Notes under the pieces: model-generated
The model's database searches: none
Seen by the model: the letters and a program-made list of their open reading frames with translations, nothing else
What the model was told of the DNA's origin: nothing
Shown here: positions 1 through 38,838 of the stretch, one piece after another
Numbering within the stretch: position 1 is the stretch's first letter
Layout: each line of letters begins with the position of its first letter
IMG/VR virus record: IMGVR_UViG_2718217859_000004
Location: 1 to 38,838 of that record
DNA from: a virus
Lineage: Duplodnaviria > Heunggongvirae > Uroviricota > Caudoviricetes
DNA length: 38,838 nt
Reading direction: 5' to 3' (one strand)
Position numbers and translations under genes: made by a program

Positions 1-183
1 TGCCAGTATCCTTTTTGCGTCGGACGTAAACGGGCCAGCATTGAAGCAATGCATATCTCATTTGATGAATCTGGCTCATGCTTTATCTGACTAATGGCAT
101 CCTCAATAAAGTTTTTATCGCCAGTGATAACGCCAATTTCAAAACGGGTCTCAGGCGTAGTGGAATTGAGTAATAACGTTTCC
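1..183 (-). CDS. dicB: Cell-division inhibitor DicB-like protein, 5' part only (runs off window start)
   Basis: Minus-strand ATG at 181-183 with GAGG 8 nt upstream; translation METLLLNSTTPETRFEIGVITGDKNFIEDAISQIKHEPDSSNEICIASMLARLRPTQKGYW matches my recollection of Qin DicB (MKTLLPNVNTSEGCFEIGV...ICIVSMLARLR). Not in ORF track because truncated. Confidence 0.55.
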
Positions 184-195
184 ATTATCGCGTCC

Positions 196-1047
196 TCAAC
201 GAGTGAATTTAAGTAACTGCTCTACGGTCATATTTTTAATTGCGCCCGGATTTACAAGAGTCCATCCCTGTTTTTCCAGATAAAAGCGGAAGGTATCCAG
301 GGTGCAGACCATTGCGCCGTCAGGAACGGTTTCAGTGAATTCGACATTGCCGAATTTGTCGAAGTGAACAACCAGAGTGCGTCCATCACCCGGAATAATT
401 TTGTCAGCGGGTGGGGTATTATTCTGACGCAGCTCTGCCTCCATGCGGTCGAACTCAGCGATGTAGGCCTCTTTGAATGCGGCGGCTTTTTTGCCGGTGA
501 AGCCCATTACCAGGAAAACGAAGCCGTTTTTTGTGATCTGATATGCGTTATAGGTATTGCCACGGTGCTCAAATTTAACCCGCGAAAAGTTGCTGGTTAA
601 AAAGCGTTCAGAACATTCGAGGGATTCTATTTTTTGAACAACGTGGTGATGTTGCTTGCCAAAGAATTCTGCGATCGCAATAGACGTAGTGACAGCGCGA
701 CCGTTTTCGATGGTTACATCAGGGTGAGAAAGGGTAGGGATAGTAGCCATGATGGCAGCCTCGATAGTCAGTTTAAATAACTCACCACCAAGGTTTTCCA
801 CGACCATAAGGGTGGTGAGACGTACAGGGGTGGAAATACCGGCGACTACCGAAACCGGCCAGCCTTGCGGCTGCCCTGCACGCCCCACCATAATCTGAAT
901 GTGGCTGTGCATTACGCATAAAAAAACCGCCTGAGCGCGGTTATGCGCGGTAATCATCATCGGGTTTCCACGCCCGGCACCCGTTTTATGAGGTGCAGGT
1001 GCACTATAATTCCACCCGTTCTGGTTTTCAATAGCTACATTCAACAT
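196..1047 (-). CDS. Rha-family phage regulatory protein / antirepressor-like
   Basis: 283-aa ORF; residues ~115-200 (VTTSIAIAEFFGKQHHHVVQKIESLECSERFL...) resemble the Rha domain. 99 stop-free codons upstream of the domain argue for the long form; an alternative start is M100 at 748-750 (GAGG upstream). Confidence 0.6.
   Translation of the reverse strand: MLNVAIENQNGWNYSAPAPHKTGAGRGNPMMITAHNRAQAVFLCVMHSHIQIMVGRAGQPQGWPVSVVAGISTPVRLTTLMVVENLGGELFKLTIEAAIMATIPTLSHPDVTIENGRAVTTSIAIAEFFGKQHHHVVQKIESLECSERFLTSNFSRVKFEHRGNTYNAYQITKNGFVFLVMGFTGKKAAAFKEAYIAEFDRMEAELRQNNTPPADKIIPGDGRTLVVHFDKFGNVEFTETVPDGAMVCTLDTFRFYLEKQGWTLVNPGAIKNMTVEQLLKFTR
918..942 (-). terminator. Intrinsic-terminator-like hairpin inside the N-terminal part of the Rha-family ORF
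   Basis: Minus strand reads AACCGC-GCTCAG-GCGGTT followed by TTTTTTT (6-bp stem, 6-nt loop, U7). Confidence 0.35.
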
Positions 1048-1230
1048 TTTCTCTACCTTTCATCACCGAAGTGAACTTTGTTGATGCGGTGCCTGGTGCC
1101 TCCAGGTGACGTTAACCAGTTAACAATTAACGCCGGAGTATTTCACCCATAACCCTGCCACGAAGGACAATAGCTTTTTAACTGTTCCGCGTGCGCTCAG
1201 CCGCATTCACCGCATCACAAAATTCATTTT

Positions 1231-1352
1231 AAAAAGGGCGGACATCAGCCAGCAATGAAACTGATGCCGCCAAAAGGTAATCAACATGGGTTGTTGTAGC
1301 GGGGTTGTCACTCAGGCGTATGGTCAACCTGACAACCCGGTGTCACCAGTGG
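1231..1352 (-). ncRNA. dicF: DicF-like small RNA (3' hairpin plus U-run; 5' boundary uncertain)
   Basis: Minus strand ...CTGGTGAC...TTTTGGCGGCATCAGTTTCATTGCTGGCTGATGTCCGCCCTTTTT resembles recalled DicF (UUUCUGGUGACGUUUGGCGGUAUCAGUUUUACUCCGUGACUGCUCUGCCGCCCUUUUU); position between ydfA-like and dicB-like genes matches Qin order. Confidence 0.4.
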
Positions 1353-1616
1353 GGGTAAGGAAAACCCCGCCATACTTACCGCCGCGCCATTTCGCGGAGT
1401 GCCACAACCGGAAGCGCACGTTCGACGAAAATTTAACGACAGGCTATCTATGAACCATAAACCTCGCCGTGCGCTTTCGCGTTATGCCCTGACTTTTCAG
1501 GGATATATCCTTTCAGTAAACTGTCTGTGCCGGATTCTTATCCGTGTCCGGCGCACGACCACACGTGACAGCGTGTTGGTCTCCATTTTTAACCCAGAAC
1601 CTCAATGGAGGATAAA

Positions 1617-1826
1617 ATGCCAAACAAGCCAATACATCCGCTTATTGAAAAACAGATTGAATGCCTGGTTAATCAACTCAGGCAATCAGGGTTATTAAAA
1701 ACTCATTCAGAGCTAGGGCTCACAGAATCGGCATTCGACGATAAATTAAATAATGCGCTTTATAATGGCATCATTGATTACAATCGTGGCGCTGGTCGCC
1801 GTGGCCCTGCTGGTATAGCTTTGTAA
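1617..1826 (+). CDS. Hypothetical small protein (69 aa)
   Basis: ATG at 1617 with GGAGGA at 1607-1612; MPNKPIHPLIEKQIECLVNQLRQSGLL...; convergent with and abutting the 212-aa minus-strand gene; no family recognised. Confidence 0.4.
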   Translation: MPNKPIHPLIEKQIECLVNQLRQSGLLKTHSELGLTESAFDDKLNNALYNGIIDYNRGAGRRGPAGIAL

Positions 1827-2465
1827 TTACCAGGTAATCCATAGCGGATAGTGTTCAGCATAAATATAGCTATACACATCCAGGTTGTATTTGCGGTCTG
1901 TCCTTAGCAGGTCGCAAATACACGCCGCAGCTTCCAGGGCAGCAGCTTTGTTGCTGAATAACCATGTGGCAACATTCCAGCTATTCTCTGTATCCCATTC
2001 TTTCGCAAGCGCTGACACACTGAAGGAGCCGTTGGTGTTGCCATCAAATAACTCTGTTTCCAGATTTTTAAGTAATGCCTGATGAACGTTTGCCAGGTAT
2101 TCAGTCGGAATTTCGCCACGAATTCGGATAAGGTTGTCATAAACAAACATGTTTCCCGCATATGGCGATTTTTCTTTCTTGTTTTTTAAACCAGCATCAT
2201 GAGCAAACTGATCAATTTCTTCTTCCGTTGGTTTCGTATTGATGTTTTGCGTTATCGTTTCTGCAATGGGCTTTGCTTTATTTTCTACACAATGATTGTT
2301 TGTGAACGAATCTGAATACAGTCCGGTAAAAGAATTGCGGACATGATTTGATAAATTTCTGATGAACACTTTATCTACTAATATCATTGGGTTCCGCGCC
2401 AGTTGCGAGCGAATCACATCAGCGGCCATTTCCTGTATTGATATTGGTAAATCTTTAAATTCCAT
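1827..2465 (-). CDS. Hypothetical protein (212 aa) in the repressor operon
   Basis: Start at 2463-2465 with GAGG 7 nt upstream (alt. 2475-2477 overlapping the ydfA-like stop as ATGA); MEFKDLPISIQEMAADVIRSQLARNPMILVDKVF...; no recognisable domain; sits where ydfB/ydfC lie in Qin. Confidence 0.6.
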   Translation of the reverse strand: MEFKDLPISIQEMAADVIRSQLARNPMILVDKVFIRNLSNHVRNSFTGLYSDSFTNNHCVENKAKPIAETITQNINTKPTEEEIDQFAHDAGLKNKKEKSPYAGNMFVYDNLIRIRGEIPTEYLANVHQALLKNLETELFDGNTNGSFSVSALAKEWDTENSWNVATWLFSNKAAALEAAACICDLLRTDRKYNLDVYSYIYAEHYPLWITW

Positions 2466-2476
2466 CGTCAGCCTCA

Positions 2477-2629
2477 TCAGTCAGTGTTTCTTGCTAACCA
2501 GCGACGTGCGCCAGTTTCGGTTTTAAACGTTTTGCTTTTGGTATACGTCATCGCGGTGAACGTACCGTCCTGGTTGGGGAACACGCCACATACCAGAGAT
2601 TCGCTGTTGCCAAGATCGATAGTATCCAT
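2477..2629 (-). CDS. YdfA-like small protein (DUF1391-like, 50 aa)
   Basis: MDTIDLGNSESLVCGVFPNQDGTFTAMTYTKSKTFKTETGARRWLARNTD; GAGG 6 nt upstream of ATG at 2627-2629; immediately downstream of the dicA-like gene as ydfA is in Qin. Confidence 0.6.
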   Translation of the reverse strand: MDTIDLGNSESLVCGVFPNQDGTFTAMTYTKSKTFKTETGARRWLARNTD

Positions 2630-2833
2630 GCTGACCTCATTTCCCCTTAACGCCGGGGTAGCGGAACTGTTTGCTGAGAACACCGTGCGGTGTCTTGATG
2701 AGTAGAATTTAGAATAACCTAAGAATGCTGGTCAAGCTTTTTATGTAGAAAAACCTAAGTTTCTTGATGTGAAAAACACAAGTATTTGAAAGTTTGTGCT
2801 TTTTATTACAGAGAGTGGCGAAAAAAGGGGGGG

Positions 2834-3241
2834 TTATTTATTTGCGCTTCTTTTGCGAGCTTTGAGTAGTTCTTCAAAAAGTTTGTTGAAATTCTCAACT
2901 CGAGCACGCATCTCTGACAACAGAGCCTTTTGCTCTGACTCAGGCAGTGCGTCGAACAGTTGAAGCAACTCTTTTTGATCTTCTGTCAGATTGACTGGCT
3001 GATTATCTGGGATCGGTTCGCCTGGTTGCTTATCTTCATCTCCAAAAAGAAGCCAAGTCGGCGAGCACTGAAGCGCCTGGCTCAGTGCGAATAATCTCTT
3101 CCCCGCTGGCTGTGTTTCATCTCTTTCCCATTGAGAGATTGTTACGTGAGCCACTTTGACCAGCTTACCTAATGCGGCCTGAGACAGTTTTAATTTTTTA
3201 CGCCTATATAAGAGGCGAGCACCGAAGGTTTCGTTTTTCAT
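2834..3241 (-). CDS. dicA: HTH XRE-family prophage repressor, DicA-like (135 aa)
   Basis: N-terminal HTH (LKLSQAALGKLVKVAHVTISQWERDETQPAGKRLFALSQAL), C-terminal ...MRARVENFNKLFEELLKARKR; same length as DicA; divergent from a cro-like gene. Confidence 0.85.
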   Translation of the reverse strand: MKNETFGARLLYRRKKLKLSQAALGKLVKVAHVTISQWERDETQPAGKRLFALSQALQCSPTWLLFGDEDKQPGEPIPDNQPVNLTEDQKELLQLFDALPESEQKALLSEMRARVENFNKLFEELLKARKRSANK

Positions 3242-3317
3242 ATTAGGTAATTCTAATTTTTCTTGACTTAGGTTTCTCTACGATCTAGTTTCCTTAGGAA
3301 AATCTAAGGAGTTCGAT
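3242..3317. promoter_or_regulatory. Divergent promoter/operator region between dicA-like and dicC-like genes
   Basis: Repeated TTAGG/CCTAA half-sites: TTAGgtaattCTAA (3243-3256), TTGACTTAGG (3263-3272), perfect inverted repeat CCTTAG-gaaaat-CTAAGG (3292-3309) overlapping the dicC-like RBS. Confidence 0.6.
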
Positions 3318-3545
3318 ATGTTGAAAATTGATGCTATAGCGTTTTTTGGCAGCAAAACAAAGCTTGCCAATGCCGCAGGAGTTAGGCTGGCAAGCGTTGC
3401 TGCATGGGGGAAACTGGTTCCTGAAGGTCGCGCGATGCGTCTACAGGAGGCATCTGGCGGTGAGCTTCAGTATGATCCCAAAGTTTATGACGAATATCGT
3501 AAGACGAAGCGGGCAGGGCGGTTGAACAATGAAAATCACTCCTGA
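3318..3545 (+). CDS. dicC: Cro-like regulator, DicC/YdaS-like (75 aa)
   Basis: MLKIDAIAFFGSKTKLANAAGVRLASVAAWGKLVPEGRAMRLQEASGGELQYD...; AAGGAG RBS; divergent from repressor. Confidence 0.8.
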   Translation: MLKIDAIAFFGSKTKLANAAGVRLASVAAWGKLVPEGRAMRLQEASGGELQYDPKVYDEYRKTKRAGRLNNENHS

Positions 3546-4080
3546 ACAGGCTCGTGAGGCTCTGGATGCCTGGATATGTCGACCAGGTATGACACAGGAG
3601 CGGGCGACGATATTAATCACTGAAGCATTCTGGGCTATGAAAGAACGCCCGAACATCGATGTTCAGCGTGTCACATCTGAAGGTGGCGCGGTTGATCAGC
3701 GAGCGCTTGGCGTTAATCGAGTGAAGATATTCGAACGCTGGAAGGCTATCGACACTAGGGATAAGCGTGAAAAGTTCACAGCGCTAGTGCCTGCAATTAT
3801 GGAGGCTATCCGGATTAGTGATTTCAGGTTGTATCGTGAGATCAGTGATGGAAAAAGTATTACGTATATGATCGCCGGGTTAAACAAAGAATATGGCGAT
3901 GTGGTGGAGTCCGGGCTGCTTTTTGCGGATCCAGCTGTTGTGGAACGTGAGACTGACGAGCTTATAGAAAAAGCTATTGCTTTCAAGCACGCGTATCGTC
4001 AGCAATACCAATATTACTTTGCAGATAAACAAATGTCTGCCAGGAGTTCGTATGAGTATCGATGCACTACGATGGGCTAA
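3529..4080 (+). CDS. YdaT-like / CII-like regulatory protein (183 aa), family assignment tentative
   Basis: ATG at 3529 overlapping the dicC-like 3' end; position after cro matches ydaS-ydaT order in Rac-type prophages; sequence match not verifiable here. Confidence 0.4.
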   Translation: MKITPEQAREALDAWICRPGMTQERATILITEAFWAMKERPNIDVQRVTSEGGAVDQRALGVNRVKIFERWKAIDTRDKREKFTALVPAIMEAIRISDFRLYREISDGKSITYMIAGLNKEYGDVVESGLLFADPAVVERETDELIEKAIAFKHAYRQQYQYYFADKQMSARSSYEYRCTTMG

Positions 4081-5092
4081 AAAGGTGAAAACCGGCAGTT
4101 CATCCAGTAAGTCAGTATTGACCTGGCTTGCTGATATGTGCGGTGCCGATTTGTGTGCATACCCGTCTGTATCTGCACTGGCAGAAGTAACGGAACTGAA
4201 CAAAAAGACTGTGCAGGACAGCTTACGACACCTGATGGAGATTGGGTTAATTGTTGATACCGGTGAGAGAAAAGGCCGAACAAAGCAAATTGTGGTGTAC
4301 CGACTTATCGGTGTTGAAGAAAGTGTTGCCGAGCCTGAATACCCCCAAAAACGGGGGGCTTTAAAGGTGGGTAAAATTGGTACTGTTAATAAGAACAGTA
4401 CTGAAAATGGTTATGTTTCAGCACAAAACAGACCCAAAAACGGAACTCTTAGATGCATGGAAAATAACCAAAGACACCCAAATTTTCCATCAAAGACACC
4501 CAAAAACGGATCACGGAACCCAAAGGAACCCAAAGATCTAAACCCCACACATAACTCACGCGAGAGTGCTCCGACCTGTGAGCAGGAAGTTTTGTCGTTA
4601 CAGGCTGCACCCCCTGTATTCCTGGATGGCCTGAGCGAACCCATCGGAAAATTTCCGATGACCGATAGCTGGTATCCGTCACGGGATTTTCGACGACGGG
4701 CTGCGTTGTGGGGGATAGCTTTGCCGGAGACAGAATTTACACCTGCTGAACTTGCCGCCTTCCGGGACTACTGGGCAGCGGAGGGGAAAGTGTTTACGCA
4801 GATTCAGTGGGAGCAGAAATTCGCCCGTCACGTAAATCACGTCAGGGCGCAGGTTAAACCAGTCAGCAAGGGGGTAAACCATGCAGCAGCACCAGGTGGC
4901 ACCGCATCACGGGCAGTTCAGGAAATTCGGGCAGCACGTGAGCAGTGGGAACGTGAAAACGGATTTATCAGCGACGGAAACGGCCTGGAAGCTGTGGGAA
5001 CTCATGGGGGAGGTTTATTCGAACCGCTGGACCCAGAAGAACGGGGCCGCACCTTCGAAGCTCTGGATTGCACAGATTGGCGCGATGACTGA
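4052..5092 (+). CDS. Replication initiation protein (lambda O-like, HTH / DnaT-like domain)
   Basis: ATG at 4052 with AGGAG at 4043-4047; MSIDALRWAKKVKTGSSSSKSVLTWLADMCGADLCAYPSVSALAEVTELNKKTVQDSLRHLMEIGLIVD... typical of phage replication initiators; 3' end uncertain because of overlap with the P-like ORF. Confidence 0.7.
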   Translation: MSIDALRWAKKVKTGSSSSKSVLTWLADMCGADLCAYPSVSALAEVTELNKKTVQDSLRHLMEIGLIVDTGERKGRTKQIVVYRLIGVEESVAEPEYPQKRGALKVGKIGTVNKNSTENGYVSAQNRPKNGTLRCMENNQRHPNFPSKTPKNGSRNPKEPKDLNPTHNSRESAPTCEQEVLSLQAAPPVFLDGLSEPIGKFPMTDSWYPSRDFRRRAALWGIALPETEFTPAELAAFRDYWAAEGKVFTQIQWEQKFARHVNHVRAQVKPVSKGVNHAAAPGGTASRAVQEIRAAREQWERENGFISDGNGLEAVGTHGGGLFEPLDPEERGRTFEALDCTDWRDD

Positions 5093-5546
5093 GCAGCAAA
5101 TCCGACAGGTCTGCCGCCAGTGCATGGACCGCTGCCGGGCGGGTGAAACATGGCCTCCGGACCTGGCTGAGTTTGTGGCGCTGATTTCGGAAAGCGGAGC
5201 CAATCCATTCGGTCTGACGGTGGATGCTGTGATGGAGGAGTACCGCCGCTGGCGCAATGAGTCCTGGCGATACGACGGAAGTGATAAGTACCCGTGGTCT
5301 CAGCCTGTGCTGTATCACATTTGCCTCGAGATGCGTTCAAAGGGAATTGAGCGCCAGATGACCGAAGGGGAATTAAAACGGCTTGCAGAACGGCAGCTGA
5401 CGAAATGGGCAAAGCATGTTAGTAACGGCCTGAGCGTTCCGCCAGTCCGGCGACAACTGGCGGCACCCAAACGCCCGTCGGGGCCAACGCCAATTGAGTT
5501 GCTGAAACAGGAATATGAACGCCGGAAAGCGGCTGGGTTTGTTTGA
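4881..5546 (+). CDS. Replication protein P family (helicase loader-like)
   Basis: C-terminal half aligns with recalled lambda P (ETWPPDLAEFVAL / PSPGQFVAW; YPWSQPVLYHICLEM / YPWKSNAHYWLVTNL; TEGELKRLAERQL / TDAELRRKAADEL). Strongest RBS (GGGGG) precedes ATG 4881; alternatives 5004 and 5085. Confidence 0.65.
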   Translation: MQQHQVAPHHGQFRKFGQHVSSGNVKTDLSATETAWKLWELMGEVYSNRWTQKNGAAPSKLWIAQIGAMTEQQIRQVCRQCMDRCRAGETWPPDLAEFVALISESGANPFGLTVDAVMEEYRRWRNESWRYDGSDKYPWSQPVLYHICLEMRSKGIERQMTEGELKRLAERQLTKWAKHVSNGLSVPPVRRQLAAPKRPSGPTPIELLKQEYERRKAAGFV

Positions 5547-5578
5547 GTTGAGAAGTAATTTTTATCGGGAGGGAATTT

Positions 5579-6334
5579 ATGGAGACTGTTTTTGACGCAC
5601 TGAAAGCGATGGGAAAAGCCACGTCGGTAGAGCTGGCTGCGCGACTTGATGTCAGTCGTGAAGAAGTGCTGAACGAGCTGTGGGAACTCAAAAGAAATGG
5701 CGTCGTTGATAAAACTGGTCACACCTGGTTTCTGGCTGGCGAAGGTGAATCCTGGGTAACCGAAGAGCGGCCAGTAAAATCTGAAGCACAGGATATGCTG
5801 ACCGGGGAGGTCGAACAAAAAGTTACCGCAGACATGATGATTGAGTTTATCGGTCAGGAGGGGGCTAAAACGTGTGAGGAGCTGGCGAGTAAGTTCGGTG
5901 TCAGTACTCGCAAGGTTGCTTCCACGCTGGCGGTGGTAACCGCAACGGGGCGGCTGGCACGCGTTAATCAGAACGGTAAATTTCGTTACTGCATGCCGGG
6001 CGATAAGTTACCAGCAGAGCCGAAATCCGTGCCGGTAACGGAAAATGATGGTAAAGCCTTTCCTCAGCCAGCAGGTGTTGCGTTACCAGTACAGGAGGCT
6101 GCAACACAGGAAGATATTAAAACAGAAACTGTGGCTGATATGGTGCAATCGTTGCCATCGTTTACTGAAACGCGAGCGGATGACCTGGTTTTACCATCGC
6201 TGCATATGGCAAACCGCGAATTGCGTCGGGCGAAAAGTCATGTCCAGAAGTGGGAGCGAGTCTGCGCCGCGCTGCGGGAGCTGAACAAGCACCGGGATAT
6301 GGTTGCCGGGATTTGTCGGAAGTCCGGGCAATGA
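5579..6334 (+). CDS. Hypothetical prophage protein with N-terminal winged-helix-like region (DUF1627-like)
   Basis: GGGAGGG RBS; METVFDALKAMGKATSVELAARLDVSREEVLNELWELKRNGVVDKTG... Confidence 0.55.
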   Translation: METVFDALKAMGKATSVELAARLDVSREEVLNELWELKRNGVVDKTGHTWFLAGEGESWVTEERPVKSEAQDMLTGEVEQKVTADMMIEFIGQEGAKTCEELASKFGVSTRKVASTLAVVTATGRLARVNQNGKFRYCMPGDKLPAEPKSVPVTENDGKAFPQPAGVALPVQEAATQEDIKTETVADMVQSLPSFTETRADDLVLPSLHMANRELRRAKSHVQKWERVCAALRELNKHRDMVAGICRKSGQ

Positions 6335-7001
6335 GCGGATGGTGCAGGCCTGAAATTATGATACTAACAATGAAGGTAAAATGCATCGGCAGTCTGATTG
6401 GTCGTAGTGAGGCGGCGGTCAGGATGAAAGCCCGGGTTAAGGGAATAAGCCTGATTCTGCGGGGTGATTTTCACCAGTCAACAAAATATCCGTAGCGCGA
6501 TAACGGTCAAAAATCATGGCGCTGACACTTTTGTGCCACTGGAGATGACTGTACCTAAGTTCAGGGGATAAGAACACGTCCGGTGGGATGGTCGGGCCAG
6601 ATTTAAAGGGCAGGTCATGGCTCCAGCCTGTACGCTGGCAATGGAGGCTGCCTGGCGGGAAATTGATATGGGAACCACGCCACTCAGGGATTTACTGCCG
6701 GCCCAGAGAATAAATTCCTGTTACGGTTACACCACTGTGATCTTGCAAGTGCAGGAAAGTAGGTCTACACGGTAACGCGAGTGCGTGTAACTTTTGATGT
6801 CATTTCCGTAGAAACACCGGACAAATTTTCGCTGACAGGTCATGCTGAAGGTATAAATCTGCAGATTATGGACAATTACGGATATCCGGCAAGAGCCGGA
6901 AAAAGCATGCCGTCTCTAATTCTCAGTGGAAGATGGACTTGATTATACTCATTGCATTGTCAGAAATAGTTATCCATTAAAGGCTGGCTATTCCAAACAG
7001 G

Positions 7002-7029
7002 ATGTTGATTACAAAAATGTAATCAACAT
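7002..7029. promoter_or_regulatory. Perfect 12-bp inverted repeat, candidate operator
   Basis: ATGTTGATTACA-aaaa-TGTAATCAACAT in an AT-rich tract ~165 bp upstream of the substrate-binding-protein gene. Confidence 0.4.
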
Positions 7030-7193
7030 GTAAGGTTTATATTCTTCAATATGTGTATAATTTTCCTTATTTTGTTAACTTTAAATAACAAGCTATGCAC
7101 GAGGTAAAGTCGGGTAAGTTTATCTGGATGTAATATATATTATTTATAGTGTTTATAACTTTATTTCATGATAACCAATAAAAGGAGCTTTTT

Positions 7194-7952
7194 ATGAGGA
7201 ACATAATGGCTGGTTTTTTAATATTCCTGTCTTCAGCTGCTTATGCTGATATCAATCTGTATGGTCCTGGTGGCCCGCATACAGCCTTGCTTGATGCAGC
7301 CAAACTTTATGCCGAAAAAACAGGTATTATAGTGAACGTTCATTACGGCCCACAGAACAAATGGAATGAAGATGCCAAAAAAAATGCAGATATCTTGTTT
7401 GGCGCATCAGAACAATCTGCTCTGGCTATCATTCGGGACCATAAAGACAGCTTCAGTGAAAAAGATATTCAGCCTCTTTATCTGCGAAAAAGTATTTTAC
7501 TGGTAAAGAAAGGTAATCCTAAAAATATCCGGAGTATTGACGACCTGACCAGACCCGGGATTGGCGTAATTGTTAATGATGGTGGTGGTACCAGTAATAC
7601 ATCAGGCACTGGAGTCTGGGAAGATATTGCCGGACGTAAAGGGAATATAGAAACTGTCGCCGCAATCCGAAAAAATATTATTTTATATGCACCCAATAGC
7701 GGAACTGCACGTAAGGCTCTTGAGAATCAGCCTGGAGCAGATGTCTGGATAACCTGGGCTGACTGGGCAGCCAGTAATCCAGAAATTGGTGATGTCGTGG
7801 AAATAGCGCCAGACTACGTGATATGGCGTGATATGAACATTACAGTACGTCAGGATGCAAATGATGAAACCCGTCGATTTGCAGAATGGCTACAAACCGA
7901 TGAAGCGGCGCCTGCATTCAAAAAATATGGCTGGACCAGGAAAGGCACTTGA
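7194..7952 (+). CDS. Secreted periplasmic substrate-binding protein (ModA/tungstate-binding-like fold), orphan cargo gene
   Basis: AAGGAG RBS; signal peptide MRNIMAGFLIFLSSAAYA; DINLYGPGGPHTALLDAAKLYAEKTG... similar in architecture to ModA-type binding proteins; no adjacent ABC permease/ATPase; low-GC flank. Confidence 0.7.
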   Translation: MRNIMAGFLIFLSSAAYADINLYGPGGPHTALLDAAKLYAEKTGIIVNVHYGPQNKWNEDAKKNADILFGASEQSALAIIRDHKDSFSEKDIQPLYLRKSILLVKKGNPKNIRSIDDLTRPGIGVIVNDGGGTSNTSGTGVWEDIAGRKGNIETVAAIRKNIILYAPNSGTARKALENQPGADVWITWADWAASNPEIGDVVEIAPDYVIWRDMNITVRQDANDETRRFAEWLQTDEAAPAFKKYGWTRKGT

Positions 7953-7958
7953 CATCCT

Positions 7959-7987
7959 CCACGTCCATCAGGACGTGGATTCTTTTT
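7959..7987 (+). terminator. Rho-independent terminator after the substrate-binding-protein gene
   Basis: CCACGTCC-atca-GGACGTGG followed by ATTCTTTTT. Confidence 0.7.
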
Positions 7988-8234
7988 CCGGATGCCGCGC
8001 CAGCGGCATGTAGGGGCAGCTCACAAAACGGAAAAAATTGTACGCTAAGCATCGCCTATGGGAATTCCCATATCGGGCGAAAACGGTTTGCTGTAACGGC
8101 AGAGTTAAGTAGAATTGCTGCGGGTGCTTGAGGCTATCTGCCTCGGGCATGAACACCAACGGCAGATAGAGAAAAGCCCCAGTTAACATTACGCGTCCTG
8201 CAAGACGCTTAACATTAATCTGAGGCCATATCTA

Positions 8235-8438
8235 TGCGACACATAGAGATTAGCCTCTTACGGACCGAAAGGTCAAGGAGAAGCAGGCTATGAAGCAGCA
8301 AAAGGCGATGCTAATCGCCCTGATCGTCATCTGTTTAACCGTCTTAGTGACGGCACTGGTAACGAGGAAAGACCTCTGCGAGGTACGAATCCGAACCGGC
8401 CAGACGGAGGTCGCTGTCTTCACAGCTTACGAACCTGA
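8235..8438 (+). CDS. mok-like overlapping reading frame (67 codons) of the hok locus
   Basis: ATG at 8235; ORF overlaps hok in another frame and ends 7 nt before the hok stop, as mok does in hok/sok loci. Confidence 0.4.
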
Positions 8439-8445
8439 GGAGTAA
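8290..8445 (+). CDS. hokD: Hok/Gef family membrane toxin (51 aa), HokD/RelF-like
   Basis: Translation MKQQKAMLIALIVICLTVLVTALVTRKDLCEVRIRTGQTEVAVFTAYEPEE; below the 60-aa ORF-track cutoff; one TM helix plus conserved Cys. Confidence 0.85.
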   Translation: MKQQKAMLIALIVICLTVLVTALVTRKDLCEVRIRTGQTEVAVFTAYEPEE

Positions 8446-8513
8446 GAGACCTGGCGGGGGAGAAATCCTTCGCCACCTCTGATGAGTCAGGCATCCTCAA
8501 TGCACCCACACTT

Positions 8514-8540
8514 AACCCGCTTCGGCGGGTTTTTGTTTTT
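8514..8540 (+). terminator. Rho-independent terminator at the 3' end of the hok transcript
   Basis: AACCCGC-ttcg-GCGGGTT followed by TTTTGTTTTT. Confidence 0.7.
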
Positions 8541-8665
8541 ATTTTCAACGTGTTTGAAGTTCTGGACGGTGCCGGAATAGAATCAAAAATACTTAAGTAG
8601 CGCGCAGGGAGAAGAGGGATGGACCCCGAACAGGGGAGTGCTATTTATCTGGAAGGATTCTGTTG

Positions 8666-8926
8666 ATGAAAATCGAAGAATTACGTGAAATTTTTAGTGA
8701 AGATGGCCTCTATACTGTGCGCGTTGAGAATGGCGCAATTGTCAGCCACTGCCGTATTAAATGTTTACAGTCTCAACAAAGGAAGAGTGGAGCTGCGTTA
8801 ATTCATTTGGTGGATGGGCTTGTGACGGATGGTTTTATTTTGCGTGCAAATGAATTTGTCACATCGTTGCCGTCTCTGAAAGAAGCTGGGATTAAGGCTG
8901 GTTTTTCTGCTTTTGAAGATGAGTGA
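8666..8926 (+). CDS. Hypothetical prophage protein (86 aa)
   Basis: ATG 8666 with GGAAGGA upstream; position between hok and DUF968 gene parallels rem in Qin, but identity unverified. Confidence 0.5.
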   Translation: MKIEELREIFSEDGLYTVRVENGAIVSHCRIKCLQSQQRKSGAALIHLVDGLVTDGFILRANEFVTSLPSLKEAGIKAGFSAFEDE

Positions 8927-8992
8927 ATTCATCTACAATTCAGCGCAGGGCTGAACCCCTGTTGAGTAACACTGTGCCACCGGAGAAAGCCG

Positions 8993-9271
8993 ATGGCGCA
9001 CGATACCAAATCACACAATTCTGATGATTCTGCCGTCTTTGCCAGCAGGCACGGGCGGCGTTCTCGCACTTTCAAATCTGACTGGTTCCAGCATGACCCA
9101 TGCACTGAAGAACAGGCCGAGTGGCTAATTCAGTGCTACCGCAGACACGGATACGAGATTAAGAAAGCCCTCAGCCTCGATTATCGTCACAGGATAATCT
9201 CCGTCAGGCTTCCTTACTCTGAACGCCCACCGCGTCCGTCCCGCACATTCCAGCAACGCATCTGGAGGTAA
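8993..9271 (+). CDS. Hypothetical prophage protein (92 aa)
   Basis: GGAGA RBS, ATG 8993; stop immediately precedes the DUF968 start. Confidence 0.5.
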   Translation: MAHDTKSHNSDDSAVFASRHGRRSRTFKSDWFQHDPCTEEQAEWLIQCYRRHGYEIKKALSLDYRHRIISVRLPYSERPPRPSRTFQQRIWR

Positions 9272-9272
9272 C

Positions 9273-10328
9273 GTGCGGGTATTACTTCGACCTGTTCTGG
9301 TACCGGAACTCGGGCTGGTGGTCCTTAAGCCAGGTCGTGAATCCATGCCGGTATTCCACAATACCCGGGTATTGGTGGAGCCGGAACCGAAAAGCATGCG
9401 TAATCTGCCGTCCGGGGTCGTTCCTGCCGTTCGCCAGCCGCTGGTGGAAGACAAAACATTGCTGCCGTTTTTCAGTAACGCACGGGTGATTCGTGCTGCT
9501 GGTGGTGCTGGTGCATTGTCTGACTGGCTGTTGCGCCATATTAAATCCTGCCAGTGGCCACACGGCGATTATCACCACAGTGAAACCGTCATTCACCGTT
9601 ATGGCGCTGGCGCGATGGTGTTGTGCTGGCACTGCGACAACCAGTTGCGTGACCAGACATCCGAATCACTCGAGCAACTTGCTCATCAAAACCTGTCAGC
9701 ATGGATGATTGACGCCATCGGTCACGCAATAAGCGGTACGCAGGAGCGTGAATTATCTTTGGCTGAATTATCCTGGTGGGCGGTCCGCAATCAGGTGGCG
9801 GACGCGCTACCGGAAGCGGTATTACGTCGTTCGCTGGGGTTGCGTGCGGAAAAAATCCGCTCAATGTACCGTGAAAGCGACATCGTACCGGGAGAGCAGA
9901 CCGCCACCAGCATACTGAAGCAGCGCACAAAAAATCTTGCGCCGCTGCCTCACGCCCACCAGCAAAACCCGCCACAGGAAAAGACGGTGGTCAGCATTGC
10001 TGTTGATCCGGAGTCACCGGCTCAGTATCTCCAGCGCCAGAAACCACAACGGGAAGAGATGCCTGTATACACACGCTGGGTAAAAACGCAGAAATGCATG
10101 ACGTGCGGTAATCAGGCAGATGATCCGCATCACATCATTGGTCATGGACTGGGAGGGATGGGAACAAAGGCTGATGATTTGTTTGTTATTCCGCTGTGCC
10201 GTAAATGTCATCACGAACTGCACGCCGGGGTAAAAGATTTTGAAGAAAAACACGGCAGCCAGCTGTTGTTGCTGATTCGTTTTTTAATGCACGCGAGAAA
10301 TTCGGGTGTCCTGAAGTGGAAAGCATGA
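9273..10328 (+). CDS. DUF968-domain protein (YdfU-like)
   Basis: GTG start with GGAGG 4 nt upstream; 351 aa; C-terminal Cys/His cluster CMTCGNQADDPHHIIGHGLGGMGTKADD...CRKCHHELH; same size and neighbourhood as Qin YdfU. Confidence 0.7.
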   Translation: MRVLLRPVLVPELGLVVLKPGRESMPVFHNTRVLVEPEPKSMRNLPSGVVPAVRQPLVEDKTLLPFFSNARVIRAAGGAGALSDWLLRHIKSCQWPHGDYHHSETVIHRYGAGAMVLCWHCDNQLRDQTSESLEQLAHQNLSAWMIDAIGHAISGTQERELSLAELSWWAVRNQVADALPEAVLRRSLGLRAEKIRSMYRESDIVPGEQTATSILKQRTKNLAPLPHAHQQNPPQEKTVVSIAVDPESPAQYLQRQKPQREEMPVYTRWVKTQKCMTCGNQADDPHHIIGHGLGGMGTKADDLFVIPLCRKCHHELHAGVKDFEEKHGSQLLLLIRFLMHARNSGVLKWKA

Positions 10329-10694
10329 ATGACTGAACGCATAGAATTTGTTTTGCCTTACCCGCCGACGGTGAATACCTACTGGCGACGTCATGGCAAT
10401 ACGTATTTCATCTCGGAAGCCGGAAAGCGTTATCGCCGTGATGTGGCGCTAATTGTTCGCCAGCAGCGGCTGAAATTAAATCTGTCCGGAAGGCTGGCGA
10501 TAAAGGTTATCGCAGAGCCGCCGGATAAGCGCCGTCGTGATCTGGACAATATTCTGAAAGCACCGCTGGATGCGCTGACGCATGCGGGGCTTCTCATAGA
10601 CGACGAGCAGTTTGATGAAATCAATATTGTGCGCGGTCTGCCTGTTCCTGGTGGGCGGCTGGGCGTGAAGATTTACAAAATTGAAAGTGAGTGA
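10329..10694 (+). CDS. rusA: RusA-family Holliday junction resolvase
   Basis: FVLPYPPTVNTYWRRHG...RRRDLDNILKAPLDALTHAGLLIDDEQ matches RusA catalytic motifs (PPS.N, RRRDLDN, D.L). Confidence 0.85.
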   Translation: MTERIEFVLPYPPTVNTYWRRHGNTYFISEAGKRYRRDVALIVRQQRLKLNLSGRLAIKVIAEPPDKRRRDLDNILKAPLDALTHAGLLIDDEQFDEINIVRGLPVPGGRLGVKIYKIESE

Positions 10695-10702
10695 GCGTAA
10701 AT

Positions 10703-11239
10703 ATGATATACCCGGAAATTACAGGCAAAAGCGGTGAGCATTTACGCCTGAAAACGCTGGAAAGTGTCTGGCTCCAGGGGAAACTGCGTATGTGGGGGCG
10801 TTGGTCGTATATAGGTGGTGGCAAAACAGGAAATATGTTCAATCAGTTGCTGGCATCCAAAAAACTGACAAAAACCGCGATCAATGAAGCCATGCGCAAA
10901 ATCAGGGAATCAGGGATTGATAAACCTGAACTGGAAGCATTCTTGCGTGAGATGATCGAAGGAAAGCAAAAAAGCTGGTTAACTCACTGCACTGATGCAG
11001 AGGCACTAAAAATTGATAGTGTTATAGGTGAAGTTCTGGCGGATCATCCAGGACTACTAAATGTCCTGAGTCAGCGTTATGTGGGGCGAGGGATGAGTAA
11101 GAGAAGGATGGCCGAGTTATTAAACGAACAGTACCCAGAGTGGGCGTTGATTACATGCCGACGTCGTGTTGATCAGTGGTTGCGTGTTGCTGAGTTCATT
11201 TTGTACTCACCTATGAGAGAAGCGTTCGATTATACTTAA
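10703..11239 (+). CDS. Late-gene antiterminator, Q-like (assignment tentative)
   Basis: Position after RusA; LRMWGRWSY resembles the ERWGAW motif of Q-family proteins; followed ~100 nt downstream by an intrinsic terminator (tR'-like). Alt. GTG start 10691. Confidence 0.55.
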   Translation: MIYPEITGKSGEHLRLKTLESVWLQGKLRMWGRWSYIGGGKTGNMFNQLLASKKLTKTAINEAMRKIRESGIDKPELEAFLREMIEGKQKSWLTHCTDAEALKIDSVIGEVLADHPGLLNVLSQRYVGRGMSKRRMAELLNEQYPEWALITCRRRVDQWLRVAEFILYSPMREAFDYT

Positions 11240-11333
11240 AAAATCATTGCAAAATGAGCCACAAACTGCTTCAATTCCGGTACGCTTCGCATAGCTGTAT
11301 CGCGAGGCGAATCAAGCGCATGAACTTTGATAC

Positions 11334-11357
11334 AACCCGCCATTGAGCGGGTTTTTT
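11334..11357 (+). terminator. Intrinsic terminator ~95 nt downstream of the Q-like gene (tR'-like)
   Basis: ACCCGC-cattga-GCGGGT followed by TTTTTT. Confidence 0.6.
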
Positions 11358-11479
11358 ATGTCCGAAAAACGGCAGAGAACATAAAACGTGCTGGTGGTTG
11401 CGAATACTGGTCTTTCGGCTTGTATTTTTGTAAATCGATATATACTTATCTTGTGACCAGTAATGTCAGGGCAATTGAT

Positions 11480-12223
11480 ATGAATGAAGCCTGTTCTGTT
11501 GTTTTTGTTCATTCCCCGTTTGTTGTGCTCTTTGAAGGAAAAGAGCTCTCTCTTGAAAGTGGTAGTGCACTTCTTGTCAGGGGGGGAGCTGGATCGTTAT
11601 TGCCCTTTTCGGAATGTTTTCGGCGAATAAGTCTCAGTGAATCGACAATTAGCCGTTACCTGTTGTGTGGAGACGAAAAACAGGATGTAGTTTTAGTCCG
11701 GCAAATACCACGATATCTTTGCGTGAGTTTTCCCAAGGCAGAATTGATGGGCATCCTGATTGATTATCTTTGTGAGGAAAAGATTCATACGGACAATTTA
11801 GCGGAAATGCTTTCCTTTTCGTGTCTGGCGTTTTTCTCATCAGAGAAAATGTTTTCGTCGTTTCTGACCGCGTGTATTAGCAATATTAGTGACAGGCTTA
11901 GTGCATTGTTTCGTACGGACATTGCAGCAAACTGGACTCTGAGAGATGTGTCTTCGCGGTTATGTATCAGTGAAAGTTTGTTAAAAAAAAGACTGAAAGA
12001 AGAAGGCACCTGTTTCAGTGAGTTGTTGCTTACAGAGAGAATGAGAATGGCAGCAATGCTGTTGAATCAATCTCGTTGCGCCATCAACAGAATCGCTGCC
12101 CAGTGCGGCTATAATTTTACATCTTATTTTATCAGCGTATTCAGGAGTTATTTTGGTGTTACACCGGCAGGTTACAGGATGGCTGCATTCAATGAGATGA
12201 GTTTAAGTGTTACTCAAGAATAA
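11480..12223 (+). CDS. AraC-family transcriptional regulator, AppY-like (cargo gene)
   Basis: C-terminal AraC HTH (LKKRLKEEGTCFSELLLTERMRMAAMLLNQSRCAINRIAAQCGYNFTSYFISVFRSYFGVTPAGY) and N-terminus EACSVVFVHSPF resemble AppY/EnvY-type regulators; AT-rich gene. Confidence 0.8.
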   Translation: MNEACSVVFVHSPFVVLFEGKELSLESGSALLVRGGAGSLLPFSECFRRISLSESTISRYLLCGDEKQDVVLVRQIPRYLCVSFPKAELMGILIDYLCEEKIHTDNLAEMLSFSCLAFFSSEKMFSSFLTACISNISDRLSALFRTDIAANWTLRDVSSRLCISESLLKKRLKEEGTCFSELLLTERMRMAAMLLNQSRCAINRIAAQCGYNFTSYFISVFRSYFGVTPAGYRMAAFNEMSLSVTQE

Positions 12224-12247
12224 TTGAATTTTGCACTCATTGAAAAC

Positions 12248-12271
12248 AGGCTCGCTGCGGCGGGCCTTTTT
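12248..12271 (+). terminator. Intrinsic terminator after the AppY-like gene
   Basis: AGGCTCGC-tgcg-GCGGGCCT (one G-U pair) followed by TTTTT. Confidence 0.55.
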
Positions 12272-12408
12272 CATATCCGCGCCACGCCCGGCGCATATCA
12301 AAAACCACAGAGCCTTTCAGGGGTGAGCTTACGGGATGGTCAGTGTGACTTTCTCTGTGGGCTGGTCACCCCCGGGCGCAGGCTCACCCACTAAAAGGAA
12401 AAGTCACG

Positions 12409-12834
12409 ATGTTTGGTATTTTCAAAAAGAAAACCCGCAAGGCCATTACTGAAGTGAAGAAGATGGAGAATCGCGATGCAGTGGAGGCGACCGTCTGGGG
12501 CGCGTATTCCATTGCATATGCTGACGGCACCTGTGACGCGAAAGAAATCGCGGTACTGGAGAAAACCATTGCAGCACTTCCTGCCTTTGCGCTGTTCTCG
12601 GGTGAGATTGCACAAATGAGTGCAAATATCCGCGCCCGTTATGAAGCATCGCCGCGTTCTGCCAATGCCGAAGCCCTCCGCCAGCTGGCTGATGTTGCCG
12701 GTACTGATGACGCTGTTAATGTGCTGTGCCTGTGTCTGGATATCGCTGACCAGGATGGTATTGGTCCGGATGAAGAAGCACAGCTCAAGAAAATTGCTCA
12801 GGCACTGCAGTTACCACTGGAGCAGTACCTGTGA
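12409..12834 (+). CDS. TerB-like (tellurite-resistance TerB domain) protein
   Basis: 141 aa, two DG-x-E-containing helices (YADGTCDAKEIAVLEKTIAAL; DQDGIGPDEEAQLKKIAQAL) typical of the TerB fold; AAGGA RBS. Confidence 0.55.
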   Translation: MFGIFKKKTRKAITEVKKMENRDAVEATVWGAYSIAYADGTCDAKEIAVLEKTIAALPAFALFSGEIAQMSANIRARYEASPRSANAEALRQLADVAGTDDAVNVLCLCLDIADQDGIGPDEEAQLKKIAQALQLPLEQYL

Positions 12835-12989
12835 AAAGTGCGCGTCTTGTGCTGGCTGCCATCCTGCTGTTTCTGGTAGTGGTGGTGGATTTTACCGGAC
12901 GGCTGATGTCGGTACTGGCAGATGGTGTGCTGGTGGCGATGGCGCTGGTCGTGCTCCGGCCTTTATTCCGGAGCAAAAACAACGGCTGA
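12831..12989 (+). CDS. Small membrane peptide (52 aa, two predicted TM helices), coupled to the TerB-like gene
   Basis: GTG overlapping TerB-like stop (GTGA); VKSARLVLAAILLFLVVVVDFTGRLMSVLADGVLVAMALVVLRPLFRSKNNG; below ORF-track cutoff. Confidence 0.35.
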   Translation: MKSARLVLAAILLFLVVVVDFTGRLMSVLADGVLVAMALVVLRPLFRSKNNG

Positions 12990-12996
12990 TTATTTG

Positions 12997-13025
12997 AGCG
13001 GGCATTTAAAGCCCGCTGCATTTTT
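12997..13025. terminator. Hairpin plus T-run between convergent genes
   Basis: AGCGGGC-atttaaa-GCCCGCT followed by GCATTTTTATT; lies between the + strand TerB/peptide pair and the minus-strand zinc-ribbon gene. Confidence 0.55.
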
Positions 13026-13704
13026 ATTGCTGCTGTTCCTTAATGCGTTCCGGTAGCACAAATGCCACTTCAAGGAACAACCGGAGAAACGCCACAAACT
13101 CTTTTGCCTGCTCATCACTGGCCTCGAGTTCGTGCACGGCTTCATTTCCTTCCATACGGATTCGGTGAGCCCAGTTTCTCATTGATTCCGTCAGTATGCC
13201 GTCCTGCCGTGCCACTTCAATGCGTGACAGCAGATTGCCTTTTTCGTACCCCAGGGCACGGAGGGCAACCTCGAGGACGCTACGGCAGCCAACAATAATA
13301 CGCGGGGCAGTTCTGCCGGACCGAACATCCTCCTGCAACTCAGTGAAGACTGCGCGAATTTTTTCGGGATAGTGGGGGGAGTCATCGGGCAGCCTGAGTT
13401 CAGGATAGATTTTGATGCTCCCCTCAAGTGGAGCATTCAGCACCCAGGCTTTGTTGTTGATGGCTTTTTTCATGTCCACCAGTTCACTGACTGAACATTC
13501 GAATGCGATCATTAATGGGTTGTTGCATTCTGTGCAAAAGTCCGTTGAGTATGCTTTTGCTGATGTTATTTCAGAGGTACGCGGTTGTTGCATGTAAAGC
13601 TTGTTTTCTGTAGCCGGACGCCTGCTGTGGTACTGGGTGACCTCATTCAGAGAAATATGAACCTGATGAAGGCAGTACGGGCATTTAATTTTCAGGGAGT
13701 ACAT
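13024..13704 (-). CDS. Zinc-ribbon protein with DUF4145/HEPN-like C-terminal domain (candidate abortive-infection/defence protein)
   Basis: Start 13702-13704 with GAAGAGG upstream (ORF extends to 13893); N-terminal CPYC...CTEC zinc ribbon; C-terminus IIVGCRSVLEVALRAL...MRNWAHRIRMEGNEAVHELEA with an R-x7-H motif in an all-helical region. Domain call from memory, unverified. Confidence 0.5.
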   Translation of the reverse strand: MYSLKIKCPYCLHQVHISLNEVTQYHSRRPATENKLYMQQPRTSEITSAKAYSTDFCTECNNPLMIAFECSVSELVDMKKAINNKAWVLNAPLEGSIKIYPELRLPDDSPHYPEKIRAVFTELQEDVRSGRTAPRIIVGCRSVLEVALRALGYEKGNLLSRIEVARQDGILTESMRNWAHRIRMEGNEAVHELEASDEQAKEFVAFLRLFLEVAFVLPERIKEQQQ

Positions 13705-13962
13705 ATGACCTCTTCGACAGAAGTGATAACTGAATTTGAAAATTGCATAGCAGATTCTGCCAGTGATTCTGTAGCAGCGATAGAACGAAGGTTTGCTGCT
13801 GCTCAGACCCGGTATGGTCATGATGCAGCCGTCAAGGGGCTGGCAATGGCGTTTGTTATTGCAGAGAACCGCCGTCGCTTTATTGAAGCGCAAATGACAC
13901 TAAAGCAATAAATAGCACCACACAAAAGGCATCTGAGGGTGCCTTTGACGGGGTGTTTTTAT

Positions 13963-13988
13963 GGGCCACTGGAGGCCCTTTTTTATTT
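13963..13988 (+). terminator. Terminator-like hairpin immediately upstream of the holin gene
   Basis: GGGCC-actgga-GGCCC followed by TTTTTTATTT; holin RBS starts 3 nt later. Confidence 0.5.
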
Positions 13989-14002
13989 ACAGGAGAAAAA
14001 GT

Positions 14003-14395
14003 ATGTCTGAACCCTTATCCGGTTCCGGCACGGCTGCGGCGCTCGGCGGGGCGACGGTATTCGGGCTGTTTACCGGAACGGATTTCGGGATTGTGTTTGG
14101 TGCGTTCGCCGGGGCGTTATTTGTGGCAACGATGCCGCAGGCGCTTTCAGCCTGGCGGGTGGCGGCGCATTTTCTGGTGTCGTTCATTGTCGGCGTGCTG
14201 GGAGCGCGTGTGCTGTCTGCCTGGATAGCGGCAAAAACAGGTTATGACGGCACATCGGCAGATGCGCTGTGTGCGGTGCTGGTATCGGTGGTGTCGGTAA
14301 AGATTCTGTCGTTCATCCACCAGCAGGATATCGCATCACTGGTGTCCGGCCTGTTCTCCCGCCTGCGGGGTGGAGGAGGCGGCAATGTTAAGTAA
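14003..14395 (+). CDS. Phage holin (multi-TM)
   Basis: AGGAG RBS; 130 aa with Gly/Ala-rich hydrophobic segments (GGATVFGLFTGTDFGIVFGAFAGALFVA...); first gene of the lysis cassette. Confidence 0.7.
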   Translation: MSEPLSGSGTAAALGGATVFGLFTGTDFGIVFGAFAGALFVATMPQALSAWRVAAHFLVSFIVGVLGARVLSAWIAAKTGYDGTSADALCAVLVSVVSVKILSFIHQQDIASLVSGLFSRLRGGGGGNVK

Positions 14396-14660
14396 CCTTC
14401 CCGGATTGCTGAATGTGGCGTTATGCACGGTTATCGTGCTGACGCTCTTTTTTTATCGTCGCCGTGATTCCAGACATAAACCGCTGATGTCATGGCTGGC
14501 CTGGCTGCTGATGCTGTTGTATGCCTTTGCGCCACTCAGCTACCTGTGTGGTCGTCCGTTAGCGGCGAACTGGCTGGCGGTGGGGCTTAATCTGCTGTTC
14601 TGCGTGCTGGTGATTCGTGCACGTGGGAACGTTTCAAAAATCCTTTCATTACGGAGGTGA
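14385..14660 (+). CDS. Second lysis-associated membrane protein (holin/antiholin-like)
   Basis: ATG 14385 after GGAGGAGG, overlapping holin stop; 91 aa with hydrophobic helices. Confidence 0.55.
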   Translation: MLSNLPGLLNVALCTVIVLTLFFYRRRDSRHKPLMSWLAWLLMLLYAFAPLSYLCGRPLAANWLAVGLNLLFCVLVIRARGNVSKILSLRR

Positions 14661-14662
14661 GT

Positions 14663-15040
14663 ATGTCGGGTAAATTCAGATTCAGCCGTCGGAGCGAGAA
14701 AAATCTGGAGGGCGTAAAACCACAGCTGGTTGCTGTCGTTCGCCGTGCGCTGGAGCTGACGGAGGTTGATTTCGGTATTACGGAAGGTCTGCGCACGAAA
14801 GAGCGCCAGAAACAACTGGTTGCAGAAGGCAAGAGCCAGACCATGAACAGCCGCCACCTGACCGGTGATGCGGTGGATGTTGTTGCCTGGGTTGGCAGCC
14901 AGGTGTCATGGGACTGGCCTCTGTACGAGAAAATCGCGCAGGCATTTAAGCAGGCCGCTACAGAGCTGGGAATCGCCATCGAATGGGGCGGGGACTGGAA
15001 AACGTTGAAGGACGGGCCTCACTTTCAGTTGAAACGATAA
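14663..15040 (+). CDS. Endolysin, peptidase M15 (D-Ala-D-Ala carboxypeptidase-like) family
   Basis: GGAGG 5 nt upstream; ...LVAEGKSQTMNSRHLTGDAVDVVAW...EWGGDW...DGPHFQL with zinc-ligand-like H/D/H residues typical of M15 endolysins. Confidence 0.8.
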   Translation: MSGKFRFSRRSEKNLEGVKPQLVAVVRRALELTEVDFGITEGLRTKERQKQLVAEGKSQTMNSRHLTGDAVDVVAWVGSQVSWDWPLYEKIAQAFKQAATELGIAIEWGGDWKTLKDGPHFQLKR

Positions 15041-15121
15041 GTAAAGCAAAACCCCGGTTGTTGGAGCAATCGGGGCTTTGTGTTTATGGATTCATTTTGT
15101 GAATGCGCATGGGGATCATTC

Positions 15122-15319
15122 ATGCCAGTAAAGCCTAACACGACGAAAGATAAATTTGGAGATGATCTGATGATAAAAGCAGAAACCACCCCGCAGGGGG
15201 CTGATGATGCCGCAAAAATCATCGCGGTATGCCGGGGCATCAGACATATACTGACGCCAGTTGCATGGATTATTTGTACTGCACTGGTTGCATACACAAC
15301 AATTTATTTAAACAGATGA
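15122..15319 (+). CDS. Small protein with C-terminal TM helix (65 aa), lysis-cassette associated
   Basis: GGGGA RBS; ...ILTPVAWIICTALVAYTTIYLNR; translationally coupled (ATGA) to a 28-aa TM peptide at 15316-15402. Confidence 0.3.
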   Translation: MPVKPNTTKDKFGDDLMIKAETTPQGADDAAKIIAVCRGIRHILTPVAWIICTALVAYTTIYLNR

Positions 15320-15403
15320 GTGCTGATTTTATTCGGGCAACGGCCTTTGCAATCCGCCTTGTGGCGGTCGCTGTTCTGATTTGGGCCGGGCGTTGGTGGT
15401 GAT

Positions 15404-15586
15404 ATGACGCGAAAACACTGGACACACAGAATGCTGCGAACGGCGGCGAAATGGGCACTGGTGGCGATACTGGTGCCTTTTTTATTGGCGGGATGCGTCA
15501 GCCTGGATAAGGCGCGCCAGATTTTCGATACAGTTTCTCTGGTCTGTGAAATTGTCGACAGTGTCCGACAGTGTATGCAGAACTGA
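15404..15586 (+). CDS. Putative lipoprotein (60 aa), possible o-spanin-like or exclusion lipoprotein
   Basis: Signal peptide with lipobox LLAG|C (MTRKHWTHRMLRTAAKWALVAILVPFLLAGC); mature part has Cys residues; directly follows small TM ORFs after the endolysin. Confidence 0.45.
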   Translation: MTRKHWTHRMLRTAAKWALVAILVPFLLAGCVSLDKARQIFDTVSLVCEIVDSVRQCMQN

Positions 15587-15757
15587 TCGCCTGTAGGAGC
15601 AGAATATTTTGCTGAAAAATGAAGGATGCGTCAGCGTCCGGAAAGCATGAAATTCTGTGTTTGTAGCTGCTCAATAAAATAAATTCTTTCTGTCGCCGCG
15701 AATACTCAAATGCTGATCAGTGCCCGGTGCGGCGACGGGCTTTGATATCGGGAGACG

Positions 15758-16057
15758 ATGATGGAAAAAACAGAAAATAAACCGATTGTAATTGGTGCTG
15801 ATGCTGCTCCGTTCAAGTTTGAGTTGTCTCAACTGGTGGAGATGCGCATCAGTGATGAATGGGGTGAGGTTAAAGCCCGCGCGCAGTATGCGGATGGCGA
15901 AAACCAGTACTTGATCCACTACAAAGCAGCTGATGGTCGCGCCATGACGGAGTGGTTTGGTGAGTCAATGCTGGAAGCAACAGAAGATGTTCGTCATCCT
16001 GGTTGTCCGGTATTTGCTGGTATGGAATTACCGAAAGGCGCGGTCGTTACTGAGTAA
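15758..16057 (+). CDS. Hypothetical protein (99 aa)
   Basis: GGGAGA RBS then ATGATG; no recognisable family; between lysis genes and cos. Confidence 0.5.
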   Translation: MMEKTENKPIVIGADAAPFKFELSQLVEMRISDEWGEVKARAQYADGENQYLIHYKAADGRAMTEWFGESMLEATEDVRHPGCPVFAGMELPKGAVVTE

Positions 16058-16159
16058 CGGGCATTACAGCAGCCCTTTATGGTGAGGGGCTGCGATAATG
16101 CAGGTATTAGAGTGTGCGTAAATGATAATTGCTCCTATTTCCGCGGGTCCTTTCCATAA

Positions 16160-16350
16160 CCTGAAACACCGGGGGACGGCAGACGCGCAAAAACGCGCTA
16201 TTTATGAAAATTTTCAGGGAAAAAGCAGATCCGTTCTTCTTCTGGATAACCTGTTGTTTAATAGGACTTTCTTTAAAAAAAGAAAGGATCTGGCAGCGGT
16301 GATTTTTCGCTGAAAAAAGCGTTTTGAGATCCTTTCTTCTTTTTGTGAGG
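16160..16350 (+). other. Lambda-like cos site (cosN/cosB) upstream of the small terminase gene
   Basis: GGGGGACGGCAGACGCGCAAAAACGCGCTATTTATGAAAATTTTCAGG...CCGTTCTTCTTC closely parallels lambda GGGCGGCGACCTCGCGGGTTTTCGCTATTTATGAAAATTTTCCGG...CCGTTCTTCTTC; palindrome CTTTCTTT-aaaa-AAAGAAAG lies in the cosB-equivalent region. Confidence 0.7.
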
Positions 16351-16360
16351 AATATGTGCC

Positions 16361-16909
16361 GTGAAGGTTAACAAAAAGAAACTGGCAGAGATTTTTGAGT
16401 GCGATGTCAGAACAATCACTGGCTGGCAAAGTCAGGGGCTGAGAGTTTTGTCGGGGGGAGGCAAAGGTATCGAGGCCATGTTCAATACTGCAGAAGCCAT
16501 TGAGTGGTATGCGCAGCGGGAAAAAGATATCGAAAACGAAAAGCTCCGCAAAGAACTGGAAGATTTGCGTGCGGCTGCAGAATCAGATTTACAACCCGGC
16601 ACCATTGACTATGAACGCTACCGGCTCACCAAAGCACAGGCTGACGCACAGGAGATGAAAAATGCCCGTGAAGAAGGGCTGGTGCTGGAAACGGAATTGT
16701 TTACCTTCATTCTGCAACGTGTGGCACAGGAGATTTCGGGGATACTTGTACGTGTGCCGCTGACATTACAGCGTAAATATCCGGATATTTCACCGTCACA
16801 CCTTGATGTGGTGAAAACTGAAATCGCGAAAGCCTCCAATGTTGCAGCTAAAGCCGGTGAAAACGTGGGCAGGTGGATTGATGATTTCAGACGCACAGAA
16901 GGCAGCTAA
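16361..16909 (+). CDS. Terminase small subunit, lambda Nu1-like
   Basis: [41 protein letters not shown]...[13 protein letters not shown]...[28 protein letters not shown] aligns closely with lambda Nu1; GTG start. Confidence 0.9.
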
Positions 16910-18797
16910 TGCAGCCGGTGCGATAGCTACAGGGCTTTTATCTCTCAATATTCCGGTTCCACTGACGACGGTTCAGTGGGCTGATCAACATTATTATCTG
17001 CCGAAAGAATCTTCATACACTCCCGGACAATGGGAAACCCTGCCGTTTCAGGTTGCCATTATGAACAGCATGGGAAATGACCGGATCCGCACCGTTAATC
17101 TGATTAAATCGGCGCGCGTTGGTTACACTAAAATGCTGTTGGGGGTGGAGGCTTATTTTATTGAGCATAAATCCCGTAACAGTCTGCTTTTTCAGCCAAC
17201 AGATTCTGCGGCAGAAGATTTCATGAAATCTCATGTTGAGCCAACGATCAGGGATGTCCCTGCATTGCTGGAGCTGGCTCCATGGTTCGGAAGAAAACAT
17301 CGTGACAACACGCTCACTCTGAAGCGTTTTTCCTCCGGTGTGGGGTTCTGGTGCCTGGGCGGTGCCGCAGCTAAAAACTACCGTGAAAAATCTGTGGATG
17401 TGGTCTGCTATGACGAACTCTCCTCGTTTGAACCGGATGTGGAAAAAGAAGGCTCGCCGACGCTGCTTGGCGATAAACGTATCGAAGGCTCGGTATGGCC
17501 TAAATCCATACGTGGCTCAACGCCGAAAATTAAAGGCTCCTGCCAGATTGAGAAAGCCGCGAATGAATCTGCGCATTTCATGCGGTTTTATGTCCCTTGC
17601 CCTCATTGCGGGGAGGCTCAGTATCTGAAGTTTGGCGATGATGCGACGCCGTCTGGCCTGAAATGGGAGAAGGGTAAACCGGAAACGGTGTATTACCTGT
17701 GTGAACATAATGGCTGTGTGATCCGCCAGTCGGAACTTGATCAGACCGACGGGCGCTGGATTTGTGACAATACCGGGATGTGGACGCGCGACGGCCTGGC
17801 ATTTTACAGCGCCGGTGATGAGGAGATGCCGCCACCGCGCTCCGTCACTTTCCATATCTGGACGGCGTACAGCCCGTTCACCACCTGGGTACAGATTGTT
17901 TATGACTGGCTGGATGCACTGAAGGATCCGAACGGTGTCAAGACGTTTATTAACACCACGCTCGGGGAGCCCTATGAAGAGGCCGTGGCAGAAAAACTGA
18001 GCTTTGAGTTGTTGCTGGAAAAAGTCTGCCACTATGGCGCGCAGGTTCCCCTGCGGGTGGTTTACCTGACCGCCGGGATCGACTCCCAGAAAGATCGCTA
18101 CGAAATTTATGTCTGGGGCTGGGCGCCTGGCGAAGAAGCTTTTCTGATTGATAAGCAAATTATCATGGGGCGACCGGAAGACGAGGACACCCTTAAACGT
18201 GTTGATGCGGTGATCCGGAAAAAATACCGCCATGCTGACGGTACTGAAATTTCCATTTCCCGTGTCTGCTGGGATACCGGTGGTATCGACCAGGACATTG
18301 TGTATCAGCGTTCCAGGAAACACGGCACTTTTTTTGTGCTTCCCATAAAAGGGGCATCGGTGTACGGCAAGCCGGTGATCACCATGCCCAAAAAGCGCAA
18401 CCAGCGTGGTGTGTTTTTGTGTGAGGTGGGCTCCGATACCGTCAAGGAAATGCTGTACGCCCGTTTTGCCCTGCCGGTGGTATCTGCCAGTGAAGCCGCC
18501 CCGTATACCTTCCGTTTTCCGGATAACCCCGACATTTTTTCGGAAGAAGAGGCGCGTCAGATCGTGGCGGAAGAGCTGGTGGAGAAGGTGGTTAATGGCA
18601 GGGTGAAACTGCTGTGGGATAAAAAAGGGCGACGCAACGAAGCCCTCGACTGCCTGGTATATGCCTATGCTGCCCTGCGCGTTTCGGTACAGCGGTGGCA
18701 ACTGGACCTTGAAGCGCTGGCGAGAGCACGAAGAGATGAACAGGATGAGGATGATATGAGCATGGAAGAGATCGCGGCTGCACTGAGTGGAGGATAA
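16881..18797 (+). CDS. Terminase large subunit, lambda gpA-like
   Basis: Long collinear match to lambda A ([25 protein letters not shown]...; [20 protein letters not shown]...; VWGWAPGEE...DKQIIMGRP); start overlaps Nu1 3' end as in lambda. Confidence 0.9.
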
Positions 18798-18800
18798 GTG

Positions 18801-19010
18801 ATGATTTATACGCATGAGATGCTTTGTGATGCCCGCCGGGCATTACATGAACTGATGATCGGACGTGCTGTGGTTTCTGTCGGCAGGAACGGACGGCAGG
18901 TTCAGTATTCGCGGGCGACGATTGGTGAACTGCGGCAATACATTGAAGAGCTGGAGAGTGCGCTGGGTGTGTCCGGACGGCGTCGCGGTCCGGTGGGAGT
19001 GAGGCTGTGA
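18801..19010 (+). CDS. Head-tail joining protein, lambda gpW-like
   Basis: 69 aa; ...ARRALHELMIGRAVVSVGRNGRQVQYSRATIGELRQYIEELE...GRRRGPVG parallels lambda W. Confidence 0.85.
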   Translation: MIYTHEMLCDARRALHELMIGRAVVSVGRNGRQVQYSRATIGELRQYIEELESALGVSGRRRGPVGVRL

Positions 19011-20578
19011 ATGTGGAGTTGATAGATGTTCACGGACAGCCCCTGCGACAGAGTATGGGATATTCCGGTGGCGGCTCCGGATTTGGTGGGCAGCTTGCGG
19101 AATGGCTGCCTGCACCGGAAAGTGCCGATGTGGCGCTGTTGCCTTCCATTCAGCTGGGTAATGCCCGTGCGGATGATCTGGTCCGTAATAATGGCATTGC
19201 CGCGAATGCTGTGGAAATCCATAAAGACCATATCGTCGGACATATGTTTCGCCTGAGCTACCGACCCAACTGGCGCTGGCTGGGGATGTCAGAAGCTGAT
19301 TCGCATGCCTTTATTGAAGATGTGGAGGCGGCGTGGATGGAATACTGCGATCCGGTGTTTGGCTCGATGGATGTGGAAGGACGTCGCTCGTTTACCGAAT
19401 TTATTCGTGAAGGGGTGGGGGTCCATACTTTTAACGGTGAAATTTTTGTCCAGCCTGTATGGGATGCGGAATCCACGTCATTATTCAGAACAAAATTCAA
19501 GACCATCAGTCCGAAGCGCGTCAGTACGCCCGGTTATGGCATCGGCGATCGTTTTATGCGTGCCGGAGTGGAAATCAGCCGGCACGGAAAGGCGATAGCC
19601 TACCATGTTCAGGATGATGACTGGCCGGGTTACAGTGTCAGTAACTGGACACGGATTACGGCGACTCTGCCCTCCGGAAGACCGGGCATGATCCATGTGT
19701 TTCAGCCGCAGGAGGACGGGCAGACGCGCGGGGCAAACCAGTTTTACTCTGTCATGGAGCGCCTCAAGATGCTCGACACACTGCAGGCCACGCAACTGCA
19801 GTCGGCGATGGTGCGGGCGATGTATGCCGCGACGATTGAATCCACACTGGATTCGGAAAAAGCATTTGAATATATCGCCGGGGTGGGGGATGACAGTAAA
19901 AACCCGCTGAAAGCCATCATGAAAGGCTATGCGCACTATTACGCCATCAATGGGGTAAAGATGGGAGGGGTTCGTATTCCGCATCTTTATCCGGGGGATT
20001 CACTGAATCTGCAGACGGCACAGAATGCGGATAATGGGTTCTCTGAACTGGAAAAGGCGCTGTTACGCTACATCGCAGCCGGACTGGGCGTGTCCTATGA
20101 ACAGCTTTCCCGTGATTATTCACAGGTCAGTTATTCCAGTGCCAGGGCATCCGCCAATGAGTCGTGGCGGTATTTTATGGGGAAACGAAAATTTGTGGCC
20201 AGCCGTCTGGCGTCACAGATGTTTGCCTGCTGGCTGGAAGAAGCCCTTATTCGTGGTGTGATCCGCCCACCGAAATCCCGTTTCTCATTCTGGGAGGCCC
20301 GTTCCGGGTGGTGCCGTGCCGAGTGGATTGGTGCCGGTCGCATGGCGATTGATGGCCTTAAGGAAGTGCAGGAAGCGGTGATGCGTATTGAAGGTGGTTT
20401 AAGCACGTACGAGAAAGAACTGGCCCTGATGGGCGATGACTATCAGGAGATTTTCCGCCAGCAACTGCGTGAAAGCCAGGAGCGACAGGCGGCTGGTCTT
20501 CCCCGCCCCATCTGGATAAAGGACACGTTTCAGCAGCAGATCCGACAGACAACGGGAGAGAAAGGCGATGCGTCGTAA
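19007..20578 (+). CDS. Portal protein, lambda gpB-like
   Basis: GTG overlapping W stop; SGGGSGFGGQL...GNARADDLVRNNG...RGANQFYSVMERLKMLDTLQATQLQSAMVRAMYAATIES aligns with lambda B. Confidence 0.9.
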   Translation: MNVELIDVHGQPLRQSMGYSGGGSGFGGQLAEWLPAPESADVALLPSIQLGNARADDLVRNNGIAANAVEIHKDHIVGHMFRLSYRPNWRWLGMSEADSHAFIEDVEAAWMEYCDPVFGSMDVEGRRSFTEFIREGVGVHTFNGEIFVQPVWDAESTSLFRTKFKTISPKRVSTPGYGIGDRFMRAGVEISRHGKAIAYHVQDDDWPGYSVSNWTRITATLPSGRPGMIHVFQPQEDGQTRGANQFYSVMERLKMLDTLQATQLQSAMVRAMYAATIESTLDSEKAFEYIAGVGDDSKNPLKAIMKGYAHYYAINGVKMGGVRIPHLYPGDSLNLQTAQNADNGFSELEKALLRYIAAGLGVSYEQLSRDYSQVSYSSARASANESWRYFMGKRKFVASRLASQMFACWLEEALIRGVIRPPKSRFSFWEARSGWCRAEWIGAGRMAIDGLKEVQEAVMRIEGGLSTYEKELALMGDDYQEIFRQQLRESQERQAAGLPRPIWIKDTFQQQIRQTTGEKGDAS

Positions 20579-22175
20579 TTTATCGCATATTGCCGCCATG
20601 GCATTTAATGAGCCGCTTTTACTGGAACCCGCCTATGCGCGGGTTTTCTTTTGCGCGCTGGGTAAAGAGATGGGGGCCGGCAGCCTTGCAGTTCCTCAGC
20701 AGGCTGTTCAGCTTGATGCTGATGGTATGCAACTGGCTGTGACTGACTATATGGCGGGCGGTCAGCGTCCGGCAAAGAGTTACCAGGTGAAGAATGGCAT
20801 CGCCATTCTGCCGGTGAGCGGCACGCTGGTGCATAAACTGGGTACCCTGCGGCCTTACTCTGGCATGACAGGCTATGACGGTCTGACTGCTCGTCTTCAG
20901 ATGGCGGTGAATGATCCGGATGTGCGCGGCATTTTGCTGGATATCGACAGCCCGGGCGGTCAGGCAGCCGGGGCGTTTGACTGTGCTGACATGATTTACC
21001 GCCTGCGGGAACAGAAGCCCGTGTGGGCGCTGTGTAATGACATGGCCTGTTCAGCCGCCATGTTGCTGGCGGCAGCCTGTACGCGTCGGCTGGTCACGCA
21101 GACGGCAAAAATTGGTTCGATTGGCGTGATGATGGCGCACACCAGTTACGAGAAACAACTGGCACAGGAAGGGGTGGACATCACGCTGATTTACTCCGGG
21201 CAGCACAAGGTTGACGGCAACAGTATTCAGGCATTGCCGGCAGGTGTGCGTGCAGATTTTCAGCGCCGTATTGATGAGGCCCGCCGGATGTTTGTCGACA
21301 AGGTGTCGCTTTATACGGGGCTGAGTTCAGAGGCGGTGATGAATACCGAGGCTGCCGTTTATGACGGTCAGGCAGGGATTGATGCAGGCCTGGCTGATCA
21401 ACTGATTAATGCTGCAGATGCCGTTGAAGTGATGGTTTCTGCAATAAATAAAGAAATTAATAGAGAGGTAAATATGTCGCAAACGAATGTTTCGATCATT
21501 GAGGCTGTGGCCCAGGAAAATCAGCGCGTGATGGAGATCCTGAATTGTCAGGAGGCGAAAGGGCGCGAGCAACTTGCGCAAATGCTGGCAGGTCAGCCTG
21601 GAATGACGGTAGAGCAGGCGAAAGCGTTCCTGGCTGCTGTGCCTGCTGCCAGTGTGGCAAATACAGGTGATCAGATTATGGGGCTGCCGGAAGCAAAGGG
21701 GCGTGAGCAACTGGCACAGATGCTGGCAGGTCAACCGGGGATGACGGTGGAGCAGGCGAAAGCGTTTCTGGCGGCAGCCCCTGCTGCCGGCACAGGCGAT
21801 CAGATTATGGCGTTACCAGAAGCAAAAGGGCGTGAACAACTCGCGCAGACGCTGGCTGAACAGCCGGGAATGACCGTTGACCAGGCCAAAACGTTACTGG
21901 CGGCGGCACCGGTTGCTGGTTCTGCAAGTGTCGGCGATCAGATTATGGCGCTGCCGGAGGCGAAAGGGCGCGAGCAACTTGCACAGGCACTGACAGAACA
22001 ACCTGGAATGACGGTGGCGCAGGCGAAAACGCTGCTGGCAGCCGCGCCGGTGGCATCGCAACCGTCACAGGAAACACTTTTTGATCGCTTTATGGCACAG
22101 CATGCTGCCAGTGCGGTTTCCGGTGGCGGAACTGCCGGGCGCGGGGAGGAAGACCTGCTGATGAGTATGCCGTAA
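20568..22175 (+). CDS. Head maturation protease / scaffold, lambda gpC-like (S49/ClpP-like), with expanded C-terminal repeats
   Basis: MRRNLSHIAAMAFNEPLLLEPAYARVFFCALG...SYQVKNGIAILPVSGTLV...RTGSIGVMMAH aligns with lambda C; 535 aa vs ~439 in lambda because of tandem repeats. Confidence 0.9.
   Translation: MRRNLSHIAAMAFNEPLLLEPAYARVFFCALGKEMGAGSLAVPQQAVQLDADGMQLAVTDYMAGGQRPAKSYQVKNGIAILPVSGTLVHKLGTLRPYSGMTGYDGLTARLQMAVNDPDVRGILLDIDSPGGQAAGAFDCADMIYRLREQKPVWALCNDMACSAAMLLAAACTRRLVTQTAKIGSIGVMMAHTSYEKQLAQEGVDITLIYSGQHKVDGNSIQALPAGVRADFQRRIDEARRMFVDKVSLYTGLSSEAVMNTEAAVYDGQAGIDAGLADQLINAADAVEVMVSAINKEINREVNMSQTNVSIIEAVAQENQRVMEILNCQEAKGREQLAQMLAGQPGMTVEQAKAFLAAVPAASVANTGDQIMGLPEAKGREQLAQMLAGQPGMTVEQAKAFLAAAPAAGTGDQIMALPEAKGREQLAQTLAEQPGMTVDQAKTLLAAAPVAGSASVGDQIMALPEAKGREQLAQALTEQPGMTVAQAKTLLAAAPVASQPSQETLFDRFMAQHAASAVSGGGTAGRGEEDLLMSMP
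21474..22175 (+). CDS. Putative in-frame internal scaffold protein (Nu3-like) nested in the C gene
   Basis: In-frame ATG 21474 preceded by AGAGAGG (spacing 6), just upstream of the repeat region; by analogy with lambda Nu3 nested in C. Confidence 0.4.
   Translation: MSQTNVSIIEAVAQENQRVMEILNCQEAKGREQLAQMLAGQPGMTVEQAKAFLAAVPAASVANTGDQIMGLPEAKGREQLAQMLAGQPGMTVEQAKAFLAAAPAAGTGDQIMALPEAKGREQLAQTLAEQPGMTVDQAKTLLAAAPVAGSASVGDQIMALPEAKGREQLAQALTEQPGMTVAQAKTLLAAAPVASQPSQETLFDRFMAQHAASAVSGGGTAGRGEEDLLMSMP
21553..22060 (+). repeat. In-frame tandem coding repeats (about 3.7 copies of a 129-138 nt unit) in the C/Nu3 scaffold region
   Basis: Units begin ~21553, 21691, 21819, 21957, each encoding EAKGREQLAQ.LA.QPGMTV.QAK..LAA.P.A....GDQIM.LP; copies diverged at synonymous and non-synonymous sites. 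Confidence 0.85.
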
Positions 22176-22213
22176 GCGATATCCGGAATTCAGATAAATC
22201 AGGAGACTGAAAA

Positions 22214-22549
22214 ATGATTAAAACCACCACGGAAAAGCGCGCGGATGTGAACATTTTTGCCGGAAGCGATCCGGCGCATACCGCAAAAGCCACCAGTGGT
22301 ATCAGTGCCGCCACGCCTGCACTGACGCCACTGATGCTGGATGACGCCACCGGTAAACTGGTGGCATGGGATGGTCAGAAAGCCGGAACGGCCGTGGGGG
22401 TGCTGACTCTGGCGCTTGCCGGAACAGAACCCACGCTGACGTACTACAAAAGCGGTACGTTTGCCAGTGAGTCGCTGGTCTGGCCTGACTCTGTGGATGC
22501 GGTGAAAAAAGCCAACGCGTTTGTGGGAAGTGCCATCAGCCACGCCTGA
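22214..22549 (+). CDS. Head decoration protein, lambda gpD-like
   Basis: SDPAHTAKATSGISAATPALTPLMLDDATGKLVAWDG...YYKSGTFASESLVWPD aligns with lambda D. Confidence 0.9.
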   Translation: MIKTTTEKRADVNIFAGSDPAHTAKATSGISAATPALTPLMLDDATGKLVAWDGQKAGTAVGVLTLALAGTEPTLTYYKSGTFASESLVWPDSVDAVKKANAFVGSAISHA

Positions 22550-22617
22550 TGGTGAAGTGATTAACTGAAAAACGGGTCGCGATGCGGCCCGTTTGTGTTT
22601 CTGAAGGAAAATAAATT

Positions 22618-23646
22618 ATGGGGTTATTTACCACGCGTCAGTTACTCGGGTACACCGAGCAGAAAGTGAAATTTCGTGCGCTGTTTCTGGAGCTGTTCTT
22701 TCGTCGCACGATCACTTTCCATACTCAGGAAGTCATGCTGGATAAAATTACCGGCAAAACACCGGTTGCGGCGTATGTGTCTCCGGTGGTGTCAGGCAAA
22801 GTGCTGCGCAGCCGTGGTGGTGAAACCCGTGTGTTACGTCCTGGTTATGTAAAACCAAAACACCGCTTTGATTATCAGCAGGCAGTGGAACGTCTTCCGG
22901 GAGAAGATCCGGCCCGCCTTAATGACCCGGCTTACCGCCGTTTGCGTATTCTGACGGACAACCTGAAACAGGAAGAGCAGGCGATTGTGCAGGTGGAAGA
23001 AATGCAGGCGGTCAGTGCCGTTCTGCAGGGTAAATACACCATGAGTGGCGAGCAGTTTGAAACGGTGGAAGTGGATTTTGGGCGTTCTGCCGCCAATAAC
23101 ATTACGCAGGCTGGCGGACGCGAATGGTCACAGCAGAATGCTGACACCTTCGATCCGACGCATGATCTGGATGCGTACTGCGATTTCGCTTCCGGCACCA
23201 TCAATATCGCGATTATGGACGGCACGGTCTGGCGTATGCTGAACGGTTTTAAACTGTTCCGTGAGAAACTGGATACCAGCCGCGGCTCCAAATCTGAGCT
23301 GGAAACCGCACTGAAAGACCTGGGCTCCGTGGTTTCCTTTAAAGGTCATTACGGCGATCTGGCCATTGTGGTGGCGAAGACAACGTATGTTGACGAAAAC
23401 GGGGATGAACAGCGTTATCTGCCGGAAGGTACACTGATTCTGGGGAACACTCAGGCGGAGGGCGTCCGTTGCTATGGCGCAATCCAGGATAATCAGGCGC
23501 TGAGTGAAGGGATCACCTCTGCAACGCGTTATCCGAAACACTGGGAGGTTATTGGCGATCCAAGTTGTGAATATACCATGACGCAGTCTGCGCCGTTGAT
23601 GGTGTTGCCGGATCCGGATGCGTTTGTGGTGGTTCAGGTGAAATAA
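22618..23646 (+). CDS. Major capsid protein, lambda gpE-like
   Basis: 342 aa; VSPVVSGKVLRSRGG...PGYVKPKH...QVEEMQAVSAVLQGKYTM...GDLAIVV...SAPLMVLPDPDAFVVVQV aligns across the length of lambda E. Confidence 0.9.
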   Translation: MGLFTTRQLLGYTEQKVKFRALFLELFFRRTITFHTQEVMLDKITGKTPVAAYVSPVVSGKVLRSRGGETRVLRPGYVKPKHRFDYQQAVERLPGEDPARLNDPAYRRLRILTDNLKQEEQAIVQVEEMQAVSAVLQGKYTMSGEQFETVEVDFGRSAANNITQAGGREWSQQNADTFDPTHDLDAYCDFASGTINIAIMDGTVWRMLNGFKLFREKLDTSRGSKSELETALKDLGSVVSFKGHYGDLAIVVAKTTYVDENGDEQRYLPEGTLILGNTQAEGVRCYGAIQDNQALSEGITSATRYPKHWEVIGDPSCEYTMTQSAPLMVLPDPDAFVVVQVK

Positions 23647-23696
23647 GACGGGGCGGGATATTCCCGCCTTTTTCTTTAGCGCACGGGAGAGATGTG

Positions 23697-24062
23697 ATGA
23701 CAAAAGAGCAGATGACTGAACGTTTGCAGGAACTGGCAGTGATTCTGGGGCGTGAAGCAGATATTTCAGGTTCAAAAGCCGATCTTGAGCAGCGCCTGGC
23801 GGAATGGGAAGAGGAGGCCGCCGGATTCGATGGGGAGGAAACAGGGAAGGAAGAGGTGGGCAACGATGCATCCGGCGACGGAATGCATTCTGAGCGGGGA
23901 CTCGCCCGGGTGCGTATGCTGAAAACGGCGCATATGCCAGCCTGTGATGCTGTGACGGGAAAAATGTTGATGTTTGCCCGGGCCTCGAGTGTTGTGCTGG
24001 TTAATGAAGCCGCAGTTCCTGCGTTGCTGGCGGACGGTCTGGCAGAAAAAATCCGGGAGTGA
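23697..24062 (+). CDS. DNA packaging protein, lambda FI-like
   Basis: Position after capsid gene; MTKEQMTERLQELAVILGREADISGSKADLEQRLAEWEEE... parallels lambda FI N-terminus. Confidence 0.7.
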   Translation: MTKEQMTERLQELAVILGREADISGSKADLEQRLAEWEEEAAGFDGEETGKEEVGNDASGDGMHSERGLARVRMLKTAHMPACDAVTGKMLMFARASSVVLVNEAAVPALLADGLAEKIRE

Positions 24063-24064
24063 TG

Positions 24065-24466
24065 ATGTTCGATAATCTGTTCGATCAGGCCATGAGTGAT
24101 GCGGATGACATCATCCTGGATACGATGGGGACGGAAATCAGCATATATCCGGGCGGCACGGAAAGAAGAATCCGTGCCGTTTTTGATGCCCCGGCAGATA
24201 ACACCGGGATGAACACTGGCAGCGGCGAAATTCGTGATACTGCGCCCGTGTTATTTACCCGGAGCGCATGGGCCGCCGGTCTGAAAAAATATGACAGGGT
24301 CATGATCCACGGCGAACCCTATCAGGTAGTCGATCCCGGCTGGGATGAGTCAGGCACTGCGGGTCAGGGGGTGATTACCATCACCCTTGCGCGTGGAGAG
24401 CCGGGGAGAAATACACCTGCTGCACCGGAACGACCGAGTAAACGTTATGGCAGTCAGAGAGCATGA
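24065..24466 (+). CDS. Head-tail connector protein, lambda FII-like
   Basis: MFDNLFDQAMSDADDIILDTMG vs lambda FII MADFDNLFDAAIARADETIRGYMG. Confidence 0.8.
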   Translation: MFDNLFDQAMSDADDIILDTMGTEISIYPGGTERRIRAVFDAPADNTGMNTGSGEIRDTAPVLFTRSAWAAGLKKYDRVMIHGEPYQVVDPGWDESGTAGQGVITITLARGEPGRNTPAAPERPSKRYGSQRA

Positions 24467-25169
24467 ACGAAGCAGTGCCCGGCAGCGACGGCTGGCACGA
24501 AACCTCGTCGTCGATATTGATGAAGATGAGGTGCTGAAAATTATCGCTAAACTGGGTGGGTCAAAAAGTCAGATCCGTAAAGCCTGGGGCGTGGCGCTGA
24601 AAAGAGCCGCGTCTGCACTGCGGATGAAGGCCATGGCAGAGTTTAAAAAACAGGTTGCCCCACGCAGTCAGAAAATGATCGGAAGGCGTGTGCTGCGTGA
24701 TTTGGTCATTCGTAGAAACGGCGATGAGTTTGACGAGGCAAAGGTATGGTTCGGCCTGAACGCCATCAAAGTACGCGATCTGCGGGGACGCATCAATGGT
24801 GGACGACGCGGCGAACGCCATCAGTTGCGTGATGAGCGGGGACGTTTTGCTCCAGCTTCACGCAGCAGGAAGGCGAGGGAGATCCGTTTTAAACCTGCCG
24901 GTGAGGCAATACCGGTCACCACCTGGTCAGGTGATGAGGCCTTCATTAATGAATTTGAGTCTGAAAACCGACGCGGACGCATTTCACGGCGTAAGACTGT
25001 CCTGGTCCGGCAGGTATCAGGACGACGAAGGGTACGTGAAGCGGAAATTGATATTTACGAAGCCATGCTGAACCGTATAGAGGATTTTGTTTTTCCGGAT
25101 GCGGAAGCACTGATCCTGAAAAATTTTGAGCATGAACTGAAATTCCGGGTATTTAAGGGGCTGGAGTGA
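24447..25169 (+). CDS. Head-tail joining / tail completion protein (lambda Z-like position), tentative
   Basis: ATG 24447 overlapping FII 3' end; basic, helical protein at the position of lambda Z; weak similarity only. Confidence 0.45.
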   Translation: MAVREHERSSARQRRLARNLVVDIDEDEVLKIIAKLGGSKSQIRKAWGVALKRAASALRMKAMAEFKKQVAPRSQKMIGRRVLRDLVIRRNGDEFDEAKVWFGLNAIKVRDLRGRINGGRRGERHQLRDERGRFAPASRSRKAREIRFKPAGEAIPVTTWSGDEAFINEFESENRRGRISRRKTVLVRQVSGRRRVREAEIDIYEAMLNRIEDFVFPDAEALILKNFEHELKFRVFKGLE

Positions 25170-25732
25170 TGGAGCCATTAATGATGGGAGCCTGGCATCA
25201 GGCGGTGATTGACAGTCTGAAACAAATTCCCTGGGTGGAAGATGCCGATGAGTACCCGGAAAAAGTCACTCAACTGGTGACGCCTGCCGTGTTTGTTGAT
25301 GTGCCCGGCTGGGACAAGGCCCGGTTTGCCGACGGGCAGACACGGGTCACGCTGAAATGCGATCTGTTTGTGGTGACAGACCGGGCCGGGAAGACGGAGA
25401 ACGTGCCAAAACCGCAGATTTTTGCCCGTTGTCTGGCGATGGATTTGTCTGACTGGATTGAGGGAGCTACGTTCGGGCTGGATAACGTTGATCCGGCTGT
25501 TTTTATTGATGCTGAGGTGGATACCTTCGACCGGCTTCTGGATGACTACATCGTTTTCCGTGTTTCTTTTGAACAGGATATCCCTGTCGGGGAAGATCCG
25601 TTTGCGGTTCCGGCAGGTGCGCCGTTACAGGAAGTCTGGCTGGGGAAAGTACCGGAAACCGGCAAAAAACATGTGCAGGATTATCGTCTTATCTGGAAAG
25701 CGGAGGGCACCGGCGATGAGTCTGGCGGATGA
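25169..25732 (+). CDS. Neck / tail-completion protein (lambda U-like position), tentative
   Basis: ATG overlaps previous stop (TGATG); last gene before the P2-like baseplate genes. Confidence 0.4.
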   Translation: MEPLMMGAWHQAVIDSLKQIPWVEDADEYPEKVTQLVTPAVFVDVPGWDKARFADGQTRVTLKCDLFVVTDRAGKTENVPKPQIFARCLAMDLSDWIEGATFGLDNVDPAVFIDAEVDTFDRLLDDYIVFRVSFEQDIPVGEDPFAVPAGAPLQEVWLGKVPETGKKHVQDYRLIWKAEGTGDESGG

Positions 25733-26339
25733 AGTGGCAGAGTTACGCCGCAGGGTGGCGAATATAGTCCTGCGCGGCGTGGTGGAGGAGGTGATCCCGG
25801 GGAGTCCGGTGATGGTCCGGGTGGATATCGGGGATGTGCTTTCGCCGCCGTTGCCCTGGATTCAGGTGCAGTCCGGGCGTTACATGCAGGTCAGTAATTA
25901 CCCGGCTCCCGGAGATGCGGTCACGGTGATATCGGAAGCGGGCGATCTGCGTAACGGTCGTGTGTATCCGGGGGCGAATATTGACGCCATTCCTGTACCG
26001 GCGGGCAGCGAATATGAGCATGTTATTTTGTTTGATACCGGCACGGAGATCCGTTACGACCGTCAGGCTAATGCCCTGTCCATCACGCTGGCTGAAGGTG
26101 GCAGCTATAAAATTACCGGCAGGGGAACGCTGGACGGTCCGGTGAAAATCACGGACACCCTGACCGTACAGGGTAAAGCAACCATGAATGCTGAGGCGGT
26201 GGTTAAGGCGGATCTGATGGTCGGCGGTGAGGTTTCTGATCATTACGGAACGATGAGTCAAATCCGGCTTGTCTATAACGGTCACAATCACCGGGGCGAC
26301 AGTGGTGGCAGCACCGGACAGCCTGGCCAGCTAATGTAA
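25716..26339 (+). CDS. Baseplate assembly / spike protein V (P2 gpV-like)
   Basis: ATG 25716 with GGAGGG upstream; C-terminal ...HNHRGDSGGSTGQP matches P2 V C-terminus ...HKHPGDSGGTTGSP. Confidence 0.8.
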   Translation: MSLADEVAELRRRVANIVLRGVVEEVIPGSPVMVRVDIGDVLSPPLPWIQVQSGRYMQVSNYPAPGDAVTVISEAGDLRNGRVYPGANIDAIPVPAGSEYEHVILFDTGTEIRYDRQANALSITLAEGGSYKITGRGTLDGPVKITDTLTVQGKATMNAEAVVKADLMVGGEVSDHYGTMSQIRLVYNGHNHRGDSGGSTGQPGQLM

Positions 26340-26370
26340 TTTCCTTTCAGTTTTTTCCGGAATAAACAAC

Positions 26371-26727
26371 ATGATTGGTATTGATTCAGCCACCGGCAGA
26401 TATCTGCACGGTAATGAACATCTGCGCCAGTCCGTTACCGATATTCTGTCAACGCCGGTCGGCAGCCGGGTACTTCTCAGGGAATACGGCAGCAGGCTGT
26501 TCAGTCTGCTTGATAACCCGCAGGATGATTTCACGCGGGTGAGGATTGTTCGTGAAACGGCAACCGCCCTTGAACGCTGGGAACCCCGTCTGACCCTTCG
26601 CCGGGTGGAGGTGACGTGGACCGGAGAAGGAAGCGCCTGGCTGACGCTTGTCGGGGTGAATAACGAAACACAGGAAACGATTCGACTTGAGGAGATAAAA
26701 ATTGGCAACGTCTCAGGCAATCATTGA
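26371..26727 (+). CDS. Baseplate protein W (P2 gpW / GPW-gp25-like)
   Basis: LRQSVTDILSTPVGSRVLLREYGSRLFSLLDNPQ...ALERWEPRLTL parallels P2 W (ISQSIGDILRTPVGSRVMRRDYGSLLASMIDQPQ...LKWEPRVTL). Confidence 0.85.
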   Translation: MIGIDSATGRYLHGNEHLRQSVTDILSTPVGSRVLLREYGSRLFSLLDNPQDDFTRVRIVRETATALERWEPRLTLRRVEVTWTGEGSAWLTLVGVNNETQETIRLEEIKIGNVSGNH

Positions 26728-27616
26728 TCTGTCCGCGATACCGGTACCGGATGCGGTGGAGGTACCGGACACCGCTGTGCTGGTCACTCAGATAGTGGCG
26801 AAGTATCAGGAGCTGGACACGTTATTTTCGGCCCTGGTGGAATCCGATCCGGCGTATAAATGGGCGGAGGCGCTGGCTTTTCGGGTGGCGCTGATGCGCC
26901 AGCAGGTCAATGATGCCGTCCGGGCCGTACTGCTTGCCAGTGCCCGTGGGAACGATCTGGATCAGGTTGGGGCGAATTTTCAGGTACAGCGTCTGGTGAT
27001 TACCCCGGCAGATGACAGCACCATCCCGCCCACGCCGGCGGTGTATGAAGATGATGACGCTTTTCGCGAACGCATCCAGTTGTCATGGGCACGACTCAGC
27101 ACTGCAGGCGCGAAAAACGCATACCACTATTTTGCCCGGAGTGCCGATCCTGATGTGCTGGATGTGAAAGCCTACGGGCCGGAAACACATTCACAGGAAG
27201 GGCGTGTATTTCTTTATGTGTTATCACGAACCGGAAACGGTACGGCATCACAACCCCTGCTGGATAAGGTGGCAGCGTCAGTTAATGATGATGAAACCCG
27301 TCCCCTGACGGATTTTGTCAGTGTCCGTGCGGCAGAAATTATTCCCTACGATGTGGTGGCGGATATTCATATTCCCTACGGACTGGATGGTGAACTGGTA
27401 ATGGCAAATGCCCGCAAGGCGCTGCAGTCATACACTGACAGCGTCCACCGGATTGGCTCGGTTGCATCCCGTTCTGGCATGGATGGTGCCCTTCACCAGA
27501 CCGGGGTGATTACGGTGAATCTGACCTCTCCGGGCAGTGATATCGTTCCTGCGATGGGGCAGGCACCGTGGTGCCGTAAGGTGACGCTGAACAAGGTGGA
27601 GACAACCGATGAATGA
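26702..27616 (+). CDS. Baseplate protein J (P2 gpJ-like)
   Basis: In-frame stop at 26696-26698 forces a TTG start at 26702 (GGAG 7 nt upstream); AIIDLSAIPVPDAV...GNDLDQVGANFQVQRLVITPADDSTIPPTPAVYEDDD matches P2 J. Confidence 0.85.
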   Translation: MATSQAIIDLSAIPVPDAVEVPDTAVLVTQIVAKYQELDTLFSALVESDPAYKWAEALAFRVALMRQQVNDAVRAVLLASARGNDLDQVGANFQVQRLVITPADDSTIPPTPAVYEDDDAFRERIQLSWARLSTAGAKNAYHYFARSADPDVLDVKAYGPETHSQEGRVFLYVLSRTGNGTASQPLLDKVAASVNDDETRPLTDFVSVRAAEIIPYDVVADIHIPYGLDGELVMANARKALQSYTDSVHRIGSVASRSGMDGALHQTGVITVNLTSPGSDIVPAMGQAPWCRKVTLNKVETTDE

Positions 27617-28199
27617 CGATATCAGGAGCATACTGCCGGTCAGTGCCAGCCGGGCAGAGCGGGTGGTGGACTGTGTCGCCGGAGATATGCTGTCAGACAT
27701 AGCGGTCTGCCTGATCCGCTATGTTAAAAATCCCGATTTATGTCCTGCTGAATTGCTGCCATGGCTGGCCTGGGAAATGGCGGTGGACACCTGGAATGAA
27801 CACTGGACGGAGGCGGAAAAACGGTCTGCGATAAAACGTGCTGCTTACATCCACCGCCACAGAGGGACTAAAGCGGCGCTGATAGCATCGCTGGCTGACA
27901 GTCCCTTCCGGTCGAAGATTGTTGAGTGGTATGAGCAGACCCCACCCGGGGAGCCGTATACCTTTCGTCTGAACGTGGAGCAGAAGGATTTACCGGTGCT
28001 GATGAATGATCATCAGGATCTGAAGCATGCGGTACTCCGTGCCAAAAATCTGCGCAGCTGGTTCAGTATTCACGTTTACGGGAACAGCACAGGGCGGGTA
28101 TTTGGTTACGGCTATGTGATGGCGACAGAAAAAATCAGAAGTACTGGTGTGATAACAAAGACAGTGCCCACTGGCGGGCAGAGTGAGGCAGGAGTATGA
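27609..28199 (+). CDS. Tail protein I (P2 gpI-like)
   Basis: Position and size after J; start overlaps J stop. Confidence 0.75.
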   Translation: MNDDIRSILPVSASRAERVVDCVAGDMLSDIAVCLIRYVKNPDLCPAELLPWLAWEMAVDTWNEHWTEAEKRSAIKRAAYIHRHRGTKAALIASLADSPFRSKIVEWYEQTPPGEPYTFRLNVEQKDLPVLMNDHQDLKHAVLRAKNLRSWFSIHVYGNSTGRVFGYGYVMATEKIRSTGVITKTVPTGGQSEAGV

Positions 28200-29455
28200 A
28201 TGGACTGATTCTGACAACGTCCGGCGCTGCAGAAATTGAAGCAGCATATCAGAACGGGCAAACCGTGACCGTCCGGCATGTTCTGCTTGGTGACGGGGGC
28301 GGGCGGGCATTGCCTTCCACGCCGGATGAAATGGCAGCAATGACATCGTTGTACGGCGAATTCGGGCAGGAACCCTTTTCCGACGGTGCGGTGGAGGAGG
28401 GCTTCATCAGCGGGGATATTGTGATTGACTGTAAATCATACCCCGGTAAAACCCTTCGTGAACTGGGGATGATCAGCGACAGAGGTACGCTTATCGCGTA
28501 CGGACGTTATCCCGACACCTTTTTACCAGACCAGACGGACTCCGTTATCAAGGAAGTTATTCTGACGCTGGTTCTTGGGCTGACGCACGCACAAAACGTG
28601 GTGCTGGAAGTTGATCCGGACAGGGCAATTATTACTCAGGAAATCGGAGACAGACGCTATCTGCAACGAAAAAAGAATCTTTCGGATGTGGAAGACAGTG
28701 ATGAGGCTGTTGAAAACCTCGGATTAAAACCCACGGTGGACAAGGCAAAAAATGCCGTTCAGCGTGATGGCGACACCATGAGCGGGGAACTGAAAATCCG
28801 TGGTGTTAATGCGCTGAGGATTTTCAACGAAGCATTTGGTCTGATTTTTCGTCGTTCGGAAGAGTTCCTGCACCTTATTCCTACCAGTGAAGGTCAGGGC
28901 GAGAATGGCGATATTGGCCCACTGCGACCGTTCAGCATTAACCTGCGGACGGGTGAAATATCCATGTCGCATAAAGTGTCTGTTGGCGGCGGTTCTCAGG
29001 TCAATGGTGCGCTGGGTATCGGCGTTCAGAACGCACTGGGCGGAAACTCAATTGCTTTCGGGGATAACGATACCGGCCTGAAACAGAATGGTGACGGCCT
29101 GCTGGATGTTTATGCCAATGGTCAGCACGTATTCCGTTTTCAGAATGGCGCGTTACAAAGTAACCAGGCAGTGAATGTTTCAGGGCGGGTAACACCGTCA
29201 GACTACGGAAACTTCGATGCACGTTACGCAAAAACAGGGGCCAGTATCACTTCTGTAAGGCTGGGGTCAAGACAAAGCTACTCCCCCGCAGGTAACTGGT
29301 ATACCTGGACGCAGGACCTTGGTAGCGGAAACGTCATGACCGGGATAATCGTTCAGGATACTGGCGACAATTCTGCAGATAACATTGGTGGTATTTATTA
29401 CCGGACCATTCAGTATTGTGTGAATGGTACCTGGATGAATGTATCGTCGATATGA
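28196..29455 (+). CDS. Tail fibre protein with P2 gpH-like N-terminal domain
   Basis: N-terminus TSGAAEIEAAYQNGQTVTVRHVLLGDGGG...ELGMISDRGTLIAYGRYP parallels P2 H (TTAGAAKLAAA...VGDGGG...ELGLYDDAGTLIAV); divergent C-terminal receptor-binding region. Confidence 0.8.
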   Translation: MNGLILTTSGAAEIEAAYQNGQTVTVRHVLLGDGGGRALPSTPDEMAAMTSLYGEFGQEPFSDGAVEEGFISGDIVIDCKSYPGKTLRELGMISDRGTLIAYGRYPDTFLPDQTDSVIKEVILTLVLGLTHAQNVVLEVDPDRAIITQEIGDRRYLQRKKNLSDVEDSDEAVENLGLKPTVDKAKNAVQRDGDTMSGELKIRGVNALRIFNEAFGLIFRRSEEFLHLIPTSEGQGENGDIGPLRPFSINLRTGEISMSHKVSVGGGSQVNGALGIGVQNALGGNSIAFGDNDTGLKQNGDGLLDVYANGQHVFRFQNGALQSNQAVNVSGRVTPSDYGNFDARYAKTGASITSVRLGSRQSYSPAGNWYTWTQDLGSGNVMTGIIVQDTGDNSADNIGGIYYRTIQYCVNGTWMNVSSI

Positions 29456-29481
29456 ATTCGCGTAAAAGAACGGTAAACACC

Positions 29482-30009
29482 ATGATAAACATTAAAAACT
29501 TCAGAGAATACACACCGGAAAATCCACCAGTAGCGTGGGCGTTATATCTCATCAGTGAGGATGGTCAGGACTGGTATGAATGCCAGAAACAGTTTGCGAC
29601 GAATACATACAAAATCATGTATGACAGTAATAACATTGTCCGCAGCATTACAACCGATGTTTCTGCGCTCTGTCCACTTAATGCAAGTGTTACCGAACTG
29701 GATGTACTTCCTGATGGTGTGAATATTGATGGTGGATGGTATTACCAGGACGGCGAAGTGCTGCCTGTGCCAGTGGATTATGTGGCCAAAGCAGAGGCAG
29801 AACGTCAGCGTCTGCTGATGACGGCACAGGATATCACATCCGGTTGGGCTACCGACCTGGCGCTGGGCATTCTCAGTGATGAAGAAAAAGAAAAACTGAA
29901 AGTCTGGCGCATTTACGCGAAATCGTTGCAGGCGTTGGATTTCAGCGCAATTGCAGACAAGACTGCTTACGACAATATTGGCTGGCCGGAGCAGCCACAA
30001 AATACCTGA
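29482..30009 (+). CDS. Tail fibre assembly chaperone (P2 gpG / Tfa family)
   Basis: MINIKNF...ISEDGQDWYECQKQF...KIMYDSNNIVRSITTDVSAL parallels P2 G (MQHLKNIK...SEDGKNWYEEVKNF...KIVYDENNIIVAITRDAS); alternative start 29452 (ATGA overlap with fibre stop). Confidence 0.8.
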   Translation: MINIKNFREYTPENPPVAWALYLISEDGQDWYECQKQFATNTYKIMYDSNNIVRSITTDVSALCPLNASVTELDVLPDGVNIDGGWYYQDGEVLPVPVDYVAKAEAERQRLLMTAQDITSGWATDLALGILSDEEKEKLKVWRIYAKSLQALDFSAIADKTAYDNIGWPEQPQNT

Positions 30010-30028
30010 AAAAGAAATGAATCATCAG

Positions 30029-30050
30029 ACCGCCTGAGGGCGGTTTTTTT
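30029..30050 (+). terminator. Intrinsic terminator between tail-fibre chaperone and sheath gene
   Basis: ACCGCC-tgag-GGCGGT followed by T7. Confidence 0.65.
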
Positions 30051-30063
30051 ATGGGAGAAATGT

Positions 30064-31539
30064 ATGTCCGGACTACATGGTGTTGAAACCATTGAACTGA
30101 CAACAGGCACGGTTGCCGTGCAGACCATCTCCACGGCAGTGATTGGCCTGGTGGGGACCGCACCGGACGCCTCTGGTGGCCTGTGCGCTTCCGGCACTGC
30201 CGGATCGTGGCTGCTGGGAACGGCGCTGGATTTCACGGCGAAACAGGAAGGCAGGGCCGGCAATAAGATTTCGGTGGTTGCCGTCGCTGCCACAGAACAA
30301 AGTGCGCAGACTACGGCCGCGCTGGAAGGTATAACCCTGACGATAACGCTGGGGACGGACGAACACAGCCAGGTTAACGCCACGGTGAACAGTGTGACTG
30401 AAGCGGTGAATGCGCTGGGGGATTCGCCTGTGACGGCGGCTGTCAGCTCCCTGAATGCAGGAGGCGCTGAAAATAATGTGGTGTCGCCGTTCAGCCTGAC
30501 GTTATCCGGCGGGGAAGATGAGGCGTTCCCGGTCAATACACCGGTGGTGGTGGCAGGGGCCATTACTCAGGCAGGGAAACTGGGCACAGCCGGAACATTA
30601 TACCCGGCCCTGCGTGATATTTTTGACCAGACTGGTGCGCTGGTGATTGTTGTGCGCGCAGAAAGTAAAACAAAGGCGAAAGAGGGCGAACAGCGTGCGG
30701 CGGTGATTCAGGCCATGGAGGCGCTGACAGAAAGTAAGGGCGTGACAGGCTATCAACCGCGCATCCTCATTGCCACGGGGTACAGTGAGGATGATGGCGT
30801 GGCAAAGGCGCTGGAAACGTATGCCGCGAAGCTGCGGGCTGTGGCCTATATTGACTCGCCCTCAATGGCAACGCCGCAGGATGTGGTTCAGCGGCGCGCG
30901 TCATTTGGCGGGCGTGTGGAGCTGCTGCGTCCGCGCGTGTCAGTGACGGATGACAGCGGGCAAACGATATTTCGTCCATATTCGGCTCGTGCTGCCGGGC
31001 TGCGTGCCCGTATTGATTACGAAAAAGGGTGGTGGTGGTCCAAATCAAACCAGGACGTGATGAATATCACCGGTATGGAGCAGGTGGACACATTTATTCT
31101 CGGGGAGCAGAACTGCACGGCAAACCTGCTGAACATGGAAAATATCTCCACCATTATTCGCCATGACGGTTTTAAACACTGGGGGAACCGTCTGTGCACA
31201 TCCCACAGTCAGTGGCGTTTTGAGCCGGTACGCCGCACTGCAGATGTGATTGAGGACAGCATCCAGGAGGCCATGCTGCCTTATGTCGATCGCCCGCTTG
31301 ATCGGGATGTGGCAGACGACATTCTTGGCAGCATTAATGCCTATATGCGTCAGCTTAAAAATCTGGGCGCGATCCACGGTGGCAGTGCATGGCTGAACGA
31401 TGAACTGAACACAGCAGAAACCCTGGCGGCAGGGCAGTTGTATATCGATTATGACTTTGGGCCGAAGTCACCACTGGAGCGCCTGACACTGCGGGCAATG
31501 ATTAACAATAAACTGGCGCTGGAGGAACTGACGGTATGA
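30064..31539 (+). CDS. Contractile tail sheath protein (P2 FI-like) with an internal insertion
   Basis: C-terminal half RIDYEKGWWWSKSN...IRHDGFKHWGNRLCTS...LYIDYDFGPKSPLERLTLR aligns with P2 FI (KIDQEQGWHKTLSN...IRRDGFRFWGNRTCSD...LYIDYDYTPVPPLENLTLR); ~95 aa longer than P2 FI. Confidence 0.85.
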   Translation: MSGLHGVETIELTTGTVAVQTISTAVIGLVGTAPDASGGLCASGTAGSWLLGTALDFTAKQEGRAGNKISVVAVAATEQSAQTTAALEGITLTITLGTDEHSQVNATVNSVTEAVNALGDSPVTAAVSSLNAGGAENNVVSPFSLTLSGGEDEAFPVNTPVVVAGAITQAGKLGTAGTLYPALRDIFDQTGALVIVVRAESKTKAKEGEQRAAVIQAMEALTESKGVTGYQPRILIATGYSEDDGVAKALETYAAKLRAVAYIDSPSMATPQDVVQRRASFGGRVELLRPRVSVTDDSGQTIFRPYSARAAGLRARIDYEKGWWWSKSNQDVMNITGMEQVDTFILGEQNCTANLLNMENISTIIRHDGFKHWGNRLCTSHSQWRFEPVRRTADVIEDSIQEAMLPYVDRPLDRDVADDILGSINAYMRQLKNLGAIHGGSAWLNDELNTAETLAAGQLYIDYDFGPKSPLERLTLRAMINNKLALEELTV

Positions 31540-32054
31540 TGACGGGTGAAAAAAAACTGTTGCGCGCATGGGCGTTATTTCTTCCTGGCGGGATCCGCCT
31601 TCAGGGGGCGCATGAATACACGCCGCCTGCGATTAATATCACGACAGTGGATATCAAAACCGGCGCAATGGATGCACCGGTGGCAGTGGATGACGGCATG
31701 GAAGCGCTGACCTGTTCGTTTAAGATTTATGGTTATGATGTTGCCATGCTTACGCTGCTGGGATTACAGGCCGGGCTTTATTCGCCGGAGATCGTTGTCC
31801 GCCAGGGTTACCAGGTGGGGAATGCGACCAGCGGACAGGTGGAAACCCTGCAGGGAATGATCACCAGTATCACGCCGGATGCACGTCCGGCAACGTCACA
31901 GGCAGAGGCTTCGGTGACGGTGGAAATGTCGCTGAGTTATTACCGTCAGACTGTCGACGGTGTGGAAACCATCTGCATTATTCCGGAGGAATTTGTGCGT
32001 CGTATTAACGGCGTTAATGTTCTGTCAGATCTGAAAAAAATCATTCGGGTTTAA
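31536..32054 (+). CDS. Tail tube protein (P2 FII-like)
   Basis: 172 aa, same as P2 FII; C-terminus INGVNVLSDLKKIIRV vs VNGVDRLEQHRRNIGL; start overlaps sheath stop. Confidence 0.8.
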   Translation: MMTGEKKLLRAWALFLPGGIRLQGAHEYTPPAINITTVDIKTGAMDAPVAVDDGMEALTCSFKIYGYDVAMLTLLGLQAGLYSPEIVVRQGYQVGNATSGQVETLQGMITSITPDARPATSQAEASVTVEMSLSYYRQTVDGVETICIIPEEFVRRINGVNVLSDLKKIIRV

Positions 32055-32073
32055 TCCGGTGATCCTGCCATTC

Positions 32074-32100
32074 AGGCGGCTCAGGCCGCCTTTTCTTTTT
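32074..32100 (+). terminator. Intrinsic terminator/attenuator between tube and tail-chaperone genes
   Basis: AGGCGGC-tcag-GCCGCCT followed by TTTTCTTTTT. Confidence 0.6.
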
Positions 32101-32114
32101 TAAAGGAGATGCTT

Positions 32115-32417
32115 ATGTCGGAAAAAAACAGTGTTCCTGCCAGCAGCGTGGAAATTGTGTTATCCGTGCCGTATGTCACCGCATCAGGACAGACGATCAC
32201 ACACATCACCATGCGTGCGCCTACCGTTCGCGATCGTCTGTTGCATCGCCGGAGCACTAAGCCGGAAGCAGAGGCCGATCTGGATATGATTGCCGGTCTG
32301 TGTGGGATGGACGCGGCAGACATGATGAATATGGAAGCGTGCGATTACCTGGCTCTGGAGCGGCAGTTTAATGTTTTTTTGCTGCCGCCGGTCCGGCGGA
32401 AGAAGAAAACATCCTGA
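32115..32417 (+). CDS. Tail assembly chaperone (P2 gpE-like), zero-frame product
   Basis: ATG 32115 six nt after AAGGAG; ends ...FNVFLLPPVRRKKKTS; located between tube and tape-measure genes. Confidence 0.75.
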   Translation: MSEKNSVPASSVEIVLSVPYVTASGQTITHITMRAPTVRDRLLHRRSTKPEAEADLDMIAGLCGMDAADMMNMEACDYLALERQFNVFLLPPVRRKKKTS

Positions 32418-32554
32418 TGGCGATACGGCGCGCCGGTGCCTGGTTAGGGTGGTCTCCCGTGGATGTGATGGCGCTGCCGTATGAGGATTTTGTGACAATG
32501 ATGCTGGCAGAGTCGGAGGAGAGGAAGCAACGTTATGGCAACGGTTGGCGATAA
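32115..32554 (+). CDS. Tail assembly chaperone frameshift product (P2 gpE+E'-like), -1 shift at T_TTT_TTG (32375-32381)
   Basis: Slippery heptamer T TTT TTG in the E frame; the -1 frame continues stop-free for 57 codons (AAAGPAEEENILMAIRRAGAWLGWSPVDVMALPYEDFVTMMLAESEERKQRYGNGWR) to TAA at 32552-32554, overlapping the tape-measure start. Confidence 0.7.
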
Positions 32555-34187
32555 CCTTAAAGCGAATATCCGGATCGGCGGCACGATAGATCCGTCGTGG
32601 AAAAATTCTGTTAATGGACTGAAAAAGGGCCTTTCCGGAGCCACGCGTGAAGTGGCTCGTCTGACACGCCAGCAGGACGTACTGAAACGAAAAATCCAGG
32701 CTGGCGTACTGGCTGGACAGGATATTACTGAACTGCGAAAGCAGTATGAAAAGCTGGGTAAAAAAATCCATAATGCCACCGCTGAGCAGGACAGATTTAA
32801 CCGCGAACTGGCGCGTGCGGAACGTCTGGCTCGCTGGAAAGGGCGTGGAACGACAGCCCTGAAAGTGGGGGGCGGGCTTTCAGTCGGGGCAGGACTGACA
32901 CTGGCAGGCGCTGCAGGTGCAGCACTTAGCCGGAACAGTGAAACGGCAGAGCGGGCAGGGATAGCCCGCAGTTATGGGGTGGATTATGAAACCTATGCGT
33001 CATGGGATTCTCTGGCCCGACTGATGGGGCTGAACGGTGAAAACATCGGTGATCTGTTTGAGGAGTACCGGAACAAGGTTTTTGACGATGATAATGGTGC
33101 CACGGATAAAGGGGCCATTCAGGAGGTCTTTGGAAAACTGGGACTGAAAGCCGGGGTGATGGCAGGGAAAAGTAACCAGGAGCAGGTCGAATTTTTATTT
33201 GATCGCTTACTGCAGGTAGAGAATGAACAGGTGGCAGCCGGGATGGCAGATGCGTTGTTCGGTGGTGAGGCCAATAAAATTCTGACCTGGATGCGTCTGT
33301 CAGGGAAAACTTACCGGGAGCTTATCAGTGAGCAGAAACGCTATAACCTGGTGACAAAGGCCGGGGCTGATGGTGCAGTTCAGGGACATGTGGCACTGTC
33401 AAATCTCCGTAATGTTCTGAGTTCTTCCATTGATGAAATCAGCGGACAGCTGGGTAATGAACTTGCCCCACGTATCCAACAGGTGACGGATGATCTTGCG
33501 GCCTGGTTTAAGGAGGGGGGCCTTGAGAAGATTCAGGCATTTATCCTTGATGATGCCCTGCCGGCGTTGATCGACTTGTCCGAGTGGATGTGGAAATTCG
33601 GAAAAGTTCTTGCAGGAATAACGCAGAAAGCCATTGAGTGGGGGCTGGCGGATGATTCGCGAGAGGACCGGCGAGAGGTGCTGGAATATCTGGCAAAAAT
33701 GGGGTCGCCTGAGCTGGCGAGAGCGGTGGCGCAGAAAAACGGTCAGGGTGAATGGTTTGATGAACTGCTCAGGCAAAATCCGGACCTGACGAAACAGGTT
33801 GTACAGGCTTATAAAGACACTCGCGGTTATCTCCCCTGGAACCATGACGATAAAAAGTTTGATGCATTTCTCGATCCTTTGCTGGGACCGAAGGAAGAAC
33901 CTGATTTTAAGGCGATAAAAGAGAAATCCCGCACCTACATTGACGGACTTCCTGCGGCTGGTCAGGGACAGGAAAATCCTGATCGCCTTTCAGCTCTCCA
34001 GTATACACCCGGCAGTATCAGCCAGGTGGAAGTAAAACCCACGTATCAGATACGGGCGGAATTCAACATTACCCAGAAACCTGGCGAGGATGCCGGACAA
34101 CTTGCAGACAGGGTGATGAAAAATCTGGGGGATATTAATTTTGGCCAGCGTTCCCGTATGACTGATGGTTATGAATCCTGGGGGTGA
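32535..34187 (+). CDS. Tail tape measure protein
   Basis: 550 aa, helical, Gly/Ala-rich central segment; canonical position after the chaperone pair. Confidence 0.8.
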   Translation: MATVGDNLKANIRIGGTIDPSWKNSVNGLKKGLSGATREVARLTRQQDVLKRKIQAGVLAGQDITELRKQYEKLGKKIHNATAEQDRFNRELARAERLARWKGRGTTALKVGGGLSVGAGLTLAGAAGAALSRNSETAERAGIARSYGVDYETYASWDSLARLMGLNGENIGDLFEEYRNKVFDDDNGATDKGAIQEVFGKLGLKAGVMAGKSNQEQVEFLFDRLLQVENEQVAAGMADALFGGEANKILTWMRLSGKTYRELISEQKRYNLVTKAGADGAVQGHVALSNLRNVLSSSIDEISGQLGNELAPRIQQVTDDLAAWFKEGGLEKIQAFILDDALPALIDLSEWMWKFGKVLAGITQKAIEWGLADDSREDRREVLEYLAKMGSPELARAVAQKNGQGEWFDELLRQNPDLTKQVVQAYKDTRGYLPWNHDDKKFDAFLDPLLGPKEEPDFKAIKEKSRTYIDGLPAAGQGQENPDRLSALQYTPGSISQVEVKPTYQIRAEFNITQKPGEDAGQLADRVMKNLGDINFGQRSRMTDGYESWG

Positions 34188-34189
34188 AG

Positions 34190-34678
34190 ATGGTGGATTT
34201 ACTGGGCTGGGGCGTAAACCGGCTTGAGCGCGAAGCATGGGACGCAGTGGGCTCATTAACGGAGGTGGCTTCCCGCGTCATGCTGTCGTTTGGTGAGTTT
34301 GAATTCAGTATCGATACGGCAGCGTATAACGCCATGAAGCGCACGATGGAATGGCGATGGGATGAACAACAGCTTATCGGAAAAAACGACCTGCTGCAGT
34401 ATACCGGCAAGGGGGCCAGAACGATAACCCTTGAAGGTATGGTGCATGCGGGATTTCGTGACGGTGTGGGAATGGATGCCCTTGATACACTGGTTCAGAT
34501 GGTGGATGACAATCCGGCCCCGCATCTTCTGGTCTCGTGCACAGGTGATGTGATGGGGTATTTCGTGGCAACCGCCTATTCAGATAACACCACCTCCTTT
34601 CTTCCCGGCGGTGCGCCAAAGAATAAAACGTTCACTCTGGAGCTGAAATACTATGGCGAAAAACTGGCGGACCACTGA
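34190..34678 (+). CDS. Tail protein U (P2 gpU-like)
   Basis: ATG 34190 after GGGGG (alt. GTG 34184 overlapping tape-measure stop); size and position match P2 U. Confidence 0.65.
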   Translation: MVDLLGWGVNRLEREAWDAVGSLTEVASRVMLSFGEFEFSIDTAAYNAMKRTMEWRWDEQQLIGKNDLLQYTGKGARTITLEGMVHAGFRDGVGMDALDTLVQMVDDNPAPHLLVSCTGDVMGYFVATAYSDNTTSFLPGGAPKNKTFTLELKYYGEKLADH

Positions 34679-34871
34679 CGGCGATATGCTGGATGACATC
34701 TGTCAGAGGCACTATGGCAGTGCCGGGCTTAACCAGTCACTGGCGGCGGTACTGGAGGCTAATCCGGGGCTGGCTGACCTTGGTCCGGTCTGTCCGGCGG
34801 GAGTGGAAATCGTGTTGCCGGACTGGGTATATGAACCGGAAGTGAAGGAGACGTTTCAGTTATGGGAGTGA
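34653..34871 (+). CDS. Tail protein X (P2 gpX-like)
   Basis: 72 aa; DGDMLDDICQRHYG...LEANPGLADLGPVCPAGVEIVLPD...KETFQLWE parallels P2 X (QGDTLDAICVRYYG...LAANPGLAELGAVLPHGTAVELPD...TVNLWE). Confidence 0.8.
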   Translation: MAKNWRTTDGDMLDDICQRHYGSAGLNQSLAAVLEANPGLADLGPVCPAGVEIVLPDWVYEPEVKETFQLWE

Positions 34872-35950
34872 ATGAGTATCAGCCGGATTTCAGTCTGACA
34901 GCGGAAGGTCAGGATATCACGAAGGAAATAAAACGAGGTCTGGCTGAGCTGCGATATACCGATAATGGTGCTGGCACAAAGCGGTCCGATGAACTGATGA
35001 TAACGCTGTTCAGTGAGACGCTGGCGTTGCCCCCGAAAGGCGCGGTGCTAACGCTGGGACTGGGGTTCAACGGAAATCTGGTAAATAAAGGCAGCTTTAC
35101 CGTCTGTCAGGTGGCAAGTGGTGGCCCTCCCCGCCGGATCACCATTTATGCCACCGCAGCCCCCATGAATGCGTCAAAACATGGCGCGGACGTGACCGCA
35201 CTGAAAACCCGCGCTTTCAGTGATATCTCGCTGGGAGACCTGGTAAAAACCATCGCCACTGAAAATAATCTGGTGGCGCAGGTATCACCGGCGCTGGCTG
35301 GTATTCATATCCCGTGGGTGATGCAGTCATCAGAATCTGATGCAGCCCTCCTGTCCCGCATTGCAGGTATGTACGGTGCCACCAGTAAACCGACCAGTGG
35401 CTACTGGTTGTTTCTGGAATACGGGGCATCACAGAGTGCAGGGGGCAGAAATGCCCCTGAGATAACCATTACGCCGGGTATGGTATCAGACTGGGATTAT
35501 CGTGAAGGTGAGCGACAGGGCGCTGCGGGTGGCGGGAAAGATGGGAAAGTGGGTGTCCGGTATTTTGATGCCCGTGACGGACGCACACGTGAAGTTAAAG
35601 TTGACGTGGAGTCAACAGATAAGCGGCATCCGTTTACCCAGCCTGACCAGGGCACCGCAAAACACTGTGCAGAGTCGAAGGTTAAACGTGTGCAGAAAGC
35701 CGGACGCCTGATGACGATAACGTTGCCCTGCAGACCGGAACTGCTGAAAGCGGGGGCGGAGGTGCGTTTTATCACGCAGGGATTTGGTGTGCGTGAGGAC
35801 CATTACTGGCAGGCTGAATCGGTGGAGTTTTCACTGGCACCGGGGCAGGGATTTTCGCTGAATCTGTCGCTGACCACGGATATTTCCGCGAAAGGACAGG
35901 CATCAGGGAAGAAGAACGCGGATAAAAAAGGTGTCAATTATTTTGGTTAA
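34862..35950 (+). CDS. Tail protein D (P2 gpD-like, late control D family)
   Basis: 362 aa; position after X; start overlaps X stop. Confidence 0.75.
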   Translation: MGVNEYQPDFSLTAEGQDITKEIKRGLAELRYTDNGAGTKRSDELMITLFSETLALPPKGAVLTLGLGFNGNLVNKGSFTVCQVASGGPPRRITIYATAAPMNASKHGADVTALKTRAFSDISLGDLVKTIATENNLVAQVSPALAGIHIPWVMQSSESDAALLSRIAGMYGATSKPTSGYWLFLEYGASQSAGGRNAPEITITPGMVSDWDYREGERQGAAGGGKDGKVGVRYFDARDGRTREVKVDVESTDKRHPFTQPDQGTAKHCAESKVKRVQKAGRLMTITLPCRPELLKAGAEVRFITQGFGVREDHYWQAESVEFSLAPGQGFSLNLSLTTDISAKGQASGKKNADKKGVNYFG

Positions 35951-35974
35951 TTTTTTTAAATCAGGAAATTAAAA

Positions 35975-38248
35975 ATGTCTGTATTAATTTCGGGTGTGCT
36001 GACGGATGGTGCGGGGCTCCCCTTGTCCGGATACCATATTATTCTGAAAGCCTGGCAAAATACATCCGCAGTGGTCATGAGAACGGTGGCAACAGTGGTG
36101 ACAGGGCCGGCAGGAGAATATGCATTTGAAGCCCAGACCGGAAGATATGATGTTTATCTTCGTTCGTGTATTGAAAGAGAATATTGCGTCGGTGATATTT
36201 CGGTTTACGACGACTCAAAGCCCGGCACACTGAACGACTTTCTGACCGCCCTCGATGAAGGCGATTTAAAACCGGATGTAGTGAAACGCTTTGAGGAAAT
36301 GGTGGCGCAGGCGCAGCAGAGCGCGGAAGCAGCAGCGGAAAGCGAGCGACAGGCCGGGCAACATGTCGCTGATGCGCAGAAGATAAAGGAAGACTGCGAG
36401 ACGCTGGCGGATAACGTACAGCAGAATGCAGAAGCCGTTGCCGAAGACAAAAATCAGGTGGCGCTGCTGGCATCATCTGCCACACAGGATGCGGCCCGCG
36501 CAGAGCAGGCTGTCAAGGATGCCGACACGATAGTCCGGAAAGCGGTCGATAAACTTGCTGATGCTGCAACGCTGACCGGCGAGGCAAAAGCCAGTGCCGA
36601 AGCTGCCGCACAAAGCGAACAGAATGCGGAAAATCACGCTGATAATGCAGCACAAAGCGCACAGCAGACCGCGCAGGATGTGGAGGCAACGGTCACCGCC
36701 CGTGATGATGCGGAACGTTTTGCGGGTGAGGCAGAAAACAGCGCACAGTCATCAGGCACATCGCGGGATGAATCAGTCGATGCCGCCGAACGTGCCCGCC
36801 TTTATCATAATGCCGCATCATCAGCTGCAACCAGCGCGGAAAATGCAGCAAATGCTGCACTCGGGCATGAAAATAACGCTGCCGAATACGCCCGACAGGC
36901 TAAAGACAGCCAGGATGCAGGTGCAGACAATGCGCAGGAAGCGAAACAGTACAGGGATGAGGCGCAGCAGATAGTTGATGACCTGAATGCAACAAATGCC
37001 AGCACGACAGAAAAAGGTCTGGTGCAACTGTGTAGTGATACGGACAACGACAGCGATGAACTGGCTGCCACGCCAAAGGCTGTCAAAGCCGTCATGGACG
37101 AAACGAAAACAAAAGCGCCACTGGACAGCCCGGCCTTCACCGGCACCCCAACCACCCCAACCCCACCGGATGATGCCGCCGGTCTGGAAGCAGCGAACGC
37201 AGCGTTTGTGCGCAAACTGCTTGCTGCGCTGGTTGGCTCATCGCCGGAAGTTCTGGACACCCTGAACGAGCTGGCAGCGGCGCTGGGCAATGACCCGAAC
37301 TTTGCGACGACAATCACAAACGCGCTGGCAGGCAAACAACCGCTTAATGACGTCTTAACGGCAATCAGCGCACTGACGCAACGGGCAGATAATCTTCTGT
37401 ACTTCAATACAGACGGGAATGCCTCACTGTCTCTGCTGTCAGAGAAGGGCCGCGCATTGCTGGCGCATGACACGGCTGAAGCCATGCGCACGGAGCTTGA
37501 GCTGAGCGCGGCTGCGACGATGGAACCCCAGAGTGATATCCGTGACCGCACACCGGGCAGGCTGGCCCTGTCCGGGATGTATGGGTTTGGACAGGCATTC
37601 ACCAGCGCCGAAGCTCTGTCATTTAACGGACAGGCTGATTTCGTTATATGGCTGCAGACAGTCACCCCGGGGCGTTATGCGGTCAGTATTGCGGACTCCT
37701 CCACGCTGCTGGTGGGCACCACGAAATTTAACGGTATCATTGATGTGATGTGGTCACCCTCTGATAACGATGGTTCAGACTCAGCGCGTAAATTCAAAAT
37801 GCTGCTGTACTACAACCAGTATTACGAGGATGAGCACAGCATACATTGTATGCGTTATCGCTACAGTGGTAACAGCTGGAATGCAACATCAAGCCTTATT
37901 GTGTATGACGGTAGCTCACTGGCGTACTTGTTGTCCAGGACGGCGGGGTCAGGCTCATATTACAAATACCCGGCCGTCGGTGTGCCGATAATGGCGGTAT
38001 ATCAGGGGGAGAGTTTTGGTGCAGATGTGTCTCTGGGGCTCGGTGATACTGTGCCGGGTTCCCGTCTTGGCCCTCTGGCCATGAGTGCACGGATTAGCGA
38101 TACAGGGACATACCAGTCCTCACCGGTGGCTGTGATTGGCGGTGCCGGTGAATACAACTTCCCCGGTCGTTACGCGGCGCTTTCGGGGACCCGCATTAGT
38201 CACGATACAACGCGTGGCTATATTGGCCTTTTTGTACGCATTGAGTAA
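35975..38248 (+). CDS. Side tail fibre protein, lambda Stf-like (with P2 H-like central segment)
   Basis: N-terminus MSVLISGVLTDGAGLPLSGYHIILKAWQNTSAVV...ISVYDDSKPGTLNDFL parallels lambda Stf; central KGLVQLCSDTDNDSDELAATPKAVKAVMDETKTKAPLDSPAFTGTPT...LNELAAALGNDPNFATTITNALAGKQP matches the Stf/P2 H shared segment; Ala/Gln/Glu-rich helical shaft. Confidence 0.85.
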   Translation: MSVLISGVLTDGAGLPLSGYHIILKAWQNTSAVVMRTVATVVTGPAGEYAFEAQTGRYDVYLRSCIEREYCVGDISVYDDSKPGTLNDFLTALDEGDLKPDVVKRFEEMVAQAQQSAEAAAESERQAGQHVADAQKIKEDCETLADNVQQNAEAVAEDKNQVALLASSATQDAARAEQAVKDADTIVRKAVDKLADAATLTGEAKASAEAAAQSEQNAENHADNAAQSAQQTAQDVEATVTARDDAERFAGEAENSAQSSGTSRDESVDAAERARLYHNAASSAATSAENAANAALGHENNAAEYARQAKDSQDAGADNAQEAKQYRDEAQQIVDDLNATNASTTEKGLVQLCSDTDNDSDELAATPKAVKAVMDETKTKAPLDSPAFTGTPTTPTPPDDAAGLEAANAAFVRKLLAALVGSSPEVLDTLNELAAALGNDPNFATTITNALAGKQPLNDVLTAISALTQRADNLLYFNTDGNASLSLLSEKGRALLAHDTAEAMRTELELSAAATMEPQSDIRDRTPGRLALSGMYGFGQAFTSAEALSFNGQADFVIWLQTVTPGRYAVSIADSSTLLVGTTKFNGIIDVMWSPSDNDGSDSARKFKMLLYYNQYYEDEHSIHCMRYRYSGNSWNATSSLIVYDGSSLAYLLSRTAGSGSYYKYPAVGVPIMAVYQGESFGADVSLGLGDTVPGSRLGPLAMSARISDTGTYQSSPVAVIGGAGEYNFPGRYAALSGTRISHDTTRGYIGLFVRIE

Positions 38249-38262
38249 TGAGGAAATCAGGC

Positions 38263-38838
38263 ATGAAAATCAGAGCGGTGAAAGGCATCAGAAACGCACA
38301 TTATCTTGAAAATGGTGCGGTTGACTGCGAGGTGTTATTTGAAGGTGAAACGGAGTTCGCCCTGTATACTGCCATACAGGATGATATGGCCCCGACAGGC
38401 CAGCATGTCTGGCAGGAGCTGCAAAGCGGGAAATGGGGCGAAATCGCCCCGTTCACTGTCACGCCGGAACTTATTGCAGCGGCAAAGGATGCCAAAAGGC
38501 GGGAAATTGAGGCATGGCGCGACAGTCAGGAAAACATTGAGTTTATTTTCACGTTTGATGGCCGTCGTTTTGATGGCGGAAAAACCTCGCAGTCACGCCT
38601 TGCCCCCGTGGTTGCAGCAGCACAGGCCGGACTGCTTCCGGATGGTTTTTTCTGGACTGATGCGGATAATAACAACGTCGTACTGACCAGGGAGAAACTT
38701 ATTGCGCTGAACGATGCCATGATGGTGGCCATGGTGACGGAGGGTTTTAAAATCCACGAACGTCAGCGGGAGATGAAAGAGGAACTGAATAATCTTGATG
38801 ATTTACGCTCAATCCGAGCGTTTGACGTTACGCAATAA
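38263..38838 (+). CDS. Putative tail fibre assembly / chaperone protein (DUF4376-like), tentative
   Basis: ATG 38263 after AGGA (alt. ATG 38248 overlapping Stf stop); immediately downstream of the fibre gene; complete (TAA at 38836-38838). Confidence 0.45.
   Translation: MKIRAVKGIRNAHYLENGAVDCEVLFEGETEFALYTAIQDDMAPTGQHVWQELQSGKWGEIAPFTVTPELIAAAKDAKRREIEAWRDSQENIEFIFTFDGRRFDGGKTSQSRLAPVVAAAQAGLLPDGFFWTDADNNNVVLTREKLIALNDAMMVAMVTEGFKIHERQREMKEELNNLDDLRSIRAFDVTQ

Follow-up and report, generated by a model that had tools for sequence, protein, structure and literature searches.

What kind of locus is it in which a DicF-like small RNA and a dicB-like gene are separated by a Rha-family gene? The first-pass annotation had taken this arrangement for a rearranged cell-division-inhibition module. 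We analysed the whole 38,838-nt stretch of the IMG/VR virus record IMGVR_UViG_2718217859_000004, hereafter called the window; homology, coordinates, covariation and coding signatures were computed, and transcription, processing, regulation and protein function were inferred. The locus is the end of a prophage early operon, an ordinary mosaic arrangement made of known kinds of parts (Table 1), and there is no new kind of system here.

Table 1 Features of the locus in window coordinates, with the evidence for each.
Feature	Position	Strand	Evidence or detail
dicB, cell-division inhibitor	1-185	-	ATG 185-183
Rha-family antirepressor/regulator CDS, 184 aa	196-750	-	start ATG 750-748, SD GAGG 762-759
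Codons 1-99 of the mechanical ORF ('Ash' match)	751-1047	-	judged non-coding as a unit
rha leader with C4 targets	757-805	-	complementarity to a'/b' and covariation
C4-type antisense RNA	808-895	-	Rfam RF01695, 79 bits (gathering score 45)
IsrK-type sRNA	920-996	-	Rfam RF01394, 65 bits (gathering score 50)
Sigma-70-like cassette promoter	1003-1031	-	promoter scan; TTGAAA, 17-nt spacer, TATAGT; predicted start near 996
Left cassette junction, TTCACTTCGGTGATGA	1060-1075	-	alignments with K-12 and kilR loci
Conserved dicF-dicB spacer, STnc100-like	1077-1227	-	Rfam STnc100, 42.3 bits (gathering score 47)
Class-B DicF homologue	1231-1286	-	variable 5' arm, terminator hairpin and U-run
DicF precursor region, colinear with K-12 Qin	1287-1420	-	alignment; includes octamer 1349-1342
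Promoter-like site upstream of ydfA-like gene	2735-2706	-	promoter scan
DicA-like repressor gene	2834-3241	-	HTH_3, 4.3e-14

Matches to DicA-like, Cro-like, DUF1391 (YdfA) and DicB proteins occur in the same order as in K-12 Qin. The promoter-like site upstream of the ydfA-like gene is probably the operon promoter, and the minus-strand order runs from the ydfA-like gene and unknown genes through the class-B DicF, the dicF-dicB spacer and an antirepressor cassette to dicB. We consider it likely that positions 1-3241 (minus strand) form the DicA-repressed early-left ('dicB') operon of a lambdoid prophage from an Escherichia-type host, composed of interchangeable modules that include a riboregulated cassette and a class-B DicF whose ftsZ repression is probably lost or strongly weakened. 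The K-12 Qin dicBF operon (ydfABC-dicF-dicB-ydfD) shares with the window the DicA-type repressor, the divergent Cro/DicC-type gene, ydfA, the DicF precursor, the spacer and dicB, and its DicF flanks and spacer are about 85% identical to those of the window. The spacer is nearly invariant regardless of the gene that follows it (alignment with K-12 and other loci), and the K-12 spacer itself scores 34.4 bits with the STnc100 model. In place of ydfB and ydfC in Qin, the window has genes for 216 and 73 aa.

The dicB-like gene was recognized correctly in the first-pass annotation, but its start had been placed at 181-183 rather than at the ATG given in Table 1. Disruption of this gene beyond the window, which had been named as a possible outcome, cannot occur: 61 of the 62 codons lie intact in the window and only the last codon and the stop are outside. 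The product matches DicB in both Pfam (PF05358, 6.7e-25, 87 bits against a cut-off of 27) and NCBIfam (NF049927, 113.7 bits against 100), and it is only 54% identical to K-12 DicB. Another locus with a 100%-identical junction (L001) carries the complete 62-aa dicB.

Upstream of the spacer, the DicF-like hairpin and U-run predicted earlier for the minus strand were indeed found, with a 13-bp stem at 1271-1237 followed by a 5-U run at 1235-1231 and a fold of -24 kcal/mol (z = -4.4 versus shuffles). When the region was aligned to RF00039, as had been suggested, the covariance model placed all 52 DicF positions on 1286-1236 (E = 2.2e-5 in a 1.2-kb search), yet the score of 34.1 bits is under the gathering score of 48, hence its absence from the default scan. 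For comparison, K-12 DicF scores 76.7 bits and the class-B copies 34-36. The DicF homology of 1286-1231 is nevertheless secure because of synteny. The putative RNA holds the place of DicF in the dicB operon, between the conserved precursor on its upstream side and the conserved spacer on its downstream side, and in a 285-column alignment of the window with K-12 Qin and two further E. coli loci the mean column identity is 87%. RefSeq labels DicF matches as 'none' even in a K-12-derived strain, so an absent ncRNA annotation is uninformative.

The first-pass annotation had further proposed that an insertion within the RNA body had moved the DicF 5' box, the octamer CTGGTGAC, some 60 nt further upstream. 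We regard this as extremely improbable. The octamer does exist ahead of the hairpin and on the right strand, but its occurrence is a matter of chance: the window has 3 copies where 0.97 are expected, a count that 7 of 100 shuffles reach, and the octamer is not conserved, since K-12 reads TTGAGGAC at this site of the conserved precursor and just 1 of 15 class-B copies carries the octamer at that place. The RNA body contains no insertion either. Both flanks keep their colinearity with K-12 Qin, the 140 nt preceding the hairpin can be aligned position by position with the K-12 dicF precursor, all model positions are accounted for, and at the canonical box there is instead a 10-nt gap.

Compared with K-12, this gap takes out the canonical 5' seed: the single-stranded UUUCUGGUGAC is absent and CAUGUUGAUUACCU stands in its place. 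The loop reads UCAUUGCU and does not contain the anti-ftsZ CUCCG of the K-12 loop, and the stem is longer and more stable than in K-12 (-21 vs -15.9 kcal/mol); we call this divergent form class B. Experiments on K-12 DicF have defined the roles of its 5' and 3' regions, shown that the 5' seed pairs with xylR and pykA, and found that mutations breaking the predicted DicF-ftsZ pairing abolish regulation (PMC5069750). Both of these experimentally defined pairing regions are missing from the class-B RNA. Cofolding with the translation-initiation region of ftsZ gives it a ddG of -4.2 kcal/mol, versus -15.1 kcal/mol for K-12 DicF. Unrestricted RNAduplex runs on long RNAs gave meaningless long-loop duplexes and were exchanged for windowed duplexes and cofold; the local duplex energies with ftsZ are within the shuffle distribution for both classes, and the K-12 value of -22.9 lies within 1 sd of shuffles. 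The view that ftsZ pairing is lost is therefore based mainly on the missing nucleotides and not on energies, and class-B DicF has probably lost or strongly weakened its ftsZ repression.

Two short ftsZ-complementary blocks are retained by inspection, around the AUG and at -29 to -22, where CAUCAGUUUC can pair with ftsZ GAAACU-AUG and UGUCCGCC with GGCGACA. Through this residual complementarity the RNA might still repress ftsZ and the locus might stay a two-component division-inhibition module, in keeping with the fact that class-B DicF always comes with a gene for an FtsZ inhibitor (dicB or kilR). We think this unlikely, because the residual blocks are locked inside the 13-bp stem, the central anti-SD block CUCCG is missing, the cofold value is far weaker than that of K-12 and the best local duplex falls off the ribosome-binding site; moreover, regulation in K-12 is abolished by mutations that break the predicted DicF-ftsZ pairing.

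Could the RNA then be a mere intrinsic terminator of the upstream genes, a DicF relic without trans-acting function? This is possible, although we incline against it. The loss of both characterised pairing regions, the longer and more stable stem, the lack of convincing predicted ftsZ pairing and the sub-threshold Rfam score all agree with such a relic. A mere terminator, however, would be expected to drift through compensatory change, whereas loop and stem are nearly invariant in 13 distinct class-B sequences, three of which have unrelated upstream sequence. The RNA also has a single-stranded 5' arm and a 3' U-tail, which are typical of Hfq-dependent sRNAs, and has kept the position of DicF in the operon. 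Around the invariant hairpin the 5' arms and upstream contexts vary, with at least 7 arm variants among the 13 distinct copies. A tentative reading is that class-B DicF represents a retargeted rather than decayed sRNA subfamily, in which a constant terminator scaffold carries a fast-diversifying 5' arm and ftsZ, xylR and pykA have been given up for other host or phage mRNAs.

RNase E and RNase III processing and Hfq dependence are hallmarks of DicF. Processing of the operon transcript would presumably release class-B DicF, whose 3' end would lie at its own strong intrinsic terminator. Within the downstream operon RNA, the best match of its 5' arm is 1062-1033, which covers an SD-like sequence and the AUG at 1047 (-20.5 kcal/mol). 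We rejected this target as probably due to chance because class-A loci with the same cassette lack the complementarity and stronger matches exist elsewhere in the window.

Between DicF and dicB, the first-pass annotation had seen an interposed 283-aa Rha-family gene. A segment of ~870 nt absent from K-12 Qin does lie there, ending 20 nt upstream of the dicB ATG, but it is not a simple gene. The segment is a self-contained IsrK-C4-antirepressor cassette, RNA-controlled and of a known kind, and its left junction is an imperfect direct repeat of TTCACT-CGTTGAGGA at the right junction (about 209-195). The mechanically called 283-aa ORF (196-1047, minus strand), which includes the Phage_pRha domain, is a composite of an RNA stretch (codons 1-99) and the Rha gene. 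The Rha CDS matches Phage_pRha (PF09669, 3.4e-26, 92.1 bits against a cut-off of 29.9) and TIGR02681 (86.4 bits against 45.95). Variable columns are distributed over the three codon positions as 36/33/76 in the Rha part and as 26/27/26 in codons 1-99, so that a coding signature appears only downstream of ATG 750. This ATG and its SD are conserved, Gifsy-1 included, and by these signatures ATG 750 is the predicted true start of rha, giving a 184-aa product.

PGAP, Pfam and PHROGs nevertheless annotate a two-domain Ash-Rha protein from ATG 1047, and it appears as a single protein in RefSeq. The reading frame stays open in 8 of the 9 copies of the cassette, Pfam Phage_ASH (PF10554) matches its N-terminus at 71.8 bits and 7.3e-20, and PHROG 995 spans the full length; an SD-like GAAAGG precedes ATG 1047, and operon read-through transcripts would hold that start. 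We consider a real protein of this form quite improbable. Codons 1-99 do not share the third-position bias of the Rha part, they overlie a promoter and two above-threshold Rfam RNAs (IsrK and C4), and their substitutions fit three-way RNA covariation while altering the encoded residues non-conservatively. In one locus (L091) the sequence upstream of the IsrK +1 is unrelated and has no ATG, leaving the N-terminus missing, and the Gifsy-1 locus, which has been studied experimentally, has a stop and a frameshift that interrupt the frame. The evidence indicates that the Ash match does not fall on a protein-coding region, and that this stretch consists of a promoter and the IsrK and C4 RNA genes.

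The RNA parts of the cassette are well defined. IsrK scores above its gathering score, has its own predicted promoter and an intrinsic terminator at 942-925 with a U-run (terminator scan), and is followed by rha; the c4-a1b1 Rfam match over the same region is sub-threshold. In L091, the unrelated upstream sequence supplies TTGACG...TATATT at an equal distance from the IsrK +1. On the minus strand, IsrK carries the decoy sites b1 (971-965) and a1 (955-948), C4 the loops a' (CGGUAGUC, 851-844) and b' (UUUCCAC, 836-830), and the rha leader the sites b2 (GUGGAAA, 801-795) and a2 (GACUAUCG, 769-762), the last of which abuts the SD. Covariation of a1, a' and a2 defines five specificity types; the b sites (b1, b' and b2) occur in two types and covary in locus L113. 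Cognate C4 duplexes have energies of -17.7 to -21.6 kcal/mol, and non-cognate ones mostly of -2 to -10. Because the C4 loop, the IsrK decoy and the rha ribosome-binding-site target covary, we infer that the cassette works like the Gifsy-1 IsrK or the P1 immI switch.

Transcription from the cassette's own promoter would start at about 996, and the IsrK terminator would stop most transcripts to give the short IsrK sRNA. Read-through transcripts would yield the C4 antisense RNA and the rha mRNA. By analogy, C4 would repress antirepressor synthesis, by pairing of a' with a2 and of b' with b2 over the rha ribosome-binding site, so that the antirepressor stays untranslated. Since IsrK holds copies of the target sites (a1, b1), abundant IsrK may compete for C4 or refold the leader and so turn rha translation on, and the Rha protein would then presumably inactivate a prophage repressor.

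P1 and P7 immI comprises the c4 antisense RNA, icd and ant, and the loops a'/b' pair with the duplicated targets a1/b1 and a2/b2. Common to immI and the window are a two-loop antisense RNA and targets both upstream (a1, b1) and over the downstream ribosome-binding site (a2, b2), and between P1 and P7, as among the cassettes, specificity diversifies by covarying changes in loop and target. immI has icd and Ant1/2, whereas the window has no icd homologue and a Rha-type antirepressor; its upstream targets, unlike those of immI, sit in a separately terminated sRNA, IsrK. An icd-type separate upstream ORF is absent, and in its stead an orf45-type AUG lies within the C4 region at 891-889, in frame with rha. 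The P4 immunity RNA CI acts through transcription termination, unlike the window cassette. By description, it has in common with the cassette a processed small RNA that pairs with flanking complementary sites. CI with seqA and seqC has been cited as a structural analogue (PMC4825925). The Pfam name 'Ash' is itself said to derive from a P4 protein.

For the isrK-orf45(STnc1160)-anrP-isrJ locus of Gifsy-1 in Salmonella, the mechanism has been established experimentally, and its C4-type RNA is STnc1160, which overlaps orf45 (Hershko-Shalev et al. 2016, PMC4825925). Gifsy-1 and the window share the layout of IsrK, a ~25-nt spacer, a C4-type RNA, ~55 nt and the SD and ATG of the antirepressor gene; IsrK and C4 exceed the Rfam thresholds in both, and the orf45 AUG is at the same position. 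Rha and Gifsy-1 AnrP show no homology by BLASTP (E = 0.16), and only the RNA part of the cassette is common. In Gifsy-1 orf45 ends in an overlapping AUGA, whereas the orf45-type frame of the window is fused in frame to rha, and translational coupling may therefore differ. IsrJ is present in Gifsy-1 but not in the window. Lastly, the Gifsy-1 cassette lies downstream of the Q antiterminator gene, in contrast to the position of the window cassette between dicF and dicB in the early-left operon.

These modules are not confined to one arrangement. About 130 sampled loci include every combination of DicF class (A or B), cassette (present or absent) and division-inhibitor gene (dicB or kilR), so the supposed rearranged module is no one-off; DicF class, cassette and division-inhibitor gene evidently recombine freely among prophages. 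Rac-type modules of other E. coli prophages (L005) have kilR after the same class-B DicF and spacer, where the window carries dicB. Across 5426 complete E. coli genomes, the window-type class-B DicF occurs in 80 (about 1.5%) and the Rha-dicB junction in 51. A search for a degenerate DicF hairpin pattern in one genome per species returned 5 loci only (2 in E. coli, 1 in Salmonella and 2 by chance); such a scan says little on spread, and a scan of viral contigs was used in its place. The phage genome collection essentially lacks the window-type class-B DicF. In it, Stx2a-converting phages carry the RNA and Rha N-terminal portion of the cassette, ~89% identical and at a different position.

DicF is a textbook sRNA of prophages. 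One published survey of its conservation was limited to copies >99% identical to K-12 (PMC5069750), and literature searches on DicF variants and on DicF together with Rha turned up no description of the class-B subclass or of this arrangement. A DicF subclass without either of the mapped pairing regions would escape annotation at the Rfam threshold and could have different targets. If the retargeting reading is true, this sRNA module is exchanged and re-aimed among prophages without regard to which division-inhibitor protein is encoded after it. RefSeq, Pfam ('Ash') and PHROGs take the IsrK-C4 stretch as the N-terminal domain of Rha, and its identification as RNA bears on the interpretation of 'Rha/Ash' proteins from Stx phages and others. 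Finally, an antirepressor switch located within a division-inhibitor operon could, by inference, couple cross-prophage induction to division arrest.

Read on the minus strand, 1-3545 has its genes in the same order as the cryptic prophage Qin in its immunity and early-left region, as judged by ORFs, Pfam matches and the K-12 annotation. After the DicA-like, YdfA and 216-aa genes comes dicF, then a cassette of promoter, IsrK, C4 antisense RNA and rha, and finally dicB. The whole window consists of a lambdoid prophage, which matches prophages of several E. coli strains at 93-94% identity over ~20 kb, and the closest match to 1-2800 (94.5% identity) is from a food isolate. Since these matches are E. 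coli prophages, the host is Escherichia or a close relative. A Sok antitoxin RNA at 8122-8292 (+), scoring 101 bits with Rfam RF01794, points to a toxin-antitoxin locus of the hok/sok type in this prophage.

Features of the immunity region and of the cassette between dicF and dicB.
Feature	Position	Strand	Sequence, evidence or remark
P22-Cro/DicC-like gene, divergent	3318-3545	+	Pfam/ORF
DicA-like HTH repressor	2834-3241	-	Pfam/ORF
DUF1391/YdfA gene	2477-2683	-	Pfam/ORF
216-aa gene, PHROG 2151	1827-2477	-	in place of K-12 ydfB/ydfC, between ydfA and dicF
73-aa ORF, PHROG 4274	1605-1826	+	antisense to operon; promoter-like site 1589-1618
Sigma-70-like promoter	1031-1003	-	TTGAAA, 17-nt spacer, TATAGT; distance fits IsrK start
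IsrK	996-920	-	Rfam 65 bits (threshold 50); inside 283-aa ORF
b1	971-965	-	GUGGAAA
a1	955-948	-	GAUUACCG
IsrK terminator	942-925	-	terminator scan
C4 antisense RNA	895-808	-	Rfam 79 bits (threshold 45); inside 283-aa ORF
a'	851-844	-	CGGUAGUC
b'	836-830	-	UUUCCAC
b2	801-795	-	GUGGAAA
a2	769-762	-	GACUAUCG
SD of rha	762-759	-	GAGG
rha start	750-748	-	ATG

The first-pass annotation had placed a 283-aa Rha-family ORF between DicF and dicB. Its Rha domain stands, with Phage_pRha and TIGR02681 scores exceeding the cut-offs; the single 283-aa gene gives way to a riboregulated cassette with a shorter rha. Counted by codon position (1/2/3), the variable alignment columns number 26/27/26 in the stretch before ATG 750 and 36/33/76 across the first 110 Rha codons. 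In one sampled locus (L091) the sequence as far as IsrK +1 is unrelated, the promoter in it differs and ATG 1047 is absent, and the counterpart frame in Gifsy-1 is broken by a stop before orf45 and a frameshift before anrP. Therefore, the real gene is taken to encode a 184-aa Rha-family protein from ATG 750. Because an orf45-type AUG at 891 is conserved and in frame with rha, a longer protein of 231 aa may also be made, or translation of the leader may open the rha ribosome-binding site. Pfam Ash (PF10554) and PHROGs 995, 821, 6928, 3960 and 29966 match the translated promoter-IsrK-C4 stretch, 751-1047 (-), in which the coding signature is missing and substitutions follow RNA covariation. 'Rha/Ash' phage proteins have been treated as two-domain proteins whose Ash domain has no assigned function (PMC8951638); judging from these sequences, this 'Ash domain' may be a translated RNA locus.

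The layout of IsrK, C4 and an antirepressor gene is common to the cassette and Gifsy-1. In Gifsy-1, the isrK promoter drives an operon whose long transcript is translationally silent, short IsrK in trans activates orf45 translation, through which the antirepressor AnrP is translated too, and a stable RNA, STnc1160, arises from the C4 position (PMC4825925). AnrP is unrelated to the Rha-family protein, and the two loci have the RNA control unit alone in common. Among nine distinct E. coli-type cassettes we found five specificity types, in which the C4 loop a', a1 in the IsrK linker and a2 adjoining the SD of ATG 750 covary; b', b1 and b2 covary as well in a single locus, L113, forming a second b-loop type. 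Cognate a'-a2 duplexes reach -17.7 to -21.6 kcal/mol, and non-cognate ones mostly -2 to -10. IsrK, C4, Rha and DicB all pass their own family tests, and the a/b site logic of the cassette is that of P1/P7 immI. The a-loop and b-loop variation was seen over the IMG/VR contigs L113, L042, L091, L059 and L051; L042 has a Rha gene truncated at 111 aa, and in L091 both the surroundings of the cassette and its promoter differ.

The dicB-like gene at the window edge is present and undisrupted over the 61 of 62 codons inside the window (ATG at 185-183, -), and the complete gene is found in a sampled locus with a 100%-identical junction (L001). The cassette (~200-1072) follows the conserved dicF-dicB spacer, lies upstream of dicB at 20 nt from its ATG, and has an imperfect direct repeat of 16 nt at its borders, TTCACTTCGGTGATGA (1060-1075) and TTCACT-CGTTGAGGA (~195-209), both (-). 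The Rha stop codon lies inside conserved dicB upstream sequence, and at the left end of the cassette the SD-like sequence with ATG 1047 may be left over from the start region of the gene that originally occupied this site. The spacer itself, 1077-1227 (-), is almost invariant before dicB, kilR or the cassette alike; its invariant part includes the palindromic GTTAACTGGTTAAC and CACCTGGAGGCACCAGGCAC, and it scores 42 bits (34 bits in K-12) against Rfam STnc100, both below the gathering score of 47. Possible roles for the spacer are as an RNase III site or in translational control.

All combinations were seen in the sampled loci: DicF may be canonical and K-12-like (class A) or divergent (class B), the cassette present or absent, and the next gene dicB or kilR. 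The cassette is present in ~10 of 110 informative loci, the exact combination of the window in one other sampled locus, L113, and the Rha-dicB junction in 51 of 5426 complete E. coli genomes. The division-inhibition module is thus a product of recurrent shuffling of modules and no unique rearrangement. The difference from Qin could reflect either cassette loss in Qin or gain in the window's lineage.

With default settings, Rfam gave no DicF match in the window. A permissive scan placed the complete 52-position model at 1286-1236 (-) with 34.1 bits (E = 2e-5), below the gathering score of 48 bits; K-12 DicF scored 76.7 bits, and two further copies of the window's type 34-36 bits. Over 140 nt upstream and 150 nt downstream, column identity to K-12 Qin and other E. 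coli loci is ~87%, and these flanks secure the homology of the DicF-like element. An insertion in the RNA body, proposed earlier, is contradicted by the alignment, in which the upstream region runs colinear with the dicF precursor of K-12; CTGGTGAC (1349-1342) likewise fails as the DicF 5' box, since K-12 carries TTGAGGAC at that position. Among 15 class-B copies this octamer is found in the window alone, where it occurs three times against ~1 expected (7 of 100 shuffles reach three). Compared with K-12, a 10-nt gap takes out the canonical 5' box UUCUGGUGAC, the loop is UCAUUGCU rather than one containing CUCCG, and compensating changes give a 13-bp stem. Below the Rfam threshold and without the 5' seed, the element is best described as a divergent DicF variant rather than a standard member.

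A pattern scan of viral contigs and fetched genomes collected 131 DicF-type hairpins, ~110 of class A and ~17 of class B. The class-B hairpin is nearly invariant, GGCGGCAUCAGUUU(C/A/U)AUUGCUGGCUGAUGUCCGCC; the 5' arms vary through substitutions and indels, and upstream sequence is unrelated in three copies. The window-type arm and hairpin occur in 80 of 5426 complete E. coli genomes and are essentially missing from the isolated-phage collection. The sole isolated-phage match to the class-B query, PP818812.1 (Actinobacillus phage vB_Apl-pPE4) at 6022-6062, is partial (query positions 4-43, 92.7% identity) and annotated within a hypothetical protein. We found no description of the class-B subclass or of the DicF-cassette-dicB arrangement in the searchable literature; both are already in public genomes, unannotated or as CDS only.

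K-12 DicF pairs through its 3' region with the ftsZ ribosome-binding site and through its 5' end with xylR and pykA, in a study whose survey was limited to dicF copies >99% identical (PMC5069750). Both pairing regions are altered in class B. Against the ftsZ translation-initiation region, K-12 DicF gave a cofold ddG of -15.1 and a best local duplex of -22.9 kcal/mol at -29 to -7, covering the SD, and the window's DicF gave -4.2 and -17.5 kcal/mol at -50 to -29, missing the SD, the local duplex energies being a weak test that does not separate from shuffled controls. By inspection, class B keeps two short ftsZ-complementary blocks, around the AUG and at -29 to -22. Class B has probably lost canonical ftsZ control or retains it in weaker form. 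The class-B 5' arm (1271-1300, -) can also pair with the SD-like GAAAGGUAG and AUG 1047 (1033-1062, -) at -20.5 kcal/mol; this is probably chance, the complementarity being missing in class-A loci with the same cassette.

Alongside the homology, RNA-family membership, covariation, coding signature and distribution observed here, we infer a mechanism from homology. The operon would be held off by the DicA-like repressor, and upon derepression its transcript would give DicF-B by processing and termination at the strong hairpin, with read-through transcripts containing spacer, cassette and dicB. The cassette promoter would independently yield IsrK and, by read-through, C4 and the rha mRNA. C4 would mask the rha ribosome-binding site via a2 and b2, until excess IsrK, offering decoy a1/b1 sites, turned rha translation on. 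Rha would then act as a putative antirepressor against a repressor, and DicB would block FtsZ-ring assembly. By analogy, the locus would work as Qin dicBF does, joined to an antirepressor switch of the Gifsy-1/P1 type.

Follow-up and report, generated by a model that had tools for sequence, protein, structure and literature searches.

The orphan binding protein gene of a lambdoid E. coli prophage is paa/adfO and follows a conserved putative promoter block

Introduction

Pathogenic E. coli carry the paa gene, also called adfO, as a known colonisation-associated cargo on lambdoid prophages and plasmids. The gene serves as a standard virulence-typing marker for EPEC, EHEC, ETEC and E. albertii. 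Paa stands for porcine attaching-and-effacing associated protein, and AdfO is the O157:H7 name for the same protein. In the literature adfO (z2053) is paired with ckf in O-island 57, paa and adfO mutants have been reported to lose adherence, and the kinship of Paa, AcfC and PEB3 has been described.

AcfC of V. cholerae (4jb7) shares 47% identity with Paa (PMC5976639). Like Paa, it is periplasmic or secreted, associated with colonisation and encoded on a horizontally acquired element. On the Vibrio pathogenicity island, acfC follows acfB in an operon and is controlled by ToxT as part of the ToxR-ToxT regulon, whereas paa is monocistronic, resides on a prophage or plasmid and has a different control region. 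The adhesin role of AcfC was not reproduced in published work, which describes a periplasmic protein that binds sulfated glycans and mucin and affects chemotaxis, but did not mediate adhesion. PEB3 of C. jejuni (2hxw, 3fir, 3fjg) has the same length as Paa and binds phosphorylated metabolites. Its gene also lacks an adjacent ABC transporter, and peb3 transcription is controlled by the response regulator BumR. In contrast to Paa, PEB3 is chromosomally encoded and N-glycosylated at a D-F-N-V-S sequon, where Paa has DSFSEKD.

With regard to its genomic setting, paa resembles the morons of lambdoid phages (lambda bor and lom, sopE- or sodC-type cargo), which are self-contained units of deviant GC content with their own terminator between phage modules. 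It differs from them in that the paa cassette also occurs on IncF and IncI plasmids and is flanked by a Tn3-family inverted repeat relic and a fimbrial gene fragment. Here we describe a paa copy in a viral DNA of 38,838 nucleotides, the whole of which is referred to as the window. The original prediction for this locus, made from the sequence alone, was an orphan secreted binding protein preceded by a palindromic regulator site.

Results

The orphan binding protein is Paa/AdfO

The open reading frame at 7194-7952 is preceded by an AGGAG ribosome-binding site 6 nt upstream of its start codon. An exact-sequence look-up found the protein on at least 1000 public contigs under the name 'AcfC family adhesin Paa'. 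Phage records label the gene product Paa/AdfO, and paa is annotated at the same place by RefSeq in 572 complete E. coli genomes. The gene for the orphan binding protein is paa/adfO, and nothing of substance distinguishes it from the gene in O-island 57 of O157:H7. The anticipated phage-carried host-interaction factor is thus an already described gene, and since paa is so well known, the finding as such is ordinary.

Homology and structure searches placed the protein in the AcfC/PEB3 family. The Pfam model SBP_bac_11 matched residues 20-247, which span the mature protein, with an E-value of 5.5e-34 and 118.3 bits (cut-off 25). In a search against the PDB, PEB3 (3fir) was matched by residues 11-248 with an E-value of 1.2e-81 and 52.5% identity over 238 residues, on par with AcfC (4jb7; 3.5e-81). 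The nearest matches outside the family were sulfate-binding proteins. Judged from its sequence, the N-terminus (MRNIMAGFLIFLSSAAYA followed by DINLYGPGG) resembles a Sec signal peptide. In the alignment, the first residue of the mature PEB3 chain in the crystal structure 2hxw_A pairs with residue 19 of Paa. Both proteins share the cleavage context A-x-A followed by D-[IV]-N-L-Y-G-P-G-G-P-H as well as an SNTSGTGVWED loop. The open reading frame, its N-terminus, the Pfam match and the PEB3 alignment bear out the predicted signal-peptide-bearing binding protein of 252 aa. The proposed ModA-like architecture holds for the fold superfamily but not for the protein itself, as the modA model TIGR01256 reached only 18.3 bits (cut-off 62.5) and other modA models 11.7-17.7 bits (cut-offs 253-470). 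An identity as Sbp or CysP was rejected likewise, with the NCBIfam models far under their cut-offs.

Neither modB nor modC was found next to paa in annotated equivalents of this prophage. ABC transporter genes were absent from the vicinity of paa in the annotated prophage equivalents (L001 and L019), in the plasmid loci and in three 40%-identical relatives from other genera, and no linked transporter or chemoreceptor partner was detected across more than 15 contexts. The expected lack of ABC partners was thereby confirmed, and with paa itself intact the gene is not a fragment of a disrupted transporter operon. Full-length similarity, the SBP_bac_11 fold, the signal peptide with a mature start at D-[IV]-N-L-Y-G-P-G-G, identity to curated records and the missing ABC partner all characterize Paa as a member of the AcfC/PEB3/Paa family. 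Paa would be exported via its Sec signal peptide and would act as a class-II periplasmic binding protein that needs no ABC transporter of its own. Going by the homologues that have been solved and studied, it may bind a small or polymeric anion, such as a phospho- or sulfo-compound, and thereby promote adherence and colonisation. Both this ligand class and the role as adhesin rather than as sensor or transport protein are drawn from the homologues.

The paa gene lies on a portable cassette

The prophage is lambdoid and PPompW-like (PPompW/CP-933O-type) and carries paa between the replication genes and hok/sok. More precisely, paa is located between a DUF1627 gene and hokD, named ckf in O157:H7, which is its normal right-hand neighbour. 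The same neighbours (DUF1627, fimbrial pseudogene and hokD/ckf) accompany paa in the 572 complete genomes and in PPompW records, while many related prophages do not contain paa at all. At the DNA level the copy in the window is 96-98.6% identical to deposited loci. A 2-kb query was matched in part in 4406 genomes, of which only 572 matched at least 80% of it. The plasmid matches span positions 541-559 to 1561-1566 of a query comprising window positions 6450-8050. Relative to position 7008, pairwise BLAST comparisons placed the left limit of homology with these alleles at -19 to 0 and the right limit at +1002 to +1007; over ten different left flanks, the start of homology ranged from -27 to 0. 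The features of the locus are summarized in Table 1.

Table 1. Features of the paa locus and the evidence on which they are based. Positions refer to the window.
Feature	Position	Strand	Description and basis
Fimbrial subunit pseudogene fragment	6500..6990	+	RefSeq annotation of L001 and alignment to intact gene
Portable paa cassette	6990..8012	+	Stretch common to plasmid-borne alleles, 85-89% DNA identity
Perfect 12-n4-12 palindrome	7002..7029	.	ATGTTGATTACA AAAA TGTAATCAACAT; inverted-repeat search; prophage-lineage-specific form
Conserved core	7008..7025	.	ATTACAAAAATGTAATCA (6-bp arms, 4-bp spacer, then CA); allele alignment; proposed transcription factor site/upstream promoter element
Motif at position of a -35 element	7029..7040	+	TGT[A/C]AG[G/C]TTTAT; column conservation in allele alignment
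Predicted -10 hexamer	7055..7060	+	TATAAT; allele alignment; implied start near 7067
paa/adfO	7194..7952	+	252-aa AcfC/PEB3-family periplasmic binding-fold protein; signal peptide = residues 1-18
Intrinsic-terminator-like hairpin	7958..7989	+	TCCACGTCC-ATCA-GGACGTGGA then TTCTTTTTCC; terminator scan, prediction
Second perfect hairpin	7992..8009	.	ATGCCGC-GCCA-GCGGCAT; conserved in plasmid alleles (alignment)
Solo Tn3-family terminal inverted repeat	8013..8050	+	Alignment to inverted repeats of L081; bounds cassette right end
hok/sok type I toxin-antitoxin locus (hokD; 'ckf' in O157:H7)	8122..8445	+	Rfam sok 101 bits; Pfam HOK_GEF 4.9e-24

The DNA upstream of paa had been taken for a gene-poor AT-rich tract of about 700 bp. 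This description was not borne out as it stood, because the GC content is approximately 50% over 6300-6900, falls to 0.30-0.40 only across 6750-7350 and is truly AT-rich only at about 6950-7200, and because most of the region is a decayed fimbrial gene rather than empty cargo DNA. In the 97% identical locus L001, RefSeq lists it as "fimbrial protein, frameshifted; internal stop". Comparison with an intact chromosomal E. coli fimbrial gene (L017:3504-4091), which belongs to a complete chaperone-usher operon, displayed the loss of the 5′ part encoding the signal peptide and of the last approx. 36 bp, along with frame-shifting deletions of 10 bp and 5 bp. Over the stretch 6940-6992, intact fimbrial genes of E. 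coli match with 90-92% identity. The pseudogene is missing from all plasmid copies of paa and lies outside the cassette.

Downstream of paa, the predicted terminator hairpin (7958-7979) begins 6 nt past the stop codon and consists of nine pairs, six of them G-C, followed by a T-run, in line with the expectation that the gene has its own terminator. The cassette homology with the plasmids ends at the inverted repeat at 8013-8050, whose outer GGGG end points toward paa. This sequence of about 38 bp, GGGG...ACGCTAAG, aligns gap-free to the 39-bp inverted repeat GGGGTCGTCTCAGAAAACGGAAAAAATCGTACGCTAAGC, and all but one of 25 inner positions are identical. The 39-bp reference repeats flank a complete tnpR-tnpA element of the Tn3 family in L081. 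The repeat at 8013-8050 occurs as a single copy, with neither a partner nor a complete transposon in the window, and is a transposon relic.

As in a moron, paa stands between conserved phage modules, has a predicted terminator of its own and deviates in base composition (GC 0.30-0.47 across 6900-7950 versus 0.50-0.59 in the phage genes on either side). Regarding a promoter of its own, a conserved block contains a perfect TATAAT (7055-7060), but it lacks a -35 element and received no call in a consensus scan. The cassette, about 1 kb in length, would be self-contained, comprising promoter region, gene and terminator; in the phage it lies between a dead fimbrial fragment and a solo Tn3-family inverted repeat. 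These two flanking relics make it probable that the cassette arrived from a plasmid or a chromosomal island rather than evolving in phages. An ancestral pair of an alpha/beta hydrolase gene and an acfC-like gene, considered from the arrangement on the E. coli plasmids L012 and L013 and that next to phoBR in A. baumannii, was dismissed as the hydrolases are unrelated (E = 0.47).

The inner part of an upstream palindrome is conserved

The predicted perfect inverted repeat about 165 bp upstream of the gene was found at 7002-7029, where it ends 164 nt before the paa ATG. Even with three mismatches allowed it is the only one of its kind in the window, and none of 100 shuffled sequences contained it. 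The number of half-sites in the window was 11 compared to 8.6 expected, and they form no second dyad; an operator of a phage repressor was rejected on these grounds. The palindrome was perfect in 43 of 43 sampled IMG/VR prophage contigs and in L001 and L019, so it is not missing from near-identical prophages. As these copies are 96-99% identical overall, their agreement carries little weight.

The more diverged plasmid alleles (85-89% DNA identity) retain only the inner 18 bp, ATTACAAAAATGTAATCA. Their outer left arm reads CTGTGC, TTGTAC or ACAC..., without any compensatory substitution in the right arm, which stays TGTAATCAA. The core was identical in seven of nine aligned alleles, representing seven flanking contexts; the other two had an A to G exchange in the spacer or an additional spacer A. 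It was also kept in two further intact alleles (L087 and L088) and mutated to ATTGCA in L085, the sole allele with a disrupted paa. To the left of the core and in the distal 5′UTR the alleles diverge, and the core is better conserved than the surrounding DNA. The perfect 12-bp arms are a lineage-specific change, in which the left arm of a quasi-palindrome was probably 'corrected' to match the conserved right arm. Other intact alleles lack them.

That the palindrome might be where the fimbrial gene naturally ends or terminates was considered and rejected. The intact gene ends with codons for GDYYAALRFKLDYE and a stop, and homology to it ceases at about 6990, short of the palindrome. A pattern of 22 specified bases representing the palindrome with its outer arms had no match in Enterobacterales among 185,579 species-representative genomes and hit five unrelated genomes (Burkholderiales, Rheinheimera, Bacteroidota, Priestia and Oscillospiraceae). 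The 18-mer core had matches in 18 unrelated phage contigs. In many of them a TGGTGGA motif recurs some 40 bp further downstream, and judged by this shared motif these matches look like one coding sequence. To our knowledge, neither CRP, FNR, Fur, LexA, Fis or IHF nor CpxR, EvgA, Zur, TyrR, Xer/dif or integron attC has a consensus that fits the palindrome in sequence and spacing. No regulator gene travels with the cassette in the neighbourhoods examined. The DUF1627 protein (5579-6334) gave weak winged-helix matches, is common in prophages without paa and is absent from plasmid cassettes, and was discarded as a dedicated regulator. With variable outer arms, no linked regulator and no second site in the window or in the Enterobacterales species representatives, the presumed dedicated regulator site is at best a hypothesis for the conserved inner core.

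The core belongs to a putative promoter block

Together with the conserved TGTAAGGTTTAT and the TATAAT hexamer, the core forms a block of about 55 bp. Across ten different flanking contexts, the paa cassette has this block at its left boundary. The distance between core and -10 hexamer is fixed across alleles. TATAAT is unchanged in six of the nine aligned alleles, and the three most distant ones carry one substitution each (TATAGT in L011, TATGAT in L012 and L013). In these three, homology upstream of the coding region is confined to +0 to +56 from the core, and the 5′UTR has diverged. Within the motif at 7029-7040, a third TGTAA-type hexamer follows the second at a distance of 11 bp. A consensus scan called no sigma-70 promoter in 7030-7066, which is explained by the poor -35 region. 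The sole promoter-like match of the scan on the plus strand (6920-6949) lies 5′ of the palindrome inside the pseudogene.

From this pattern of conservation we infer that the block is the paa promoter and the core a putative regulator-binding site. Control of peb3 by BumR and of acfC by ToxR-ToxT are precedents for such regulation within the family. The palindrome would then not be a free-standing operator; rather, its inner 18 bp would be the upstream-most conserved element of a promoter with three phased TGTAA-type hexamers at 7008 (inverted), 7018 and 7029, a perfect -10 hexamer at 7055-7060 and no usable -35 element. Most likely, RNA polymerase would be recruited by an activator that the host encodes, a dimer or a multi-subunit factor, occupying about -59 to -33.

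Against this mechanism, classical dimeric activators do not usually bind at sites centred near -51.5.

Discussion

The locus is best explained as the known moron-type paa cassette, encoding an anion-binding protein of the AcfC/PEB3 family, with the palindrome core as part of the promoter block and the 12-bp arms as a lineage-specific feature. We assign this reading a probability of roughly 85%.

Several other explanations for the palindrome and the conserved block were weighed against it. The palindrome could be devoid of a regulatory role and be a by-product of template switching at the recombination edge of the cassette, its core having been kept simply because the alleles are recent. The uncompensated variation of the outer arms and the location within 27 bp of every left junction fit this idea, and the GC to TG change that perfects the left arm affects adjacent bases, as a templated correction would. 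However, in L011-L013, whose proteins are 86-88% identical, the core, the -35-region motif and the -10 hexamer are kept in register although the 5′UTR has changed beyond recognition, which indicates constraint and not recency and makes a role-free palindrome unlikely. Still less probable is a function as RNA or DNA hairpin, be it as a weak terminator or insulator against read-through from the phage early-right or fimbrial region, or as a stabilising 5′ hairpin. Folding predicts a stable structure (centroid -13.8 kcal/mol, z = -3.0 versus shuffles) for the hairpin, and the promoter-like site at 6920-6949, the transcription start presupposed by the 5′-hairpin variant, lies upstream of it. That site, however, belongs to the pseudogene and is missing in every plasmid context. 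Moreover, only three of the 12 stem pairs are G-C, the following GTAAGGTTTA contains no T-run, the terminator scan gave no call, and the A/T-rich arms of merely 6-10 bp retained in plasmid alleles are too weak to terminate.

The phosphorylated ligands of PEB3 would also suit a Pho box within the block, which would place paa in the phosphate regulon under activation by PhoB. ATGTAAT-CAAC-ATGTAAG (7017-7034) has the 7-4-7 direct-repeat format, and its score of 9.9 bits with a matrix from 12 published Pho sites ranks 9th of 77,642 positions in the window. Yet eight unrelated sites in the window score higher, most genuine Pho boxes exceed this value (leave-one-out 7.7-18.5 bits, mostly 10-18), the candidate box ends 20 bp instead of about 10 bp from the -10 hexamer, and Z2053/adfO is absent from the published microarray tables of Pi- and PhoB-dependent genes of EDL933. 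Matrix score, spacing and these tables speak against the Pho box, and we regard this assignment as highly improbable. With respect to the protein, Paa might chiefly serve nutrient uptake or chemosensing by passing a phospho- or sulfo-metabolite to a chromosomal transporter or chemoreceptor, so that adhesion would be indirect. The chemotaxis phenotype and glycan binding of the non-adhesive AcfC and the proximity to sulfate-binding proteins in the PDB search point in this direction; the adherence defects of paa and adfO mutants and the missing partner genes argue against it. We consider such a role a serious possibility, albeit one with less than even odds.

As paa/adfO and its presence on such prophages are already documented, the identification has little weight as a discovery. 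The sole unpublished detail is that, within the likely paa promoter, conservation is highest in the inner part of the palindrome. A search of the accessible literature found no account of paa/adfO regulation and turned up no transcription start, expression or binding data for this promoter, and the control region has apparently not been dissected; comparing alleles confines it to about 55 bp (7008-7060), including a precisely defined 18-bp element. Tentatively, the core and the two phased TGTAA hexamers might be the docking site of a chromosomal E. coli regulator, linking the moving cassette to a host regulon. If true, the junctions of ten independent flanking contexts within 27 bp of this site would mean either that the cassette has been trimmed to a minimal regulated unit or that the palindrome is used by an unrecognised site-specific process. 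Finally, the seemingly empty upstream DNA is a datable fimbrial pseudogene, which together with the downstream Tn3-family relic indicates how the cassette has travelled among plasmids, chromosome and phage.

Identity of the ORF and its product

The 252-aa product of the ORF contains an SBP_bac_11 domain (residues 20–247, 5.5e-34, Pfam). Its top match among solved structures is PEB3 of C. jejuni (1.2e-81; 52.5% identity over 238 residues), and the structure of V. cholerae AcfC matches at 3.5e-81, whereas the next matches, sulfate-binding proteins, reach merely ~1e-4. Residue 19 aligns with the first residue of mature PEB3 chains, which fits signal-peptide cleavage between MRNIMAGFLIFLSSAAYA and DINLYG. 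These data bear out the original prediction of a secreted protein with a binding-protein fold, and the ORF is followed by a predicted terminator of its own, as proposed. The ModA-like reading holds only at the level of the fold superfamily. The modA model scored 18.3 bits against a cut-off of 62.5, and all curated models for molybdate-, sulfate- and thiosulfate-binding proteins remained far under their cut-offs.

At least 1000 public contigs encode an identical protein, named 'AcfC family adhesin Paa'. In PPompW-group phage records with 98.6% identity the gene is called "Paa/adherence factor AdfO", and the full 6300–8300 stretch was present in 572 of 5,426 complete E. coli genomes (megablast), where RefSeq annotates the gene as paa. 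Paa, PEB3 and AcfC are homologous colonisation factors (PMC5976639). In O157:H7, adfO (z2053) is a virulence gene of O-island 57 and is constantly accompanied by ckf (z2054), a hok-family virulence gene of the same island (PMC8565820). The exact protein match, the locus matches and this literature demonstrate that a known gene was rediscovered at its known place.

Features of the paa region (positions in the window)
Feature	Position	Strand	Remarks
DUF1627 gene	5579–6334		just upstream of the cargo
Decayed fimbrial subunit gene	~6500–6990		truncated, frameshifted
Palindrome	7002–7029		28 bp, perfect
TGT[A/C]AG[G/C]TTTAT	7029–7040		conserved in register
TATAAT	7055–7060		conserved in register
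Predicted transcription start	~7067
paa ORF	7194–7952	+	252 aa, AGGAG in front
Predicted terminator-like hairpin of paa	from 6 nt past stop	+	9-bp G+C-rich stem, then T-run
Second perfect hairpin	7992–8009		ATGCCGC-GCCA-GCGGCAT
Solo Tn3-family terminal inverted repeat	~8013–8050		38 bp, GGGGCAGCTCACAAAACGGAAAAAATTGTACGCTAAG; outer end abuts paa cassette
hok/sok locus	8122–8445		complete
isrK-like match	8454–8535		sub-threshold

paa is a solitary cargo gene of prophages and plasmids

In annotated equivalents of the prophage, exonuclease, dicB, cI/cro-type repressors, replication genes and DUF1627 precede paa, which is followed by hokD, DUF968, rusA, Q, tRNAs, terminase, and head and tail genes. 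No transporter components were found in these equivalents, beside paa alleles on more than 10 plasmids, or beside three relatives with 40–44% identity (Agrobacterium, Sulfitobacter and Acinetobacter). The lack of ABC partners was therefore correctly noted, and the gene is not the remnant of a disrupted transporter operon: it is intact and stands alone elsewhere too. Solitary encoding is normal for the AcfC/PEB3/Paa family, and paa is cargo of a lambdoid prophage and of plasmids.

The downstream hok/sok locus comprises sok (Rfam, 101 bits) and a 51-aa HokD; this hokD is the 'ckf' described in the literature as the constant companion of adfO. Just downstream of it, an Rfam match to the Hfq-binding sRNA isrK reached 23.7 bits compared to a gathering score of 50; a prophage sRNA that has diverged is the probable explanation, or else chance. 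The DUF1627 protein displayed weak winged-helix matches under Pfam cut-offs (HTH_11, HTH_PafC, FeoC and others) at two places, residues ~4–50 and ~86–133, which suggests a DNA-binding protein.

The upstream tract contains a fimbrial pseudogene

The ~700-bp tract in front of paa had been described as AT-rich and gene-poor. A GC content of 0.30–0.40 was indeed observed, but only across 6750–7350; over 6300–6900 it is ~0.50. The apparent lack of genes is accounted for by a decayed fimbrial subunit gene. Positions 6940–6992 are 90–92% identical to intact "fimbrial protein" genes of other E. coli chromosomes. Alignment of 6330–7045 with one intact subunit gene (L017:3504–4091), which belongs to a complete chaperone-usher operon of regulator, subunit, usher and chaperone, revealed homology from ~6500–6530 to 6990. 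The fragment carries deletions of 10 bp and 5 bp and lacks the last ~36 bp of the intact gene, which ends in GDYYAALRFKLDYE and the stop; RefSeq labels the equivalent stretch a frameshifted pseudogene. As the palindrome lies just past the end of this homology, it is not part of the fimbrial gene.

Symmetry and conservation of the palindrome

The perfect inverted repeat ATGTTGATTACA-AAAA-TGTAATCAACAT is located 164 nt 5' of the ATG, as had been noticed from the sequence. It is single-copy in the window with 3 mismatches tolerated, and 0 of 100 shuffles contained one. All 43 IMG/VR prophage-type contigs recovered by the 18-mer core and the prophage loci L001 and L019 carry it in perfect form, so it is not missing from like prophages. 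Since the prophage loci are 96–99% identical overall, the shared palindrome says little about constraint.

The core ATTACAAAAATGTAATCA (7008–7025) was unchanged in seven of nine aligned paa alleles representing 7 flanking contexts; the remaining two differ from it in the spacer, by an A>G exchange and by one additional A, respectively. Two further intact alleles (L087 and L088) retain the core. Among diverged alleles the outer left arm varies (CTGTGC, TTGTAC, CTGGGC, ACAC or ATAC) against a constant right arm TGTAATCAA, and no compensatory pairs for the outer arms were found, indicating that symmetry past 6 bp is not maintained. In the long-arm alleles (window, L007 and L008) adjacent substitutions match the left arm to the conserved right arm, from which we infer templated quasi-palindrome correction.

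A core mutation, ATTACA to ATTGCA, was observed at L085:1500–1560 (E. albertii pEA26_2), where paa is unannotated and in two pieces (tblastn); a single case in the lone disrupted allele counts for little. ATTACAAAAATGTAATCA also occurs in 18 unrelated IMG/VR phage contigs (L023, L030, L031, L034 and 14 others), many with TGGTGGA ~40 bp downstream. These copies seem to belong to a single conserved coding sequence, and their occurrence is a coincidence unrelated to paa.

A promoter-like block downstream of the core

Two elements downstream of the core are conserved in register, TGT[A/C]AG[G/C]TTTAT and a predicted, perfect -10 hexamer, the latter reading TATAGT or TATGAT in L011–L013. In these three alleles upstream homology with the window is confined to +0 to +56 from the core (7008 as zero), and beyond this stretch the leader is unrelated up to the coding region. 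Nothing resembling TTGACA is found 16–18 bp upstream of the -10 hexamer. Three TGTAA-type hexamers are present at 7008 (inverted), 7018 and 7029, spaced by 10 and 11 bp, the last at the -35 position. Relative to the predicted start, the core extends from ~-59 to -42 with the dyad centre at ~-51.5. The block thus resembles a promoter preceded by an element for protein binding.

Several other explanations of the palindrome were considered. Its RNA would fold with -13.8 kcal/mol (z = -3.0), but a role as terminator is unlikely, as no T-run follows the stem and the terminator scan did not call it; the plasmid versions would be too weak to terminate. The only promoter-like match upstream of the palindrome (6920–6949) lies in the pseudogene and is missing from the plasmids. 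An operator of the phage's own was rejected, and no recurrence of the palindrome was detected in species-representative Enterobacterales genomes. Because PEB3 binds phosphorylated metabolites, a Pho box was tried with a 12-site matrix (PMC3978041 Table S4). ATGTAATCAACATGTAAG scored 9.9 bits and ranked 9 of 77,642 positions. This is the low end of genuine boxes, with eight unrelated window sites above it; ATGTAATCAACATGTAAG is 20 bp instead of ~10 bp from the -10 hexamer, and Z2053 is absent from the Pi-/PhoB-dependent gene lists of EDL933. The low score, wrong distance and missing listing leave the Pho hypothesis unsupported. Resemblances to the other consensus sequences considered all fail on spacing.

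Edges of the paa cassette

Plasmid alleles match the window solely from ~6990–7008 to ~8010–8015, with 85–89% DNA and 92–95% protein identity. They lack the fimbrial fragment and their flanks vary: a Tn3-family tnpA fragment by STa/IS1 on ETEC-type plasmids, and elsewhere IS21, IS3 or a glycerol dehydrogenase gene, among others. Several plasmid alleles (L018 and L014) abut such tnpA fragments.

Cassette limits were determined by pairwise BLAST of eleven loci, with the core motif as anchor. In every pair with differing flanks the left limit fell -27 to 0 bp from 7008 (window 6981–7008); L085, an eleventh context, starts at -19 as judged by eye. Across the window, L007–L013, L016 and L085–L088, ten different left-flank contexts show this left edge. 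Right limits were scattered from +950 to +1250 (~300 bp), and the repA4/RepFII backbone common to many IncF plasmids lies at this side. The crowding of left junctions against the core fits a role of the core as outer functional edge of the paa unit. It could reflect trimming to such an edge or a site-specific process; at the left edge neither a transposon end nor an Xer or attC site could be recognised.

In the prophage, the right limit of cassette homology coincides with GGGGCAGCTCACAAAACGGAAAAAATTGTACGCTAAG, which aligns without gaps to the 39-bp terminal repeats bounding a complete tnpR-tnpA Tn3-family transposon on a Leclercia plasmid (L081), with all but one of 25 inner positions identical. 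No partner repeat or transposase was found within the window, and GGGGCAGCTCACAAAACGGAAAAAATTGTACGCTAAG is therefore regarded as a solo relic. Homology begins again with hok/sok at ~8110. The second perfect hairpin, between the paa terminator and this repeat, is kept in plasmid alleles and ends in CAT followed by GTA[A/G]GG, as the upstream palindrome does.

Proposed function and expression of Paa

paa is an intact, solitary gene of the AcfC/PEB3 family that encodes a signal peptide; a conserved block precedes it and a predicted terminator of its own follows. Comparison of the alleles suggests that transcription would begin ~125 nt before the ATG at a -10-only promoter, which may depend on a host factor at the core and hexamer array. 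By analogy to its homologues, mature Paa would be a two-lobed periplasmic or surface-exposed binding protein clamping an anionic ligand. AcfC binds sulfated glycans or mucin (PMC5976639), and PEB3 binds 3-phosphoglycerate or PEP. Ligand binding would help the cells to adhere or to position themselves in the gut; mutants of paa and adfO are reported to adhere less (PMC5976639, PMC8565820).

Publications or annotations already cover the gene and its family, as well as its location in prophages and its pairing with hok/ckf. Small, unsurprising additions are the detailed layout of the control region and the relics beside the cassette; they are useful for work on paa regulation.

Follow-up and report, generated by a model that had tools for sequence, protein, structure and literature searches.

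Does the hok gene of this prophage stand alone as a toxin gene, or does it belong to a complete type I toxin-antitoxin locus? The question goes back to an earlier note on this DNA, which described a Hok-family toxin near-identical to HokD/RelF but without the relBE partner found in Qin, and which made the answer depend on whether a Sok-like antisense RNA is encoded in the leader. Our reading of the window (the whole stretch of 38,838 nucleotides that was analysed) is that positions 8087-8541 are very probably, in their design, a complete hok/sok-type type I toxin-antitoxin module, as judged from the sequence and from predicted folds. That the locus is also active in vivo is probable by analogy with systems that have been studied directly, and we hold this with somewhat less assurance. 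Both as a kind of locus and as a sequence type it is already known, and there is little new in it. The features discussed are as follows, in order of position in the window.

7958-7989, plus strand: intrinsic terminator of the upstream gene paa (hairpin 7958-7979), a 9-bp stem that is a perfect 9-nt inverted repeat, followed by TTCTTTTTCC; from the terminator scan
8087-8115, plus strand: putative weak hok promoter, read from the sequence, with -35 TTTGCT (8087-8092), a 17-nt spacer and -10 TAGAAT (8110-8115)
8122-8537, plus strand: predicted full-length hok mRNA of about 416 nt, from the conserved 5' end GGGUGCUUGAGG to the terminator; from the start of the Rfam match and from folding
8122-8133, plus strand: tac element, predicted to pair with fbi in the full-length RNA or with ucb in the 3'-truncated RNA; from the folds of both RNAs, in the terminology of PMC9841398
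8134-8142/8161-8169, plus strand: inverted repeat CTATCTGCC ... GGCAGATAG, the conserved 5' leader stem-loop; from the sequence and the Rfam model
8174-8180, plus strand: ucb, AAGCCCC, predicted from the folds to pair with the mok Shine-Dalgarno region (full-length) or with tac (truncated)
8172-8240, minus strand: predicted Sok antisense RNA of about 69 nt, starting at 8240; from the fold and homology to sokW
8222-8225, plus strand: mok Shine-Dalgarno sequence GAGG, 8 nt before the mok ATG; from the sequence, invariant in 75 loci
8234-8293, plus strand: mok-like leader ORF of 19 codons, MRHIEISLLRTERSRRSRL; from translation
8247-8276, minus strand: predicted Sok promoter, from the minus-strand sequence, with -35 TTGACC (8276-8271), an 18-nt spacer and -10 TAATCT (8252-8247)
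8253-8259, plus strand: GCCUCUU box, predicted from the folds to be the anti-Shine-Dalgarno sequence for hok (full-length) and to take the dcb role with the mok Shine-Dalgarno sequence (truncated)
8275-8280, plus strand: hok Shine-Dalgarno sequence AAGGAG, 9 nt before the hok ATG; from the sequence
8290-8445, plus strand: hok toxin gene, 51 aa, MKQQKAMLIALIVICLTVLVTALVTRKDLCEVRIRTGQTEVAVFTAYEPEE; from the ORF list and Pfam HOK_GEF
8495-8507, plus strand: fbi element CCUCAAUGCACCC, complementary to the 5' end of the mRNA; from the full-length fold, and also kept in K-12 hokD
8514-8541, plus strand: intrinsic terminator of the hok mRNA (hairpin 8514-8531), stem-loop AACCCGCTTCGGCGGGTT and then a T run; from the terminator scan

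The toxin gene and its mRNA

The product of the 51-aa ORF scores 84.1 bits against the Pfam profile HOK_GEF (cut-off 22), with profile positions 1-42 of 42 covered, and is identical to K-12 HokD at 50 of 51 residues (98%), the sole difference being L19 for I19. The near-identity to HokD/RelF that had been claimed is thus borne out, and HokD is also the RefSeq name both of the near-identical proteins and of the CDS. Identity is 90% to the HokW-type protein of Stx2 phage I, 82% to HokC and 45% to the Hok of R1-type plasmids, and all of the residues that are invariant across HokD, HokW, HokC and R1 Hok are kept. Two NCBIfam models give scores under their cut-offs, the Hok subfamily NF007279 (50.6 bits, cut-off 73) and the HokA equivalog NF007290 (42.1 bits, cut-off 89), and since these models describe other Hok subgroups the scores are uninformative for this protein. 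The Tyr47 codon of hok lies within a UACG motif (8428-8431), and Y47 is invariant in the five Hok proteins aligned; for hokC, hokD and hokE mRNAs A-to-I editing by TadA has been reported, changing tyrosine to cysteine at about the Y47 position (bioRxiv 10.1101/2025.08.07.668861).

With regard to the leader, the earlier note had proposed an alignment with known sok/hok leaders. The leader aligns base for base with those of R1-type plasmid hok, K-12 hokC, hokB and prophage hok genes, the conserved blocks being the 5' end GGGTGCTTGAGGC, the inverted-repeat stem, the nearly invariant motif AAAAGCCCC at ucb, GAGGC before the ATG, GCCTCTTAC, and CAAGGAGAAG before the hok ATG. In an Rfam scan of the whole window RF01794 ('sok') covers 8122-8292 with 101.3 bits (gathering score 59) over the full length of the model (positions 1-157 of 157). 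As the strand matched is the hok-sense one and the match stops at the hok AUG, it is proof of homology to hok/sok leaders and not of an antisense transcript, and we have rejected it as evidence for a Sok RNA. If annotation were automated on the basis of RF01794, both the strand and the extent given for 'sok' would be wrong.

The first helix of the Rfam model is the inverted repeat at 8134-8169, the position of which had been given exactly in the earlier note. The 9-nt repeat is nested in a longer imperfect repeat of 20 nt (8123-8142/8161-8180), and it is 98.7% paired over 75 homologous loci with compensatory changes, AU to GC in six sequences and CG to UA in two (helix 2 of our alignment); on this comparison of sequences it is no chance match. 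Another inverted repeat, of 15 nt and 87% complementary, is found between 8043-8057, 5' of the hok promoter, and 8303-8317 at the start of the hok ORF. This repeat, outside the predicted transcript, is probably a chance match.

The putative hok promoter was below threshold in a consensus sigma-70 scan and was not called, the -35 TTTGCT being a poor match to the consensus, and such a score fits a weak promoter. Its -10 TAGAAT ends 6 nt 5' of the predicted +1 at 8122, and -10-like hexamers (TAGAAT, TATAAT, TAGGAT, TATGAT) precede GGGTGC/GGCGC at the equivalent position in hokC, hokB and R1-type hok. At the other end, the 3' terminator that had been noted earlier is called by the terminator scan, both as to the hairpin and as to the T run that follows it.

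The predicted mRNA (8122-8537) has a minimum free energy of -173.2 kcal/mol (z = -7.5 against shuffles). In the full-length fold tac is predicted to pair with fbi, the mok Shine-Dalgarno sequence GAGG(C) with the CCCC box at 8175-8180, and the hok Shine-Dalgarno sequence AAGGAG with GCCUCUU. In a truncated form (8122-8494), from which the 3' 43 nt were removed in silico, a tac/ucb stem is predicted, with GGG.UGCU paired to AAGCCCC, while the mok Shine-Dalgarno sequence GAGGC pairs with GCCUC (8253-8257) and that of hok is unpaired. In R1 hok mRNA a rearrangement from tac/fbi to tac/ucb together with SD/dcb has been described (PMC9841398), and the refolding predicted here on removal of the 3' end matches that switch.

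The structure derived from the window was followed over 75 distinct homologous loci, where 95.8% of cells are paired; in the control with partners slid by 1-3 columns the figure is 35-43%. Double-sided changes are found at 16 pairs against a shuffled mean of 5.6, and none of 500 shuffles reaches 16. As the set consists of closely related sequences and the structure was taken from one of them, it is the slid control and the double changes that carry the argument. The tac/fbi helix (helix 1) is 99.6% paired in the 75 loci and is almost invariant, so that it contributes little covariation, and GCCTCTT is invariant in the same loci, its helix (helix 6) being 100% paired.

The antisense RNA and the mok frame

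At the level of sequence the answer to the question of a Sok-like antisense RNA is yes, with all of its expected parts between 8276 and 8172 on the minus strand. The order on that strand is TTGACC, 18 nt, TAATCT, CTATGT, GUCGCAUAGAUAU, a long hairpin (8227 to 8175) and UUUU, the 5' end of the predicted Sok being a single-stranded tail with complementarity to the start of mok. The -35 box overlaps, on the opposite strand, the hok Shine-Dalgarno sequence AAGGAG. The fold of 8166-8243 on the minus strand (78 nt) has an energy of -31.9 kcal/mol (z = -4.4), and the Sok hairpin, followed through its image on the sense strand (helix 4), is 99.4% paired, with double changes at three pairs in five sequences. 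The Sok promoter was not called in a generic sigma-70 scan, its -10 TAATCT matching the consensus at 3 of 6 positions, but we do not take this as absence, as with these thresholds the validated sokW promoter (TTGCCT-17-TAACCT) would be missed as well.

That promoter belongs to hokW-sokW of the Sakai prophage Sp5, in which HokW is toxic and sokW, expressed from its own promoter, protects; mutation of the sokW -10 abolishes the antitoxin protection, and both hokW and sokW RNAs are seen on northern blots (PMC8621323). The complementarity of the sokW RNA to the hokW leader extends over 71 nt, and the YO-421/422 mutagenesis alters sense TAGGTTA, which is the antisense sokW -10 TAACCT (PMC8621323). 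In our alignment TAATCT of the window occupies the column of this -10, and primer YO-351 of the same study (PMC8621323) is identical to window 8120-8169. A count of 71 nt back from the U tract, made as a reconstruction on the aligned sequence, brings the start of sokW to the G of GTTCAGCAT. The homologous G of the window is at 8240, and a Sok that begins there and runs to 8172 has a length of about 69 nt. In K-12, too, the annotated SokC begins inside mokC. The predicted Sok promoter, 5' tail, hairpin and U tract of the window are thus present and collinear with those of the validated sokW.

In the case of mok, the earlier note had spoken of a mok-like overlapping frame. There is indeed a leader ORF, and GAGG is also the mok Shine-Dalgarno sequence of R1 (PMC9841398), but the frame has only 19 codons and its overlap with hok is one of 4 nt (ATGA), the mok UGA at 8291-8293 overlapping the hok AUG at 8290-8292. 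We compared 95 copies, these being the hok loci with at least 90% Hok identity, window included, in a species-representative genome set, IMG/VR viral contigs and the annotated records examined. The distance between the mok and hok ATGs is 57 nt in 73 of the 95, which puts mok in the frame of hok, as in the annotation of K-12 mokC; it is 56 nt, as in the window, in 13, and 58 nt in four, which have the classic overlapping mok of 68 codons. All three mok frames relative to hok are therefore found among related loci. Against the commonest allele the window leader has a 2-nt deletion right after the mok ATG and a 1-nt insertion, changes by which mok is brought into another frame and the 5' tail of Sok becomes shorter, and which could in principle impair coupling or Sok recognition.

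It is this allele that gives the main rival explanation its force. The locus would then be a decaying and silent hok relic, in which the 2-nt deletion uncouples mok or spoils recognition by Sok; the mok frame is off that of the majority allele (56 against 57 nt between the ATGs), K-12 hokD is itself truncated, the chromosomal hok loci of K-12 are reported to be silent, and hokA, hokB and hokC on the chromosome, when tested earlier, did not bring about post-segregational killing (cited in bioRxiv 10.1101/2025.08.07.668861). However, mutagenesis of R1 has found mok translation up to the hok Shine-Dalgarno sequence to be mandatory and translation beyond the hok start to be dispensable (PMC9841398), so that a 19-codon mok, which reads through the hok Shine-Dalgarno sequence and stops on the hok AUG, satisfies the known requirement. 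The 56-nt allele is also present, with differing flanks and an intact hok, in 16 of 120 related hok loci examined (the window counted), and its recurrence among differing neighbours speaks against a recent inactivating lesion, which would be unlikely to spread in this way. Moreover the hok ORF, both Shine-Dalgarno sequences, tac, ucb, fbi, the terminator, and the predicted Sok promoter and hairpin are all intact. We therefore consider it unlikely that the locus is a relic. A link between the short-mok allele and paa was also looked at and rejected, since paa precedes both frame classes and does so at a minority of loci only.

The leader is otherwise very conserved, but over the mok start and Sok 5' tail (8226-8247) it varies more than anywhere else, with about 20 alleles in 75 sequences, against 5-6 alleles in the neighbouring 20-nt leader segments. 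This variability may reflect specificity groups among co-resident hok/sok copies. A further step, which we offer as a conjecture that is possible and rather doubtful, is that selection acts on the specificity of the Sok target, so that the several copies in one genome would not cross-protect, and on the transit of ribosomes rather than on the Mok peptide, in which case the window allele would be one functional specificity type.

Neighbouring genes and the relation to relBE

The locus lies in the nin/Q-proximal part of a lambdoid prophage, where the genes follow one another as paa - hok/sok - rem-like - DUF968 - rusA - Q. The gene upstream of hok (7194-7952, plus strand) had been described as a substrate-binding-protein cargo gene standing where Qin has relBE. 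It does match Pfam SBP_bac_11, a family with the solute-binding-protein fold, and there is no relBE, but its identity is better given as the adhesin gene paa, with a terminator of its own: the homologue in E. coli C325 has the RefSeq name 'AcfC family adhesin Paa'. Paa is an AcfC-family adhesin associated with attaching-effacing E. coli, and its homologue here is cargo of the prophage. The paa terminator is predicted to be the upstream boundary of the hok locus and to insulate it. In E. coli C325 there is a frameshifted fimbrial gene just 5' of paa, and its counterpart in the window (about 6400-7150) contains only short broken ORFs. Near the left end of the window are adjoining Rfam matches to C4 antisense RNA (808-895, minus strand, 79 bits) and isrK Hfq-binding RNA (920-996, minus strand, 65 bits), both above the gathering score, and this stretch of the prophage resembles an immunity/anti-repressor region of the P1/P7 c4-ant type or of the isrK type. 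No tRNA genes were found in the window.

Neither relB nor relE was found in the window, whereas the K-12 relBE genes abut hokD, and the relBEF-type arrangement, with relB-relE directly upstream of a leaderless hok, is not that of the window locus. In an alignment with K-12 relE-hokD the similarity begins only about 16 nt before the hok ATG, and from there it continues through the ORF, the 3' UTR and the terminator into the downstream rem-like gene. As the homology begins only at that point, we take K-12 hokD to be a truncated copy and the window to carry the intact locus. Missing from K-12 hokD are the hok promoter, tac, ucb, mok, and the Sok gene with its target, relB-relE being in their place, and the absence of these leader elements was reportedly noted by Pedersen and Gerdes in 1999. 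What the two loci share, apart from the toxin itself, is the 3' UTR with fbi and terminator and, downstream, the rem-like gene, DUF968/ydfU and Q. The description of the window locus as one without its relBE partner has thus to be inverted: about 90 of the 95 copies carry the full leader, and of the five that are leaderless four are relBE-linked.

The hok of Kluyvera sp. CHPC 1.2972 (3001-3150), the product of which is only 70% identical to the window Hok, is also leaderless, and has upstream sequence of the K-12 type, corresponding to the stretch that follows relE in Qin. If relBE is present in this strain, then the relBE-hok fusion would be an older conserved alternative architecture and not an accident of K-12.

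That hok should be a lone toxin without an antitoxin RNA of its own, expressed only by read-through from upstream phage or cargo transcription like K-12 hokD, the third gene of relBEF, is very improbable, since for all its near-identity to a protein that has no Sok in K-12, and its position downstream of paa on the same strand, it follows a strong intrinsic terminator, has a 168-nt leader that is absent from K-12 and matches the Rfam model end to end, and is faced on the minus strand by a Sok promoter, hairpin and U tract.

The wider distribution of the locus was looked at with a 710-nt region. Matches to it were found in 79 phage records and, among 5426 complete E. coli genomes, in 4726, where the number of places per genome has a median of 2 and goes up to 11; according to a recent survey, about 80% of Enterobacteriaceae genomes have a Hok, and prophages are enriched for it (bioRxiv 10.1101/2025.08.07.668861). 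Over the whole region even the best matches, which are to E. coli prophages, reach an identity of only about 93-94%, so that the host may, on sequence, be a relative of E. coli. Assemblies of Acinetobacter idrijaensis (275-bp contig) and Xanthomonas pisi (431-bp contig) have a hok 93-98% identical to that of the window, and these contigs are most likely contamination from E. coli or phage.

Comparison with known systems and probable role

The hokW-sokW locus of Sp5 and the 933W-type Stx2 phages (PMC8621323) resembles the window locus in being that of a lambdoid prophage with a 51-aa Hok (90% identity), in its collinear leader, the first 50 nt of which are those of YO-351, and in the Sok hairpin and the position of the Sok -10. 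For hokW-sokW toxicity, antitoxin activity, dependence on RNase III and Hfq, and both RNAs have been shown experimentally (PMC8621323). The differences are in the Sok promoter (TTGACC-18-TAATCT in the window and TTGCCT-17-TAACCT in hokW-sokW), in the Sok 5' tail and mok start, which differ in sequence and are 2 nt shorter in the window (about 69 nt for Sok, against 71 nt for sokW), in mok, which has 19 codons and ends on the hok AUG in the window whereas the hokW type has an upstream ATG in frame with hok (57 nt), in the C-terminus of Hok (FTAYEPEE, against FVDYESEK in HokW), and in position in the phage genome.

The R1 hok/sok (parB) system has the same tac, fbi, ucb, dcb, mok Shine-Dalgarno sequence, mok, and Sok with 5' tail and terminator hairpin, and also the predicted refolding from full-length to truncated form. 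However, R1 Hok is only 45% identical and is carried by a plasmid and not a prophage, and R1 mok, with 70 codons against 19 in the window, extends in a different frame over nearly the whole of hok. The hairpin region common to leader and Sok has in the window some 16-19 extra nt relative to R1, seen as an insertion in the Rfam alignment. In the case of K-12 hokC/mokC/sokC (gef), the likeness is in Hok (82%), in the layout of the leader, and in a SokC start inside the mok start region. On the other hand mokC is in frame with hokC, starting 57 nt upstream and sharing its stop codon, whereas the window mok is in another frame; the K-12 hokC copy also has IS186 just downstream, and its Sok hairpin is shorter than that of the window.

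From R1 hok/sok and Sp5 hokW-sokW we infer by analogy the transcription of both RNAs, the 3' processing, the instability of Sok, the translational coupling and the toxicity, and on that footing the locus would work as follows. The weak promoter would give a stable hok mRNA of about 416 nt, which in its full-length form would be inert, with tac and fbi paired, the mok Shine-Dalgarno sequence held by ucb and that of hok by the GCCUCUU box. Slow trimming from the 3' end would remove fbi, and the 5' end would then pair with ucb and the translation-initiation region refold. As long as the prophage is present and quiescent, the opposite strand would give the unstable Sok of about 69 nt, which would pair with the mok start region, block translation of mok and mark the duplex for RNase III. 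If Sok falls, ribosomes translating the 19-codon mok would pass through the hok Shine-Dalgarno sequence and terminate at the UGA, which shares nucleotides with the start codon of hok, and Hok would be made. Hok would enter the inner membrane, and the cell would be killed or lysed.

With regard to the role of such a module in the phage, the closely related hokW-sokW works and speeds phage release after induction (PMC8621323). By analogy, the role here is most likely that Hok is made as Sok disappears after prophage induction, and so aids lysis and release of phage. Stabilisation of the prophage, or exclusion of other phages, are possible roles.

In the public records that we examined the hokD CDS is annotated, and Sok, mok and the mRNA are left out. 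For annotation the use of the present analysis lies in extending it to these parts of the locus. It also shows that relBE should not be taken for the usual partner of hokD, and the window locus may serve as a clean and intact reference against which the losses in K-12 hokD can be read.

Follow-up and report, generated by a model that had tools for sequence, protein, structure and literature searches.

What kind of regulator does this lambdoid prophage carry between its antitermination gene and its lysis genes, is the gene still functional, and what would its product do in the bacterium that harbors it? A preliminary description had drawn attention to the interval that runs from the stop codon of the Q-like gene to the end of a second terminator (positions 11240-12271 of the window, by which we mean the whole stretch of 38,838 nucleotides that was analyzed). 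It described the interval as an AT-rich AraC-family gene resembling AppY, carried as cargo behind a Q-like gene, preceded by a tR'-like terminator and followed by a terminator of its own, and suggested that such a regulator may rewire the stress regulons of the host.

An AraC-family gene between a Q-like gene and the lysis genes

The gene directly upstream of the interval matched Pfam DUF1133 (E 3.8e-100), Phage_antitermQ (28.8 bits, with a cut-off of 26) and PHROG_753, annotated as 'anti-termination protein Q-like' (E 1.4e-75). These profile matches, together with the RusA gene before it and the two holin genes after it, justify the label Q-like. The order of the neighboring genes thus places the AraC gene, which starts 240 bp past the Q-like gene, in the late-operon leader, between Q and the lysis genes (Table 1). 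Its downstream neighbors, a TerB/TciA-like and a DUF3927/TciB-like gene, matched PHROG_632 and PHROG_1470, and the remainder of the window belongs to a lambdoid prophage whose head module is lambda-like and whose tail genes are of the baseplate type; over ~80% of the first 25 kb of the window, identity to a prophage of E. coli TUM9757 is 94%. Rfam and tRNA scans of the region and its surroundings returned no match.

Table 1. Features of the window around the AraC-family gene
Feature	Position	Strand	Remarks
DUF968 gene	9273-10328		upstream of RusA
RusA gene	10329-10694		immediately before the Q-like gene
Q-like late-gene antiterminator gene, DUF1133 family	10691-11239	+	182 aa; directly 5' of the cassette
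Post-Q leader	11240-11333	+	conserved with the AraC-less DUF1133 prophage hubt-sl
Possible late promoter	11247-11275	+	TTGCAA-17 bp-TTCAAT; inferred, non-canonical, below the promoter-scan threshold
First intrinsic terminator, tR'-like	11334-11359	+	7-pair stem and T run; left cassette junction
Candidate own promoter	11420-11446	+	TTGTAT-15 bp-TATACT; weak, read by eye from the sequence
AraC/XylS-family regulator gene	11480-12223	+	247 aa, 744-nt CDS; Pfam HTH_18/HTH_AraC, PHROG_1450
N-terminal regulatory domain			~aa 1-135
Dual-HTH DNA-binding domain	11885-12184		~aa 136-235
Second intrinsic terminator	12248-12272	+	8-pair stem (6 GC) and T run; right cassette junction
TerB/TciA-like gene	12409-12834	+	Pfam TerB; neighboring cargo, outside the cassette
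DUF3927/TciB-like gene	12831-12989	+	neighboring cargo, outside the cassette
DUF4145 gene	13024-13893	-	downstream of the DUF3927/TciB-like gene
Holin genes	13961-14395 and 14370-14660		downstream of the AraC gene

The open frame around the AraC gene extends on the plus strand from 11327 to 12223. A start at the TTG codon at 11327, which would give a protein of 298 aa, was dropped, as the extension crosses the first terminator hairpin and both the family alignment and RefSeq favor the ATG at 11480. We took this ATG as the start on account of the conserved N-terminus of the family, the hairpin lying inside the upstream extension, and the RefSeq annotation of the E. coli GB089 copy, which is 99.8% identical to the AraC gene and is annotated with an equal CDS of 744 nt. 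An AGGG Shine-Dalgarno sequence lies 8 nt before the ATG. A similar over-extension apparently affects some database entries, such as P0002 (308 aa) and the RM10740 CDS (283 aa).

The C-terminal ~100 residues of the product matched the Pfam families HTH_18 (E 1.9e-13, 50.9 bits versus a cut-off of 33.6) and HTH_AraC (E 2.9e-13), and the full length of the protein matched PHROG_1450 (E 1e-56), a family annotated as being of 'unknown function'. The GC content of the gene is 41.9% (GC3 40%) against 51.7% for the window, so that it is rightly called AT-rich. On both sides it is bounded by a hairpin followed by TTTT: the first (11334-11353) has a folding energy of -12.7 kcal/mol (z -2.8), and the second (12248-12267) reaches -20 kcal/mol (z -5.4), with none of 200 shuffled sequences being as stable. 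The first hairpin, along with ~70 bp on its 3' side, has a related element in Sakai prophage Sp6, situated 93 bp past Q, and related elements are also found upstream of psrA in Sakai prophage Sp4 and in the TUM9757 prophage, which supports reading this terminator as tR'-like. The family assignment, the AT-richness, the position behind a Q-like gene and the two terminators given in the preliminary description were therefore all borne out.

Placement of the protein among the YdeO/GadW/AppY/PatE/Psr regulators

Judged from its sequence, the protein is an AraC/XylS-type transcription factor of the YdeO/GadW/AppY/PatE/Psr subfamily. Members of this subfamily are marked by a length of ~240-250 aa, an 'MxxxCSV' N-terminus and a 'SESLLKKKLK' recognition helix. 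The window protein aligned with them end to end at 28-37% identity and kept the subfamily-invariant residues (C5, W152, S164, S166, L167, K169, R187, C209-G210-Y211 and S215-Y216-F217), M1 being invariant as well among the six proteins of one alignment. Its first recognition helix, ISESLLKKRLK, is near-identical in YdeO, PatE, PsrA, AppY and GadW. The invariant K169 aligns with K170 of AppY, mutation of which abolishes DNA binding (PMC10057817).

An AlphaFold2 model, built from an alignment of 10 sequences, was confident in the DNA-binding domain (pLDDT ~80-96), and this domain superposed on that of GadX (3mkl) at 1.1-1.6 A with a TM score of 0.93. In the N-terminal domain, residues 61-134 had a pLDDT below 50. 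In regulators of the Rns/ToxT type, the N-terminal domain is a cupin-like beta-barrel with a ligand pocket that binds fatty acids. Sequence matches to Rns, CsvR and ToxT covered residues 67-233, and full-length Foldseek comparisons with these three regulators, made with this low-confidence N-terminal model, gave TM scores of at most 0.40 and an rmsd of ~18 A.

The identity comparison took in eight named relatives, with alignments spanning 236-247 residues for members of the subfamily; values for seven of them are given in Table 2. AppY ranked below PatE, PsrA, YdeO and GadW, both overall and in the N-terminal domain, and EnvY and GadX ranked lower still. The closest uncharacterized database homologue outside the protein's own clade was ~41% identical. 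In a neighbor-joining tree, the window protein and its relatives of 83-87% identity formed a clade that was sister to PsrA, PatE and P0012, though in only 117 of 200 bootstraps; the window protein paired with the YdeO group in 9 of 200 and with AppY in none. The resemblance to AppY proposed in the preliminary description was thus not upheld by the alignment, which puts AppY among the more distant relatives.

Table 2. Amino acid identity (%) of characterized regulators to the window protein
Regulator	Overall	N-terminal	C-terminal
PatE (ECs_0287)	37	31	48
PsrA (ECs_1087, 237-aa ORF)	36	28	48
YdeO	35	32	43
GadW	35	28	47
AppY	28	20	42
EnvY	26	15	43
GadX	25	~13 (12.9)	43

Among profile models, the best match was the NCBIfam equivalog for YdeO (NF007407), which aligned over nearly the full length with 148.3 bits (E 2.9e-43); since this is below the cut-off of 348, the protein is not a YdeO orthologue. 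The GadX equivalog (NF007432) matched only the C-terminal half, at 98.5 bits against a cut-off of 500. YdeO is a chromosomally encoded, EvgA-controlled activator of gadE in E. coli K-12, and ydeO differs from the window gene in lying on the chromosome beside safA and in not being phage cargo. DNA-level searches found no link from the AraC gene to psrA, patE, ydeO or appY. Taken together, the window gene represents a separate lineage of the subfamily, most likely on the side of the prophage-borne PatE and Psr regulators.

A cassette bounded by two hairpins

Prophage-borne relatives of the protein occupy varied positions. The secretion regulators PsrA and PsrB of EHEC O157:H7 are, like the window protein, AraC/XylS regulators of ~240 aa that are encoded on prophages, and psrA corresponds to ECs_1087 in Sakai prophage Sp4 (PMC13502914). 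Its annotated CDS is short at the N-terminus compared with the 237-aa ORF. Much like the window gene, psrA comes after the antiterminator, ahead of the lysis genes and behind the related hairpin, and PsrA has nearly the same recognition helix; the overall identity of the two proteins nonetheless stays well below that of their C-terminal domains (Table 2). In addition, the ileZ-argN-argO tRNAs come next after psrA, which is associated with effector and pch genes (PMC10877973), and the window has nothing comparable. PatE (Z0321/ECs_0287, of prophage CP-933H/Sp1) resembles the window protein in its length of 247 aa, in being prophage-borne and in its full-length identity of 37-39%, but its gene shows no similarity to the window gene at the DNA level and is located distally in a prophage that has degraded, past tail-fibre and pin genes rather than behind Q. 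Likewise, AppY is encoded on a prophage (DLP12 of E. coli K-12), belongs to the same subfamily and has kept the DNA-binding lysine, yet appY adjoins ompT, at the end of DLP12 where the tail-fibre genes lie, and is not behind Q.

A 91% identical allele of the gene was found in E. coli RM10740, in a different lambdoid prophage. Its surroundings there are a quuD-type Q gene and an ompC-like porin gene upstream, and a tRNA-Gly gene followed by holins downstream. Homology between the window and RM10740 is confined to 11334-12272, from hairpin to hairpin. The hubt-sl prophage presents the same slot without the regulator: it has a DUF1133 gene of 91% identity, the same leader and the same hairpin, with homology up to 11355, past which come tRNA-Thr/Gly and then holins, the AraC gene being absent. 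In the TUM9757 prophage, which is homologous to the window on both flanks, the slot holds a different Q type, ORF6N, a methyltransferase and tRNAs, and homology picks up again at 12249, within the second hairpin, at the module upstream of TerB. Thus tRNA genes occur in the psrA/Sp4, hubt-sl and RM10740 contexts, whereas the window's slot has none.

As both hairpins are common to the neighboring modules, they mark recombination joints, and the two terminator hairpins may be the exact joints used when the cassette passes from one prophage to another whose Q gene is unrelated. Based on these comparisons, the AraC cassette is a moron, lodged in the leader of a lambdoid prophage's late operon: the slot is filled in some relatives and empty of the AraC gene in others, and the cassette has its own terminator and a deviant GC content. 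Isolated lambdoid phages, such as Lambda_ev245, carry homologues of 37% identity between Q and holin S. Other morons occupy this slot too, among them the stx genes of Stx phages, which lie between Q and the holin gene and are expressed both from their own promoter in the lysogen and by Q-dependent read-through of terminators upon induction; the window cassette occupies the same slot and the same dual expression would be expected of it, though its cargo is a regulator and not a toxin. The hairpin-to-hairpin boundaries illustrate how morons pass between phages.

Prophage-encoded AraC regulators are already well described, and the window lineage is an uncharacterized addition in a familiar slot. 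What the present analysis adds is a corrected label (PatE/Psr/YdeO-like rather than AppY-like), evidence that the gene is functional and exact boundaries of the cassette, none of which challenges current understanding.

Expression and probable role in the lysogen

To our reading, with a probability of roughly 0.6, the cassette is a moron with a functional regulator that would act as an activator of acid resistance in the lysogen and be transcribed by Q-dependent read-through upon prophage induction. In a lysogen devoid of Q, transcripts from the late promoter would end at 11334-11359, and since the first terminator would block them, the gene would need a promoter of its own within the 120 bp before the ATG. 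A sigma-70 scan of 11240-11480 detected no promoter reaching threshold. The candidate read by eye combines a poor -35 element with a spacer of 15 bp, and is conserved in the 91% identical allele; of all the sequence upstream of the gene, the block 11417-11479, which includes it, is the most highly conserved between the window and that allele. As for the possible late promoter, the TTGnnn-17-TTCAAT spacing is also present in strain EC11. A weak own promoter would accordingly drive the AraC gene in the lysogen, with the transcript stopping at 12248-12272, and its AT-richness suggests silencing by H-NS, which would make expression conditional. Upon prophage induction, Q-modified RNA polymerase would pass both terminators, and the gene would then be expressed along with the late genes, in the manner of stx in Stx phages.

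Once produced, the protein would use its two helix-turn-helix motifs to bind operators rich in AT. Its likely targets are suggested by the characterized relatives. PatE is an activator of gadE, gadBC and hdeAB; PatE, PsrA and PsrB switch on gadE/hdeA, and PatE and PsrB are known to do so directly, at the promoters of hdeA and gadE, and to increase acid survival; and PsrA and PsrB act on gadE and yhiF, with type III secretion being repressed secondarily (PMC10877973). AppY directly activates gadE and gadY (PMC10057817), and a review mentions six additional Psr homologs (PMC10877973). Because all characterized members converge on the acid-fitness island, the most likely role of the window protein, by analogy, is that of a lysogen-expressed activator feeding the gadE/hdeAB acid-resistance circuit. 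YdeO, GadW and GadX show the same convergence, as all three act on gadE. If the window protein behaves as every characterized member of the subfamily does, it would activate host acid-fitness promoters (gadE, hdeAB) and thereby raise acid resistance and, in hosts that have such systems, indirectly repress type III secretion or motility. The rewiring of host stress regulons envisaged in the preliminary description is plausible on these grounds (PMC10877973, PMC10057817). AppY, PatE and PsrA/B are established cases of phage input into the acid-resistance and virulence circuitry of the host, and if gadE/hdeAB activation holds true, the cassette would be another transferable determinant of survival in gastric acid.

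The distance of the lineage from these regulators leaves some room for a different output. With 25-37% identity to the characterized relatives overall and 12.9-32% in the N-terminal domain, the protein could respond to another signal and control a partly different regulon, and reprogramming of the host specifically at induction is conceivable, as the gene lies inside the Q-dependent late transcript. We consider it rather unlikely that the protein senses another signal and controls a distinct host regulon, or that it reprograms the host during induction.

A regulator in this position could also serve the phage, by acting on neighboring phage or moron genes (the TerB/TciB-like pair, DUF4145 or the lysis cassette) or on the lysis-lysogeny decision, any effects on the host being incidental. 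Phage-borne regulators of phage promoters are common, and the gene does lie in the late-operon leader, adjoining the lysis genes. Furthermore, among the eight contexts displayed for the identical protein, all of which place the gene after DUF1133 (with ORF6N interposed once), six have TerB-DUF3927-IraM downstream, and the others lead directly to holins. No downstream partner is constant, however: in EC11, which lacks the TerB/TciA-like and DUF3927/TciB-like genes, and in L017 the holins follow directly, in RM10740 a tRNA-Gly gene follows, and in the window DUF4145 replaces IraM. Moreover, the cassette travels alone, from hairpin to hairpin, and the targets of PatE, PsrA/B and AppY are chromosomal (PMC10877973, PMC10057817), all of which makes a phage-directed role improbable.

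Alternatively, the gene could be a silent or decaying passenger, silenced by H-NS or promoterless, that has no role in the host and merely hitch-hikes on prophages. Its AT-richness and the absence of a convincing promoter in the scan would fit such a passenger, as would its presence, at full length, in only 64 of 5426 complete E. coli genomes (~1.2%; 41 copies with at least 95% identity and 23 with ~91%) and the splitting of its CDS in two in strains C7 and C3. Yet these two are the only split copies among the annotated copies listed, and the gene is otherwise intact, on several unrelated prophage backbones. Between the window and RM10740 alleles, dN/dS by the Nei-Gojobori method was 0.27 (dS 0.234, dN 0.064), with 0.21 in the DNA-binding domain and 0.36 in the N-terminal domain; the residues that bind DNA are invariant, and conservation is higher in the 60 bp ahead of the ATG than in other upstream sequence. 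Given this dN/dS and the full-length copies in 64 genomes, the AraC gene is no pseudogene, a possibility that had been raised at the outset, and the window copy is itself intact; a functionless passenger is doubtful on this evidence.

Least tenable is the view that the protein is an orthologue or functional equivalent of AppY, exerting hypoxia and phosphate-starvation control over hya and cbdAB-appA and stabilizing RpoS: the two share a subfamily, a similar length (247 versus 249 aa), a prophage origin and the recognition-helix motif, but we rejected orthology in light of the identity ranking, the lack of a single bootstrap pairing and the unlike location of appY in its prophage, and we hold this view to be very improbable.

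Returning to the distribution of the gene that we favor as an acid-resistance activator, an identical protein occurs in a great many indexed assemblies, and cattle, beef, manure or swine isolates are the source of many of the matches among those listed.

Terminator hairpins and the surroundings of the AraC gene

In Sakai Sp4, Sakai Sp6, TUM9757 (an E. coli strain with a related prophage), RM10740 (an E. coli strain whose prophage carries a 91%-identical AraC allele) and hubt-sl (a related prophage lacking the AraC gene), homology between otherwise unrelated prophage modules ends exactly at the two terminator hairpins that flank the AraC gene in the window (11334-11355 and 12248-12272), and the second hairpin is present twice in RM10740. 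These shared end-points suggest that the terminators serve as mosaic joints between prophage modules.

The E. coli GB089 copy of the region carries an IS66-family insertion; at its joint there is an 8-bp overlap in the window sequence (window 12303-12310), consistent with a target-site duplication. The AraC gene copies of E. coli C7 and C3 are both annotated as split; the cause is a frameshift in the allele or else an error of assembly.

Features of the window and of related loci
Feature	Locus	Positions	Strand	Remarks
C4 antisense RNA and IsrK Hfq-binding RNA, adjoining	Window	808-996	-	Rfam, 79 bits (C4) and 65 bits (IsrK)
Ash/Rha-domain ORF	Window	196-1047	-	
SBP_bac_11 protein gene	Window	7194-7952	+	252 aa; within 34% GC trough
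sok antitoxin RNA	Window	8122-8292	+	Rfam, 101 bits
TerB/TciA-like, DUF3927/TciB-like, then DUF4145 genes	Window	12409-13893		Cargo, AraC cassette to holins
IS66-family element	L001 (GB089)	16157-18745		Between AraC terminator and TerB gene
IraM/PmrD-family anti-adaptor gene	L001 (GB089)	19730-20065		
IraM/PmrD-family anti-adaptor gene	L016 (another AraC-gene carrier)	7778-8113		
AraC gene copy, 98.5% identical	L015 (C7)	3221-3962		Two CDS (hypothetical protein, HTH regulator)
psrA (ECs_1087), longer ORF	L009 (Sakai Sp4)	18677-19390		237 aa
psrA (ECs_1087), annotated CDS	L009 (Sakai Sp4)	18803-19390		195 aa

Additional cargo genes

Downstream of the AraC cassette, the DUF4145 protein (289 aa) is coded on the strand opposite to the TerB/TciA-like and DUF3927/TciB-like genes, and its position is occupied in most other AraC-gene carriers by an IraM/PmrD-family anti-adaptor gene, which would also bear on the RpoS stress network. 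Besides the AraC gene, the window prophage has a second AT-rich cargo gene, that for the SBP_bac_11 protein, which lies in its early/nin region; the counterpart of this gene in TUM9757 is a 95%-identical region annotated as 'AcfC family adhesin Paa'.

RNA loci and annotated gene starts

The sok RNA marks a hok/sok type I toxin-antitoxin locus, and this region corresponds to the hokD region of TUM9757. At the left end, the C4/IsrK pair appears to form an immunity or anti-Q module of the P1/Gifsy C4/IsrK type. The Ash/Rha-domain ORF contains both RNA matches within its 5' portion, which may mean that its start has been over-called. The RefSeq start of psrA, the Sakai Sp4 relative of the AraC gene, appears to be placed too far downstream, since the longer ORF bears the 'MxxVCSV' N-terminus conserved in the family.

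Follow-up and report, generated by a model that had tools for sequence, protein, structure and literature searches.

The terZABCDE(F) clusters are reported to inhibit phages and to make cells resistant to pore-forming colicins (Whelan 1995/1997), and TerB is reported to be membrane-associated at the inner face and to interact with TerC (Alekhina 2011; Turkovicova 2016). TerB domains combined with membrane association are also found in the Bunzi and Shango anti-phage systems, for which membrane surveillance has been proposed, and Iyer, Aravind and colleagues have proposed that the stand-alone TerB proteins of Erwinia jumbo phages act against superinfecting phages (PMC7824862). Phage P1 carries an operon tciA-tciB-tciC (P1_gp074-076) in its C1-controlled ban operon, and tciABC of P1-like phage-plasmids and tciA of an N4-like phage have been discussed in papers. 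A CRISPRi screen found tciA, tciB and tciC to be non-essential for plaque formation by phage P1, and the tci operon has been lost from about half of one P1 subgroup. During lytic infection by P1vir the tciA/B/C transcripts change, and a P1vir transcriptome study groups the three genes with the cell-division control genes icd and kilA. Related annotations exist in phage JLK-2012, with the order Q - tRNAs - tciA - tciB - nanS-like gene - S - R, and in stx-negative 933W-like prophages, with the order tRNAs - TerB family - DUF3927 - nanS-p. In the P1 record the tci names were assigned 'by homology', and they may trace back to plasmid pMip233. Our literature search found no experiment on any phage copy of tciAB.

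Here, we analysed a window of 38,838 nucleotides (IMG/VR record IMGVR_UViG_2718217859_000004, positions 1 to 38,838; Caudoviricetes), which matches the E. coli strain 08-00022 chromosome (NZ_CP013662.1) at 100% identity and lies within a lambdoid prophage. An original prediction, made from the letters alone, had singled out two genes between a Q-like antiterminator and the holin, one TerB-like and the other encoding a small hydrophobic peptide, and had read them as a translationally coupled, undescribed unit flanked by terminators and acting as an autonomous moron. The genes and signals that bear on this reading are the following.

10691-11239, + strand: Q-like late antiterminator, DUF1133/Phage_antitermQ (profile matches in Pfam and PHROGs)
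11334-11353, + strand: strong terminator-like hairpin about 95 nt 3' of the Q stop, in the lambdoid tR' position
12248-12267, + strand: terminator-like hairpin with T-run (8-bp stem, 6 GC pairs, TTTTTCAT tail)
12409-12834, + strand: tciA, ATG start, 141 aa, TerB-like protein, predicted to be cytoplasmic
12831-12989, + strand: tciB, GTG start, 52 aa, DUF3927 peptide
12997-13017, + strand: terminator-like hairpin with T-run (7-bp stem, 6 GC pairs, GCATTTTTAT tail)
13961-15040, + strand: lysis cassette of holin_8, holin_3_7 and M15 endolysin (Pfam, PHROGs)
13961-14395 and 14370-14660: the two holins of this cassette

The predicted placement of both genes between Q and the holins, and the terminators on either side of them, were confirmed. 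The upstream hairpin sits directly 3' of an AraC-like gene and directly 5' of the tciA leader, which is preceded by a terminator in most related loci as well, and the downstream hairpin begins 8 nt past the tciB stop. The gene order 5' of the pair is DUF968, RusA, the Q-like DUF1133/antitermQ gene and an AraC/YdeO-like regulator, and 3' of the pair an opposite-strand DUF4145 gene is followed by the two holins and the M15 endolysin. None of the genes that define a ter operon (TerC, TerD/E/Z, TerA) stands beside the TerB-like gene, whose neighbours are Q, the AraC-like gene, DUF4145, holins and endolysin. There are no tRNA genes within the window, though relatives carry tRNAs beside tciA. The GTG of tciB overlaps the TGA stop of tciA (cctGTGAaa), and Shine-Dalgarno-type motifs precede both starts (AAGGA 9 nt 5' of the tciA ATG, GGAG 8 nt 5' of the tciB GTG).

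The TerB-like assignment of the 141-aa protein was borne out by both profile and fold. TciA passes the Pfam TerB profile (PF05099) at 31.9 bits against a cut-off of 24.4, with residues 11-57 only being aligned, and its relatives at 35-41% identity match the full-length TerB profile at 40-65 bits. PHROG 632 'tellurite resistance' matches TciA end to end (E=2.8e-64), and NCBIfam gave a sub-threshold DjlA match only. A fold comparison was needed because a sequence search against PDB chains returned chance matches only, so that no solved structure was matched by sequence. The AlphaFold model, with 24 homologues as input, has six helices (pLDDT 86.6, pTM 0.82), and the structures closest to it, 2h5n and 2ou3, are TerB-like. 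The paired DG-x-E helices noticed in the original prediction correspond to two D-G-x-E-type acidic motifs, YADGTCDAKE and ADQDGIGPDEE, of which D39, G40, E46, D114 and G117 are invariant in 24-25 homologues; TciA is assigned to the TerB family both by its profile match and by an all-helical predicted fold with paired acidic motifs. The N-terminus, MFGIFKKKTRK, is hydrophobic and then polybasic and is conserved even in distant relatives. Purifying selection on tciA is strong (dN/dS 0.06), and the family is narrow, with 173 clusters (50% identity) at E<=0.001 among 1.84 billion representative proteins.

TciB is a DUF3927 peptide (PF13064; 52.4 bits against a cut-off of 25, E=5e-14) and is matched by PHROG 1470 'TciB-like' (E=7e-24). 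It is as small and strongly hydrophobic as originally described, with two segments at about residues 6-19 and 25-42 joined by a short DFTGR loop, and hydropathy in an 11-residue Kyte-Doolittle window peaks at 3.5 in segment 6-19 and at 3.0 in 32-42. TciB probably forms a membrane hairpin of two helices, and the basic residues near its termini (K2, R5; R43, R47, K49) suggest, by the positive-inside rule, that both ends are cytoplasmic. The profile match and the form of the peptide, about 50 aa with two hydrophobic segments, place it in the TciB family, whose members have the motif VDFT(G/S)xxxSVxxDG in common. Constraint on tciB is weaker and frame-specific, with a dN/dS of 0.46 compared with 0.83-0.88 in the other two frames.

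The two genes are tightly linked wherever closely related copies are found, and the small ORF is conserved in other prophages. In 81 of 82 loci tciB lies directly 3' of tciA, with the GTGA overlap in 80; the exception is L046, in which tciB is cut by a rearrangement and tciA is intact. Many of the loci are closely related E. coli prophages. The stop-start overlap is kept in different forms across lineages, as GTGA or as TGATG/TAATG, which supports the translational coupling proposed in the original prediction, and adjacency of the two genes persists at 58%, 43%, 41%, 40% and 38% TciA identity. More distant carriers comprise Klebsiella phage-plasmids (TAATG junction, 1-nt overlap), another temperate backbone (TciA 58% identical), the N4-like Salmonella phage SP-076 (TciA ~67% identical), Erwinia jumbo phages (TciA 41-45% identical) and Pseudomonas Nickievirus phages (TciA ~40% identical); SP-076 and the Erwinia and Pseudomonas phages are virulent. 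A TciB profile built here recognises the small ORFs 3' of the Erwinia and Pseudomonas tciA genes at 21-27 bits, and in metagenomic phage contigs with TciA 38-41% identical a TciB-like ORF is present but was missed by the gene finder. No TciB-like ORF was detectable at two distant TciA-like loci, L091 and L096 (35-40% identity), so the pairing is strong but not absolute, and a universal tciA-tciB pairing is ruled out. Overall, of 5426 complete E. coli genomes 391 carry tciA-like DNA, which is also present in 669 plasmid records and 406 viral contigs, and the plasmid records are mostly non-mobilizable and of P1-like and Klebsiella phage-plasmid size. STEC genomes carry several tciA-type copies each, and one protein, P0052, is a natural TciA-TciB fusion.

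By its sequence, the gene pair is a member of the already annotated phage tciA-tciB module, with both genes on the same strand, tciA then tciB, and an overlapping stop and start. PHROGs lists both families (632 for TciA and 1470 for TciB), RefSeq names both genes in NZ_CP013662.1, and the module is annotated in phage P1 and JLK-2012 and discussed in papers, so the original description of the pair as an undescribed unit has to be given up. The pair is not a discovery, and calling it a new system would repeat a 2004 annotation. What is added here is the reach of the module across both temperate and virulent phages, together with an undescribed, apparently structured leader.

TciA is 85% identical at the protein level and 79% at the DNA level to its counterpart in phage P1, TciB is of the same DUF3927/PHROG 1470 family, and the gene order and the overlapping stop/start (TGATG in phage P1) are the same. 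The settings differ, being the C1-controlled ban operon in phage P1 and the late Q-holin region here, and the conserved leader is absent from phage P1 (no match in L001 to R1, the covariance model described below). Phage P1 also has tciC, which encodes a 35-aa single-helix peptide, whereas no similar ORF was found 3' of tciB here and a terminator follows directly; because tciC is also missing from the JLK-2012, Klebsiella and N4-like copies, it is not defining for the wider module. JLK-2012 and the stx-negative 933W-like prophages share with the window the Q-holin position, the GTGA overlap and a leader that is 87% identical, but they encode a TciA variant of 143 aa that has only 42% identity to TciA here, and they have tRNA genes upstream, of which the window has none. 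TciA and the TerB of ter clusters have the TerB fold and a pair of acidic ADG...E motifs in common, and both would be cytoplasmic proteins expected at the inner membrane with a membrane partner. However, TerZ, TerA, TerC, TerD and TerE are all absent here, the Pfam TerB match of TciA is partial, and the partner is a predicted 52-aa hairpin instead of the multi-pass TerC. Bunzi and Shango resemble the pair in joining a TerB domain to membrane association (predicted for the pair), but no helicase, ATPase or lipid-binding partner is present here, and the module is phage-borne and also found in virulent phages. A search of PADLOC-DB v2 gave no match for TciA or TciB at E<=0.1.

The DNA directly 5' of tciA is a conserved leader that apparently folds as a pseudoknot-like RNA. 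The proposed elements are as follows.

12277-12408, + strand: structured tciA 5' leader, 132 nt, supported by conservation and covariation (R1, 154.9 bits)
12279-12283/12290-12294, + strand: helix P1 (hairpin)
12305-12312/12353-12360, + strand: helix P2, which crosses H5 and P4 as a pseudoknot
12321-12328/12382-12389, + strand: helix H5, GGGTGAGC:GCTCACCC
12333-12337/12368-12372, + strand: helix P4
12338-12342/12346-12350, + strand: helix P3
12395-12399, + strand: Shine-Dalgarno of tciA

The leader is near-invariant among loci with differing upstream genes and differing tciA alleles. Over 66 haplotypes it is 97.2% identical to the window, compared with 82.6% at tciA third codon positions (98-99% at first and second positions). 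Furthermore, where TciA identity falls to 41-45%, the leader in front of the gene still has a nucleotide identity of 71-98%. Leader identity is 87% in JLK-2012 and 79% in phage Evi, where TciA is 42-43% identical, and 71-73% in the Erwinia jumbo phages, where TciA is 41-45% identical; in Klebsiella phages it is 83-85%. The covariance model R1, built from 14 non-Erwinia sequences, finds every tciA-upstream leader copy at 137-164 bits and the Erwinia leaders, which are outside its training set, at 58-66 bits. No R1 match was found upstream of tciA in phage P1, Klebsiella phage-plasmids, N4-like phages or Pseudomonas phages.

Evidence for the fold comes from pair counts and compensatory changes. 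On the R1 alignment, which was fitted to helices P1, P2 and P3 so that pair counts lean towards that structure, the five-helix model (P1, P2, P3, P4, H5) has 96.9% of cells paired, and sliding the helix partners by 1-3 columns drops this to 35-48%. Ten pairs are changed on both sides, compared with 3.9±1.2 in shuffles, and 0 of 500 shuffles reach 10. As an independent check, a sequence-only alignment gave the same result for helices P1 and P2. In that alignment the compensatory changes in helix P1 run from GCGCC/GGCGC to CTGTC/GACAG or ACATC/GATGT, and those in helix P2 run from CCACAGAG:CTCTGTGG to CCGTAGAG:CTCTACGG in Erwinia and to CCATGGAG:CTCCATGG in L162. Helix H5 is invariant within the aligned set, and in the subtype to which the window belongs P4 contains one A·C mismatch. 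A scan with Rfam 15 (4227 families) gave no match in the window at gathering thresholds, and a scan relaxed to E<=10 gave chance-level matches only within 12277-12408 (E>=3.8). The best matches of the relaxed scan (E 0.2-0.4) lie over the hairpin of the upstream terminator.

Other interpretations of the leader were considered. A nested RNAalifold structure (GAGCC:GGCTC and a G-run with CAYYCC) was not adopted, since outside P1/P3 it has one both-side change, it is incompatible with the covarying helix P2, and P4 offers its 3' strand a different partner that covaries; it may be an alternative conformer of the leader. A small ORF is unlikely, given that the ATG at 12336 is absent from Klebsiella-type and Erwinia copies and no ORF is conserved, and a promoter is unlikely in this GC-rich DNA with no sigma-70-like match. 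The leader is also not a clear target of the prophage C4 and IsrK RNAs, because in 56 of 300 trials for C4 and 108 of 300 for IsrK the duplex energy was no better than that of a shuffled leader; an 8-nt complementarity (CAGGGGUG/CACCCCUG) is within chance. It is speculation that the invariant CCUUUC pairs with the Shine-Dalgarno AAAGG as a simple control of translation.

Some prophages have, at other sites, diverged copies of the leader (32-55 bits) that keep its layout and close with CTAAAAGGAA-N7-9-ATG, and their helix P2 variants covary (GAAAG:CTTTC, GAGAG:CTCTC and CAGAGA:TCTCTG). Two of these copies stand 5' of ANT/KilAC and P22_AR_N antirepressor genes, and the other three precede ORFs without a Pfam match or only a short ORF. 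The presence of copies before unrelated genes argues for an element that controls the expression of phage accessory genes in general and not for a sensor of TciA chemistry. Pseudoknotted translational operators are known from the 5' leaders of T4 gene 32 and from the ribosomal protein S15/S4 operators, and comparable folds are found in riboswitches. Like these, the tciA leader is a putatively folded element that ends at the Shine-Dalgarno sequence, at a fixed distance from the start codon, with a helix crossing a long hairpin; unlike them, it has no Rfam match and its diverged copies precede unrelated antirepressor genes. As a conserved RNA element with covariation support and without an Rfam entry, also found 5' of antirepressor genes, it could represent a new class of cis-regulatory element in the late transcripts of phages, and it offers a practical handle on when and why tciAB are made.

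The position of the pair points to expression during lytic growth. The hairpin at 11334-11353, being in the tR' position, would assign tciAB, together with the AraC-like gene and the lysis genes, to a Q-dependent late unit; the region 3' of Q fits the lambdoid pR'-tR' arrangement, with a candidate promoter, TTGCAA-N17-TTCAAT, read by eye. The end of tciB and the holin gene are 90-110 nt apart in most lambdoid relatives, and the pair is found directly 5' of the holin behind three antiterminator families and with two unrelated lysis cassettes. In phage P1 the pair lies downstream of the C1-controlled Pban, and no + strand promoter is annotated between Pban and tciA. A consensus scan of 12268-12408, which may miss weak or non-sigma-70 promoters, found no sigma-70-like promoter at its threshold. 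Taken together, the spread of the module to virulent phages, its ban position in phage P1 and its place in the late operon here point to a role in lytic growth more than to an autonomous lysogenic moron.

The explanation we prefer, much of which we infer and to which we give a little less than an even chance as a whole, is a membrane unit of TciA and TciB that is made together, expressed in the lytic cycle under control of the leader, and guards the membrane of the infected cell. In this explanation, tciA would encode a soluble TerB-fold protein and the coupled tciB a two-helix inner-membrane hairpin of ~50 residues, with coupled translation supplying both products together. TciB and the N-terminal motif MFGIFKKKTRK of TciA would anchor the TerB-like domain to the inner membrane on its cytoplasmic side, and by analogy with the TerB-TerC pairing, of which this would be a minimal version, TciB may replace TerC as a minimal membrane partner. 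Transcription would belong to the lytic or late programme, through Q-dependent read-through of the flanking terminators here and through the C1-repressed ban operon in phage P1, and the translation start of tciA, embedded in the pseudoknot-like leader RNA, would probably be under its control. The most likely role would be to condition, guard or monitor the inner membrane of the host cell while the phage grows, and the insults countered may include membrane-depolarising pore-forming colicins, superinfecting phages and abortive-infection effectors. Protection against membrane insults is proposed because ter clusters have historically been linked to those phenotypes; tellurite detoxification is a less likely role. 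The occurrence of the module in strictly lytic phages argues against a reading as 'tellurite resistance for host' and redirects experiments to lytic-cycle phenotypes. Counted against the preferred explanation are the non-essentiality in phage P1, the loss of the operon in a P1 subgroup, the lack of a PADLOC match, loci L091 and L096, the chance that the consensus scan missed a weak promoter active in lysogens, the partial Pfam alignment and the lack of a PDB sequence match.

The autonomous moron of the original prediction is not supported by the analysis. In the consensus scan no sigma-70-like promoter is seen between the terminator and tciA, where the DNA is instead the GC-rich structured leader, the unit lies in an apparently Q-dependent late transcription unit, the phage P1 copy is within a C1-repressed operon, and in strictly virulent phages, which also carry the module, lysogenic conversion is impossible. 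A lysogenic-conversion moron with its own promoter, making the host resistant to tellurite, oxidative stress, colicins or other phages, is in our view unlikely, even though it would account for the flanking terminators, for a variable cargo position common to stx, AraC-like regulators and methylases, and for the several tciA-type copies per STEC genome; ter clusters give phenotypes of this kind, and host protection has been suggested by a review.

It is improbable that TciAB modulates lysis timing or membrane energisation, by stabilising the proton-motive force or by acting in an antiholin-like manner that delays lysis. The short distance from tciB to the holin in most lambdoid relatives, across two unrelated cassettes, the likely co-transcription with late genes and the likeness of a small predicted membrane hairpin to many holin/antiholin partners speak for such a function, but the pair lies away from lysis genes in phage P1 and in the N4-like, Erwinia and Pseudomonas phages, the opposite-strand DUF4145 gene stands between the pair and the holin in the window, and no similarity to known holin/antiholin families was found.

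We give still less credence to a membrane toxin with its regulator, in which TciB would perturb the membrane or block division, TciA would restrain or direct it, and host growth would be arrested. The wording of the P1 annotation, with 'inhibition of cell division' in the tci name, and the transcriptome grouping with icd and kilA both point to cell division, but the genes were grouped by homology only. Very small, hydrophobic peptides are frequently toxic, and ter operons have been linked to filamentation (PMC4633105); however, tciB is under relaxed constraint (dN/dS 0.46) while TciA is strongly constrained (0.06), and the rearrangement in L046 truncates tciB but spares tciA.

It is very improbable that the 52-aa ORF arose by chance and that the leader is conserved only through recent common descent or as a recombination junction. 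The small size and hydrophobicity of the tciB product and the close relatedness of many of the E. coli prophage loci would fit this, and related sequences can exceed the shuffle control of pair counts without real structure, but tciB homologues with VDFT(G/S)xxxSVxxDG follow TciA proteins only 38-43% identical, which already contradicts a chance ORF, the leader is 71-87% identical where the adjacent protein is 41-45% identical, compensatory double changes in helices P1 and P2 occur in lineages outside model building, and the slid-partner controls reach 35-48% against 96.9% of cells paired.

The tciAB genes are among the most widespread accessory modules of enterobacterial phages. Extending the preferred explanation of a leader-controlled membrane unit, it is possible, if doubtful, that leader RNA, tciA and tciB form a three-part module. 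An undescribed family of pseudoknotted leaders, responsive to a ligand, a metal or a protein, would then gate the translation of accessory genes (tciAB, antirepressors) in lytic transcripts, and TciAB would be a minimal Ter-type membrane-protection device of temperate and virulent phages against competitors or host suicide systems. Five GTDB species-representative genomes (Pseudocitrobacter, Citrobacter braakii, Pantoea septica, Leclercia and a Proteobacteria MAG) also contain the exact leader core, every time with tciA and a tciB-like ORF after it.

The 132-nt leader immediately 5' of tciA (12277-12408, plus strand) is far more conserved than the synonymous sites of tciA itself, and it is retained 5' of TciA proteins of only 41–45% identity. 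Compensatory changes within it are consistent with a pseudoknot-like fold, and comparison of the leader with Rfam matched no family. The G-run behind CCTTTCA (12320-12323 in the window) ranges from 4 to at least 11 G among otherwise near-identical leaders, as seen in the window and in the compared loci L109 (phage Evi), L199, L156 and L207; strand slippage or errors in sequencing may account for these length differences. In PPompW-type prophages (LC567818-LC567841, matches H206-H216) the similarity is limited to the first approximately 50 nt of the leader and stops short at the site of an annotated ISEc20 element of the IS110 family, which suggests that ISEc20 was inserted into the leader. Leader and tciA of PP818812.1 (Actinobacillus phage vB_Apl-pPE4; matches H1, H81 and H181) are 95–99% identical to those of E. 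coli prophages, and the Actinobacillus host label is odd for such E. coli-like sequence.

Second, diverged copies with the leader architecture precede other genes in some prophages, scoring 32–55 bits with model R1, the covariance model built from leader copies:

L038, 6098-6233: diverged leader copy
L199, 10765-10900: diverged leader copy
L127, 96-210, minus strand: diverged leader copy
L174, 3700-3815: diverged leader copy
L152, 2186-2297, minus strand: diverged leader copy

Antirepressor genes (ANT/KilAC, P22_AR_N) lie downstream of two of these five. The occurrence of such copies before other genes, two of them antirepressors, suggests that the leader represents a family and not a tciA-specific element.

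Three cysteines of TciA, C42 (12532-12534), C107 (12727-12729) and C109 (12733-12735), are invariant within the enterobacterial subfamily and missing from the JLK-type, Erwinia and Pseudomonas relatives; a thiol or metal site peculiar to the subfamily is a possible role for them. Variants of the gene pair also occur. A frameshift at the junction produces a P1-type TciA-TciB fusion ORF in one assembly (P0052, 196 aa), tciB is cut after 16 codons and joined to an unrelated large ORF in L046 (4423-5424), and the gene calls of L104 and L105 include tciB but omit tciA.

Phage tRNA genes adjoin tciA-type genes in several unrelated phages, namely P1 (L001), JLK-2012 (L095), the Erwinia phages (L092 and L112-L114), a Pseudomonas phage (L093) and L115/L116. 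In both P1 and JLK-2012, tRNA-Asn and tRNA-Thr are located upstream of tciA, the Erwinia phages carry tRNA-Trp and tRNA-Cys beside the tciA-type gene, and 933W-like prophages have Ile, Arg and Arg tRNAs next to it, in the slot held by stx in Stx phages. No tRNA genes were found in the window, which carries the following further cargo and regulators:

808-895, minus strand: C4 antisense RNA, adjoining the IsrK-like RNA
920-996, minus strand: IsrK-like RNA
7194-7952, plus strand: Paa (AcfC-family) adhesin gene
8122-8292, plus strand: hokD/sok toxin-antitoxin locus
11480-12223 (longest ORF from 11327), plus strand: AraC-family regulator gene, between Q and tciA
13024-13893, minus strand: DUF4145 gene, between tciB and the holin, on the opposite strand to both

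The AraC-family regulator is closest to acid-resistance regulators of the YdeO/GadX type, but falls well under their cut-offs (147.5 bits versus 348), and AraC-type genes also occupy the Q-tciA slot in other prophages. The DUF4145 gene is absent between tciB and the holin in most relatives. Its RefSeq call spans only 489 nt and, within the 289-aa ORF, the match to PHROG 1305 begins at residue 63, with a Cys-rich CPYC...CTEC region upstream; the true start may lie near 13704. Among the PADLOC defence models, PD-T7-4 weakly matches the DUF4145 protein (E=3.8e-4).

Follow-up and report, generated by a model that had tools for sequence, protein, structure and literature searches.

A putative RAZR-like zinc-ribbon HEPN ribonuclease gene and its conserved head-to-head partner in a mobile prophage cassette

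The 38,838-nucleotide Caudoviricetes sequence analyzed here (IMG/VR record IMGVR_UViG_2718217859_000004, positions 1 to 38,838; hereafter the window) represents a lambdoid prophage whose head genes are lambda-type and whose tail is P2-type. Its minus strand carries a gene that probably encodes a RAZR-like zinc-ribbon HEPN ribonuclease, which would serve as combined sensor and effector in abortive infection or superinfection exclusion. As judged from sequence comparison, the protein has the architecture and the catalytic machinery of RAZR (ring-activated zinc-finger RNase), but it belongs to a distinct and distant clade. Together with a hairpin and a divergent 68-aa ORF, the gene forms a two-gene moron cassette of 945 bp (12966-13910), which was delimited by comparison with an empty site. 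A defence or abortive-infection role had been proposed in a preliminary description of this DNA, and the proposal gains support from the architecture that the protein appears to share with RAZR/PD-T7-4, a validated abortive-infection RNase (PMC9519451, PMC13017515).

Gene model of the zinc-ribbon HEPN gene

The HEPN gene occupies positions 13024-13704 of the minus strand (ATG at 13704-13702, TAA at 13026-13024) and encodes 226 aa. The CPYC...CTEC knuckles and the R-x7-H motif listed for this ORF in the preliminary description are present as described. The N-terminus reads MYSLKIKCPYC, with C8 and C11 in the CPYC knuckle; C57 and C60 belong to the CTEC knuckle (residues 57-60), and R183 and H191 delimit the R-x7-H motif RMEGNEAVH (residues 183-191). 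The 226-aa start is taken to be correct because the four cysteines, R183 and H191 are all invariant among 56 family members of 24-73% identity. An alternative TTG start would give a protein of 289 aa; all homologues begin at an M-[YF]-[ST] sequence matching position 13704. In the case of E. coli 08-00022 (NZ_CP013662.1), which is 100% identical to the window, the RefSeq model comprises only 163 aa starting at MIAFECS and omits the zinc ribbon, while the copy in strain A34 is annotated at full length. By the conservation of its sequence, the long form is the real one, and the truncated RefSeq gene model is corrected here. The family is large, with 2445 cluster representatives at E<=1e-3 and 103 at E<=1e-30 among the 1.84 billion representatives scanned.

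Domain architecture and predicted fold

The protein is composed of an N-terminal zinc-ribbon domain, an interdomain linker and a C-terminal DUF4145/HEPN domain. The zinc-ribbon domain (residues 1-71; 13492-13704, minus strand) contains two CxxC knuckles, encoded at 13672-13683 (C8/C11) and 13525-13536 (C57/C60) on the minus strand, whose four cysteines are invariant in both alignments of the family, a close one (A1) and a broader one of 56 sequences (A2). The linker, defined from alignment A1, spans residues 98-113 (IYPELRLPDDSPHYPE; 13366-13413, minus strand) and includes a PDDSP..P motif that is invariant among close homologues in that alignment. The DUF4145/HEPN domain (residues 114-226; 13027-13365, minus strand) harbors a conserved arginine, R141 (13282-13284), and the predicted catalytic residues R183 (13156-13158) and H191 (13132-13134), all on the minus strand. 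A DUF4145/HEPN-like C-terminus had been suggested from the sequence, and the profile search bears this out: Pfam DUF4145 (PF13643; HEPN clan CL0291) scores 44.2 bits on residues 137-206 (E=2.1e-11), where the gathering cut-off is 23.1. The assignment of DUF4145 to the HEPN superfamily, with zinc-ribbon fusions already included, was made by Anantharaman et al. 2013 (PMC3710099).

The AlphaFold2 model (pLDDT 76.5) consists of two beta-hairpins bearing the CxxC knuckles, a helix, the linker and a helical C-terminal domain, with zinc-ribbon strands at residues 3-7, 14-18, 48-56 and 63-71. The C-terminal domain is all-alpha, as in the HEPN fold, and a Foldseek search of PDB structures with the model of the HEPN protein returned nothing significant. 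Identity to the window protein is unevenly distributed along the chain, at 0.40 in the zinc-ribbon domain versus 0.72 in the HEPN domain; the zinc ribbon is thus the most variable part, and we regard it as the putative trigger sensor.

Homology to RAZR

PD-T7-4 was recovered by functional selection in E. coli and recorded as 'Zn finger-HEPN' (PMC9519451, supplementary tables); in 2026 it was renamed RAZR (PMC13017515). In RAZR, a Cys4 zinc-ribbon domain (ZFD) at the N-terminus is joined through a conserved linker to a C-terminal DUF4145/HEPN domain, whose catalytic residues are R146 and H154. RAZR constitutes an abortive-infection system that is non-toxic alone, even when over-produced, and is activated as 24 copies assemble on phage rings, namely the portal of T7/T3 or Gp77, an Erf-like protein of SECphi27; the active enzyme cuts single-stranded RNA non-specifically. 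The ZFD varies more than any other part of RAZR and determines its specificity (all PMC13017515). RAZR/PD-T7-4 is a protein of E. coli UMB1727 (RRL46918.1; PDB 9Y9C, 9Y6U; Vassallo 2022, PMC9519451; Zhang 2026, PMC13017515), and RAZR-family sequences such as P0179 were obtained from the PDB alignment followed by homology search.

The relationship is distant, and among the profile searches against PDB sequences it was reached only with the broader 56-sequence profile A2, not with A1. This profile matched RAZR chain 9y9c_OA with E=4.7e-8, aligning profile positions 93-219 with RAZR residues 64-192. Profile-to-profile alignment of the two families with hhalign gave 97.6% probability and E=3.5e-12 over 119 columns, and direct BLASTP of the window protein against RAZR gave 25% identity over 101 aa (E=0.004). 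The PADLOC HMM for PD-T7-4 (PDLC04109) matches the window protein weakly (18.7 bits, E=2.3e-4) and only across the linker and HEPN domain (residues 98-225), while in the family as a whole it matches 44 of the 56 members, with a best E-value of 6.8e-10. Neither phmmer with the HEPN protein nor hmmsearch with the close-family profile A1 found a relevant match among PDB sequences, and the window protein also escapes detection by an HMM made from 27 close RAZR sequences.

Within the aligned region, the correspondence extends to the predicted active site. The profile alignment to 9y9c and the hhalign comparison both pair R183 with the catalytic R146 of RAZR and H191 with the catalytic H154, which fits the R/H motif noted in the preliminary description, and the R-x2-GN-x3-H motif is common to both proteins residue for residue. 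R141 corresponds to the conserved R105 of RAZR and P218 to P185, while P110..P113 of the linker correspond to P76..P79; both linkers are proline-rich and conserved, and the C-terminal part of the window linker aligns with NPDMP of the RAZR linker in hhalign. Other positions set the clade apart. W178, invariant in the window family, is clade-specific and is replaced by alanine in RAZR. The inter-dimer residues D179, D180 and R184 of RAZR correspond to E212, V213 and L217, with an acidic side chain kept only at the first position, so that ring-type oligomerization is not assured in the window protein.

Both proteins begin with a Cys4 zinc ribbon whose first knuckle is CP[HY]C, and in both families this domain is the most variable. 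The knuckles are separated by 30 residues in RAZR versus 46 in the window protein, which has a longer zinc ribbon with an extra helix. The two zinc-ribbon domains remain unaligned in hhalign, and detectable homology is confined to the linker and HEPN domain; only in some relatives with a short ZFD does alignment to the PD-T7-4 HMM set in at the first knuckle. Both proteins are about 220 aa long and are carried on mobile elements.

A conserved partner gene in head-to-head orientation

The HEPN gene had initially been described as a candidate standalone effector, a reading that cannot be kept, since an ORF left unlisted in that description accompanies it. This partner ORF (68 aa; 13705-13911, plus strand) diverges from the HEPN gene and is co-directional with the phage late operon. 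The two start codons abut (CAT-ATG, 13702-13707), and the first codons of either gene contain the Shine-Dalgarno sequence of its counterpart; AAGAGG is that of the HEPN gene, GGGAG that of the 68-aa ORF. With the partner scored at HMM E<1e-5, it was detected in 23 of the 27 records holding the HEPN gene, corresponding to 14 of 17 distinct sequence types, window included; at each of these 23 loci, which represent 14 distinct gene pairs and include the window, the two start codons are -2 to +2 nt apart. Head-to-head homologues occur in E. coli A34 and in Salmonella lambdoid, Trabulsiella, Budvicia, Pantoea and Paraburkholderia Mu-like prophages. The two genes are present in exactly the same six of 5426 complete E. 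coli genomes, and their divergence runs in parallel, with identities to the window copies (HEPN/partner) falling in step from 96/96 through 74/69, 68/60, 61/51, 51/58 and 47/41 to 46/40%. Pairwise differences among partner sequences amount to 0.37, 0.28 and 0.63 at codon positions 1, 2 and 3, respectively, and this concentration at third positions argues that the partner is protein-coding. On these sequence grounds, the 68-aa ORF is a real gene and a conserved companion of the HEPN gene.

The AlphaFold2 model of the partner is a three-helix bundle (pLDDT 87.7) with an arginine-rich C-terminus containing an AENRRR motif. Searches of Pfam, PHROGs, PADLOC and NCBIfam gave no match to it, nor did a fold search indicate a function, and only five protein clusters match it in a collection of 5.8 billion proteins, all of them named hypothetical. 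A similar layout extends to distant relatives of the HEPN gene: three of them (L025, L026 and L031; 33-36% identity) and the gp20/gp21 module of Stx phage POCJ13 have a divergent ORF of 62-81 aa with a 2-nt start overlap. These ORFs share only the geometry with the window partner, the sequence match being marginal for the first three (6-10 bits) and absent for POCJ13 gp21. Two other distant relatives have no divergent ORF.

The pair is not obligate. One lineage, represented by three contigs (L005, L006 and L014), holds an intact, catalytically complete HEPN gene next to a small ORF that is cut short at 32 aa, and in some Stx phages the HEPN gene is absent and all that is kept of the POCJ13-type module is its positionally equivalent small ORF. 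These exceptions bear on the possibility that the two genes form a toxin-antitoxin addiction module, in which the HEPN protein would be an RNase toxin with constitutive activity, countered by the 68-aa protein as antitoxin, and the module would stabilize the prophage without any phage sensing. We consider such a module unlikely: in addition to the lineages that retain either gene alone, the genes are divergent rather than arranged in an operon, the 68-aa protein is neither an MNT nucleotidyltransferase nor a match to any antitoxin family, and RAZR is non-toxic by itself when over-produced (PMC13017515). As an obligate toxin-antitoxin pair, the arrangement is rejected on the first, second and last of these grounds.

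Distribution and genomic setting of the cassette

The limits of the cassette were derived from an empty site in the prophage of strain CM2010-0578/1 (L036), where 13 bp replace the 945-bp segment. In BLASTN, the window is homologous to this site at 95% through 12300-12965, and homology resumes at 13911-14450, so that the stop codon of the 68-aa ORF sits at the right-hand junction of the cassette. The cassette is rare, as the six carriers among the complete E. coli genomes indicate, and empty sites are common. All homologues examined reside in prophages or viral contigs, and a search of genome contigs with the A1 profile yielded three loci. The flanking genes differ at every distinct locus: the gene pair is flanked by the lysis genes and the terminase gene in Salmonella lambdoid prophages, and by DUF3164 and GemA/Mor in a Paraburkholderia Mu-like prophage. 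The orientation is retained, with the HEPN gene antisense to its neighbors and the partner running with the surrounding phage genes at every locus with called genes; raw-ORF strand counts place the HEPN gene antisense at nearly all others. The cassette has travelled among the late regions of lambdoid phages and Mu-like prophages, and a distant form with the same geometry occupies the early region of Stx phages.

This mobility also weighs on a reading in which the HEPN protein is a nucleic-acid-binding regulator of the phage that has no role in defence and might, for instance, bind or process RNA or DNA of phage or host to tune lysogeny or lysis, and the two genes are a developmental switch. 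The head-to-head geometry recalls the promoter switches, arranged face to face, of temperate phages, binding to nucleic acids is common among zinc ribbons, and the C-terminus of the 68-aa protein is rich in arginine; moreover, phrog_1305, which matches the HEPN protein over its full length (E=4.6e-24, PHROGs), bears the label 'DNA binding protein', as does POCJ13 gp20 in RefSeq. The PHROG label is non-experimental, however, the catalytic dyad of the HEPN domain is invariant, and the hypervariable zinc ribbon fits a sensor in an arms race better than a housekeeping regulator. The cassette is in addition accessory, being carried by so few genomes in different modules of different phages. A purely regulatory role therefore seems improbable.

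In the window, the HEPN gene is placed between a Q-like antiterminator gene (10691-11239; phrog_753, E=1.4e-75) and the lysis genes, which comprise a holin gene at 14003 and an M15 endolysin gene (14657-15040). The site between antiterminator and lysis genes is a classic moron position. An AraC/YdeO-like regulator is encoded upstream on the plus strand, and two further plus-strand genes there converge with the HEPN gene, one encoding a TerB/TciA-like protein (12409-12834) and the other a DUF3927/TciB-like peptide (12831-12989). Convergence with this pair had been recognized in the preliminary description, and that part stands, whereas a functional link to the pair is rejected: TerB/DUF3927 are found beside the HEPN gene in just two viral contigs of 98% identity and at none of the other distinct loci, and they occur independently, next to the holin gene of many E. 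coli prophages that lack the cassette and in phage P1 as tciA.

The same observations count against the idea that the HEPN gene is an auxiliary part of a restriction-modification (R-M) or TerB/TerD-linked defence and acts with its neighbors, TerB/DUF3927 here and an orphan methyltransferase elsewhere. Fusions of DUF4145 to type I HsdR are frequent, and in occasional cases the domain is linked to TerD systems (PMC3710099); the window protein shows a weak NCBIfam match to the HsdR N-terminus, TerB is adjacent in the window, and an N6_N4 methyltransferase gene adjoins the HEPN gene in L005 and L006 and is found at a distance of about 2.4 kb in L003. The HsdR match, however, reaches only 14.8 bits against a cut-off of 729, the neighbors vary at each distinct locus, no R-M, BREX, helicase or restriction endonuclease gene is found near the window gene, and the annotated 38.8-kb window contains no R-M genes. 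A function as R-M component is rejected on this basis, and an auxiliary role of the broader kind is very improbable.

The inserted segment also contains a hairpin, AGCGGGC-N7-GCCCGCT, at 12997-13017 (either strand), immediately 3' of the HEPN gene, where 34 nt separate the convergent stop codons. The preliminary description took it to be shared with the TerB pair; it is instead part of the inserted cassette. On both strands the hairpin folds with about -15 kcal/mol, z being -2.9 and -3.5, and a U-tract follows it on the plus strand only. From these sequence features, the hairpin is probably the terminator of the HEPN gene and, with the plus-strand U-tract, of the TerB-DUF3927 transcript. At the other end of the gene, scans for a sigma-70 promoter gave nothing convincing; they returned just weak, non-significant elements of the extended -10 type, located 35-56 nt upstream of the ATG. 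Since the only upstream DNA within the cassette is the 68-aa ORF, the promoter of the HEPN gene should lie inside that ORF or in the phage backbone beyond it.

Proposed function

The working model follows from the resemblance to RAZR. In the lysogen, the HEPN protein would be made from its own promoter and would persist as a harmless, inert oligomer. Upon infection by another phage, its variable zinc-ribbon domain may bind a phage protein, which in the case of RAZR is a large ring, either the portal or an Erf-like recombinase. Such binding would position HEPN dimers for non-specific cleavage of single-stranded RNA, and the cleavage would in turn halt translation and abort the infection.

A prophage equipped with a RAZR-like sensor needs to avoid killing itself, because its induction produces its own portal ring; in the window, the portal is encoded at 19055-20578. 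The clade described here offers a concrete candidate solution in its conserved partner, start-to-start antisense layout and 945-bp package. The 5' regions of the two genes are complementary across both ribosome-binding sites, and mutually exclusive expression is predicted for this reason. The 68-aa ORF is presumably read from the phage operon; lytic transcription would then turn the RNase gene off and the 68-aa protein on, and this protein may also neutralize the RNase, so that the prophage's own portal would trigger nothing upon induction. We tentatively suggest that the cassette might be a self-contained two-state immunity switch, in which the RNase guards the lysogen and lytic read-through silences it while producing the 68-aa protein as an anti-RAZR self-immunity factor. 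Such a switch is a feature undescribed for RAZR, and if this reading were true, Stx phages with the lone small ORF would carry a stand-alone counter-defence gene. The clade also enlarges the sequence space of zinc-ribbon sensors available for work on trigger specificity.

Comparison with known systems

HEPN domains occur in several defence systems that differ from the one described here in architecture or gene organization. HEPN-MNT systems (HepT/MntA) have the motif spacing Rx4-6H, as opposed to R-x7-H in the window protein, which additionally contains a zinc-ribbon domain. Their MNT nucleotidyltransferase is encoded in an operon, whereas the window gene is accompanied by a divergent gene for a three-helix protein of 68 aa without a family match. 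Type I R-M HsdR proteins and BxaP, a BREX-associated abortive-infection protein (PMC10799925), share Pfam DUF4145 and a defence context with the window protein, but in these proteins DUF4145 is fused to helicase/nuclease or HEAT-like domains, while here it is C-terminal, behind a zinc ribbon. A closer resemblance is offered by DS-38, an E. coli anti-phage system that the DefensePredictor preprint reports as validated; it has zinc-finger and HEPN domains, and its alignment with PD-T7-4 is confined to the HEPN domain (10.1101/2025.01.08.631726). As described there, this HEPN-only relation matches that of the window family to PD-T7-4; the likeness is one of description.

The type of system is already known from RAZR/PD-T7-4 and possibly from DS-38. 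The 2026 account presents RAZR as one protein that escapes auto-immunity owing to the lack of large ring assemblies in the host (PMC13017515). At its own locus (L028), RAZR has no divergent ORF and is encoded by a single gene, which overlaps an integrase gene running in the same direction. The window gene is instead antisense in a prophage late region and has a conserved head-to-head 68-aa partner; what is new here is this clade-specific cassette with its partner gene.

Gene model of the HEPN gene and its distant relatives

The minus-strand gene for the RAZR-like zinc-ribbon DUF4145/HEPN protein (226 aa, window 13024-13704) is annotated in RefSeq for the source genome as a shorter product, WP_187703274.1, of 163 aa, which starts at MIAFECS, spans window 13024-13512 and lacks the conserved zinc ribbon. 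The four cysteines of this ribbon are invariant across 56 homologues, which supports the 226-aa form. The head-to-head module formed by this gene and the small ORF has a distant counterpart in the Stx-converting phages POCJ13 and 75/02 Stx, and in 36-48 of 5426 E. coli genomes. In the Shigella Stx phage POCJ13 it corresponds to gp20/gp21 (L034, 2008-2926); a second interval concerned is L035, 1801-2058. In these phages and genomes the module lies in the early-right region, downstream of a Ren-like gene, and in about 12 records, such as phiSTEC1589-Stx1c, the small ORF stands alone.

Structured and leader elements

The interval that separates the small ORF from the holin start contains a strongly structured segment (window 13905-13990, +; -32.8 kcal/mol, z -4.3), in which a long hairpin precedes GGGCC-N6-GGCCC and a U-run. 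Prophages without the HEPN/small-ORF cassette have the same segment, so it is part of the phage backbone. It resembles a terminator that would have to be read through by late antitermination. Upstream, a leader of about 170 nt spans the distance between a terminator-like hairpin and the ATG (window 12225-12411, +) and is 83% identical to one in L005, a locus carrying a relative of the HEPN gene (5692-5880, -). The moron genes behind it in these different prophages are unrelated, namely TerB/TciA in the window and an NMT1_3-domain gene in L005, and the leader matched no Rfam family. It may act as a portable promoter/5′UTR for moron expression.

Accessory genes of the prophage

Rfam matches scoring above the gathering score comprise a C4 antisense RNA (window 808-895, -), the Hfq-binding sRNA isrK (920-996, -) and the sok antitoxin RNA adjoining hokD (8122-8292, +). 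The paa adhesin gene lies on the same prophage as an AraC-family regulator gene (11327-12223, +), which follows the Q-like antiterminator and precedes the lysis genes. The regulator is nearest to YdeO/GadX (NCBIfam, 147 bits, under the cut-off) and is possibly a prophage-borne virulence or acid-response regulator. The TerB-family gene and DUF3927 peptide (12409-12989, +; phrog_632, phrog_1470) are a moron in their own right, common across E. coli prophages and plasmids, and the pair resembles tciA/tciB of phage P1, with 79% nucleotide identity to tciA.

Follow-up and report, generated by a model that had tools for sequence, protein, structure and literature searches.

The lysis cassette of a phiP27-type prophage of E. 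coli ends in a gene for a very small lipoprotein, and in sister cassettes the same position is taken by the Rz/Rz1 spanin pair. The lipoprotein and Rz/Rz1 are mutually exclusive in otherwise near-identical cassettes, and comparison of these loci points to the lipoprotein gene as a modular alternative to the pair. On balance, we lean toward the interpretation that the lipoprotein substitutes for Rz/Rz1 in disruption of the outer membrane (OM) without a canonical i-spanin. A further proposal, held tentatively and at somewhat less than even confidence, is that a 30-residue lipid-anchored helical peptide could alone be sufficient for the OM lysis step, acting from the inner leaflet of the OM after peptidoglycan removal.

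The lysis cassette and its small ORFs

The window, by which we mean the entire 38.8-kb stretch of DNA analyzed, spans the region from the early genes to the tail genes and carries a late lysis cassette of the phiP27 type, consisting of two holins, an M15 endolysin, and the terminal lipoprotein gene. The features of the cassette are as follows.

14003..14395, + strand: holin 1 (PF16931, Phage_holin_8, Pfam E 5.7e-23; phrog_198 holin)
14385..14660, + strand: holin 2 (PF05449, Phage_holin_3_7, Pfam E 2.1e-21; phrog_217 holin)
14657..15040, + strand: M15 metallopeptidase endolysin (PF13539, E 2.1e-12; phrog_465 endolysin, E 1.1e-75)
15052..15085, + strand: terminator-like hairpin 3' of the endolysin gene (terminator scan; CCCCGGTTG..CAATCGGGG then CTTTGTGTTT)
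15122..15319, + strand: ORF4, 65-aa tail-anchored small membrane protein (ATG at 15122; hydrophilic N-terminus, C-terminal TM helix)
15316..15402, + strand: ORF5, 28-aa TM peptide (ATG overlapping the ORF4 stop, ATGA)
15404..15586, + strand: spanin-slot lipoprotein, 60-aa precursor (phrog_7528, E 3.6e-35)

Holin 1 opens the cassette. Its start lies at 13961 in the longest ORF and at 14003 according to PGAP, with coordinates taken from relatives. Induced release of Stx2e requires a 130-aa holin encoded downstream of stx2e (PMC12571312), and the cloning primer for that holin opens with codons for MSEPLS, the N-terminus that follows from the 14003 start, these codons alone being the basis of the comparison. 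The holin 2 gene overlaps both of its neighbors, holin 1 on the 5' side and the endolysin gene on the 3' side.

A preliminary description of this DNA had reported three small ORFs after the endolysin in place of a canonical Rz/Rz1 pair, and all three are present with the features listed above; in near-identical prophages each of them is annotated by NCBI PGAP. They are more than chance reading frames, with dN/dS values of 0.17 for the lipoprotein (52 distinct sequences) and 0.18 for ORF4 (against its Salmonella homologue), and with ORF5 being the 3' portion of a conserved gene that is longer elsewhere. Overlooked in that description was the strong hairpin between the endolysin and ORF4, which lies in a region with a fold z of -3.6. 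Equivalent hairpins follow M15, GH108, and lysozyme endolysins elsewhere, differing in stem sequence with the pairing kept, and one is also found 5' of the Salmonella ORF4 homologue. An Rfam scan of positions 13500-16500 gave nothing significant.

The lipoprotein gene takes the place of Rz/Rz1

More than 100 related loci have the lipoprotein at the close of the lysis cassette, behind endolysins of two types (M15, GH108) and holins of two types. It was the last lysis gene in all of the 83 loci collected by anchoring on the lipoprotein, while its upstream neighbors varied: the M15 endolysin precedes it directly in 28, and otherwise the preceding position is held by ORF5L (a 37-aa gene treated below), D1/D2, ORF4 plus ORF5, a reverse 90-aa gene, or KilA. 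Where the two genes adjoin directly, the lipoprotein start is often 3-15 nt past the endolysin stop, and divergent members (35-58% identity) still sit 3-6 nt behind an M15 endolysin, one of them with another holin family, PF05106. Wherever the upstream sequence reached far enough the gene was in a lysis cassette, and it was never seen elsewhere. The mature lipoprotein is the same whatever gene precedes it, and there is thus no sign of partner-specific coevolution.

Anchoring on other parts of the cassette shows what stands in this position when the lipoprotein does not. Among 80 loci anchored on holin 2, the lipoprotein was present in 71; in 4 its position was held by a canonical Rz, with Rz1 embedded in it, and no locus had both. 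An invariant junction (..TGGTGGTGAtATG; CGTTGGTGGTGATATG) precedes either Rz or the lipoprotein, and the lipoprotein starts at the same junction ATG as Rz in sister cassettes. A degenerate DNA pattern search for this junction gathered 57 nonredundant loci, with Rz-like genes in 38, the lipoprotein in 18, a degenerate copy of the lipoprotein in 1, and other genes in none; these counts and those from holin 2 come from closely related prophages and represent few independent events. The preliminary description had suggested an unusual spanin equivalent, and as regards position this holds for the lipoprotein, which sits in the exact Rz/Rz1 slot and excludes the pair; it does not hold for the three ORFs as a unit. 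At one locus (L020) a bor homologue lies downstream of the lipoprotein; in lambda, bor likewise follows Rz1.

A published survey of Stx phages may have met the same arrangement. Only 2 of 279 Stx phages lacked Rz, and pham 762, a metallopeptidase endolysin, comprised just two phages (PMC8136144); we infer that these are the same two, an identification that is ours and is not stated in that paper.

The alternative that survives best is that the lipoprotein is a non-lysis moron, with a Cor/Llp-like exclusion or Bor-like lysogenic conversion role, that displaced Rz/Rz1 in phages that lyse without a spanin. We regard this as unlikely, while recognizing that it accounts for several observations. 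The gene encodes a small prophage lipoprotein without similarity to any spanin family, and the mosaic region behind the endolysin is a moron hot spot into which ORF4, a KilA-N gene, and the reverse 90-aa gene all insert, so that a non-lysis gene could have displaced Rz/Rz1 here as well. Spanins of lambda are partly dispensable under shaking laboratory conditions, with spanin nulls still lysing upon agitation, and loss of spanin function would therefore be tolerable at least in vitro, which counts against our preferred reading. Against a moron stand the gap of 3-15 nt to the endolysin stop, which leaves no room for an intergenic promoter of its own, the start at the Rz ATG with strict exclusion of Rz/Rz1, and the linkage to lysis genes kept across divergent holins and endolysins. 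ORF4, a true moron, moves to other genome positions, in contrast to the lipoprotein.

The Cor-like exclusion role raised in the preliminary description is disfavored on the same grounds, since the gene is joined to the late lysis genes and replaces Rz at the same ATG. Cor, Llp, and Bor resemble it as small prophage-encoded OM lipoproteins. Their genes are found near tail or receptor-binding genes or as separate morons with their own expression, are not known to be joined to lysis genes, and encode mature proteins of about 60-100 aa; the known exclusion lipoproteins are encoded next to genes for tail or receptor-binding proteins, and their expression is early or takes place in the lysogen. The lipoprotein gene, in contrast, lies inside the lysis cassette, and profile scans found no similarity of its product to Cor/Llp/Bor lipoproteins.

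The lipoprotein and its predicted product

The precursor matches phrog_7528, a PHROG without assigned function, over its full length (positions 1-60 of 60), and its ATG lies 1 nt past the ORF5 stop. An unusually long and basic n-region (MTRKHWTHRMLRTAAK), conserved with a dN/dS of 0.15, is followed by a hydrophobic core (WALVAILVPFLL) and a lipobox, LLAG/C, which together form an SPII signal as expected of an o-spanin. The lipobox and additional cysteines had been noted before, and the latter amount to two beyond the lipidated residue. The signal peptide, at residues 18-34, is the sole hydrophobic segment. Residues 1-9 are constrained as well, which argues that 15404 is the true start; PGAP calls the protein from Met10, giving 51 aa.

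Four residues, G30, C31, C48, and C57, do not vary among 25 diverse members. The dN/dS falls to 0.11 in the mature part, and substitution patterns across the family indicate that the lipoprotein is under purifying selection. The residue at +2 is Val in the window and V, T, A, S, G, or I across the aligned members, never D, so that, with no Lol-avoidance Asp, sorting to the OM is predicted.

The mature lipopeptide is 30 aa long (CVSLDKARQIFDTVSLVCEIVDSVRQCMQN), predicted to be helical, and ends in a polar C-terminus (..VRQCMQN). Most members have 29-31 residues after the lipidated Cys, and 2 of the 25 aligned have longer tails (34 and 41). With 29 residues past its lipid anchor the protein cannot span an intact periplasm and is hence no classical two-component spanin. 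Across members the mature peptide carries a net charge of -4 to +3, mostly -1 to +1, and its amphipathicity is moderate (hydrophobic-moment z of about 1-2.8), features unlike those of a cationic membrane-disrupting peptide. AF2 modeled the precursor over its full length as a single helix, with low confidence (pLDDT 68), a model uninformative on the oligomer or disulfide state. The secondary-structure table of Kongari et al. 2018 gives 83% helix for the mature domain (PMC6139136).

Similarity searches did not connect the lipoprotein to a known family. A Pfam scan had no match at E up to 1, including PF06085 (Rz1) and PF02402 (colicin lysis), and neither sequence nor profile similarity to spanin, colicin lysis protein, or entericidin families was found in Pfam, PHROGs, or NCBIfam. 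A weak match to phrog_6073, "Rz-like spanin" (E 0.11), covers residues 20-50 and includes the signal peptide. A profile built from the lipoprotein alignment and run against 1.84 billion protein representatives returned 21 matches, all from the same small family, with no remote link to spanins or other lipoproteins. Profile matches in the PDB were to designed helical-repeat proteins only, with no individually significant stretch, and were discarded as meaningless.

The long, basic, conserved n-region could also be read as belonging to a factor of lysis timing or control, a periplasmic or OM regulator of the holins or endolysin, in which case the lipoprotein would not be an OM disruptor. Such a regulator would fit cotranscription with two holin genes, the clustering here of other small membrane peptides without an assigned role (ORF5L, D1, D2), and recent finds of accessory lysis factors such as Lcc6 of LambdaSo. 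We nevertheless think this improbable: a regulator would be expected to be added to Rz/Rz1 and not to exclude it, and a specific protein target fits poorly with the occurrence alongside two unrelated endolysins (M15, GH108) and two sets of holins.

Absence of an i-spanin

The preliminary description had found no i-spanin of normal size and no canonical Rz/Rz1, and a scan of the whole window agrees. The lipoprotein at 15404-15586 is the one credible lipobox ORF in the entire 38.8 kb; no ORF in the window combines an N-terminal TM helix with a periplasmic domain, and no similarity to Rz, Rz1, or DUF2570 spanins is found anywhere in it. In the more than 100 loci with the lipoprotein, no adjacent, overlapping, or embedding i-spanin gene lies beside it, a statement that for most loci covers about 3 kb on each side.

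One entry in the literature bears directly on this. The phiP27 homologue was listed as a putative o-spanin forming a singleton family by Kongari et al. 2018 (PMC6139136), and this protein is a direct homologue of the window lipoprotein, 83% identical and in the same position of the same cassette. The 64-aa phiP27 "i-spanin" paired with it, the only i-spanin candidate from that genome survey of phiP27, is a TTG ORF antisense to the 90-aa gene. At locus L081 the 90-aa gene is conserved and the antisense "i-spanin" frame is not; the catalogued partner is an antisense artifact. Even counting this spurious partner, phiP27 is the shortest of all entries in the catalogue (PMC6139136). Records of phiP27 either lack an annotation for the lipoprotein gene or give it in the wrong frame. 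Relative to the catalogue, the comparison of loci suggests that the lipoprotein stands alone, as an alternative module to Rz/Rz1, and the phiP27 entry would be corrected.

A genuine o-spanin, with its inner membrane (IM) partner supplied by a host protein or by a phage protein encoded outside the regions examined, would have the same SPII signal, predicted OM sorting, periplasmic cysteines, and cassette-end position, and was the classification of Kongari et al. We give this only slim credence, as no credible i-spanin exists in the window or the phiP27 genome, and as 29 residues could form a two-component bridge only with a very long partner; the lipoprotein does not have the periplasmic domain that bridges IM and OM.

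ORF4 and ORF5 are not parts of the module

ORF4 belongs to a family of 49-67 aa proteins in E. coli and Salmonella that corresponds to no Pfam, NCBIfam, or PADLOC family. Its E. coli variants differ by 15 synonymous changes versus 1 nonsynonymous change. In Salmonella prophages it is positioned behind tail-fiber genes; it is found in only about 8 of the 83 lipoprotein loci and is frameshifted in two relatives (L028 and L039). This distribution and the signs of selection mark ORF4 as an independent selected moron, lying between the hairpin and the ORF5L gene and outside the spanin-slot module. A family link to LambdaSo Lcc6, likewise a 65-aa TM protein, was considered and rejected; on the comparison by description that was made, the layout of Lcc6 is the opposite, its TM helix being N-terminal and its cytoplasmic tail C-terminal. 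A type I toxin was also considered; the conserved upstream hairpin occurs in cassettes without ORF4 as well and is not specific to it.

In profile comparisons, ORF5 aligns with the C-terminal end of phrog_4493 (positions 24-54 of 56) and with a stretch inside phrog_3246 (55-80 of 90). The full-length ORF5L is a 37-aa protein consisting of MKGIEVETPASLDLTR, a TM helix, and RWW, a form that occurs in more than 4000 data blocks and that the ORF5 of the window lacks. Homology between the window and ORF5L loci begins at 15324. Judging from this alignment, ORF5 is a 3' remnant of ORF5L, comprising its last 26 codons behind a new ATG contributed by the insertion of ORF4. No Shine-Dalgarno sequence lies 5' of 15316, so any translation of ORF5 would need reinitiation at the ATGA. 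The coupling of ORF4 and ORF5 described previously is present as an overlap and is not a conserved design, being at most 8 nt from the recombination breakpoint at 15324. The 90-aa length of phrog_3246 had suggested a frameshift fusion of ORF4 and ORF5, an idea rejected since a recombination breakpoint marks the junction and, at other loci, ORF5L is a gene of its own encoding 37 aa. For ORF4, ORF5, and the lipoprotein together, no named family was found in Pfam, PHROGs, NCBIfam, or PADLOC, the only matching groups being phrog_7528 and phrog_4493, without assigned function.

ORF5L ends 1 nt before either the lipoprotein or Rz (PF03245) with Rz1 (PF06085); in Yersinia, cassettes that share these holins and carry a GH108 endolysin have ORF5L and then Rz/Rz1. 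Since ORF5L also stands directly upstream of genuine Rz/Rz1, ORF5 is not a lipoprotein-specific partner, and the distribution of ORF5L suggests that this gene accompanies the spanin slot in general, as an accessory.

The preliminary description had suggested that the three ORFs might form one spanin-like unit, and this is not supported: ORF4 is mobile, frameshifted, or mostly absent, and ORF5 is truncated. The version in which ORF5/ORF5L, D2, and perhaps ORF4 are miniature i-spanins forming a minimal two-component spanin with the lipoprotein, which could draw on ORF5L lying 1 nt 5' of the lipoprotein in 64 counted loci (duplicates between samples included) and on its possible N-out, Pf3-coat-like topology with a 16-residue periplasmic tail (from charge distribution), is the least credible of the alternatives, given 57 counted loci with the lipoprotein directly behind the endolysin and no small TM gene between, complete Rz/Rz1 pairs also preceded by ORF5L, a mature lipoprotein that is the same in every context, a window ORF5 without its N-terminal half, an ORF4 found away from lysis genes and as a pseudogene in some loci, and a combined periplasmic length of at most about 45 residues, far under any known spanin.

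A proposed mechanism and its relation to known lysis systems

In the reading that we favor, substitution of the lipoprotein for Rz/Rz1, the lipoprotein gene would be transcribed together with the late lysis genes. Sec would export the precursor, Cys31 would be lipidated, and the Lol pathway would carry the product to the inner leaflet of the OM, as expected because the +2 residue is Val and not Asp; the two invariant cysteines would be oxidized in the periplasm. After the holin and endolysin have removed the peptidoglycan, the amphipathic helical lipopeptide may destabilize the OM or fuse it with the now-apposed IM, with no canonical i-spanin needed. In the lineage of the window, a moron insertion of ORF4 between the endolysin hairpin and ORF5L would have truncated the latter to the 28-aa ORF5.

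The precursor of lambda Rz1 is likewise about 60 aa long and carries a lipobox; Rz1 is sorted to the OM and has a functionally important periplasmic Cys. The lipoprotein shares with lambda Rz/Rz1 (PF03245, PF06085) the cassette slot, the junction ATG, and a mutually exclusive distribution, but it has no i-spanin, is not embedded, and shows no sequence similarity, and its mature form is 30 aa, helical, and Pro-free, whereas that of Rz1 is 40 aa, Pro-rich, and unstructured. Unimolecular spanins such as T1 gp11 are also encoded by one gene at the spanin position and have a lipoprotein signal at the N-terminus; they differ in having a C-terminal TMD, which the lipoprotein lacks, and in size, at roughly 100 aa for gp11-type proteins versus about 30 aa mature.

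Colicin lysis proteins (PF02402) and entericidin B are also very small lipoproteins, and they permeabilize or lyse the envelope without an IM partner. The colicin lysis proteins, at about 28-33 aa mature, are roughly the size of the lipoprotein. As an analogy only, they and entericidin B may offer the closest functional parallel for the action of a lone lipopeptide; there is no detectable homology, and the lipoprotein is encoded in a phage late lysis cassette as opposed to a colicin operon or chromosomal locus. Disruptin (phiKT gp28) resembles it as a non-spanin solution for the OM step in a spanin-less phage. It is not known to have a signal sequence or lipid anchor; the lipoprotein, in contrast, is predicted to be lipid-anchored, is roughly neutral, and has an SPII signal, and thus does not belong with the disruptins. 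In 10.1101/515445, gp28 is described as a phage-encoded cationic antimicrobial peptide.

Of the known steps in the lysis of Gram-negative hosts by phages, disruption of the OM is the least diverse. Spanins and one cationic peptide are the only solutions described, and about 15% of phages are without an identified one (10.1101/515445). If our interpretation is correct, a stand-alone lipopeptide of about 30 residues replacing Rz/Rz1 would be the smallest such effector and, if sufficient by itself, would represent a further class of OM disruptor beside two-component spanins, unimolecular spanins, and disruptin. A minimal OM-active lipopeptide could also interest those designing endolysin-based antibacterials. 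Should the function prove unrelated to lysis, the locus would still illustrate cleanly how one gene module replaces another at a fixed junction of lambdoid phages.

Of 5426 complete E. coli genomes, 351 (about 6.5%) carry the lipoprotein gene, and E. coli copies number 542. Its homologues sit in Stx2e (phiP27), Stx2k, and SubAB toxin prophages, with the toxin genes just upstream of the lysis cassette.

Prophage and lysis cassette

The window is an E. coli prophage, lambdoid and phiP27-like, whose lysis region is 92-97% identical to phage phiP27 and to prophages with SubAB or Stx toxin genes.

Features of the lysis region in the window
10691-11239: Q-like antiterminator, with the lysis cassette downstream
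14003-14395: holin, PF16931
14385-14660: holin, PF05449
14657-15040: M15 endolysin
15052-15085: strong terminator-like hairpin, between endolysin and ORF4
15122-15319: ORF4, 65 aa, TM helix at the C-terminus
15316-15402: ORF5, 28 aa, ATGA overlap with the ORF4 stop
15404-15586: lipoprotein, 60 aa, lipobox LLAG/C and two more cysteines

All three small ORFs after the endolysin were found as the preliminary description gave them. The absence of an i-spanin that it reported was borne out as well, since a window-wide scan found no ORF of i-spanin architecture; that scan returned no credible lipobox ORF besides the lipoprotein, and nothing in the window resembles Rz, Rz1, or DUF2570 spanins.

Several neighboring genes deserve mention. 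An AraC-family regulator (11327-12223, +), directly 3' of the antiterminator, and a periplasmic solute-binding protein in the early region (SBP_bac_11; 7194-7952, +) are unusual prophage cargo. The early region also contains a 51-aa Hok/Gef-family type I toxin ORF (8290-8445, +; PF01848, E 4.9e-24). A TerB-like gene (12409-12834, +) overlaps by 4 nt a gene for a DUF3927 small membrane peptide (12831-12989, +), and this pair recurs immediately 5' of the same cassette in prophages L094-L100. Immediately before the holin, on the opposite strand, is a gene for a DUF4145 protein (13024-13893, -) in the slot that holds stx2e or subAB toxin genes in relatives; it has a weak PADLOC match to PD-T7-4 (E 3.8e-4) and is possibly a defense moron.

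Alternation of the lipoprotein gene with Rz/Rz1

Comparison of gene content among related loci shows that the late lysis cassette ends in one of two alternative modules, Rz/Rz1 or the lipoprotein gene, and that the latter stands there without any i-spanin. Three independent samples, anchored on holin 2, on variants of the 37-aa TM peptide gene ORF5L, and on a junction sequence, all agree. With the holin 2 anchor, the lipoprotein followed the endolysin in 71 of 80 loci, canonical Rz with embedded Rz1 took the same place in 4, none of the 80 had both, and the remaining loci were truncated or disrupted by IS elements; in most loci the flanks were examined over about 3 kb, and exclusivity counts such as these, drawn from closely related prophages, represent few independent events. 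In the ORF5L sample, Rz (PF03245) with Rz1 (PF06085) begins 1 nt after ORF5L variants, both in Stx-phage-like prophages of E. coli and in prophages of Yersinia whose cassettes share the holin pair and use a GH108 endolysin. The junction sequence, CGTTGGTGGTGATATG, does not vary, and its ATG starts one of two genes, Rz or the lipoprotein. Used alone as an anchor, it recovered 57 non-redundant loci; 38 carried an Rz-like gene, 18 the lipoprotein, and one a decayed lipoprotein copy, with no other gene type.

P88-like phages have related M15 endolysins followed by a protein with a DUF2570 domain, which we take to be an i-spanin family. In lambda, bor follows Rz1; in one related locus (L020), a bor homolog lies immediately downstream of the lipoprotein on the opposite strand (3355-3696, -), mirroring the lambda order. 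An independent survey of Stx phages found Rz in 277 of 279 and a metallopeptidase endolysin in only two (PMC8136144). We infer, beyond what that paper states, that these are the same two phages.

The lipoprotein family

The lipoprotein is under clear purifying selection as judged from dN/dS, which is 0.17 overall, 0.11 in the mature part, and 0.15 in residues 1-9, the last value putting the start codon at 15404, upstream of the Met10 chosen by PGAP. It matches phrog_7528, a family without assigned function, and no family in Pfam, NCBIfam, or PADLOC. Among 1.84 billion protein representatives, a profile search recovered only 21 members. Divergent members (35-58% identity) still lie 3-6 nt 3' of an M15 endolysin, one of them in a cassette with a different holin family, and their loci again have no i-spanin. 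All family members keep the Gly-Cys of the lipobox and two additional cysteines at a spacing of 8 or 9 residues. The mature protein, mostly 30-32 residues, is roughly neutral and moderately amphipathic, lacks proline in the window copy and most members, and is predicted to be helical (a single helix in AF2, pLDDT 68). Residue +2 is Val, Thr, Ala, Ser, Gly, or Ile across members, which predicts sorting to the outer membrane.

Among 5426 complete E. coli genomes, 351 carry the gene, at 542 sites in total, and the matches listed are either labeled hypothetical or left unannotated. The Actinobacillus phage vB_Apl-pPE4 (PP818812.1, 18917-20332) has ~91% DNA identity to the lysis region of the window, including an unannotated lipoprotein; its host assignment or sample purity looks doubtful. 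In the divergent cassettes L091/L092, the order is lambda-S-like holin, M15 endolysin, and lipoprotein, and the next gene (4450-5310) encodes a 286-aa alpha/beta-hydrolase; an esterase beside lysis genes is reminiscent of mycobacteriophage LysB.

Possible function

On these comparisons we lean toward the lipoprotein being a substitute for Rz/Rz1 in outer-membrane disruption that does without a canonical i-spanin. It would be exported by Sec and then lipidated, transferred to the outer membrane by Lol, and oxidized at its two cysteines; once the endolysin has cleared the peptidoglycan, it would act on the outer membrane. The 29 residues past the lipid anchor would reach ~4 nm as a helix, so the protein cannot bridge an intact periplasm, which precludes the mode of action of two-component and unimolecular spanins. 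In function, its nearest analogs are the colicin lysis proteins and entericidin B, very small lipoproteins that permeabilize the envelope on their own, although there is no homology to either. Evidence for such a lone substitute appears to be new, as we found no report of one in the full-text literature, and the proposal lends itself to direct testing.

Displacement of the spanin by a moron lipoprotein with no part in lysis is an unlikely explanation, and a lysis regulator is less likely again. We give still less credence to an o-spanin with an unseen partner. The gene itself is not new as a catalog entry: Kongari et al. (2018) list the phiP27 homolog as an "o-spanin", a separated singleton whose periplasmic length is the shortest they recorded. 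The 64-aa phiP27 "i-spanin" that they paired with it is a TTG ORF (20348-20542) antisense to a 90-aa gene, and because that gene is conserved in a related locus (L081, 46% identity) where the "i-spanin" frame is broken, the pairing looks like an artifact and the "i-spanin" is probably spurious. Within this site (L001; NC_003356.1, 20348-20861), the phiP27 lipoprotein runs from ATG 20673, or from Met 20706 as used by Kongari, to 20861, and RefSeq CDS L32 (20630-20785) uses a different, incorrect frame.

The upstream peptides

The upstream neighbor was surveyed in 83 loci recovered with the lipoprotein as query.

Genes upstream of the lipoprotein
M15 endolysin directly: 28 loci (~14 nt spacer in L008)
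GH108 endolysin, then ORF5L: about 17 loci
GH108 endolysin, then D1 and D2, two other small TM peptides: about 15 loci
M15 endolysin, then ORF5L: about 9 loci
M15 endolysin, then ORF4 and truncated ORF5, as in the window: about 8 loci
M15 endolysin, then a reverse-strand 90-aa gene (phiP27): 2 loci

The mature lipoprotein sequence is the same irrespective of the upstream gene. The preliminary description had suggested that the three ORFs together might be a spanin equivalent; this holds in part, with the lipoprotein as the spanin-slot equivalent, but the three-gene unit is not real, since the upstream gene varies and ORF4 is a moron. Least probable of all is a mini two-component system of the lipoprotein with upstream peptides, as many cassettes have no such peptides and ORF5L also precedes genuine Rz/Rz1.

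ORF4 is under selection, judging from a dN/dS of 0.18 versus its Salmonella homolog and 15 synonymous versus 1 non-synonymous changes among E. coli variants; its frame has a 1-nt frameshift in two relatives. Salmonella homologs sit at the prophage end after tail-fiber genes, outside any lysis cassette, and ORF4 is thus an independent moron. ORF5 is a gene remnant: similarity to other loci begins at 15324, and elsewhere the sequence is the 3' end of ORF5L (MKGIEVETPASLDLTRAAAFAIRLVAVAVLIWAVRWW), whose first 11 codons were deleted by the ORF4 insertion, which gave a new ATG. ORF5L, ending in RWW, is intact in L093-L100 and L181-L190, with its remnant at 15316-15402 in the window. Thousands of E. 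coli assemblies carry it; in every locus examined, Rz/Rz1 or the lipoprotein gene follows 1 nt downstream, and ORF5L looks like an unrecognized accessory gene of lysis cassettes. In L111, a different 45-aa peptide ending in GQIRWW has the same place before Rz.

A hairpin (CCCCGG..CCGGGG, then a U-run) follows the endolysin gene in M15, GH108, or lysozyme cassettes, at 15052-15085 in the window and also in L093, L015, L181, L187, and L087. Its stems vary between loci with pairing retained, and it may mark the boundary of an ORF5L-spanin module or be a recombination site. The same terminator-like hairpin lies upstream of the Salmonella ORF4 homolog.
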